Origin: Perkinsus olseni
Lineage: Eukaryota
Length of the DNA stretch: 47,255 nucleotides
Direction of reading: 5' to 3'
Assembly: GCA_013115125.1 (NCBI GenBank)
Contig: JABANN010000252.1
Coordinates: 1-47,255 of the forward strand
Numbering within the stretch: the first letter of the stretch is position 1; every line of letters begins with the position of its first letter. The position numbers and the translations under genes are program-made. Positions 1 to 47,255 of this stretch are shown one piece after another. Under the pieces are notes generated by a model. That model searched no databases. It saw only the letters and a program-made list of their open reading frames with translations, and was not told the origin of the DNA.

Positions 1-1004
1 AACTGACACCACTACGGTGTTAAACCCATTGCAGGTCAATGTAACGTCCTCATACACATGACCGTGCCGGTATCCAAGACGAGGTGAGAATGATGATCTT
101 CTGAGCTCAATATCTGTCTTATCGAATGCTCATGTTGAGACCAGCTGACTCAGTTTGAAAATGAGTTCCGAGGACAGCTTTATTTCAAGAGTCGGAGCGC
201 TCTCAAGTGATGAGTCAACATTCCGCTGGTTTATCGGCCTGTTATTGTTATTGCTACTCGATTATTCGTTCGACTTAATTGTAGAGGCAGAATCGTCCCG
301 CAATGCGCTTCTTGCTAAGTCCTTCTCATAGCATCAGGTCTGGGCTTTTCTTGGTACATGCGGGATACGGTATGTCATTGACCTTTTCGGTATAGTATCG
401 GCATGTTGTGTTGCGGGGGTCGAAGCTGCAACGGAGCTGTTAAGATCTGATGAGAACATCACCACTGCTGCTTCATCAGCGTACGCTTATATGATATCAA
501 TACCCACTTGTGCAGTTACGGCTGATTGCCCAGGCATCTTCTCTAGAGAGGGTCCATGTATATAGGGTCCACGCTGAAGACTTCGCGCCATCTTCTATGG
601 GCTTCATGCCGGACACTGTTCATGCTAGGCCTTCACGCTGGGGGGGGTCGGTCTCCATCGCGGGCGAAGTCAGGAGGAGTTTGAAGCCCTCTGGGTTCAG
701 TCTGCGTCGATTCCGTGCATACCAGCTTCCTTTGATTGGAGGGGATGTTGTTGCCTGGGTAAAGGAGCTCATAGCGCAGGTCTTGTCGCCTGAGGGGCAG
801 GGGCCGGTCTGAGATTAATATTTCGTGGCGCGTGATGGTCGTCCGTTGCCACGTGCTGTACTATTGATTCTATCCCTATGCTGCTTCTTGCAGCAGTTTT
901 ACGTCATTTATTCAAGCGCCCCCTTGCGAGCATAGTGGGGTTGAGCTCCCTGTCGGTGACCCTTCACACTGTCCCTGCTCAGTCGTGGTTTTTATATTCC
1001 CTTC

Positions 1005-2657
1005 ATGCGTTCCGGTGTCGCCTGTATGATCTTCGGCACGTCCCGAGCGGCCCTTGGAGTGGGGATGCCGGTGGAGGGCCTCGTGGACATGACTCGGTCC
1101 CGGGTGCTCGTACGTTTAGATACTCTCCAGCCTGCTCACAGCGATGGTGACGATGCCGTCTGCGATTCTATAACGGCAGGGCCTTCCTGCCCTCGGGGGC
1201 CCGACCGGAGCTCTGTGCTCCCTCGAGGCCTCATACCGGACTCCCTACGCTCGCGCGGTTTGGACGATAGGGGACTCTTCAAGGCCGTTGTGTCGGCTGT
1301 CTCCCCTGATGGTCTCAAGTCTGATGTCGGCCCACTGCCGAGAAGGCTGCCGCCACGTCCTTCGGCCGAGTTCCTGCGGAAGTCCTGGTCTGCTGGGGAG
1401 GGCGACCTAGAGTGGGAGTTGCTGGGGTCCGAGCCGTTGGATCGCGGCGGGGTCGAGGATGGCGTCCTTGGGGAAGTGGCACATAATGCTGTCCGGCAGG
1501 GGGCATTCCAAGTGGCCTTCAAGCGACCTGTTGTTCTCACGTCAATGATGGTTCGCATTGCGCAGCCGGAAGGATATGTTTTGGTTCGGGGTATCCTCCC
1601 AGGTGAGGATGAGAAGCTTCGGTGGTGGTGCGTGCTCACCGGCACTGGCGATCATAACGTCATCGAAGTGGCTCGAAAATTGTCTTCGATACCCTCTCGA
1701 TGGGGTACGGCTAGCATCCCGGTGGATGGCCTAGATATTGGCTCGGTCCGCTTTCATACGAACAGGCCTGTGAAGATACTCTCGATGGAGGCGGTTGTGG
1801 AGGGCCCTTCCGTGGAGGGAGGGGAGTCCTCAGTGCTGGTGCTTCATCAGGGTGGGGAGAAGGGGAAGGAGTTGGTCGGGTATGAGGGCCTTGTGGGTCC
1901 TAGGGCGCCCTATGTTGACATGGCTACTGTTATGAGAGAGGGTATGACGTGGAGGAAAGAGCAAGATTTGCAAGTTGTGCAAGATCCTCCAGCATTGCTG
2001 TTCTCTATGGACAAGCTTCGAAGGACGTTGGCGATTCTGGCCAGTTTAGAGAGCTCCTGCTGCTTCTGTGGGAACACGAGGAAAGATGCTTTGCGCACAG
2101 CGAAGGTTTTGGTGTCTCGGATGGAGCAAGTGGTGGGAACCCACTGGGGCCGCCACGCCGCTGCTAATATTGACTGCATCGTCGAATATGCTGTGGCCTC
2201 CGCTAAGAGCCACAATCTTGCATTCTTGGACGTTTTCTCAACGCAGAAGTGCGGTTGTGATGGACGACAGGAGTGCACCGCTACCTCCTCTGGAATCCAG
2301 CAGTCTTCGGAGGCCCTACTGAGGCGACTGGATTGGGTCGAGCGGGCCTTTCGTAAGTCCGGAGAGGCGGCCGAGGAAGGCCCACCGCCCGATGGAGGAA
2401 GTGGTGACATGAAGGACATCATCGCGGCAGAGGTCTATGAGCCGTACAGCCACCACCGTCTGCATCGGGCCTCAAGGTAAGATTCTTGTTTTGAGATGTT
2501 TTCATTCGGTATCCTCAGGTCGGGCATCTCAGCGACGGAGCTGCTTGACTTCCTCGAGGACATGATGGCCGATGAGGGTACAGCCCCGCCGTCGGACGTG
2601 GCCGGGTGGAAGCGAAAGCGGGCCCGCCGACGTCGGGCTAAGAATGATAAGCGCTGA
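1005..2657 (+). CDS. Hypothetical protein (~535 aa, 2 exons) with basic NLS-like C-terminus
   Basis: The 491-codon ORF ends at a GT donor (2477). A 42-nt GT-AG intron (2477-2518) joins it in frame to SGISATELLDFLEDMM...WKRKRARRRRAKNDKR* (stop 2655-2657). No family recognised; start codon uncertain. Confidence 0.55.
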
Positions 2658-3053
2658 GACATCGTTTTTGATGACTTTCTCCGTGACATTGTCACGGTCG
2701 TTATTCGCCCTCCGTGTTTACCGCATGTTATTCGCTGTTCTTCACGTTGATGTTGTTCTTGAGTTCCCGTCGGTTCTTCAATATCGGTTAAGAATCACTT
2801 AGTCGCTCACGTAGGTCTGATGGGCGGCTAGTGACAGCTCGGACTTGGGACCCGGCCGAGTGAACGTCTTACATCACGATCAGCATCATCCACTCCTAGA
2901 GGGTGGCCCTTGCCGTGTAGCGGCTATAGACTCCCTAGGGCGGCAAGGCAAACCCTGAGCGGAGCTGTTTCGCTCAGAGTGAGAGAACGATTTGATTACC
3001 GCTGATAGTCCTTTGTCCTCACTTGAGTAGCAGTCGGAGTTTGTTTGGGTTGA

Positions 3054-5653
3054 ATGGCGACCAGCTCCATGGTTTGTGATGATGATGCTGCTTCCGTTGA
3101 GCATCTTAAGTCGGTTGCAAAGGCCATTTTCGGGTTCGACGATTTGAAGCAGGAGCAGATAGAAGTGATGCAGGCCTTGATGAAAAACCATAGCGACGTT
3201 TTCTATGCTTTTCCCACAGGTAAGCGTGGTCGTGTCTGTTGCCCTGATCGATCAGTGAACCCTTTCGAAAGTTCAAAGCTCGTTACCGTGTAGCCTGTAG
3301 AATAGATGAACTCACTCTCATGATATGGACCTCAGGCGTAGACGATTCTTAGACGACCGACAAAGACCGTATCGACCGTCTAAGAATCGTCGTCGTGTCG
3401 TTGAGCTCTCTACCGCACGGGAGCGAGCGCGTAGGGCCACTTGCTTACTCTTGGTCGTCTCTTCTATCAATTACTCGTCCCACTTGTTGTTGTTAGGTGG
3501 CGGTAAATCCCTGTGCTACCAGTTGCCAGCGCTGGCGTCCTCAAGGCCGGGCTTTGCCTTAATCGTCAGCCCCCTCATCGCCCTCATGCAGGATCAGTTA
3601 CACAAGCTGCGAGAAGTCCTCAGCAGCAGCCTCAACGACAACAACCCTCAGAGTAGTTGCAATTTCGTGGCGCAGTGAAGCAAGAGCGACCCGGCTTCAG
3701 ATCGATTCGGGCCGTCTTCCTGCGCTGTTTTGAACTCGTCTATAAGTCCAGCCGAACGGGAGGTGCTCCTCCAGGACTTGCAGCTCGAAACACCTGCAAC
3801 TCGCATAGTGTAGGGGTGGCCTTCCACGGCCGACGCGAGGACGCCTGTTGAGCCAGGTACATTACCCCGGAACAGATATCGTCGGAAGCCTTCAAGGTCA
3901 TCCTGGGGAAGGTGGCTGCCAATAAGACGCTCCTGTATGCTGCCATTGATGAGGCCCACTGTATCTCACAGTGGGGCCACGACTTTAGGCCGGCATATAG
4001 GTGGGGCTTCGGGGTCGTTTGAAAACCGATTCTGACCTCAGAATCGATTTTGGAACCGCATTCTACGCATAAGAAGCAATTCCAGAATCTATTCTGAGTT
4101 TCAGAATTGTTCTATTTTATGGGGGCTTGGTATCGGATTCATTTCGCGGCGCAGTGACGCTTGTTGTTTCAGACGGTTGCGAATATTCCGAGACCTTTGT
4201 CCGGGTGTACCATTACTTGCATGTACGGCTACTTCAACTCCGAAGGTTCGGGACGACGTCATCCAAAGCTTGAGTACTAGTCAGTGATTCCCCTGCCTTC
4301 TTCGCTGAGCTCCTCGTCGTCCTCAGGGATGCACGACCCCAAGATCGTCGCAATGTCCTTCGATCGACCTAACCTCACCTACAGTATAGTCTTTAAAGTA
4401 GCATGGCAGAGGGCGTGGGTGGAAGCACTGCTGTTCGTGTAGGGTGACGAGGATGATGGCATGGACAAGATCGTGCAGGTCGTTAGAGAGGCCCAGGTGG
4501 ACGGGCCTGACTCAACTGGGCTTGTGTGAGCTACTCGTGAAAGTCCAGGGTCAACCTAAGATACCAATCGGTGGTGCTTCTCTCAGATATTGTTTTAGAC
4601 GGGCAGATTGTGAGAAGGTGGCATCGCGGCTGCAGGGGGCTGGTATCAAAGCAGGAGCTTATCACGCAGGCATGCCCGATAAACAGCGTAGGCTTCGGTC
4701 TCCGCGGTGACTCCCCGCTACGCACCGGTGGACAGGGGCGAAGATTCAGAACGACTGGTTGAAGGGAGGGTCAGAAGCTCCTCGGGTGCTGTGTGCGACG
4801 ATCGCCTTTGGTATGGGAGTTGACAAGGTGAGTACTGGCCGGCCGCGTTGGCGTCATTTGCCCCACTGTCAGGCTAACGTCCGGTTCGTCATCCACATGA
4901 CGCTGAGCAAGACGATCGAGGGCTACTATCAGGAGAGCGGCAGGGCTGGCCGTGATGGCAAGCCCGCGAAATGCGTGCTTCTCTACAGCAACAATGATGC
5001 CGGGCTGCTACGATGGTTTATAGGGAAGAAGTTTGAGGATATACGCAAGAAGAAGAAGGAGAAGGCTGAGGAGTGGAAGGGGTGGGTTTCTGCTTAAAGC
5101 CGATTGGAGTTTCCTTCTACTGTCGTTGCTTTGCAGTTGGAATCCGCGACAACTGGAGGAACAGGAGCGTCGAGAGCTGGAGGCATTCGACCTGTTCACG
5201 ACCTATGCGACAAAGGCCTCCTGTCGACGAGAATTCCTCTTGGGTCACTTCGGCGAGAAGCTAGCGAGCAGACGAGGCCCGTCGCGAAGGCAGCACTGCT
5301 GTGATTTTTGCAGCGACCCGAGCGCGGTCCAGCAGGCGACGCAGAAGGCCCTACATCGAAACAGAGGGGGACTGCGAACCCATCCGAGCTTGGCCACCCC
5401 GGCAAAACGCCCCTTCAACTACGAGTACGACAACCGCTCTACCAGCTCGTCCGTCGGCTACTTCAAGCGTTGTCGATCGGAGAGCTCGACCTCCAGCACA
5501 TCCCCGCTGTCGTCAGAAGTATCCAGGGTTGCAGCGAGGGCTAAGCGCGGTGGCACGATATCTATGCTTGGAGCGTTGATGCGGGCGGAAGAGAAAGCTT
5601 CGACGAACTCCAAGGCCGGTCACAAACGGAGCCTACGAGAACGATTCAGATGA
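3054..5653 (+). CDS. RECQ: RecQ-family ATP-dependent DNA helicase (multi-exon, no evident HRDC domain)
   Basis: Spliced motifs: [16 protein letters not shown] (intron 3220-3496), [35 protein letters not shown] (intron 4001-4172), [37 protein letters not shown], and RQC zinc site [12 protein letters not shown]...CCDFC. Confidence 0.95.
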
Positions 5654-5871
5654 CTGTCTGTTTGTATTGCTAAGTGCTTGAATGACGTTGTGTGTTGGAG
5701 GTCTTCTTGTAGTCGGGAGCCGCTCTCGCCGCCGAGTCATTTTTGGGCGAGCGCTAAAGTAATTGATCATGATGATCTGGTGTTGATGCGTTAATAGTGA
5801 TCGAGCCTTGCAGCTCCTCCTCTTGTTGTTAGTTTATTATAAGTATTGTCATCATCACCAATCACCGTTTG

Positions 5872-7230
5872 ATGACCCGTGCTGCTGCACCGCGTCGTTC
5901 AGCTCACTCTAACGTCATGACCCTCGCTGCTGCTAGTGCTGATGATGATGAAACCACTACGATGATGATGAGGGTGTCCCGTCGGAAGCTGTCTCTCGAG
6001 CTGGCCACTCTTGAGAGGAAACTTGTCGGTCGAAGCCTTTCTGTGGTCTCCGACGTCTATGAATTCTGCAGTCAAAAACGGCCCCTTGGATTCACTGACT
6101 TCCACGTCGTCATGCCGGACCTAGGCGATTACAACACAGTCCTTGCTAAGCACTCGGACGACTATCAACGAGACCAAGTGGTCTACGCTGAGCTTAGAGA
6201 AAGCAATGTCACTAGAGTACGTCTGCTGAGTATGGTCACGCCCTTCTGCCCTGCTCAACATGAAGAGAGGAAGTCCGGTGCCGCCGAAGAGCCCCTGGGC
6301 GGGGTAGCGATAGACCTGTTTGATGTGAAAGATCTCATCGTGAATACACTCACTGTGTCGGCTGACGGGTTTATCTACTATTCTCGCCGAGAGTACCGCG
6401 GTGGTCTGTTCCGGTATGATCTTGAGACAGGCCGGACGTCCTGGTGCAAGGTCTTGCCTACAGTAGCAGCACAGCCCTCAGAGTACCAAGTCAACTGGGA
6501 TAGAGTAACCCTCGCCCAAGCTGGAGAGTCGGGCCGTCTATACTTGGCTGATGATCGAATGATCTTCCTACTCAGGCAAAGGCCGTCAGGAGATGAGGAG
6601 GGTTCGCGGCACAGCCCAGCGCTCAGAACTGCATTCACGTGTCACCCGATGTTCCCTGTTGTCAACGGCCGGGCGGAGCCTGTCATTGGAGTGCATAGAA
6701 TCAAGACCAATTCCGGGCACTCTGTGATGAGGCATTGTTTTGGTGGGAAAGTGTATGTCGGTAACACCCTGGTTGCTCAGCTGGATGGCTCTAGCCGTCT
6801 CTGTTGGCTGGGTGGTTGTCATGAATTGCTACTACAGTTCTCCTGTGCCAGTGGAGAGGTGACAGCGTACAGGGTAGTTGACAACTGTACCCGCTTGACG
6901 GAGCAGTTCACGAGTCATTTACCGCGGCGATGGTGTCGGAGCGCTGAGGGTATCGCCTGTGTCACGCCTGGAGGGAAGGTTTGCATTCTGGGGGTGGGCC
7001 CTGGCTGGAACTCGCTGGTATTTGAGATGACTTTAGAGTACCGAGGTGGTGATAGGCCCGAGTGCCCTGTTGATTCTAGTGGTCAAGTGGAGGCGCTGGC
7101 AAGGCGGCTGCGACGGCACAGATTCGCCTCTTCAGCGTCGACTGATGACACCACCGGCAGTAGCAGTCCTCGTAGCGAATGGCTTATCATAGCGGAGCCC
7201 CAGGTGGCCCCTTTAAATGTTGATCCATAG
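5872..7230 (+). CDS. Hypothetical protein, 452 aa, apparently intronless; possibly beta-propeller-like
   Basis: Long uninterrupted ORF. Segments such as TVSADGFIYYS, GGLFRYDLETG and GRLYLADD resemble propeller blades (inference). Confidence 0.6.
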   Translation: MTRAAAPRRSAHSNVMTLAAASADDDETTTMMMRVSRRKLSLELATLERKLVGRSLSVVSDVYEFCSQKRPLGFTDFHVVMPDLGDYNTVLAKHSDDYQRDQVVYAELRESNVTRVRLLSMVTPFCPAQHEERKSGAAEEPLGGVAIDLFDVKDLIVNTLTVSADGFIYYSRREYRGGLFRYDLETGRTSWCKVLPTVAAQPSEYQVNWDRVTLAQAGESGRLYLADDRMIFLLRQRPSGDEEGSRHSPALRTAFTCHPMFPVVNGRAEPVIGVHRIKTNSGHSVMRHCFGGKVYVGNTLVAQLDGSSRLCWLGGCHELLLQFSCASGEVTAYRVVDNCTRLTEQFTSHLPRRWCRSAEGIACVTPGGKVCILGVGPGWNSLVFEMTLEYRGGDRPECPVDSSGQVEALARRLRRHRFASSASTDDTTGSSSPRSEWLIIAEPQVAPLNVDP

Positions 7231-7909
7231 ACCAACAACAACAACAACACGATGTTGCTTTTCAATTCCGTAGACATACTATGCTTATACAGAGAGATAG
7301 CTTTTGGTCATGACCATAATGGTAGACTGGGGGCTACTCTTCCTTCTCACGATTGTTACCCATTTTGGCGCGGTGGGGGTTGCTGATAACCCCAGCACTG
7401 ATAGAGCTGTAGTAGTCGATAGATAGCAAATAGAAGGGTTGGTGCGTCGTTGGCCCCCCTTTACCCGAACATGAGTTGTCTTTCCTATTACCATCATTAA
7501 CGACTCCGACTTTTTATGAACTACCATTCGACATCGATGGTGTCGAACATTCTGTTTGGTTGGTGCTGCTGCTGCTTCTCATGTGAATATGGTCCTCACT
7601 CGAAGCCTACTGTGACACTTGCCTTTTTGTCTTGCTGCTGTTTGCTCTGGTCCTCAGAGACTTTTCATTCCTTCTCCTGCTGCTGGTCGTGTTGATACTG
7701 CGGAGGTCCTGATGGTGGCGGAAAGACTCCTCTCCTCCTCACACCGTCATAGAAGTAATAACAACAATCCTTAGTAGTAGTCACTCATAGTTCAACTACA
7801 ATCATAGTACGCCGCCAAGCCTTGTGTTCGACAGTGGTCATGGAAGGGGTACGAGTGCCGTACGACTGCTGCGAAGCCGAGTATGTATCGGGTTTGTAAT
7901 GTCTGATAC

Positions 7910-8655
7910 ATGCGGCTGATGGGAGGAGACCAGCCCCTGCACGCTGCTGCCCCGACGATCTTCCTGTCGTCCCCGAGGCCAATCATACACCCACCGTCAA
8001 TGACGTGGCCTGTTCTACCGGAGATGCCACATTTGACGCCTGTGAAGCTTCTACCGCTGCCGAGGGAACATCATCATCATCATCATCATCATTATCCAAC
8101 GCACGTGGGCAGATCTCACAGTGCCCACTTTGGAGGGCTGGAGAGAGTCCGACCGGAGGAGCTTGAGAGCCTGGGTATATCAGCGGCCTCGGCACTGGAC
8201 AAAGCGGTGGTAGGTGGGCCTGACTGGGTTGGCGCTGGGGGGGGGGGGTGATTGTGTGGGGTAATAAGCTGTAGGTGGTGGTCGCAGGGTCCTCGGGTGA
8301 CCGACAAGTTAGTCTCTGCCGGGGTCCCCTCGCTCGGTCGTACTAGGTGGTCGTGAGGTTCCGCTGTCTCGTCTGCTCAGAAGCATTCCCGCCTGGCCGC
8401 ATTGAGAGGGTTGGTGATGTCGCAGCACTTGGCGACTGCTGTGGATAAGTCCATGCTGGCCGCTACAGCCGCCAATCAAGAGGTCAATCACTCTGAAGGG
8501 ACCCCGGCCGCTGCCCAGTTTCCCAGCAACTGGTGGGCACCGGCATATGGCAGTAGGACTGCATCGAGTCCCTCAGGTATGCCACAGGCTTACCAGCCGA
8601 GCTGCAACGCCGTCACCTGGCGCCCTTTGATTGGTCGTTGCCTCCGCCCGGACCA
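7910..8655 (+). CDS. Low-complexity Pro/His-rich exons, possibly the N-terminal extension of the downstream PP2C
   Basis: ORFs 7910-8251 (His8 tract from (CAT)n) and 8402-8659 lie on the same strand as PP2C. The splice path to PP2C could not be resolved. Confidence 0.35.
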
Positions 8656-9115
8656 GTAGGCAGCCACCTCTTCGTTAACAACGCCCTTATGAGTTCGGGA
8701 GATGCTTTGGGTGAGAGGGGAGCCTTCGGCTGATGAACTCGGAGGGGCTGTTGAAAAAACCATACCGAAAAAAATAGCGTTTGTCTTGGACGAGTTGGTA
8801 GGGCACGGCCATACGATGGTCTGCTCCTACTTCTGGGGTTCACGGCAGGTATTGCCGTGACCTACTTCTTGCCCAATTTCGTGGCTCGCAGTAAAGGAGG
8901 CAGCCGCTGCATGGCCTGCTGCTTCCTTTGATGGTTTGGGTAGTAGTGATAGCACGGGTTCATGACGGTGTTCTGACCATGCCACGATCTCTTGGAGGTC
9001 TGCCACTAGCCGTCCTTGTGTTGTTAACGCAGTAGCGGGGGGAATCGTCAGCGGACCTGGCAGTTGGCTCACAGTCGTCGTCGCTGACTACCATTGGTCA
9101 GCTACTTTTTGGATC

Positions 9116-10764
9116 ATGCCTGCATGGGAGGAGGCCGATAGGGCTGATGAGGAGTCCACGCCTGCCCATCACAGGGGGGCTAGGCTGCACGACCCGACCT
9201 CAGTGCGAGGAGTTGGGGTGGCTGATGATATCGGTGCCAGACCGGACATGGAGGACTCCTACGTCTTCATAGACGCTTTTGGTGGCAAAAGCAGCTCGGC
9301 GTTTATGGCGATGTAGGTCATGATTCGGGGGAGGGTCCTTGGAAGGTGTGGGATCCGCAGGCGTCACCCATAGATACGACGGCCATGGTGGACGCCGGTG
9401 TGTTGACTTTGTGTCCAAACGCTTGCATGAGGAAGTGTTGAAGAACCTGACACTAGATCCGCCTCCAGAGCCACCGGACGAGGGCGAGAAAGAGAAGGCG
9501 GGAGGACCCACCCCTTGGGCTACCATGACCTTCACAACGGCCATGTCTTCTGGTGGGCTGCTTCGGATGGCTGCAGTGGAACCGTGTCGAATGCCAGGAT
9601 CGACCTTGGATACGCGGCCTCAGTATGTCTACGCTACTGAGGCCTTAGTAAACGCCTACACCCAGACAGACGAGGCCTTTCGGAATGAACTACAGTCCTT
9701 GGAAGGAGGATGTAGGCCACGGCTGCGAAGTGGAGCTTTCCTTGTGCATCGTGCTGTACACTGTGAAGTCGCCGCGTCGCTCAGCAGAAAGGGTGCCGCC
9801 GCCGGCTGTCATCACGCCAACAGTGGGCTTCGAGAGATCTTCCAGATGCCAGCCGCTGCTGCCTTGGCTGAATCATTACTCCCTCCCTCAGGCACTGCCG
9901 TCACGTGCTTAGTACAGTATGAATTCGGTGGCGACAGGACTCTCTACTGTGCGCATGTTGGTAAGGGAATCTTGAGCTCATCATGGGCAGTTACGGGTTC
10001 AGGAGATTCCCGAGCGGTACTGTGCAGGGGTCGGAGGGCTCTGCGATTGACTAGTGATAGCGACCATAAGGCCACTGACCCGGTAGAGGTGGCCCGGATA
10101 ACTCAGAAGGGAGGCAGGCTAGGGGTAGGCAGGCCGGAGGACATTGTTATCATCGTGAGCAGGTATAGTGGTGAATGATCGGGTGAACGGTATGTTGGCA
10201 ATAGCACGGGCATTGGGAGACTTCCAATTGAAGCGGACGATATCGGCCGAGACGGTGGCCCGAGCGGCGAAGGCCCGGGAGGAGGGGAAGGAGATGCCGC
10301 CGGTCTTTGGTAATGTGGCTGGTCACCAGTGGCGTATTCGAGGTTGATGCTGGCAGGAAACGTTACTGATATAGTGTCCAACATCCCTGATGTAGCCAGC
10401 ATTGTTCTGAAGGAAGCTTCGGACCACTTCTTGATCCTGGCCTGTGATGGCGTCTGGGACGTCATCACCGACCAGGAGGCGGTACGCCGGGCTATAATTT
10501 CATGGCGCGCGACATCTCTGCCATGTGGTAGGTTGACTTAGCGCTAGAGGTCCTCTCCAAGCTCACACAGGCTCAGTTGGCCACACCCAAGGAGGGGAGG
10601 AAGTGGCCGATGCGGTGCGGGACTGTGGCTCAAGTCACAGCGACTGCCTTGGTACGGACACCACCAGCGACGGCGGCGGCGTCCACTGGCCCAGTGGTCA
10701 GGTACAGGAGGCCTTGAGTCGAGGAAGCCTGGATAACGTTACAGTGATGATAGTGTTGTTGTGA
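9116..10764 (+). CDS. Protein phosphatase 2C (PPM family), multi-exon; true start may be upstream
   Basis: Motifs GARPDMED, YDGHGG, GTAVTCLV, CAHVG|DSRAVL, DHKATDPVEVARI, RVNGMLAIARALGD, FLILACDGVWDV and GSLDNVTVMIVLL* (stop 10762-10764). Confidence 0.93.
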
Positions 10765-11040
10765 GCAGCAGCAGCAGCAGCAGCAGCCCACCCTCCTCCG
10801 CATGCGTCGTTTCGCACGTCCACTGATTATCCAGTACAATCCACCTGCTGCTGTTGTTGAGTACAGTACGGCTCACTTCTGGCGGGAACGGCTGGACCCG
10901 AGAGGATTTTCGGGCGCGCGCGGTTGTCGGCGCAACTACTCGCGGCGCCGAAAGGAGCCCAGAACGCCGTGAGAACGGCCGTCCGACCTCTCCCAGGCCC
11001 CACTCTCTTTTTTTTTCTACTTCAAGCCCCTCTCTCGGGC

Positions 11041-12645
11041 ATGCTATACTCTACTCCCCTTCTGGCCGCCCTTTCTACCCCCTATGCAGTGATGTTCGCT
11101 GCAGCTGACCAGTACCCACTCCAGGACACCTGCCGCCACTATGAGAGATACTTTCAGGCCCCACCGACCTCCGAACGCCGGCCCTCATCGTATTGATTCG
11201 TTGATGTCGAGTGCTGCCACCACGGCAGCCGCCGCCGCCGCCCTTCCCAGCGTGAGCAGCTGTGACTCTCCTCCAGTTAGTGATTTGCAGTCTGCCAGGC
11301 CTGGGCCCCCACCTTCCCGTCATTGGCCTCCCGAGCCCCCTCGAAGCAGCACCCGCGGGAGGCCCCTCATGCGTGGGTGGAATGGTGGCGGGAGGTAGGT
11401 CTTGTCTACCAACAGCATGGGGGGGGAGGTCCATCAATGACCATTCAGGCTGCCCAGCGGTCGCCGTCCTCTTGCTCCATCCAAAGCCCTCGGTCACATG
11501 AATCGATCCACATTCACGTCACTGCTGGCAGCAGCGCTTTCTCTGTCGAGAGGGTGTCAGGCGACTGTTACGACCTGAACGCTGCCGTCATAATAAGGTG
11601 GGGCTGCCGGAGCTGCCCCGTGAGAGATCGTAGTTCCCTTCCTCAGAGACAGAACGGTTAATGCCACAGACAAAGACCTCCTAAGCAAGCTCAGCGTAGA
11701 GGGTCCCCCTCTGGCCTGTGAGTCGGCCTTCCAGTCCCTAGCTGGGGTACTCCACAGTGGACCCTATGCGTCTATCGATGAGGCTGTGCGAGGGATGTGC
11801 GCCTTTTTCTGGCCGCAGCAGGAGAGGACGGACCCGTCAGTGACTCAGACCGTGCAATGGATCGATCAGGTGGACTCGTGCAGGGGTATGAAGGAAGGGA
11901 CGTTATCACTGTTTCCTCCGTCAGGTTGTACCGTTGTCATCTTCGCATAGCACCGAGGTGGAGCCCGGGTGCAGCCTGTCTGACGATCTCAGCGGTCAAC
12001 AAGTGCAAGTGATTGGTGATGGCGATGGTGGCATTGTTATCAGAGGAGACTGTTATGGTGACCAGGAAAGGCGTACTGCACTCAGGTAGGCTACAGTGAA
12101 GGCCATTGCAAGCGATTACTGATCTCATTGGTCAGGCACGTCCAGTCATCGGCAGAGCTGGTAGCGCCCGAAGTGGCCGGGGCGGTTCGTTCCGGTCGGG
12201 ACTGCAAGGAGGTGTATCGGGCCTTTGGTATGGCGGAGGGAGGGAGTGTGGAAGCTGCTGTTGGGGCGGTGTGCGTGCTGATCATGAACTCCATTACCCC
12301 GGCGACTACTAGTGCTGTTGTTCTGCCGACTGTGGTTAATGAGGCAGGACGGACAACAACAACACTACCACCATTCGTACTCGAGAGCAGGCCTAGGGCA
12401 ACGCTGCCGACGGCTGATGCTATCATGGACGCGACTGACCCTTCTAGTACATCGAGCGAGATGGTAACAAGCTCGCCAACAACGAGGGCAACTACCACCA
12501 CCACGACTACCACCAGCACTACCATCGCAACTAGTGCCACGACTATTTCCACCACGACCCCCAGCACGACTGCCACCACGACTACTTCCACTATTACCAT
12601 TACTACTACTGTTACTCCAACCACCAGCAAGACCACTACTACTAT

Positions 12646-12682
<37 letters not shown>

Positions 12683-15282
12683 GCCTCTACTGCTGCTGCC
12701 ATCACTATGCGTACAACTCCGATGGTGACGACGCTGTCTCCCACAGCTGAGGAGGAGGAGGCAACCACCAGCGACGCCTCTGAGGCCCTTCCCAAGGGGG
12801 CTTGGCTGGACTGGGTGGGTGGGTGTCTCTGGGGCGGTGACGCGGTCCTTGCCGCCTCTCGGGAATCTGGCTTTACTAGGTCTATTGTAGCCCTTCGTCG
12901 TGCATGACTCCGAACAGTTGTCTAGTCGGTTGAAGTGCTCATGATCAGATACAAGAAAGGAAAACGGTGGTTCGTCTCATGTGCCTCTTGTCCTACCCCC
13001 CGGACCAGATATTCTTCGGTATCACTTCGACCACCACGGGAAAAGTAAACCATTGGGTTACCAGGAGAACCATCTCAGTCTGGCAGTGGGAACCTTTCAG
13101 GGAGCCTACCGCGTGCAAGTTGCTGGAAAATGCCGGAATTCGGAGCCTCCTAGGAAGTAAGATCTGTTCTTCCCTTCGAGGTTGGTGGACTGTCTCTCGC
13201 CACTTCTGCTCAACCGGCGGTCGTTTCCGCTTTATCCAACAGTCACCATGGTGGTCCATAAGGCCGTGTTATCGTTACCGACGCCCCTCGTAGGGTACGG
13301 GTTCGTCCTGCTGCTGGCTTCCTACCCGACAGCGGCATCCAAGTGGCCGAGTCAAAAGACTGGAACTGCCTTGGCATCTTCAAGTCGTTCGGGCTCAGCC
13401 CGCAGCTCACTGTGAAGGAGGCTGTAGATGAACTCTGCGATCGGAGTAGTCCCGCCAAGCCCGCAACCAAGCTGTATAATGACACTAGGCCCGCTACGGC
13501 ACCAACTGGGTCGAGCTCCGTAGGACGGGTGGTTCCCTTCTCACCTTCGAGTGAATATTAAGTACAGTCCCAGCCGCAGATTTGGACCAGTAGCCCTCTT
13601 CAGGAGTCCTTTTACTTATGCAAAGGGGTGCAGGTCGGAGGGCAGTACTTTGGCCTGTCGAGGCCTGAATCTTCCGAGTCATGGGATACTATATGGCACC
13701 TGCATGCACGCTGCAACTACGAGGACACCAGCATGGGGCTTCATCCGAGGTCAGACGCCTTTTCTGTAGTAGTGGATAGAAATGCCTTGTTATGAGCTTG
13801 AGCGTTGCCCTTACTGACGCTGATCTATCTCTCCCGCTCCGTTTTAGAAAACCGATGGTCTCTCCCGGAATGGTTTCTATTTGAGATTATGATTAGTCCC
13901 AGAATCTCCTGAATTTGGCGGTGTATGGTACGCTAGCCAGGTATTCCGCCACGAAATCTAGATGGATTGAGTCTAGCCAGAGTATTTAGTATACAACGGC
14001 GACGAACAACAATTAATGACCGTAGACGAGTTTACGCTATCGGATGGGCCTGCCTTCTCCTCTGTGTTCCTTTACCCTACCAGGCACCTGGATAAGATAG
14101 TCGCAGTCGGGAGGCCACCAAAGGACTGCCCAGATCTACTCAACATGTTCTACGTTCATGAGGGGAAGTCACCCGATGAGGTTATCCGGACGGTCTGCAT
14201 CCGCCATTTCCATCCTGAGATCACCAAACACGCCAACACTCGAAAAACGTTTCGGCAACTCGGAACGAGCTGGCCCTCCTGGGTAAGCGAGGCGAGTGCT
14301 CCCTGCTAGACGGTAGGGAGTTGTGCTGTGGTAGGTTCAGTTTGGTCGCTATCAGCAAGTTGACCAGTGCCTCATCATGTTGAATAAAGATATCTTCGTG
14401 CTCTACTATCAGCCTACGGGCGCCGGATCGAAGTGGAAAGGTCTAGCTGAGTGCCCGGGAGGCCGTGGGAAGGAGGACACTACGCTGTAAGCCTGAGTTA
14501 CGCAGGCCCGATGGTGTGGTAGTTTCCGCTTCCTTCAGGATTCCCGTGGGAGGCTTTGTTGCACCAAAAGGCGTCGGCGGGTATCGATCTTGTAGTCGAC
14601 TTTTCCACTACGTTATTGGTGATGCTACTTCGGATGCCCCTACGGCGGTGTCGAGGATCTGTGATGGGTTGACTGATGGAGGGGACAGTCGGCAACCGGG
14701 GAGGGTCAGGACTAACCCCACCAATCTCCCCACCAGCAGGAGGAGGCAGATGGTTAATAACAGGCGGACCTTCGCTAGGCCCTCATTCGTTAGCGATAGA
14801 GGTACCTACATCCAACCGACAAGGGATCTCACTACCACCTCTGTAGTGCCTCTATCGGTTGCCCCTGTGCCCAAGCAGCGGAAGGGTATCGCTTGCTCAT
14901 CGTACGACGGGCGCCAAGCAGTCAGCTTCCACATGATGAACGACATTGGCCGTAGCATATGGAGACTGGATGGCAGCTGTTATGCTCCGGGAACTAATGT
15001 GATGAGGAAGTAAGCATCCGTTCGGGCGTTGCTGCTGCACGCCGGCTCTCGGTGACGGCCTTACCTATCCGCCTCTACTGTTGAGCGATGGATGTTTTCA
15101 GGAATCTCGTCACTTACGTGGTAACTGATAGGGTCCTCTCCCAGTGCAAGGATCTGTTCTATTATCTGGCCCCCACCGCCAGGAGCAACCAAGCTTACAC
15201 CAAAGCCTTCTGCTCGCTCTTTATCAGTGGCTCGCCCACAGGCAGCACTGGCCGAGCTGGCAACGTAACTCAACTCTCTTGA
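11041..15282 (+). CDS. Large putative secreted/surface protein with six Cys-paired repeat modules and a Thr-rich mucin-like linker
   Basis: Hydrophobic N-terminus MLYSTPLLAALSTPYAVMFAAAD. C-x21-26-C motifs at 11717, 12203, 13367, 14127, 14591 and 15145. Thr-rich tract at ~12480-12700. Several in-frame GT-AG junctions were checked by hand (e.g. VMRK|NLVTY); others were not resolved. Confidence 0.6.
12480..12700 (+). repeat. (ACT/ACC)n low-complexity tract encoding poly-Thr
   Basis: Runs of actact/accacc translate as TTTTT in the 12128-12907 frame. Confidence 0.9.
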
Positions 15283-16710
15283 TGGGACTTTGGACTCGCC
15301 TCTTGCTCTCATCAGATACGGGCGAGTAGAATCAATACCATCGATCATTGCATGCTCGTGGACGGCGACTTCTTCGTTATTTATCATAAGCGTCTTCCCA
15401 GCTCATCCCGGTGGACTCTGGATGCCAGCTGTCCCGACACGAGGGAGTCTGACGGCGTTAGGAGGTGGGGCATCTGGTTCGGCGGCGACTAGCTTTTCCT
15501 GTTGTGCCATCTGTAGGGGTCAGGCAGGCGTGATAACCGTCGTTCAGAACTGCTTTCTGGGGCCAAGTTGACTAGACTCCACTCAGCTTTGATGAAGGGA
15601 TTTACGCCAATTCTGCATGCCATGGATTGCCTTCGCTCGCCGTGCGGGTCAGCAGGATTGGTTGCCTCTCAGGGGTCTCACCAAAGTGGTCCCCTTCCAC
15701 GCCAAGTCCGACGCATCCTGTTCGCAAATATTACAAGCAGAGAAGATACGCAGTTCTACAACCGCGGCAGCCGCGATTAAGACCATCTGCGATCGGCATT
15801 TTCCAGGCGCGTGACGAAGCGGGCGCCTCTTTCCCGATTTCGGTCTATTTTCTGTGGTTAACTTGTCTTGTTACATGATTCCTGTTCATTACTGTGCGTG
15901 TTTACTTCGTGTCTTCTTGAGACCCCCTCTTACCCGCGTTCGGCGTGGCTTCATCTCCTTGTGTTGCAGTACTGAGTGTTGGCTACTGGACATGCCTGTG
16001 CAAGTAGCGAGCTTTTCAGAACAACTCGGGGATGCTCCCGTATGTCACGACTCATGAAAGGCATACAACGGAGGGAATCCTGACCAAATTATCTCCGCAA
16101 AACCCTTATTCGTGGGAGGAGGACTTGCCGAAACGGGATGAGCGAACTGAGCATGAAGAATGTCTTCGTTTACTGAAGCAATTCGCAGTTGAACTCTAAA
16201 CACACCAACCGAGTAGTCTGCGTTGTTGTGACATGTTCGACTCACCGTCGATTCATAAGCCTTGAAGGGGCTCATTATATCGCACTCGGAACAACACGAC
16301 CGAAGGAGCGTCAAGAACACATCATTTGGTTGGATGCTGACAGTCGTGGGGAAGCGGCGATTCGGTGCATCACCGCTGTTTCCAGGCGTCGTCATTGGCC
16401 TTCGCTGATTGCGGAAGTTGTTCTCCGTCTCCACCAGTCGCTCTCTCGAATCCTCTCAGTAAATCCATGTAAGCTGGAAAAGCCTCCTCGAAGGCAACAT
16501 CGGCCCCCGAACCTAACGGGCCGTCGAACTTCATTTCACCCCTTCCCTTCCTAGTCGCTTCTGTAGCGGCAGAGAGCTCGAGTGCTTCGGACCGTCCGTG
16601 AGAGCCGTGCTTCTCATCAATTTCCGCGGTGCTCTTCTGTGTAGCCCTATGCTCGGTATTGGCTTCTGCTGGCCTGGGGTCGTCCCTCCTCGTTAGGGGA
16701 CTCCTTTCAC

Positions 16711-16736
16711 GGTAGGGTAGGGTAGGGTAGGGTAGG
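16711..16736 (+). repeat. (GGTAG)5 microsatellite, G-quadruplex-compatible
   Basis: ggtagggtagggtagggtagggtagg contains four GGG tracts separated by TA. Confidence 0.9.
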
Positions 16737-17628
16737 TGTGATCGTGCGCAGTCGAAAGCGCGCATGCCCGTAGCAGGAAGATATGCAGGTATAACGACAG
16801 CCATAGTAATCGAATCATTAGAGTGCTGTGGTGGAAACGAGTGAAAGAATGGTGGGAACATCTCCTCCTGTATTCTCAGAACTCGGCTAAAGAAGCCGGA
16901 AGAAGGCATACAGTGCTTCCAAATGAACGTACGGTCTCGAGTCGAGACCTCCTCTCCAGGGGAAGACCCCGGCGTATTATCCGTTCTGGATGAGCGAGTT
17001 GGAAACCTCCGCCCTCGAGTGGGCGTCGCTACACGACGGCACAACGGCAGTCTCGTCATCGCCGCTCGGTGGAAATGAGAGGTTCGCGCGGGCAGCCATG
17101 TACGGGAGAAAATACTCGTCATGTGCGTGTCTTCTATCTTCTTCTGCAGGAGACTCGGCAAGGAAATGCTTTCATGCTGCCACCGCGAGGTTGAATCGAA
17201 CGCTGGAGAGTTCGGGTACGCCTCGACCGGGACACCGTCCTCGAACCTCTCGACCGCCATGGGCAGGTCCGCACAACATCAACATGCATTACACAAGCCT
17301 CTGACCCTATACTCGATCCTCGACCCCATTAACGATGGGACATAACCCATCCCAGAGTCGCATAGTGGTCATGCCAGACGACAGCTGTACCTCGACCGAC
17401 CGAAGCACCCAGCATCGCTCATTCTGCGCGGTATTTTCCAAGGTATATCTAGCAGAAGATGCCATTCCCCTCTGGCACTCCAGCCGCCTCCCACTCGACG
17501 CAAATCCGATCGCTTGACTGTAGTGAAACAGACAAACAGTACATCAAAGAAATTGTTATCAAGCGTGACTGGCGCATAATGTAACAAGTGACAGTGTCTA
17601 AAAGCGCATCGGTAATTCTTCTTCCCAT

Positions 17629-20188
17629 TCATCGCCTGTTCCGTCGACTCCGACGGTTAGTGTTCTGCGCGATGACGAAGCTGCCCTGCACGTCCGCATC
17701 AGTAGCCCCGGACTTTTCAACTTGTGCCCTCATGCTCAAGTATTGCTTCAAATCTTTCATCTGTTCTCGGAGGTCAGCCTTCTCCGAGTGGAGCTTCTTT
17801 GCACGAACCTGAGGAGCGGTATCAGACAGGCACTCATCGCTGAGAGGCACAGAAAAAGGAAAATCTAACAAATTCGCCCACACAAGACGACATTAAGCTC
17901 CACTCACCATCGACGCTATTTTCCGCCGCTGTATGTCCTTCTTCAGTCCAGCCACTACATCATCAAGCTCTCGTCGTTCTTCCTTCAACCCATCACATGC
18001 AAGGTTCAACCTCAGATACGGACAATTCGCGCCTTCCCATCACTAACCCTCCCACTTCTCGAGTGCCGACGTGACCTCCTCTTCCTCCGACTTCAGCTGT
18101 GTTCGCTCCTCGTCCACTACATCAAGCTCATCCTTAGCGTCGCAGAGTCTCGACAGAATCTCATCGCGCTGACCGGTAGCAACGGAGTAACTAACAACCG
18201 CAACAAACCACTGGCGAGGAGTCTGTTGCTTCGCCCAACGGAATAAGTGTAAAGTCTTTCCGTCTACTCCTTCTATGCCCACTTTCTCGAGGGGAATCAG
18301 GTATGCACAAGACGATCGGCGCATAATGAGTATCAAAGCCTTGCCACCGGCGCTGTTACCTCTCCCTATTCCGCGCTCGGATCTCTTCGAAGATCTCCTC
18401 GTAGTGCTGTTGCTGTGACTCCTGCAAAGTCGCGTAGACCTCATTGAACTCGGTCATGATATCCTCCTCGTCTCCCTGGAGGATCTTCTTCGCTGCATGC
18501 TTCACTTTCTTGCACGAACCTTGCCCAGCGACGTCAGCACCACGCCCGGGAGACAACGTCCTCACCTTTGCTGTCCTCACTCGCCTCATCATCGCCGCTC
18601 TCTTGCGAGGCCCTGCCGGTGAGACCAACAAAGCCGCCCTCGGAGAAGTCGTACACAGACTGCGTGGACACCTAACGAGAAAGCGGCGAAATTTTTCGGT
18701 AAAATTGTCGGAAAATCCTCACCTGCATGGCGAATGCGTGATCAGACTCCAGATAGTGGGCGTAGGCGTGGGTGTAGTGATGACGATCATCTCCCCCACC
18801 ACCCGCACCACTCAATCCATCTTCTACGAAACCCGAGTAGCCTTCATTATCACAACCTGAGGAGTTAAGCGTCGCGATTGAACTCCTTAAGTGGCAACGT
18901 ACAGCCTATGAAGCCGCAGACAAGGCAGACCATGAGCTTCATCGAGTCAGCCTCTCCACAGACATCGCAGCTACTGCATCTGCATCCAATCACGGGATCG
19001 ACGAGCGAGGGAGTACTGTGGCTGCTGCCTACCGCGACGGGTACTGCTGGAAACGGCAGACGGGGCAGGATCTATCGCACCACTTGGAGAGGCACTTCCA
19101 ATGGAAGCTATGACCGCAGAGTATCGTCAACGCCACGCCGCCTCCCCCGCAGGCTGCTTGGCCCCCAGTCGAGGTCGCGCTAGGGGAGTATCTTAGAGGT
19201 CGGAAGTTGACCACGAAAGTGCAGTGATGAGCCTCACAGTAGTGGATCGAGACATATACTGCACTGGTGTTCCTTGGTGAGGACAGGGGCGAACAGTTGT
19301 ACTGGAGCCAGCATGTCGTCAACAGTCTTCGAGACGGCCGCGTCTATCCGGCAGGCAGTGACCTCTAGCAGAGGCAGGGAGCTACCTGTGGGGGACGATG
19401 GCTATTTTGACGAGATGCGATCATGCTACTGGCGCCTCCGACCAACTGTCTGGCATTGGCATGGGAATCCGAGCCGCCCACGAGGACCAGGAGGAGGTAG
19501 GACTCTGGATAGGGACCATGCAGGACCTGCAAAGAGTACAGCTTAGGAGACCAACCCGACAAGGGGGGAATACAACGTAAATTCGACAAGCAGCAGTCCC
19601 GGCGTGTCCTTCGAGATGGGCCCTCATCGATGGTCAGATGAAGACTGGTGGAGAACGGATTCTAGTCTCGGTAAGAACTGAGGCGAGTCTTAAGGCGCTA
19701 TAGCCTATAGCCTATAGCCTATAGCCGATACCACACCAGAGCTGTATCGCGTACACGAGATGTGTCTACCCGGTAATAAGCCCCTGCTCGCGATGGTATT
19801 AACGCTGCAGGCGTAATACCCGAAGACTGCTTACCTTGTACTGCTCAACCCCAGCTTGGTAGGACTCCCATACAGCCACCACTTCTGTTGGAGGGGTGTC
19901 CTTCGATACACAGGGGCACAGGAGGACAGTGGGCTCGAAGCCATCGTAGTCGACAGCGGTGGACGATGATGACGACGATCGGCCGGCTTTTGTGTTGAAG
20001 TCAAATTCATCAACATATATGAGACCTATCAAGTTGGCAGCATTTTGCACTTTTTCCATCAGTTTTTTCCTCAGCTGACCTGTGGTCATGTGCACGCTCG
20101 GGTTGCCCGCCCAAAACTCATATTTATCGACGGAGCTCGTCGAAGGCTCCTGTCTCTCCCGCGAATGGGAACCTGAGCTTCCCAGCAT
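17629..20188 (-). CDS. BRAP: BRCA1-associated protein (BRAP2/IMP/ETP1)-like RING and UBP-zinc-finger E3 ligase, multi-exon
   Basis: N-terminal [13 protein letters not shown]2 segment [28 protein letters not shown]; zf-UBP-like CDVC...[13 protein letters not shown]-terminal coiled coil ending [14 protein letters not shown]...RRNRR*. Confidence 0.9.
19699..19726 (+). repeat. (TATAGCC)4 tandem repeat in a long BRAP intron
   Basis: Four exact 7-nt copies. Confidence 0.9.
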
Positions 20189-20387
20189 TCATCAAGGTTG
20201 CATCGCGGATGACGGGTGGCCCTCACAGGTTGACTGACTGCGAGGTCTCCTTATAGAGTCAGTGATAGCAGAAGATGCTCTACTGGGTGGAGGTGGGGAC
20301 GAGGAGGGTACCGACTTGGACGGCATTATGATATGGTCAGGCTACAGAGGGAGTGATTGGCGCCTAACGGGTAGAACGTCAATAGAG

Positions 20388-20493
20388 AGCGGGTCGAACG
20401 TCAACACTGTTGACCCAACAAACCCTGAAAGGGTTGTTTACTATTCTCGGAAGCGGGCCCGCCATCAGTTGGTAATTGTTCTTCACCTCTGAA
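20388..20493 (+). repeat. Dispersed direct repeat, copy 1
   Basis: Shares agcgggYcgaacgtc, aaagggttgttt(t)actattctcggaagc and ccatcagYtggtaaYtgttcttcaYctct with 21826-21911. Confidence 0.85.
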
Positions 20494-21506
20494 CCCAACT
20501 GAACTCAACTCAAACTGTTCAGCGAGGGGACATACAAGTCAAGTAGACTTATCTCACCATATAGCGACTCAACGTGAAGAGCACAGCTGCCGTTGACGGG
20601 TTCGCTCTCCTCTCGCTGGAGGTCCGAAGTCACCACCAAGCGACTTCACGTCGACAAGCTAAATCTTGTCCCGGAGGCAGGGCTCGCGAACAAACCTTGT
20701 CGATGATACGTCGGACAGCAGCCCACAGAAATGATACTTAACTTACTGGGCGTATACTCCTCCTTGTCCACCCTGAGTAGTAAAAGGGTCGGCGACTTCC
20801 GAATGCCTGAATGACGTGATGCTGACATCACATTTCCCTGACTCCCACCGTTTTAGGTCATCAGCTTCTACCCATGCCCGTGGCTCTCTCATAGCAACCT
20901 GCCTCTACCTCCTGTGACATGATACACGACGGTTTCTCCATCACTGTACCAGCCTGTTCCAGAAGGGGGTCCTCACTGTGTGTCTCATGGCCGACAGATG
21001 AAAGTAGGTCTTAAAACTTCGACCCTTGGGCAATCGAGAGCACATTCTCCACCAATGAGTAAGTACGGCATCAACAACTCCTGAGCCGGTACCGCTCCGG
21101 CGGTCTCCTGATCAGCCGGCGCTCCTCTTCCACCACTAGCGAGACTGTCTGTAGACATACCGGTTGATAAACAAGCTAAGTATCTATGCAGCACAAGCGT
21201 CGTGCTCAGGACTGAGTCCAAAAGACAAAGGCTTACATCGTGTACCGATCGATTCCTCTGGGTATGTTGAGAGTCCCTGTCAAACATGGAAGTCTCGGAC
21301 ACCGCGACGAGCATTATGGTTTCAGCTTCTGACTCCTCACTTCGCTACACTCACAATCAGTCTCCTCACCATTACTCCGATCTCATTAATATCTGCCGCA
21401 GCCGCGGTATCTTCACGGGTTGCTACAGCGTAATGGAAGCAGACTGCTTCAAGCAGTCATTAAGACGTCCAGCGTATAAGTTCATGGTTAAAAACAGCAC
21501 CCTATT

Positions 21507-22179
21507 GTGAGTTACTATGCAGGCTGCGGTCACGACAATGAGCTCCAGACGCTGAGAGAGGTCTACAAGCAACAACGCAACAAAGCCAATTCTGTCAAGT
21601 GTCGCCACTGGCAGAAGTGCGCGTCCATCCGCGGCCCGAACATAAGTTTAGCGGAGGTCAATTGCCTCCGAGTTCGCACGTCCGCTGTTCATAACCGTAT
21701 ACAGGCAAGTCTCCATGACTCAGGAACGAAACCGATTTAGTCGTAGCACAGAGCAAAGATTAATGCCTGTCAATATGCTCCACTATCACCACAACCCTCA
21801 CGGTGTAAATCCGTTTATGGCGCTCAGCGGGCCGAACGTCCAGAAATGCTACAAAGGGTTGTTTTACTATTCTCGGAAGCCATCAGCTGGTAACTGTTCT
21901 TCATCTCTAAATCGGTTTCGAGTAGGTAATGCCGACGCCGTGCTAGGGCTTCCCGACGAAGTGGCCTCACTGACATCCAAGTCCATGATCATCAAGCAGC
22001 TACACTATCGATCTTGGAACAGCATTATCGACGCAAGGATGAAGTCAAGAATCGATTCTAACTCTCGTGTCCTTCAGTCTGTACGAGAGGCAGTCGAGGC
22101 AGCCCCTTCGGCCCTCTGTGCTGCATCAGCGGGTTTACGGCCCACACCTCACAAAAAGAAGGCACTGTTCTTATCATGA
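21507..22179 (+). mobile_element. Possible decayed hAT-like transposase remnant
   Basis: VKCRHWQK...GPNIS resembles a BED zinc finger with one Cys changed to Trp. IIKQLHYRSWNSIID resembles the hAT TRWNS block. Frames are broken and the match is weak. Confidence 0.25.
21826..21911 (+). repeat. Dispersed direct repeat, copy 2
   Basis: Diverged copy of 20388-20493 with indels. Confidence 0.85.
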
Positions 22180-22272
22180 TTGGATTACTATCAATGATAG
22201 CTCTTATCCTGTTGCAAAATAAGTACAACTCTGTAAGAGATCGGCTGATGTTGCTGCTTTGAAATACAAAAA

Positions 22273-22301
22273 TGCAGGGCCCGGGGATCGAACCTGGGAC
22301 C
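22273..22301 (-). pseudogene. tRNA 3'-half fragment (T-arm, 3' acceptor strand, discriminator) followed by T5
   Basis: The minus strand reads GGTC-CCAGG-TTCGATC-CCCGG-GCCCTGC-A-TTTTT. No complementary 5' acceptor strand or D-arm is visible upstream. Confidence 0.55.
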
Positions 22302-22376
22302 AAATTTCTCTCGACATCATTGAAGAGAGCACCATCGCCATCGAGTCGTACGAAGTCAAGTTTGTTCCATATTTTC

Positions 22377-25278
22377 ATGCCAATCGTCGCATCACAAACA
22401 TCATCACTTCGGCTTCGTCCTCATGAAGGCGATCTCGGCTCGGTGCCCGACGATGACGATGATTTTTGCCTCCCGTCCAACGCCCCATCGGGTGGTGTCC
22501 TCGAGTCATTCAAGAGCTGTCGGTCAGTAGAGTCCAACCACGATGAGATGCTCAGCAAATGGGCTGATGCAACTAACTGGGGCATATCAATGACGGAGAA
22601 GGTAGGTTGAACTCAGCAGCAGGGTGGCGCTATCGATGTCTGAGAAGGAATGGTCACTTCCGCTGGTTAGGAGGAATCCTAGGTCCGCCTTGCGAGAAGT
22701 GCATTACCAAATATTTCATAGTTTTCGGGAGAGGTGAGGGGTGCGCTGAACGTGCATGAAGATTCCTAGCTCGTTCAAAATCCCGAAGTGGAGCTATTGG
22801 GTTTCTTCAGGCCGTGGCTCGGCACGATACGCTGGCCAAGTTTACGAAGAAGACCTCACATGGCAGCAGCAGCAGCAGCAGTAGCGGCAGTTGGTTACCC
22901 CATAGACGACGTCACCACAAGGATGATATGGAGATGAAGGAGACCAAGGACGCTGTCGCCATGCAGGTGGACAATGCTGACCCAGACTGCTCTATGAGCG
23001 TCGATTGTGAATTTCATGGAGGTGAGTGCAGCATCAGGCATCCTATGGTTGACGAATCAACTTAGGCTTACTCAAGGGTCAGATAGTTATCGAAGGCATG
23101 AACGTACCGTATCTTTTCCAAGTAGCAGCAAGCTGGGAAATGGACATGGCTCCTTGTAGTGGCTCCCGTCCACCATCACTGCTGCTGACTACCTCCCTTC
23201 AGTGTGGTTTCCCATGTTGGAGAGCGTCGACAAAATAGCCGACTTCCACGTCAACGATGCTTCGGCCGCATTGCCGACGACGCCCATCAATCGGGATAAG
23301 GAGATGGGGTGCTTTTCTGATGTAAATGACTCCCAGGCCTATCATTAGGATCGCTTCTGAGCTCCCCCTTTGTGCAGTCACCGTGTTCATGTCCGACATC
23401 CAGCAGCACCCGCGGCAGCTCGGGTGATGAATCCTCGTTGCTGCTGAGCCATCCAGCCCCGAGTCACCCTGTTATACTGGACGAGATGATGACCCATTTA
23501 TTCGCAGTACCACCGGTACCAGCCATCAAGGGGGTCGACTCCTATTCTCATCGGTAGTAGAAAAGGCTGCAGGACTGCTGGCAGTCGAAGACCATCGGCC
23601 GACCATCATCATGGCCGTGACGAGAGAGAAGTGGCGCGCTGTTATCTATCAGGACCCTTTATTCATGGTCGCCGAAGTGCTCACCTACCCCGGGGTCGTT
23701 AATGATAGACTACTCCCCACCCTTGGATGCCAAGACCTGGAAAGGTGTCAAGCTCGATGCTCCCGGAAGACGGGTACTACCATCACCTCACAGACTTTAG
23801 AGGACTGAACTATTCTTCTATGGGGGAGTCGCGTTGTGGTAGGTATTCCGTACGGAGCAGAAGGCAACGGCCGTTTACGTGAGGCCATCTTTGAAGGACC
23901 CCGAGCGACGCAGTGATGTGTAAGATACCACGGCTGATTGGCGGAAGGGGCGGACCATCCAGTGAAAGGAGTTTTCAAAATTTGAATTGTGACCAGTACT
24001 AGGAAATAAAGTCTAACCTCAGACAAGTAGAAAATTCGACAAAATTCAGTAAAAAAGTCTGAAAAAACCTGTTAAGGCCGTCTTTGATTGTAATGTCATT
24101 AACCACGTCTCAGTATCGATCGTAATTCATGTGTCGGTGCTATCATAGGGGGAGTAGTATAATGCCAGAATCACAACCCAATCACTGAATCCGTATGCTG
24201 TATCAGTTGCGTTTGGTGTGGTATCAGTAAGAGGTATCAGTAATCATCCATATGGTTGTTCTCTGGCAACCTTCTGCCCACCCAAGCAACATCCGTTCCC
24301 TACGGCGTCTCCGTTATGGGACCTCCCCCCATCCGGCCTCAATGCATGCCATGTGTTGAACTCCTCAGGTTTGTCACCGTCCTCGCGGACCCTGGGGTCC
24401 CCACATGGCTGGTCCCCAACTCCCTCGTCAAATGGATACTCCGTCTGGGAGCGAGGGGTTTCGTGGATAAGGTTATGTCTGTGATGAGTGGTTGCACAAC
24501 CGATCCGACGTAGTAGCGGGAGGGGTGGACGCGGACGCTGTAGCGAGGAATCTTGGGGCCTCTCTGAAATGACTCCTTTCAGATGAGTCTAGTGTAGTTG
24601 GATCGGGCTTTTCCGATCAGGCTTTGAGAAATGCCCATGGTTTTTCTGATGGTTTGGTTCATACTCGTGCTCGCAAACGAATACCATGGTGCAGACACGA
24701 CTCGATATTTTTTTAAGTCAATGAGCTCGGGGAGCTCGCGGCCATGTCTTGCCTTGACCGTCGTGGTCGTGTGATGTTCTTACGGTCAGGCATCGGTATG
24801 CAGTGCGGATAGCGGAGAGGTATGAGGAGCTGTACTGGAAGTACGCCTTTTATGGTTTTAACCCGCCGGAGGCAGCTGTGCCGAGGAGGATACGGGAGGA
24901 GATCTTTTTGCAGCGGCAACTCAAAAGAAGTGAATCTTATATTCTGTCTTTGACGATAGTCGACCTATTCTCTTGCCAGGCGAACTCCGCGGCAAAGTGT
25001 CGCAAAAGACCGCTTGCACTCCCGAGCAAGCGGCGGCTATCAGAGACCAGCCGAAAACGGCAGCATCGCGATCCAAGCCACCTGTCCATCCCGCTGGGGG
25101 ACAGAAGGAGTTGCATCACCCGGAGGGCTCAATTGAGCTCAGATCTCGGAAAGATACCGCTCAAAATTCATCCCGAGATGCAATCGAGTTGCGCCATTTG
25201 TTGAAGGCAGTTTTTGCTATTATAGTCGTACTTTTCGTCGGCTCATCGGTGGCATCTCTCCCCTTCCTTCGTAAATAG
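22377..25278 (+). CDS. START/SRPBCC-like domain protein with C-terminal transmembrane anchor, multi-exon
   Basis: Exon FVTVLADPGVPTWLVPNSLVKWILR resembles the DPGG-x-IPxWLVN C-terminal helix motif of START domains. The last exon has the hydrophobic LLKAVFAIIVVLFVGSSV before LRK*. Internal exons are only partly resolved. Confidence 0.5.
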
Positions 25279-25745
25279 TAAGTGTAGTTTTGTCATATTC
25301 GGACGCGGACCCTTATGTTCAAGGAAAGCTCCGGAAAACCTCATCGTTTTGTAGCCATTGTACTGTAGCCAGGTTACTGCCAGCACCCTCAACTTCTAGT
25401 ACTGATACTACTCATATTTTGCCCGATTCGCTAAGCCCATTTCATTATCGAAAACTCATTTCTCATCCAGTCCTCGAGGAAGCGCCTCTGATGAGGTTGG
25501 ATTTTGGAAGACCATTTTCAGTACACAGCCGCACAAGCAGGCGCTCTCTTCTCTTCGGGCCTGCAGTGTCTTGTTAGTAGCCATCTTCTGTACCCTGATT
25601 GCTCGCCTGTGTATCATCCAAGCTTGCCTTCTCCTTCATTCTCAACCTCGTATGATTGTTTCCTAGGCTCTGTGGGCTGCGCATGGGTCGTGTTTAATAG
25701 GAGTCCATTTACGTGCCGATGACCTTGGCTGATCAAGCACTACAA

Positions 25746-26515
25746 GGGTGTGGTTACACGGGCCAGTCAAGTGTAGTGGTGTCACCACCATGCTATGGAG
25801 TACCTTAGGGTGTGGTTACAGGGGCCAGTCAAGTGTAGGTGTGTCACCACCATGCTATGGAGCTCTTTAGGGTGTGGTTACAGGGGCCAGTCAAGTGTAG
25901 GTGTGTCACCACCATGCTATGGAGTTCTTAAGGGTGTGGTTACAGGGGCCAGTGGTTACACGGGCCAGTCAAGTGTAGGTGTGTCACCACCATGCTATGG
26001 AGTTCTTTAGGGTGTGGTTACAGGGGCCAGTGGTTACACGGGCCAGCCAAGTGTAGTGGTGTCACCGCCATGCTATGGAGTACTACTAGGGTGTGGTTAC
26101 ACGGGCCAGTCAAGTGTAGGTGTGTCACCACCATGCTATGGAGTACTTTAGGGTGTGGTTACACGGGCCAGTCAAGTGTAGGTGTGTCACCACCATGCTA
26201 TGGAGTTCTTTAGGGTGTGGTTACAGGGNNNNNNNNNNNNNNNNNNNNNNNNNNNNNNNNNNNNNNNNNNNNNNNNNNNNNNNNNNNNNNNNNNNNNNNN
26301 NNNNNNNNNNNNNNNNNNNNNNNNNNNGGCCAGTGGTTACACGGGCCAGCCAAGTGTAGTGGCGTCACCGCCATGCTATGGAGTACTACTAGGGTGTGGT
26401 TACACGGGCCAGTCAAGTGTAGTTGTGTCACCACCATGCTATGGAGTACTACTAGGGTGCGGTTACACGGGCCAGTCGAGTGCAATGGTGTCACCACCAT
26501 GCTATGGCGTACTAC
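25746..26515 (+). repeat. ~62-bp minisatellite array (about 11 visible units) interrupted by an assembly gap
   Basis: Unit gggtgtggttacacgggccagtcaagtgtaggtgtgtcaccaccatgctatggagtacttta repeats head-to-tail. Some units carry an internal duplication of gtggttaca(c/g)gggcca. Confidence 0.97.
26229..26327. other. Assembly gap (N run)
   Basis: Run of n characters inside the minisatellite. Confidence 1.
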
Positions 26516-26898
26516 CTTTTATGACTGTGCCTTCCAGCAGGGACTCCTTCTTCCCTTCACATGCCCGCTACACCTTACGCTTCATCGCCCAGTCCCCGAC
26601 GGCGATATTCCCCTCCTCGGAAGCACCATCAGCATCGGCACCCAATGACTGGCAGTTCAATGCAGTCTGCATCCCTCGTGCGGCAGTCGATGAGCACCCC
26701 AAGGCCCTCCCCAGTTAACTCTACTCCCGCAGCGGCAGGAAGGTGACGCGGCGTGTCACCGTGCCCCCGCCGTAACTTCTGTTTCAACTAAGCTTGGTCG
26801 GTAGCGAACATCACAGTGATTGCTGTCAGGTACCATCAACTGCCCCCCAAGCGAGTCCAGGCCGGGAGCCTCGTGTCATCTGATCGTCAAATCAATAG

Positions 26899-27792
26899 CG
26901 TTATCATCCTCATACATTATGATGAGGATATCCCCGATAGTAGAACGTACTTGGAGTACGACTCCCTCTCGAGCGCTATGGACGGTAGGCTATCCCACTC
27001 GCCGTTAGATGGACTCCTGAATGTTCCGGCCACGACACTGGTGGCGTTACCCGTATAGTTTCGGATCGAAAACGTTGGCGGCCCATTCGACGAGATTTTT
27101 CGTATTGGACACGCTTCAACCTGGGATTCCAGCGGCATGTAGTAGCCTGGCAGGTATCTGCCGCTTGTATGAGTCGGCGCTGAGCGATGCATTAGCCCCG
27201 AGAGGCGAGAGGGAGGACGTGTCCCCGTCAGTAGAGGGCGAGAGGAAGAGGCAGCGGAGTGTCAACTACAGTGCACAGGACTTGTTCAAGTAGGTTCGGT
27301 CCAGCCATTCATCACGCTCCGCAAGCCTCGACGCACCACTCCCGACGATCAGTGGCGCCACTATATTTCTATAGGCGGCAAGGGTTGCCAGAGTCCGATA
27401 GTTTCAGCGCTTGTGAGGCCTGACGTGATTTTAGCGCTGCAGGGCACTTCGAAGTTTGTACGCTTTACTCAGTGGTACAAAGAATAATAGGACTGTGTAG
27501 CACGGCTTAGCTCAGCACTGGTAGCGTGCGGAACAGTGATGCCTGATAGGCATTGCCTGTGCTACTTCATGTTCGCTGTAGTTACATCGACAGCATGGCT
27601 GCAATGAAGGCTTTCATCTCGCACAAGGCAACGGAGAATGGTCGAGTGTCGAGGAAGGCAACGAGCACTGACCTCGGAGGCATGCTAGCTCCGCGAGATA
27701 TCAAGTGGATCAAGGAGAATCTTATTAAGCATCTTCGGAGTCAATTAGACGCTCCATCAATGCCGCCCTCTACATCCACTACTGCCCAATAA
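26899..27792 (+). CDS. ERH: Enhancer of rudimentary homolog (ERH)-like protein; 5' exon(s) unresolved
   Basis: Exons 26899-26984, 27154-27289 and 27582-27792 give VIILIHY...SRTYLEYDSLSSAMDG|ICRLYE...VNYSAQDLFN|YIDSM...PRDIKWIKENLIKHLRSQ. This matches the ERH pattern TILL...[21 protein letters not shown]...ITYDISQLFDFID...PYNKDWIKEKI. Confidence 0.85.
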
Positions 27793-28499
27793 CATGAGAT
27801 AATGTCTCAAAGGAACCCCGTGTTTTTGCGTTTGAATAGTGTCCGCTAAGGCAAGCAGTGGAAGGCGACAATTCGACCGAGTAGTTTCTGATCCTCGTGG
27901 GGGTCTACCGAGAGGGGTGTCCTTCACTAGGAGTATCATACTTCCGAGCCGCGTAGGATCAGTACGCGATTCTAAACGCGTATCTGGTTATACTCAGACG
28001 GTTCGCTTGAAAGGCTTACTACGAGCATTTCAACAGCAGCATGTGTCAATCACTCTGCAGTGCCGAGGAAGGCCCACTTTTCCAACGTTCACCGGCACAC
28101 GGTGAACCGTTCGCTTCGCTCAACCAGAATGGTGGTCCAATCCTCTGCGTTCGAGGCATGCCTGGCTGTGAGCTGCATCGAACCTTGTCTACATTCTTGC
28201 ACCTAACGAGCTTTCTGATCCTGGAAGGGCCGAGGCGCCGTGCATTGAAGATTCCGCGTTTTCGGGTATGAACTTGCAGATGCTCAACCGTGGCCGATAC
28301 GGTCGGGAAACAAATTCGTATAAGACGAATTATGAGTGATGGTGACATAAACATGAGTTTGCTAGAGTGTCTAATCAGAGCTCTTGCCGATGACGTGCGC
28401 AAGCAAACCCAACCAACGTTGACGTAGAATGGTACTGGTGAAGGTAATGGGTTTGGCACTCGCCTTCGTAACTAAGTCCAGCCCTGTGTCACAGTCTTG

Positions 28500-29800
28500 C
28501 CCGAATTTTATCTAAAAATCATAGAATAAACAGACTGTGGGATGTCCGTGTATGGGAGGAGAGGGGAGCATTCCCGACGACAGTGCCGAATAAGTGCCCC
28601 CGGACAGCGGCGTTGATCACTTCAACCAGCTCGGTCAAGTCCACTTCGCCGAGCAAGTCGAACAGGTTCTTAACTGGATGAGAAGGTATCTGGAGCCTCC
28701 AGAGTGGCCCGACTGCACAATGAGCTTCACCCTCGCCCTACTGTGATATCAGCTTCACCCTCGAGCGTGCTTGTCTGGCTGTGCAAGTGCCTTCTCATCG
28801 ACGCCAACATCCACGTCTCTTCCAGTGGCCACGACAGCAAACTCTCTAGAATAGGGACAACAGGGGGAATGGCTAGTTGCATGCATCGGCGAAGTAAAAC
28901 GCCGAAGACTGAGCTCACCTCTGACGAGCCTTAGTTGGCCTACCTTTCCCGTTGAGGAGAGAGCGCAAACCTGCAGGAGCTCTTGGCGATAATCAACCTA
29001 AAGGAGGCCTCTAGTATCAGCGGAGCGAAGCATGGATCGTGCCATATTGACGTACATCTGGACACAACTCTCCCCCACTAGGTGTCAGGGTTATGAGCTT
29101 CACGTGGTCTTGAGGTTTGAGATGTAGGCAGCGGGCCGCCGATCGACGAAGGGAGTCCTCGGTCAGGATCGCGAATCGATGAGAGCATCCTTCTTGGATG
29201 AATCGGGCAACCTGGCCTACTGAAGTGCGGCAGCATGCTCGAATGCAAAAAAAGATCGTTGGGAACGTGAGCACCGCTTCTGCCAAGTACCGAAATATGA
29301 GAGCATAGAAATGATGGCTCGCTTTCATACGTCGTGCTAATCGTCCACCACGAAGTCCTACCTCAGGTGCTGAGGTATCGTCATGAAATAGCAGCAACTT
29401 CACATCATCGTCGGCAGGGAGGGCTCCGATATCTGACGTATCTAGGTGGGGCGTTCGCGATGCGGACTCTGTTGGGTTCGCAAAAGAGAGATGAATGGAT
29501 ACTCCCTTCCATGTCTGGCTGGAGACGTGCTACTCCTCTGGTGACTCCGACGATCGCCATGAGCTGTGGGGCTCGGTGGAAGACCATAACACCGGAAACG
29601 GACGTGAAGGGGTGTAGGCATCTGAACCATAAGGTCAGTGGGGCAAGATCCCTTCCAACGGGTTTGTATGTGGCGGACCTGCTGTACTCCATCCCCTCGG
29701 CCGCCGGCAGAATCCTAGGACCGTCCATGATGAGTATACCACGGCGGCTTGTTACAGCCACCGTGACAGGGGCTGCAGCAGTGGTATCTACAGGGAACAA
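28500..29800 (-). pseudogene. Hypothetical coding remnants (adjacent ORFs in shifted frames)
   Basis: ORFs 29405-29800 and 29017-29403 abut in different frames. No family recognised. Confidence 0.25.
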
Positions 29801-29861
29801 CAGTCTACTGTGAGCGACTGCAGGAACCGCAGGAATGCAGACTGATACTTCGTTTTACTCA

Positions 29862-31503
29862 TTACACGACGACGACTGCGGCTTCTCTTGAGGATGGGAC
29901 GAGTGCCACGATACGGCTATTCAATGTCTCCGAGGACCTTAGCCGCATGAGCTCAGCGTACATACAAATGCCGCTGGGCTTATCATCGAAGGCCCAGTTA
30001 TTATACAACTGATACCCAATCTTGGCGAACTTACTTCTATCGATAATATGAGCCCTCCTCATGCACATAACTTCAGTTGGTTCCTTGAAATACTCAGATA
30101 GCCGACTTTCCAAAACCATGAGTTGGCTGTCTGGCAACCACGGTCCACTAAGAGTGTGCGGTCGACCAGCGGCCCCACCGTTCTCCCTCTCCTCCAGAAC
30201 GAGGCGGGTTACACTCGGCCTCAGTCTGCTGTTGTGGCTCATCATCTCTCTCTGCATCAACTCCATCACTGGATACCTCATGGATCCATAACGGCTCAGC
30301 AAGAATCCCAGAGTGCGGCAAGGCAGCTGGCATCCCTCCAGTCCCTGCACAGACCATGCGTCTCGGAACCACAACAGGCAGTCCCCTGCTGAATGATTCT
30401 AGAGGACATTACGATAAGGCCAGTCAGATGGCCAGTCATGCTGAACGGTTCACGGTGAAAGGATTCCACTCTCAAGACGGCAGCGGAACCCGCTGGGATG
30501 AAGGAGATCTCAAGATCTCAGTCTCTTGCCTCTCGTCCAACGAGAGGCAATTCGACGACTACTCGATACACGATTCGCCCTGCAACGGCGCGGACGGTCA
30601 TTCTCAAACAAGGACAGAAGCGTTCGTCGTAATTAGCTTCAATAGTAACATGCTGAGTGCTTCTAATTTCAATACCGGCGATATTGCGCAGGCGAATCGT
30701 CACTTCCCGAGCCACAGCCTCAACCAAGAATCCTATAATCTTCTGTGATACCAGGCGCGGCAGTAGCCAACCCGTCGTCTTCCCCTGAGAACGCTCCACC
30801 TTGGAGATGTTCGAGACCTGCAGGGGACTTCGTGGGTGGCGATGAATTGATAAGAAACGGTAGAGACACTAAATGTATCCATAACATGATGGAATGACGA
30901 ATAGCATCTAGGACAATATAACTTGACGAGAAGGTCTCTTGCCGAGAGGGTCTGACATCCCTGGTACCTCCCCTATCGTTACCAGTCTCGAGACAGCACG
31001 ATAGACATGTGAATGGTCATCAGCTCCATCGGTGTCATGAATGTCGATGTAGTACTCTAAAAGGTAGGTAATGGCTACTATGAGGCGAAGGCGTGGTTGC
31101 GGTGGTCCTCGGCTGCATTCCACGTCTAAGGCCTGATGACGACGGGTGTACCGCCTACCGAGGGGATGGCGACGTTATTATGCGTAGTGCTACCTCGGTC
31201 AGGAGACGAATAGTATGGACTACGGAAATGGTGGTCTCGTGAAGAATTGATTCGTCAACTGCCAGAGCGATCAGCTTGCATCTGGGCAAGATGTTGTCGA
31301 CCGTATACATGCAAGAGGCAGATTCCCATCTATGGGGTTGCTCACAGTATCTTAGGTTGATCCAGGCTCTCGATAAGAGGCTCGATCGGTAGGGATAGAA
31401 CTGATGCGATGAGAGGGAGGACAGTGAGGCATTGCAAGGTCTCGGAGTATCTTCGATCGGCCTGACAAACCCGAAGCTCCCGCTCGTCCGTCACTATGGT
31501 CAT
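29862..31503 (-). CDS. Hypothetical multi-exon protein
   Basis: Collinear minus-strand ORFs (31342-31545, 30908-31123, 30518-30799, 29862-30374). An AT/pyrimidine-rich acceptor-like tract precedes the ATG at 31503. Confidence 0.4.
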
Positions 31504-33295
31504 ACCAGTAGAATACTGTAGACGGAAGCTAAGTTTGCATAACAATTAAAAGAAATATGATAGAATTATGTAGAAAATATGGTCAACCAAGTCTTTGTGA
31601 CAAAGAAGGTGAAGAGACCAGCAGCTTCCGTTATGCAGTCGTAGCAGCAGTGACCACGCGAGCGAGAGCGACGTGCGGCAGCGTACGATGATCTCAGGAA
31701 GCACTGGGAATCTCAATGTCTGAAGGATCTCCGAGATCGAGCCTTGATAGGGAAAATGTCGGGGCGTTGTTGACTCGAGAAGTTCCCTGAGAGGTGTACG
31801 TAAGCGTTAACGCCGCTGAATCAGATTGGTGCGGTCTCACCTCATCAGGACGACCCGGCAATCATGGTCTTCCGAACCGTGCGGCCTTGGCGTTCCAGCC
31901 GGATGGCCCTCACCAGTTCGGCTGGGGCGTCCCATCTGATACGAGGGCATCCATAGCGCTCCTCTACTGTCTCACCTTCTCCAGCTCGAGCACACTCTCA
32001 GCTAGCTTCTGTAAGAGAGAGGCCTCCAACTGTCGTACCGTACTCGTCTCCATTTCCTCGAACATTGCAACGATACAGCCTGGGCGAACGAGCCGCTCCA
32101 CCTCCGCCTGAAGCCAGGCAGCACGCCAGCCGCCATTGTCAACTGCCTACCATTAAACTATGTTTCTCTTCAGGACTGCTTTTAAGAATATCGTTTACCA
32201 GCAGATCTCGGGGAGCAAGAGGTGCTGCCTTATCAGTATCAGCTCTGAAAGACCTCGGTCATTGGCTAATTTACTGCCGTGCAGCGATTACCCAGGGCTG
32301 CCGTGTAGAATCGCCGCTAATCCCTTCATAATGGGGAAGCTCACCCTAGTGACTTCGGGTTTAGCCTGGGATGCACCCTCCACCCACCGTCAAGGGTGTC
32401 GCTTACATGAGGTTTTGGAGGTGCGTGTAATGATGGCGTATCGTTGGTGTAGCCGGGTGAGATGAATGGAGCAAGCATATCAGTGTTACAGCGAGAGGAT
32501 GAGGGAACACGGAAGCAAGAGCTTCGAACTCGGTAGGTCTGCTAGTCAAGATTTCATCATTCTCATCCGCTCAGTACAAGACCCCTATGGCTCATCCCCT
32601 GGTGGCCTAGTGCCTGTGTGTGTCAGTTGAAAGTCCACCGCTGTCGCCGGATTAGACTTGATGCCGATGTGCTAGCACCTTACCCATGAGCGCTGTTTCG
32701 AGTTACTCAGTTATTCCGAATGCTGCTGCCACAACGGGCGAAAGGAACTGACCAGAGCATCGCATGATCCTTCGTTCAGTTAGCCCGGGTGCATGATACT
32801 CGCAGGTAGACTGTATCGGGCGAGAACTCGCGGAGAGACTCGCTTCATTCGAGAATTTGCTTTTCATATCTACTCCTCAATTTTTCACTTCATTTCTGTC
32901 TGTGTACTTTGACTAAGACAAGCCACCATTCCCACCCAGTTCGTGACGACACTCAACCAACCGTGTATCAGAAATGCTTTTCGTATTCCTATCATCACGA
33001 TAGACATTGTGCTGAGGCGGCAGCGGCAGCAGCAGCAGCTCGGATAAGCAATGATAAAACAGAGGTAGATTATACAGATTCAAGGAGAGTAAGCAAGCAC
33101 ACTTGATCATCCATCTACAGTCAACATGAAGCTCTCGATAATAAGAAGCACCAACACTGCTCCCCACTATAGGGCCCGTTGGCGGCGCGCGATTTGGTAA
33201 GCATAGTTAACATAGAAGAGACACTAAGATCGTCAGCGACGGGGGCAGACAATGATTCGGTAGTAAAATGTGTATGGTATAAACGGACAAGTCAA

Positions 33296-34923
33296 TTACA
33301 CCTGCCTATCGGCATGACTGAGTAAAGGCTCGTTCGCAGAATCAGTCTTCACATTAACCCTGTGGGGACGAGCGCTGTTGGATATTGACGAGAGCACAGA
33401 GTTGGCAGCAGAGCCATTCATGACGAAAGGCTTTCGCTCTAGAGGAGTACCAGCGGACATCGACATCGACATGGGAGCACGAGTTGGATTAACCTGAAGA
33501 ATCACGACGATAAGAACGATAGACTTTTTTGCGGGAGGCAGACGATATCACCTTCTCAGTTCCCGAGAGGCCGAAGGGCAAGCGTACGATATTGTCATAG
33601 ACAAGTACACCGTAAACCAGTAGGACGAACCCCGCTAGCTGGATGAGGGAATACGGCGTTAATGGCTCACCAAACGCGTGATCCTCGCTCATATAGTACC
33701 TGTGATGATGAGACAAGATGAGAAGGTCTTCACTAAGTACACGACACGGCAACAGAAGAGGCACTCTGCCTCATCTGCATGATACGAAATTCAGTATTGA
33801 TTCTCAAATCTATTTTTACGCGGGAAAATGCGGTCCCAAGATCGATTCGGTATAGCAGAATTGGCTCAGTAAAGACCCTCCAAAATAATGGGGATTGCAC
33901 TGTAAAAGAGACAGTGCCAACAAGTCCTTCCCCAGCACTATGAAAGATGCTTCCCACGATCTTACTCGATACCAAACTTCCACCGAATCTACCCTGTTAT
34001 TACATGATAATAGAACAGACCCAGATAAGGATAGTCCTAGTAGAGTCTAACATGGTTGTATGGATAGCAGAGGCAGAGTTAGTAACGTTAACAGCACAGA
34101 TGTTGTAGGCGAAGGTGTTGAGAGCATAACCGAGGACACCACCGAGGACCATGCTAGAATGGCTCATCATAGCAAAGGCGTCCACAGCGTTCTCGAAGAC
34201 ACCGCCGACGTCCGTGCCTGGCACATGCTGCATGACTGGTAGAACGACACAGGCCATAACAAGAAGGCCCCAGATGCCTTCAATACCCACTAGGGCCAGC
34301 GGTGGTACTGCGCCGCCCTTCAGAAGGAACTCCTCTACGACGTACTGGGAAGCACACACGACTTGACCACCGATGATGAAGCAAATGCCAGTGATAACTT
34401 TACCGACAGAGAAGCTTACGGCTTGGGAGCCTCTCGAGAAGATCGAGGAAGAGCCGACCAAAGTGAGGGCGATGACACAAATCAGTACACCAGCCCAGTG
34501 GTTCCTGTACATCTTCCGTTTCAGGAAGATTACCGACAGTGCTGCAGAGAAGACAATTATGCTTCCCTTAAGCATTTGGAAGACAGAGACTGGGGTGTAG
34601 ACCAGTCCAATAGCTTGGAACGAGGTCCCAACTAAGTCAAAGCAGGCTGGGAAGAATATGGCCAGCCAGGTCTTCCGTGTCGGGTATGAGTAGGGTTTGC
34701 CCGATAACCGTGCTGCTAAAGCAAGGATGTAAAAAACAACAAGTGCCAAGAACATGCCAGAGAACATCATAAGCGACATAAACCAGGGCTTATTGAACAG
34801 ATGGACGCCGTACTGAGGCAGGCCGAGCGCGAAACTCTGGAAGGCCAACTTCTCCGATATAGACTGGCCAGACCCAACAATAAGGCCAAGCCCAAATGCT
34901 AAACCGAGGGTCGATACGGCCAT
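33296..34923 (-). CDS. SLC35F6-like drug/metabolite (DMT, nucleotide-sugar/CRT-like) transporter, 3 exons
   Basis: Multi-TM protein with FNKPWFMSLMMF, PACFDLVGT, SVFQMLKGSIIVF, SQYVVEE, VGIEGIWG and LDSTRTILIW. Intron 34003-33700 joins IIM|YYMSEDHAFGE, and a second short intron joins TEK|VNPTR. Confidence 0.9.
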
Positions 34924-35216
34924 TAGTGCACACTAGGGGAGGGGGCTGCCAAAACTAAGGAGGGTGTGGATGATGATGACTCAGATCTAGCTTCGTAAGC
35001 GTCGCGCGCCACGAAATTCTTATTCTGGCCGTAGTCCGCTAGCATGCCTTAGTTGACTAAAGCTAGAAGTCATAGAGCATGCATAATTCATGGGAGTCCA
35101 GCATGAACTTTGGATACCGTATTGACCGTTCTCCGCCTTCGCCGAGGAGGCCACTCAGGATCCGGAATGGCATCTGTCTGCCAACCTTCGGATTCTGGAC
35201 AGCACTGTTGTTGTCG

Positions 35217-37617
35217 ATGTTATCATGCCATCGGATACGACCCAGGCATAGCAGGCTCCTGGGGAAGTCCTTCCCGGCAGTTCGAACGCTCTTCAGCGAA
35301 GCTACTTTCGACCGGTCCTCGAGGCCCTTCGCCCCTGAGATCCTCGCTGGATTGAGGTACTATCAAACCGTATTAGATATCCACGCGAATTCCTCTTCCA
35401 AGTGAAACCAGTGCCGGGCCGCGTGGGGAGCAAATTTCCAGTCAATCACTCATGACGGAGTGCCAAAGGGAAGCTGCAGAGGTCCTTTTAGCACCCGAGG
35501 TTGACCCTGGTAGTAAAGAAACATTTGGATACTATGAAGGAATGGGTGACTATAGATAAACCCCTAGTGCCCCCTACGGACTTGATACTGACAGCAGAGA
35601 CCGGCTCTGGGAAGACGTTAGCGTGGGTGCTTCTTCCGTCTGCCTCCGGGATACTATCTACTAGGTATCTGACACCTCTAGCTTCGAGGCTGGCTCGGTA
35701 TATAACAAAAGATTCCCCGGAGGGAGTGTACCTGATGGTATTGGTACCTACACGAGAGCTTGTTCAACAGATATCCAGGGTAATGAAGAGGATGATGCTT
35801 AACTCCTCCTTCGACTGGAGGCGTTCACCAGTCGCTTGTCTGAAAGGTCACAACATCCCTGTTATCCCACCACCCCGTCCTGCGCAGTAGCTTCCTGTGT
35901 GGAGGCTACAGTATAGAAGATGACGTCGAGAGGATTGCTCTGGAGGATCGACCACATGTAGTACTGGCATGAGTGCGGCGGGCTGATTTTGGAGGGCTCT
36001 CGATCTGTAGGGTGGGCTCAGTCTTGATCGGTGTATTCTCTCATTCGTATGGTGGTCACCGATGGGATCGATAATGGCTGTAGGTGCTAGTGTGCACCCC
36101 CGGTCGACTGATATCCCATCTCTCGACCACCAGCGGCCTCTACGGCCTCCTCAAGCGCACCCTGGACCTCCTGGTCATCGATGAGTTCGACAGGATGGCC
36201 GACATGGGCTTCCTCCCACAACTCGAGTCAGTACCCTCATCACAGACCGAGCATACCCCTCCTCACTGGTCAGGCATATTTATTCGACCCTCCTAGGCAG
36301 TCGGTCAGATGTCGGCATAGTGCTGTGCTCGGCCACGATCAGCCCAGTACTGGATGGCGTCGCGAAGAGGATACTTCGCCATGGCTTCCGCCGGACTGGG
36401 GTCTGGCAGGCCTGCTCGTCCCTGCACGCGAGGGGTCACTTTTCAGACACCCTCGGCTTTGTCGGCCACCCCGGACAAGCTACGACAGGAGGTTCTGTTT
36501 TTTAATGCTGATAAATTCCAAGTAGGGTCCTGGCTGGTGGCCGATGACCTTCTGAGTGCCTCAGGAAACACTGGAGGCTGTCATCTATCGGGCGACGGTG
36601 GGCTGCGATACTGCAACGGAATGGACAGGGCGTAGAGTGCTAGTACTCTTCCCGACCGTTCGGATACTTCAACTTTTTTACGTGTTGACCAAAGCACGAC
36701 GACGACAGAAAGGCACTAAAGCGACCTTGCATGTAGTGTTAGTAGAAGTGTGAGAACACTCAGCGTTACACCTCCATGCAGGCAACTCGCATCGCAGCGC
36801 TGCACGCTCAGCTGTCGAACGAAAAACGGCGGAGCATCGCTGATGAATTCCTCTGTCCCGATAAGTACGGCTATCGTCAGTGTCCTGCTGGTGTCTTCTT
36901 GTTTTTGTTTCTGATCAGTACGTGCCATCACCACAAAGTCCTCTTCGCTACGGATGTCGCCGCCAGAGGGTTGGACTGGAGTCGCATTAGTCATGTGATT
37001 CAGGTCGTCCAGATCGACACATCTTCAATCTTGACATGACCTCTACTCAGGTTGATGTTCCGCACGCCCAGACAGAAGGGGAAGTAGTTGACCAGTATGT
37101 CCACAGGATCGGCCGAACCGCTCGAGGGGGGTCGGAAGGAGCAAGCACGCTCATGCTCCCACGGCAACTCCATCGCGATGGTCTCCCTGGTATCCTGGCA
37201 GACCATAGTCTGGAGGTCCTTGATGACGCGGAGGTGCTTGGGACTTACTTGTCGAAACTCCCTGTTGAAGAAATGGAGCCCGCCTGGATCGAACCTGGGT
37301 CCTGCCAGCTCGGCTACCGGAGTTTGATGGCATTTTATCATAGACAGTTGCAGTTGTCATGTACCCATGATTTCGATGTTCGGAAGGGGGACATCGTCAA
37401 ATGCGTGAATCAGATGGTATTCAGTACGGGGCTACTGGAGCGGCAACCAATGTTGAACCGGAAGTTCGTAGACCAGCTTGGGTTTACTGGTTTGCCGGGC
37501 ATACGTATTGGCAGCTACTACGAGAAGGCCAGAGAGGCTGAGGCTCTGCAGAACGATGGGCACGTGGAACCTCACCTGCACGAAAACGTGAGCGCCACCG
37601 CCTCCAGCCAGAATTGA
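35217..37617 (+). CDS. DEAD-box RNA helicase (DEFD variant), probably mitochondrial, Mss116-like
   Basis: Motifs AETGSGKT, VPTREL, TPGRL, IDEFDRM, SAT, ATDVAARGLD and YVHRIGRTARGG. Arg/Ser-rich N-terminus MLSCHRIRPRHSRLLGK resembles a transit peptide. Confidence 0.9.
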
Positions 37618-38133
37618 ATGCTACTGCTGTTCGACACAAAAGGAGACAGTCGATCATGTGTCGTAGCGTGAGCCACGAAGGCTCCATCGACTATTGTGAC
37701 CACTGCTGTCTACGTCTTTCATGATAGTGAGGACACCGCTGATCCCTCCCCACGGTGATGACGTGTGTTTCTGGTGGTAATTCGTTTCGAATGCTTGGTA
37801 TTGTTTTCATAGTGCCTTCAACTGGTGGGTTGTTGGATTCTTCGGACTTAATCAGCACGCATGCACATGGTTCAGTGAGAGTCAGGATGGTCCGTAGAAG
37901 GCACGACTGATGTTAACTAGTCATACTTAGCTGAGGACCGGTCTGGACATTGGCGGGTTGGAGCTGTCGAAGGGATATGCCATCGGGTATCTTAGATTTC
38001 CACACGTCGGACACGTTCATTCCTAGCACGCGTGCACACGGATCTTTCGCGTGCGTTCACGCCGCTGTTCACTTTGTGGTGTTTTGACAATTTCACACTT
38101 ACAGTAGACTGTCCCTACCGACCCTACCCTAAC

Positions 38134-38927
38134 ATGTCGAACCCTCGTGCTACCTTCAATACTACCGCCGGCAGTTTCACCGTCGAGCTCTACATGGACA
38201 AGGTGAGTCGTGCGGTACTCCCTCGCTGCTGTTGATGATTTGTTCTGTTTATTACCCAGATGCCCATTACTGCTTCCAACTTCATCGATTTGGCTAAGAG
38301 TGGCTTCTACAATGGTCTCCACTTCCATCGTGTCATCTCGGGCTTCATGATTCAGTTCGGCTGCCCCTTCTCTAAGGACCCCAGGAGCGCCAGAGCCGGT
38401 AAGCTGGAATAGCAGCATAGCCAGCGACCAATGTCACCATCACTGTTGTGTGTAGGCACTGGTGGCCCCAAGGGTAACACTAAGTTCAGCGTCCCCGGCA
38501 AGGGAGAGATCACTAGGGACATGGGCGGTAACATCCCTGATGAGTTCAGGGAGGCCGGCTGCCCCCACCTCTCCAATGAGGTACGACACAAGGCGCAGGA
38601 TAGGCCCTCCAGTGCTATGCCGCTCTTCAGGTCGGAACCCTCTCTATGGCTAACACTGGCCGTCCCAACAGCGGTGGCAGCCAGTTCTTCATCAATGTTG
38701 CACATAACGAGTTCCTTGACTTCTGGAGAAACGATCTGGCTCCCAGTCAGCATCCCGTTTTCGGCAAGATCGTTGATGGTAAGATGGCCCTTCTTCCCGG
38801 GCGAAGCCCCGCAGCTTCGTGATCAGGTATGGACGTCGTGATGAACATCTCGAAGACCCCTACCAACCACAACGACAGCCCCAAGACCCCCATTATGGTT
38901 AACTCCATCACCGTCCAGGGTGCCTAA
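38134..38927 (+). CDS. Cyclophilin-type peptidyl-prolyl cis-trans isomerase, 5 exons
   Basis: [31 protein letters not shown]...[18 protein letters not shown]...|...[21 protein letters not shown]...[14 protein letters not shown]...ITVQGA*, with four short GT-AG introns. Confidence 0.96.
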
Positions 38928-39264
38928 ATGATGACTGAAGAGCTACGTAGACGATCATGATGCGTTATCTCTATTAATGCCTTGACTGTTAATCGAGTAG
39001 GATGATGAATAACCGAGTTTGTGGTACTCATGCTGTGCCGCTGCTCTTGAGGAACTAGACTTTGCTAACTCAACCTAGTTTGGTTTCGTTTCTTCCTGGT
39101 CTGGAGTTAGTCTGCTGGGAGAGCTAGGGGGTGACTGTGACACGTCAGCGAGTAGCAGCGGTTCGGAAGGCTACTACTTCGTGGAGAGGCCGAATTTACG
39201 AAGGGTGGGCTGTGGTGGTTACACGATGAGTGCCGTAGGGTAGCGGTGTTGCGCTTGAGAATGC

Positions 39265-39315
39265 GATTGACGGCTGAGTCGCCCCTAGGCGGCGAAACCC
39301 AGCGGGGTATCTATC
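39265..39315 (+). ncRNA. Degenerate minimal type I hammerhead-ribozyme-like motif
   Basis: gattga-CGGCTGA-gtcgcc-ccta-ggcggc-GAA-accc-agcg-gggt-A-tctatc. Stems II and III and a GUA triplet are in the right places. The core differs from CUGANGA at two positions. Confidence 0.4.
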
Positions 39316-39599
39316 TGAGATACTAAGATGAGAGTACTCAGTTCAGCTGCGCGACGGGAGCAATGGGGATTTACGGAAAATAGCTGCTTTGAGAGTCTCT
39401 TGATAAGGCTCGGTCGCGGAGGATAGTTCTTCCATTGGTTGGATTGTTCTCGACTCTGTGTGTGCGAGAAGGCCTCAACCTCCCGTTATTGACGATGTGT
39501 TCGTTATCCGTAGGACCCCATCAATACTTTATATGCACCACCCGTCAACGGCTCAGCTCCAGGGGCATCACATCAGGCATGTACGCTATCAAGCATTGC

Positions 39600-42500
39600 C
39601 GCAATTCTGCTGCCGACTAGTCGAGTGTTGTAGATACCACTATCCTCCTCGATGAGGGCCAGCGAATCACCAGATCCCCACAACGTTGGGAGGTGTACTC
39701 TGAGCGATCCAGAAGTAATTTCGTTCTTCTTTCGGCGGAGTGAACCCGCGTACTCTTCCACAGAGCTCGCCGATACCGTCACACACAACGCCACACGAGT
39801 ACCTTGTCGTGAACTTTCGGAATGACTCAAGCCTCATTTGTGATGTGAGTGCCCGGCAGCTCTGTTTTACGTGGCCTTGTGGTCTCCTCGTCAGAATTTC
39901 GCGCCGATATTCCGCGAGCTCCATCACTACATGCCGGCGGACATCGGCTACAGGGTCTCTTTCACGACCATGCACTGCTTGGACAAGTGAGTTTATCGGG
40001 GTCAGTCGTTGTCGTAGTGGAATGCTTGTATCCCTCCCAGGCATGGACAACCTGGATCGGACTGGCCGATGTGCTCATGGCATTTTGTACGCCGGTACCC
40101 GTCGGTGAAGATCTTCCATATTGACACGAAGCAGCACCGCACAGATGACGTCACTGCGTACGGTGCAGTACATGGCTCAGTTCCTTCTGCTGTGCAATAT
40201 CACCACCCAACCTGTGGTCGCATGAGATGCAGCCCAACTGCCTTTTCTGTTAGTATTCCTGGCGATCTCGAGGCTTCACATCCTTCGTCAATCGCGAAGT
40301 TCATCAGCTCGTATATACGATGGCACGACCAACAAGACCACCTTCGAGGTTTTCGACCTCATCTCACGCCCGCCAATTACAAGGAGGCATCCTCGCTCCA
40401 TCCACTCGTACCGTCTCGCTCGATTCTGCCGCATGGACGTGCAATGGTGCATAGTTCTGGCTTCCTGTGCATCGCCTTGTATAGTTACTAGTTCGATTGC
40501 TCATGGGCAGTAGACCTAGGTTGAACCCAGTACGTTCTAATCATCAACATGAGTGCCCCGCGTATCTCTATCTCCCACTAGGTAGGATGAAAGGAGGATG
40601 AAAGCAAGCGCAACAGTCGCGAGCGAATCTTCATAGCAACGCCAGGCAATGCGCCCTGTCTCGCTGAATGCTCGTGACTCAAAGTCTGCCTTCTTCTCCC
40701 TCATGTTGAGAGCTGCTCTCTCGATATCGCGTGACTCAGTAACGCTAGTCGGTGTTCCCATACGGACCACGGGTGATCACGTCGAAACCAACATGGAACA
40801 GCGCATGCAGCCACGGGGCGGAAGCCAGATGTCCATCATCTCATAGAAACAGAAAGTGAACAGATGCTCATCACCAGCACGCCAGGCTCAATTACGAAAT
40901 AATGGCCTTCAGTGCGATGTCGCATCATACGGGTCAACCCTCATTCGGATACCGTGCAGCACGCTGACTCAACGATTTTAGGACCTGTGAAGGGGAAAGC
41001 CCCAACCACAACCAAGCAGAGGCGACATGCTCGAAACAGTTATTGCCCATCGATTGTTCCCTCCCACTTCGTAGGCCTTGGAGACGTCGACGCTCTCTAT
41101 TTGAACCTCCTGCGAGTGCGATTGCCTTATGGTTGCCACGGTCGTTGCTAGCCAGATTAGACGGTGCACGTCAATGCAGCCGAGCTCTTGAGCGTGGCTC
41201 CGCAGCTGTCCTTCCGCCGCGGAAGTGAGAACGCTTTCCTTCGACCGCACGATCCTCCATATGCCGTCACGTCGACGCTGTGCATCTCCTTGGCAGCCTC
41301 CTAGATCTAGTTCGAGGACGAAGTCGAAGTAACTCATAAGAGCCTGTGAGGAGAGTATCTGCTATTCAGCAGCGGAGGTGGCACCGTTCTTACTCGGGTG
41401 TCTGCCGAGCAGCGATCGAGGGTATCCGAAGATATCCAACCCCAGATGGTGCAACAACATGGGATGAAGGACTTCGAGTAGGGCGATAGGAGTGTTTGTC
41501 TGTTAAGGAATCATCCTAGAGAGCAAGACAGTGGGGTACCTCAACATGACATCATGCATCAGTGCTGCCAGGCTGCGAGTGATGCTCATGCTGTCAAGAT
41601 CGAAGAGGACGGGTCGGCCGGGCCTGTCGTGGCAAGCACCAGTTGTGATAAGGGTCTCGGCTACGGCGCTAGCTGTCAGGCGTCCACCGAGCTCACACAC
41701 GGGCTCGGTGCAGCAGGCACTGATAAGAGAGCGGGAAAATGAAGGTCCTGGTCAGGCAAAGGACCGTCCACCTGAGTATTCGCCTGAGGTGCTCCCTCGG
41801 GTGGTAGTGATTGTCTGTCTTATATACCACAACGCAATGGTGAGGACGGCAAGGACCTCCGGGACTGCGGGGTACCTTCAGTTGGATGCTTTCAAAGCTG
41901 ACAGCAGTGCCTCATCCGAATGAGTTCGTCGCAGCAACGGACCTGCCGGGCTGCAGCCATGCTCTCGCTCGGCGGCTCATCACCTAGAGGAGACCACTCC
42001 TATGCCAAAGGCGATTCCGTGTGAATATCACCGGAGCACTCTGCACGGCGATGGTGGTCCGGAACGGCTCCTCGAGGTTTGCCGGCCCTCTGTGGTGTTG
42101 CGGTGCACAAGAAGCTTGATATCAGGGCTATGATGGGCAGGTCGTTGACACCTTGAACAGACTCCTACTGCATTCACAGGCCAGTCACGACACATTGGAA
42201 TAGCGAGAAATGTGGTACTCAACCCGAGAGGAAGGGGACGAGCAAGTATGCTACCACATACCAGTCACTGCTGTCCTGTCGAGCATGGCCGCGATAGGGT
42301 CGTCAACGGTCCTTGGGTCGGGCAGTTGGATCACTCGCTCCGGGGCGGTCAGGGTTGGCACACTCAGGCAGAGTAATTCGGGTAGCCTCCACTTGGAGCG
42401 GCCACCCTGCGGTGGGCCCTCTCGAAGCGCAGGGATCTCCAGCAGCACCATGTCAAGAAGGACACCCTAGAAAGCAGCGTCCGAGAACTGAACACAGAGG

Positions 42501-44200
42501 GCTATTCAGACCTCCGTTAGCAGAGACCGATCTCTGGCCCGACGAAGGATCTCCCCGTCCAGGGTGACGAGAGCTGCAGAGGCCGAGCCACCGAGGCCGG
42601 TCAAGCCATTCTCGAGGAGAACCTCGAACTGGCGGACAGAGTATGAGTTCAGGGCATTGCAGCGATGTGAGAAGCCGCACCGTTTGTCGACACTCGACCA
42701 GCTCTTCCCTGACGGGTACTCTCTTCTTGCAGCCAGGGCACACGAGGTGGGGTAGAGCCTGCAGGGTCGAAGGACAGACCATCCCGCTTATCGATAATAA
42801 CAGGGACTGCTCGAGGAGTTAAGAAAGCAAGATTGCAAGTGTGCCGCCGAAGCTTGGCAGTTACCTCGACGATGTCCTTCCCTGGCGGGGAGAAGGCTGC
42901 GGAGGAGGCAAGCCGCTGCTGCTGCCCACAGCATGCACGGCCTGTCCTACACCACACGTAGTGATGCTCCTCTGACCTTTCACGCATCATCACACAACGG
43001 TGGAATCTTTTCGGCAGAGCACATGACCTAGCAAGGGAGGATCGAATCAACGAGGAGCATCGGAATACACCGTGCCATACTGGCAATGAGAAATACAGAA
43101 TCATTCTGCTGGCATCCTCGATAGCGACCCGACTCAAAGGCGAAAGTGAAAGGCGTATCCAAAGCTCACCCTAGCATTGGAAAGTTGAAGCCGTTCCGTG
43201 GTGTCACAGTGAGGTGGATGAGGTGATGGGCCACTTCAACTTTATCTTCCAGGATTACCCTTTGCAAGACGAAGCCGAAGCAAGTTCTGAGGTAGGTCAC
43301 CTAGGGAGGGATTGATAGTAAAACCTTGACCTCCGCACAAGACACTGTAGAAGGGGATTGAGAGACCCGGCCTTTGCAAGACACCGTCGACCTACCGTTG
43401 GGCCCCAGCCTGCCCTGAGGATGTTCCGGCACATGACAGAACACTTGAGAAGCTCTTGTATGTCGATCTCCAGCATGACTCTTAGCGGGTACGGGTCCGA
43501 CCCCGAAGCGAAACTCTCACGAAGGGACGACATCAGACCTGACTCCGACCCTGGAAGCAGCAACGGCTGCGCCCCGGTCATGCAAAGTGAGATCCGCAGG
43601 GTAGGGCCTCTGCCGGGCCTCTCCCTACCATTGTTCTCTATAATTTTCAGCATCATGAGAGCACTGCATGCTTCGGCGGGGGTGATACCCTGTATCCCTC
43701 GGGGTGCAGCAGGACCGGTGTCATCAACTCTGTCAGAAACGCCTACAGAGTGGTGGTCGATTCCCTTCTGCTGTTGCTCACCGAATGGTATCCTCTACAG
43801 GGCCCACGCCCCCCTGGAGGGGGCTAGAGGGCTTATCGGCAACCCGCCCAGTGACTGGCGGTGGTCCACTCTCTGTTCGGTCGAGGCAGCCACGAGTACC
43901 GCCGTTCGGTGGTACTCCAGTGAGAGGTGCGCCCAAGAGGGAAGCCTCTGCAGCGTAGCCGCGAGAGTCAGATGCTCCCCTTGCCCGCTTAGACGATCTT
44001 GGGACGCCACCTTCTGTACTCCTGAAAGTCGAACCGTTTTCTATGGAGATGGATGGGGCACGTAGGCGATCACGGCCCCCACGGACAGGACCAACCCTGC
44101 TTCCTCATTGTGAGTTGTGATGGGCTCCGTCGTTGCGGTCGGCTGGGCGTCTGATCGGGCGACGATCATGCCTTGCTGGAAGGGGATGGAGCTCACTTAT
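39600..44200 (-). CDS. One or more large hypothetical multi-exon genes
   Basis: Collinear minus-strand ORF blocks (43297-43656, 42453-42782, 41503-41700, 40978-41337, 40537-40770, 39667-40050) with splice-like ends. No family recognised; boundaries approximate. Confidence 0.35.
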
Positions 44201-45568
44201 CGACTGTGACACTAACTTGGTTGACTTCGGGGCGGGGGATGGCTCGTCTGATTGGTACTGGCTTTGAGTGGGAGTGCATTGAAGCTCGAGGGCCGACAGG
44301 CTTCCGAGAGAGGCGGTAGACAGGAATTGTGTTGTTCCCCTGAAAGTCCTACTTACTCTGCTAAACAGGAGGAGGTCCTTTAGAACATCAGCGAATAAGC
44401 TACTGCAGAGGCAGCAGATCTCACTGAGTTTACGTGACGAGTGGACCGCCCCTTACATCAGCTTGGATTCGCGCTGCTCCTGTGCCCTCAGGCTCATTGT
44501 TGTCTCGGTATGGGTGGTCAAAACTACTTAGCAAAGATACCAACAGAAAGGGCGTTGATGATGTCTATCATGCACAGTACCGGGGTCGGATTCTGAGGGA
44601 GAGGGTTCGCCGGTAAGCGTCTTGTCGCATTCTGCTGTGCTTCTTGGAACGTCCGTGGACAGGGACGATGGAGGCTTCTTGCTGGCCAGAGTTACTTCAC
44701 TGAGGCATAGCGAGTCCATCATGTCAGCTATCAGTGGTCACCTGAGCTGCGAGGAGCTCCTCTTCCTGTTGGGCGTTGGTATTCCCTTAGCGATGGTGAG
44801 CATAGCCCCTCTTCTGCGTCGCTTGACACCACCTATGCTGACTTGCGACATTTGAGAAGACTCGTTAGGGGGAAACACTGTTTCCTCTGTCGCACTTGGG
44901 AGCAAGTCTCTCTTCTGTTACCTCAACTGACGTTGACGGGCCGAGGGCTGACAGTGACGCCCTCAAGAAGTGCCCTTCCGCGGTTATTGACGAGCCCTGT
45001 GACCACGCCAGCCGTCCAATATCCCAATCTGCCTCATTTATTAACAACGCAATGAGCGGGTTCACGACCCGACGAGGAGTGATCTTGTGGTAACAACCTG
45101 ATCGGATAATTATCGGGATGAAAATCGAAGAAGCGGACGAAGCAAAACCCCCCAGCGGCTGGTTCCCAGCACGACTGACGCCTCTCCGGCGGCCCGTCTG
45201 CTAAGTGAAAGACAACTGACGGCCATAGCTCGGCCCGAGCAAAAAACGCATGCCCGCGGCAGCGTTGAAGCACAAGGAGTGCTCGTAGGCTCCTTCTGAA
45301 GGAGATAGACGGATACTGATAGTCGATACTTGACCTCATTGACGATGCTTCGAAGCGACCGTCAAAAATAGTGCTCATCACTGAACGAGGCCAAGAGATG
45401 ACGACCGATGAAGGGAAATACGAAGTTGAGGGACTTCCATGGTGGAGTAATCGAGCAATTTCCACCAGGCATGGATTTGCTTCGAGCTTTCACTGAGCAG
45501 CAGTATGGAAGCCACTCTGATCCATAAGCTGTAGTCCTCAGGCACGATACGGGTATAGAACAGGCAAC

Positions 45569-45946
45569 TCAAGAGCACTTATCACCCTCTTCAGTAGCAG
45601 GAATGAGGGCCTCAGTCAAGCCTGTGCATCCAAAGAGCTCATCATTACAGGAGCTGGTCACACACCCTCTGCACGAAGCAGCCAGGTTATCGAACAGGCA
45701 AGAGAAAATGCAAGACCTGATGGCGCACCATGAGTAGGCGTCGAAACAGTCAGCACACGGAGGACTGAGCCCACAACCAGATACGAGATGTGGCGGAATC
45801 TCACTGGTAAAGAAGCCGGCGTCACCGCTACATTTGTAAAAAAAGTTGGAGAATGAGGCGGTTTTGATCTTCTGCTTGTCAACATTGTTACAGGCATTAT
45901 CAGCCACCACAAGGGCGATGATCACAACGTTGACGAGAAAGTGCAT
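45569..45946 (-). CDS. Small secreted cysteine-rich protein (125 aa)
   Basis: Signal-peptide-like MHFLVNVVIIALVVA, followed by a dense Cys pattern GLSPPCADCF...WCAIRSCIFSC...SCRGCVTSSC...GCTG; single exon. Confidence 0.8.
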   Translation of the reverse strand: MHFLVNVVIIALVVADNACNNVDKQKIKTASFSNFFYKCSGDAGFFTSEIPPHLVSGCGLSPPCADCFDAYSWCAIRSCIFSCLFDNLAASCRGCVTSSCNDELFGCTGLTEALIPATEEGDKCS

Positions 45947-47183
45947 TCTCAGATTATTGGGTTCAAAGCAACTGAGGCTAAAGACAGAAATTCGGCGACA
46001 GATTCTGAAATGAGCACCACAACTCGGTTAAGTATGAACGAGACCCAGGGCAACGCAACCGGACAGTCAGGTCCTGACTCGAGGCGGGAGAGGAGAAAAA
46101 TGCTACAGCTCGATCTATAGCGTAGTTTCATCGTTTGCGCCATCCACGCGAGTTTTAGGGGCGCGGAAGTCCCCTCTTCGGAGACGATTCGACAGAATTT
46201 GCTCAGGTCTGATGGTATGCGCTAACAGCAAAGGTCCAGTTACTGATCTGCCGGCTGGTAGCTGCGACAACGGCGAGAAGTTGCCATTTTTCATGTTGAC
46301 ACTCCATGCCATGGCAATGAGACAGCGCTTCGCACGCAGGCTGAGATCAGCCCGCAACTGCAACCCGCAGCCCGCAATGAAGTTGAAGTAGGACCCGCGA
46401 GTGGATTTATCTATCCCTTCCGAAAGGATTCCCGATGATGGCGATGTAATTCAGTTACTGTACAGGTAGCTGAACCAACTGGTTCAAGAATCATACACAA
46501 CGATCCATTCCTCGACATACTGCGTGTCACTCGCGGGGGGCTGTCTACTCGTTCCCATTATCACGTGCGTATCTCTGATACATACGATACCGGTACTTAC
46601 AAAGGCCGTATGAAGGGAAAGTTGTTGATAAACTGTATGTGGTGTTGGGTTCGTAGCTCGGCTCTCATCGTGAAACAGCACAGGCCCCTCTCTTTCTCGC
46701 TCAAAAACCGCCAAACGGTCAGGCGTCATAGGTCTCAGTTGGGGAAATGACAAGTCTCTCGGTATTCATAATCCACTGTTGCAATGTCCCCTGGCCGGGT
46801 GTGCTCCACAGATGATCCGTTATGGCCCTTAACTTATGGGATATCATCCGAGCGAAGTGTCTTGGAGCAAGGAAAGGATCAGGCAACGCCGCCGCTGTTA
46901 TTCGCGAACAACTTTGTCGGTTCAGATGAGCACAATACGAGCTGATCGACTACTGGCGGCAGTCAGAGCCGAAACTCCCAACCCGAGAGCCCTGATCTCT
47001 TGGATATGCCTCGAGATGATGAGTTTGCCCCCAGTTTCGGCGCTGAAGTAGCGATGCTCGCCAAGAGTGAGATTCTCACTGTGAGAACGTCACTTTTTAT
47101 AATGGTGATTGGCCACCCCGTCTGCTGTCGTGCTGCGGCCCTTCAAGCCTCTGCTAGAAGTATGTATATGAGGCGGAACTTCG

Positions 47184-47184
47184 G

Positions 47185-47255
<71 letters not shown>
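47184..47255 (+). repeat. (GTT)24 microsatellite running to the end of the window
   Basis: Perfect trinucleotide tract. Confidence 0.98.

What the first reader, a model, noticed from the sequence alone, without database searches (positions are those of the whole stretch)
11041..15282. Six-module Cys-paired secreted protein hidden across fragmentary ORFs
Seen: six + strand exons share one motif. They are CESAFQSLAGVLHSGPYASIDEAVRGMC (11717), CKEVYRAFGMAEGGSVEAAVGAVC (12203), CLGIFKSFGLSPQLTVKEAVDELC (13367), CPDLLNMFYVHEGKSPDEVIRTVC (14127), CSRLFHYVIGDATSDAPTAVSRIC (14591) and CKDLFYYLAPTARSNQAYTKAFC (15145). Four are exactly C-x22-C with hydrophobic residues at positions 4, 5, 8, 20 and 23. 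Five are preceded by a second, beta-like Cys pair ending VSGDCY, IRGDCY, WHLHARCNY, WKGLAECP or WRLDGSCY. The DNA has diverged beyond visible similarity, so the duplications are old. Inference: this is one ~1000-aa secreted protein with six tandem ~100-aa two-disulfide domains that I do not recognise as a named family. It may be a lineage-specific adhesin or surface-antigen architecture, analogous to but not evidently homologous with apicomplexan SRS/6-Cys proteins.
Basis: partly seen in the sequence, partly recalled or inferred. Interest (0 to 1): 0.75.

Follow-up and report, generated by a model that had tools for sequence, protein, structure and literature searches.

The report
Seven-module mucin-like Perkinsus secreted protein
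A shellfish parasite (Perkinsus olseni) transcribes one spliced gene for a 1,075-residue, probably secreted protein made of seven old copies of a four-cysteine domain that matched no catalogued family, plus a threonine-rich mucin-like stretch; the layout recalls parasite wall proteins, but its job is untested.

Summary
All 11 motifs sit where stated. Spliced contigs from 4 public runs show 14 of 17 introns directly; 3 more follow from contig lengths and other gene models. The gene has 18 exons and encodes 1,075 aa (ATG 11041, stop 15812-14), with a spliced-leader end at 10996. There are seven modules, not six, and exactly 28 Cys (7 x 4). Each module has a phase-2 intron 7-11 codons after Cys2, and 6 of 7 beat all 500 Cys-fixed shuffles in a leave-one-out test. 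A 171-aa linker (40% Thr) follows module 2; no membrane anchor is evident. Homologues were found only in P. olseni; Pfam, NCBIfam, PDB and the ESM Atlas gave nothing usable. Two NCBI models wrongly fuse it to the upstream PP2C gene. The only fold model is poor (pLDDT 35), so fold and function are unproven. Best reading: a secreted O-glycosylated wall or surface-matrix protein, built like Toxoplasma CST1 but without detectable SRS homology. The scan holds no look-alike on other DNA.

The parts
10995..10996 (+). AG trans-splice acceptor; mature transcript starts at 10997
   Evidence: One contig of run X17 carries 9 loose letters here which, with this AG, equal the last 11 nt of the P. marinus leader PmaSL1 (PMC3101222 passage)
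10997..15945 (+). Whole transcription unit: 18 exons, 17 GT..AG introns of 45-334 nt, 3,403-nt mRNA
11041..11106 (+). Start codon and putative signal peptide (about aa 1-22), in exon 1
   Evidence: Best 16-aa Kyte-Doolittle mean 1.67 from aa 7; same start in model P0006; SignalP not available
11374..11385 (+). WxxW motif before module 1 (aa 81-84)
11449..11869 (+). Module 1 (Cys codons 11473, 11566, 11717, 11798); phase-2 intron 11598-11646
11925..12274 (+). Module 2 (Cys codons 11970, 12051, 12203, 12272); phase-2 intron 12086-12135
12299..12811 (+). Thr/Ser-rich mucin-like linker, aa 320-490 (69 Thr and 18 Ser of 171; core 55 Thr of 91)
   Evidence: open through the repeat also in model P0003, with a different repeat sequence
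12803..12814 (+). WxxW motif before module 3 (aa 488-491)
12949..13519 (+). Module 3 (Cys codons 12982, 13131, 13367, 13436); extra phase-0 intron 13045-13100 and phase-2 intron 13157-13293
13604..14282 (+). Module 4 (Cys codons 13619, 13712, 14127, 14196); phase-2 intron 13750-14083; exon ends in the third WxxW (14271-14282, aa 729-732)
14335..14801 (+). Module 5 (Cys codons 14368, 14452, 14591, 14660) and basic linker; phase-2 intron 14487-14538
14847..15264 (+). Module 6 (Cys codons 14894, 14978, 15145, 15211); phase-2 intron 15010-15101
15316..15814 (+).
   Evidence: same last exon in model P0002
15815..15945 (+). 3' UTR as far as contigs reach
   Evidence: contigs of X1, X17 and X4 end at 15942-15947
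10702..10842 (+). Last exon of the separate upstream PP2C gene (stop 10762-10764); not part of the finding, but public models fuse the two genes
   Evidence: joint 10650-10701 in 3 of 4 runs, contigs ending at 10818 and 10842; ORF end; Pfam PP2C on P0001

Best explanation
One SL-trans-spliced gene of Perkinsus olseni encodes a 1,075-aa protein built by old tandem duplication of a two-exon cassette (a beta-rich exon with one Cys pair, a phase-2 intron, a two-helix exon with a second Cys pair). SHOWN: exon structure, transcription in spliced form, seven homologous four-Cys modules, Thr-rich linker, no long hydrophobic tail. INFERRED: the N-terminus takes it into the ER, each module closes two disulfides (most simply C1-C2 and C3-C4, one pair per exon), the linker is O-glycosylated into a stiff spacer between a two-module head and a five-module tail, and the unanchored protein is exported. 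Most likely job (inferred): a multivalent structural or coating component of the cell wall or glycocalyx, working like Toxoplasma CST1 (tandem disulfide domains plus a Thr mucin stretch) but with an unrelated domain.
For: Joints and leader. 28 Cys = 7 x 4 in one frame. Phase-2 intron after Cys2 in 7 of 7 modules and a phase-0 intron before 6 of 7. Leave-one-out homology. 27 of 28 Cys unchanged in every one of the 7 database proteins that covers them, with 1-4 proteins per site. Linker 40% Thr. CST1 has 13 SRS domains plus a 263-aa Thr-rich mucin domain needed for wall rigidity (PMC3873430 passages). Perkinsus cells have a wall that thickens in hypnospores (PMC8792838 passages). P. marinus trophozoites expose GalNAc and Gal (PMC7053492 passages).
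Against: No localisation, proteomic or stage data. The signal peptide is modest (two Pro, no basic n-region) and untested by a predictor. One allele has Phe for the second Cys of module 6 (P0002). The fold model is low-confidence (mean pLDDT 34.6), so neither the fold nor the disulfide pairing is shown. The Perkinsus glycan evidence is from another species and names no protein. CST1 has a predicted GPI anchor; none is evident here.
Confidence: 0.5

Rival explanations
1. Released multivalent host-directed protein: the modules bind or block host lectins, proteases or haemocyte receptors, and the mucin stretch acts as spacer or lectin decoy.
For: No anchor. Module 5 is the most variable among database alleles, 85-91% identity in 3 comparisons against 94-96% for most gap-free comparisons of other modules. 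No orthologue detected outside P. olseni, which would fit fast evolution. Bivalve galectins bind GalNAc/Gal on Perkinsus (PMC7053492 passages).
Against: Modules 1-4 of P0003 differ from the window at 14 positions against 7 of 312 in the neighbouring PP2C part, a small difference. No dN/dS was possible. Single copy in this assembly at the sensitivity tested, unlike expanded antigen families.
Confidence: 0.2
2. Polyprotein precursor cut into single ~100-aa domains, as prosaposin or nematode polyprotein allergens are (families recalled), each carrying a small hydrophobic ligand between sheet and helices.
For: Basic pairs occur in several linkers. Modules differ widely in pI, 4.5-9.4. The helical half has a conserved hydrophobic face.
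Against: No cleavage motif is shared by the linkers. No saposin or lipid-binding Pfam family rang at E up to 1. A 171-aa mucin stretch is more typical of an intact extended protein.
Confidence: 0.12
3. Cargo or scaffold of a secretory organelle of the zoospore (microneme-, rhoptry- or extrusome-like) rather than of the wall.
For: Tandem disulfide modules and WxxW motifs are common in apicomplexan adhesins (PMC6939170 passages). WxxW ends the exon before modules 1, 3 and 5.
Against: No TM or cytoplasmic tail. The motifs lack the downstream Cys that apicomplexan DPY19 enzymes needed in vitro. No stage information is available from the runs.
Confidence: 0.12
4. Two genes split in the Thr repeat, or a fusion with the upstream PP2C as in NCBI models FOZ61_004345 and FOZ62_004616.
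For: No listed contig bridges 12620-12699. Two public models show the PP2C fusion.
Against: Contigs enter the same open exon from both sides and stop about 13 nt apart by my reckoning from record lengths, inside a repeat that the tool skips. P0003 reads through it. PP2C has its own spliced last exon and stop, and the leader marks a new 5' end at 10997. Model P0006 starts at the same Met as here.
Confidence: 0.04

Closest known systems
Toxoplasma CST1 (SRS44 name recalled) and SRS13 cyst-wall glycoproteins (PMC3873430 and PMC6939170, passages)
   Same: Signal peptide, a tandem array of disulfide domains and a long Thr-rich mucin stretch in an alveolate parasite with a wall; public gene model wrong at the 5' end in both cases.
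   Different: CST1 uses 13 SRS beta-sandwich domains and has a predicted GPI anchor. Here the modules are four-Cys, half of each is predicted helical, the SAG Pfam family does not match, and no anchor is evident.
Plasmodium 6-Cys (s48/45) and Toxoplasma SRS domains (PMC9309271, passages)
   Same: Secreted, tandem ~100-140-aa disulfide-held domains, lineage-restricted.
   Different: Those are beta-sandwiches with up to six Cys paired C1-C2, C3-C6, C4-C5. No Pfam or PDB sequence match here, and the C3-C4 half shows helical hydrophobic periodicity.
Cryptosporidium GP900 (as described in PMC3873430, passages)
   Same: Poly-Thr mucin-like region in a large secreted-pathway glycoprotein.
   Different: GP900 has a transmembrane domain. 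Low-complexity likeness is not homology; no shared domain was tested.
Gel-forming mucin Cys domains with WxxW (PMC12990085, passage)
   Same: WxxW motif at the start of Cys-rich domains that flank Thr-rich segments.
   Different: No mucin Pfam family rang. Cys number and spacing differ (mucin pattern recalled). At most convergent.
Prosaposin-type polyproteins (recalled)
   Same: Tandem small modules with helices stapled by a disulfide.
   Different: Saposins are all-helical with six Cys (recalled). No saposin family rang in Pfam, and half of each module here is predicted beta.

Membership tests
SRS / 6-Cys (s48/45) | Match to the family HMMs | tested here: not met
   No such family at E up to 1 for 2 proteins and for 4 proteins plus 14 exon pieces; HMMER filters drop most matches above about E 0.1
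SRS / 6-Cys (s48/45) | All-beta sandwich fold | tested here: inconclusive
   The single-sequence model gives strand-strand-strand-strand-helix-helix in modules 6 and 7 but mean pLDDT is 34.6; helical moment exceeds strand moment in 7 of 7 first helices and 6 of 7 second helices
SRS / 6-Cys (s48/45) | Up to six Cys paired C1-C2, C3-C6, C4-C5 | tested here: inconclusive
   Four Cys per module in 7 of 7; degenerate 6-Cys domains with fewer Cys exist; pairing not determined
SRS / 6-Cys (s48/45) | C-terminal GPI signal (typical of SRS, present in some 6-Cys) | tested here: not met
   Protein ends 7 residues after the last Cys; none of the 25 most hydrophobic 19-aa windows lies near the C-terminus; no GPI predictor was run
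Mucin-type wall glycoprotein (CST1-like architecture) | Long Thr/Ser-rich segment | tested here: met
   87 Thr+Ser of 171 residues
Mucin-type wall glycoprotein (CST1-like architecture) | Signal peptide | tested here: inconclusive
   Hydrophobic stretch aa 7-22, mean 1.67, in its own exon and kept in P0006; no predictor available
Mucin-type wall glycoprotein (CST1-like architecture) | O-GalNAc glycosylation and wall localisation | not testable with these tools
   A pattern from a recalled transferase motif found 0 matches in the genome, which is uninformative
DPY19 (C-mannosylation) substrate | WxxW sequon in a secreted protein | tested here: met
   3 motifs against a mean of 0.22 in 20,000 shuffles, P about 0.001, noticed after the fact
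DPY19 (C-mannosylation) substrate | WxxWxxC as needed by apicomplexan enzymes in vitro | tested here: not met
   No WxxC in the protein; requirement from PMC6939170 passage
DPY19 (C-mannosylation) substrate | A DPY19 gene in the genome | tested here: inconclusive
   0 candidates for PF10034, controls also blank; the same kind of search does find PP2C exons, 49 matches
Saposin-like polyprotein | Match to saposin HMMs; six-Cys all-helical module (recalled) | tested here: not met
Any solved fold | Structural match clearly above background | tested here: inconclusive
   Best Z 6.3 (rmsd 4.1, 89 aligned, a designed protein) and 5.9 (rmsd 3.5, 95 aligned, Dcp1 EVH1) of 48,161 chains, straddling two modules; Foldseek best E 0.015, Pur-alpha; the model is low-confidence

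The most novel reading that the evidence does not exclude
The four-Cys beta-sheet-plus-two-helix module is an undescribed domain of Perkinsozoa that arrived at the CST1 design (tandem disulfide domains plus a mucin rod) independently of SRS proteins and serves as a structural protein of the Perkinsus wall. The WxxW motifs before modules 1, 3 and 5 mark a two-module higher-order unit, acting either as an assembly latch or as a C-mannosylation site outside thrombospondin repeats.
Probability: 0.25. Interest if true: 0.65.

Novelty: new variant of a known kind. Interest (0 to 1): 0.42.

Why it matters
It gives a corrected, transcript-supported model for a gene that two public records file under a PP2C phosphatase, and it defines a repeated domain that no library searched here recognises. 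If it is a wall or surface-matrix protein, it would be a named candidate for the glycosylated Perkinsus surface that bivalve galectins bind, and an example of convergence on the CST1 layout in a sister lineage of apicomplexans. The caution is that orphan secreted Cys-rich proteins are common in parasitic protists, and nothing here shows function.

Tried and rejected
Homologue searches: three word-indexed searches (306, 7,999 and 8,000 candidates scored) gave only 7 P. olseni proteins; they need shared exact 5-mers, so distant orthologues can be missed. The 50%-representative library gave 0 hits and did not return the query's own cluster, so it is uninformative. ESM Atlas: no usable hit in 2 searches. 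Metagenome contigs: 59 pattern matches, 0 confirmed. Pfam: only PP2C on the fused model and two chance-level hits at E 0.055 and 0.099. NCBIfam: one hit at E 0.013, far below its cut-off. PDB by sequence: best E 0.61, none for the combined alignment. Paralogues: own-genome searches found only this locus. A module HMM run on spliced candidates from 80 stretches (645,493 bases, 1.6% of the assembly; 1,465 candidates including the window) gave at most 6.4 bits outside this gene, against 8.8-22.2 bits leave-one-out; this excludes only a very large dispersed family. The two halves of the module are not homologous to each other (hhalign probability 0.5%). SAG family search of the genome: blank, controls blank too. 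No RNA holder is listed as RNA on record; the spliced joints themselves show processed RNA. Alignments A3 and A5 misplaced the beta halves and were not used. An alignment-based model of a single module could not be obtained, so superposition of modules stays untested. Literature searches listed no paper whose title or abstract start describes this protein; subscription papers and supplements were not seen, and Perkinsus proteomics supplements may bear on localisation.
Full report
VERDICT. The region is one spliced, transcribed gene of Perkinsus olseni (named by database hits at 100% identity over the query). It encodes 1,075 residues with seven four-cysteine modules and a threonine-rich linker. 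The module matched nothing in the libraries searched; the overall layout is a known kind. Function and fold remain inferred.

1. OBSERVATION. All 11 quoted motifs are present, the six main ones at the stated positions. Four are C-x22-C, one x26, one x21. The hydrophobic pattern holds in 6 or 7 of 7 modules at each named position. Third-position identity between modules averages 0.29 over 10 pairs and self-blastn finds nothing significant, so the duplications are old.

2. GENE STRUCTURE. Contigs of 4 public runs (4 of 18 listed, at most 4 studies; none on record as RNA) were laid on 10500-16500. Fifteen joints are shown, all GT..AG: 14 in this gene and 1 in the upstream gene; 3 more were not displayed. 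Three further introns (11112-11157, 11252-11298, 13520-13603) follow from record lengths: 305 laid letters predicted and found for the 5' contig of X17. They also appear in independent models P0001 and P0006. One contig of X17 has 9 loose letters at 10995 which, with the genomic AG, equal the last 11 nt of the P. marinus spliced leader PmaSL1 (PMC3101222, passages). The 18 exons give one frame from ATG 11041 to stop 15812-15814. Against a single transcript: no listed contig bridges the (ACT)n repeat at 12620-12699, which the tool skips. For it: contigs enter that one open exon from both sides, about 13 nt apart by my reckoning from record lengths, and model P0003 reads through it with a different repeat sequence. 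Models FOZ61_004345 and FOZ62_004616 fuse the gene to the upstream PP2C. The contigs contradict this: PP2C has its own spliced last exon and stop (10762-10764), and the leader marks a new start.

3. THE MODULE. The protein has exactly 28 Cys, in seven groups spaced C-x26..30-C-x24..33-C-x21..26-C. In leave-one-out HMM tests 6 of 7 modules beat all 500 shuffles that keep the cysteines in place; module 1 was reached by 3 of 500. Pairwise support is uneven: 9 of 21 pairs had at most 5 of 500 shuffles reaching them, 7 of 21 were at chance level; modules 5 and 7 are closest. Independent of sequence, a phase-2 intron lies 7-11 codons after Cys2 in 7 of 7 modules, and an intron lies 5-16 codons before Cys1 in 7 of 7, phase 0 in six and phase 1 in module 6. 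This is the signature of a duplicated two-exon cassette with one Cys pair per exon; it suggests, but does not show, C1-C2 and C3-C4 disulfides. Of 28 Cys, 27 are unchanged in all 7 database proteins where covered (1-4 proteins per site); one allele has Phe at Cys2 of module 6. A single-sequence AlphaFold2 model of P0002 has mean pLDDT 34.6, with 290 of 326 residues under 50. It places strands and helices in the same order in modules 6 and 7 (sheet first, helices from Cys3 to Cys4). Helical periodicity in the Cys3-Cys4 half and strand periodicity before Cys2 (5 of 7) agree. Fold searches with this model gave only background-level matches (best Z 6.3, rmsd 4.1, 89 aligned; Foldseek best E 0.015). 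A better, alignment-based model was not obtained.

4. OTHER PARTS. The N-terminus has a modest hydrophobic stretch (aa 7-22, mean 1.67) followed by the first intron, and is kept in P0006. Residues 320-490 hold 69 Thr and 18 Ser of 171. The most hydrophobic 19-aa window (1.72) overlaps the last helix of module 2, and the chain ends 7 residues after the last Cys, so no TM or GPI tail is evident. There are 2 N-glycosylation sequons. A WxxW motif ends the exon before modules 1, 3 and 5: 3 seen against 0.22 expected, P about 0.001, noticed after the fact, and kept in other alleles. WxxW is the classic C-mannosylation sequon (PMC12990085, passages), but apicomplexan enzymes needed WxxWxxC in vitro (PMC6939170, passages), which is absent here, and no DPY19 was found in the genome by an inconclusive search. 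A structural role is the safer reading.

5. DISTRIBUTION. All 7 homologues found are P. olseni records. The locus is single in this assembly by protein and DNA search, and no paralogue appeared in a 1.6% sample scanned with the module HMM. Because the duplications are old, orthologues in other Perkinsus species are expected; the searches were too insensitive to exclude them, and the large representative library lacked even the query. Pfam, NCBIfam, PDB sequences, the ESM Atlas and metagenome contigs gave nothing usable. The scan's own notes hold no look-alike stretch.

6. HOW IT MOST LIKELY WORKS. Shown: trans-spliced, cis-spliced transcript; seven homologous modules; mucin-like linker. Inferred: ER entry, 14 disulfides, O-glycosylation of the linker, export without an anchor. 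I put 0.5 on a multivalent wall or glycocalyx component. The analogy is Toxoplasma CST1, with 13 SRS domains and a 263-aa Thr-rich domain needed for wall rigidity (PMC3873430, passages). Perkinsus has a wall that thickens in hypnospores (PMC8792838, passages), and P. marinus trophozoites expose GalNAc and Gal that bivalve galectins bind (PMC7053492, passages). Rivals: a released host-directed binder (0.2; module 5 is the most variable), a polyprotein cut into single domains (0.12), cargo of a zoospore secretory organelle (0.12), and two genes or a PP2C fusion (0.04).

7. COMPARISON WITH KNOWN FAMILIES. It is laid out like CST1/SRS13 but is not filed as SRS or 6-Cys: the HMM test and the anchor test were not met, and the fold test is inconclusive (PMC9309271, passages). 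Saposin likeness is recalled and was not supported by Pfam. PMC2868825 and PMC11074326 were searched by term and gave nothing relevant. Five literature searches listed no paper describing this protein, judged from titles and abstract starts; no supplements were read, and subscription papers are not covered.

8. NOVELTY AND SCORE. New variant of a known kind: an unrecognised domain in a familiar secreted architecture. Interest 0.42. The gene structure is solid and corrects public models, but orphan Cys-rich secreted proteins are common in parasitic protists and neither fold nor function is shown.

Noticed in passing
window 8966-10842, +: Upstream PP2C gene; NCBI models FOZ61_004345 and FOZ62_004616 drop its last exon, which holds the conserved C-terminal Asp-Asn motif (recalled), and fuse it to the module gene.
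   Followed up: yes
window 13725-14111: One contig of run X17 covers the 334-nt intron unspliced: retention, pre-mRNA or DNA.
   Followed up: no
window 14225 to 13299: One low-depth contig of run X2 joins backwards from module 4 to module 3; probably a library or assembly artefact.
   Followed up: no
window 14802-14846: A 45-nt in-frame intron without a stop, the only phase-1 intron; model P0001 keeps it as coding, contigs of 4 runs splice it out.
   Followed up: yes
P0002 versus P0007: One P. olseni record has Phe in place of Cys2 of module 6, leaving an unpaired Cys; another record keeps the Cys.
   Followed up: partly
P0003/P0006 and P0005/P0007: Records with the same locus-tag prefix give two different versions of the same region, consistent with alleles or recent copies.
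   Followed up: no
window 26182-26720, +: A stretch of N followed by a tandem repeat of about 63 nt that reads as a Cys/Tyr/Gly-containing peptide repeat.
   Followed up: no
window about 45570-46027, -: A 152-aa open frame with a signal-like hydrophobic segment followed by several cysteines; another probable small secreted protein, not matched by the module HMM.
   Followed up: no
window 10751-10801: (CAG)n repeat just after the PP2C stop codon, in its 3' UTR.
   Followed up: no
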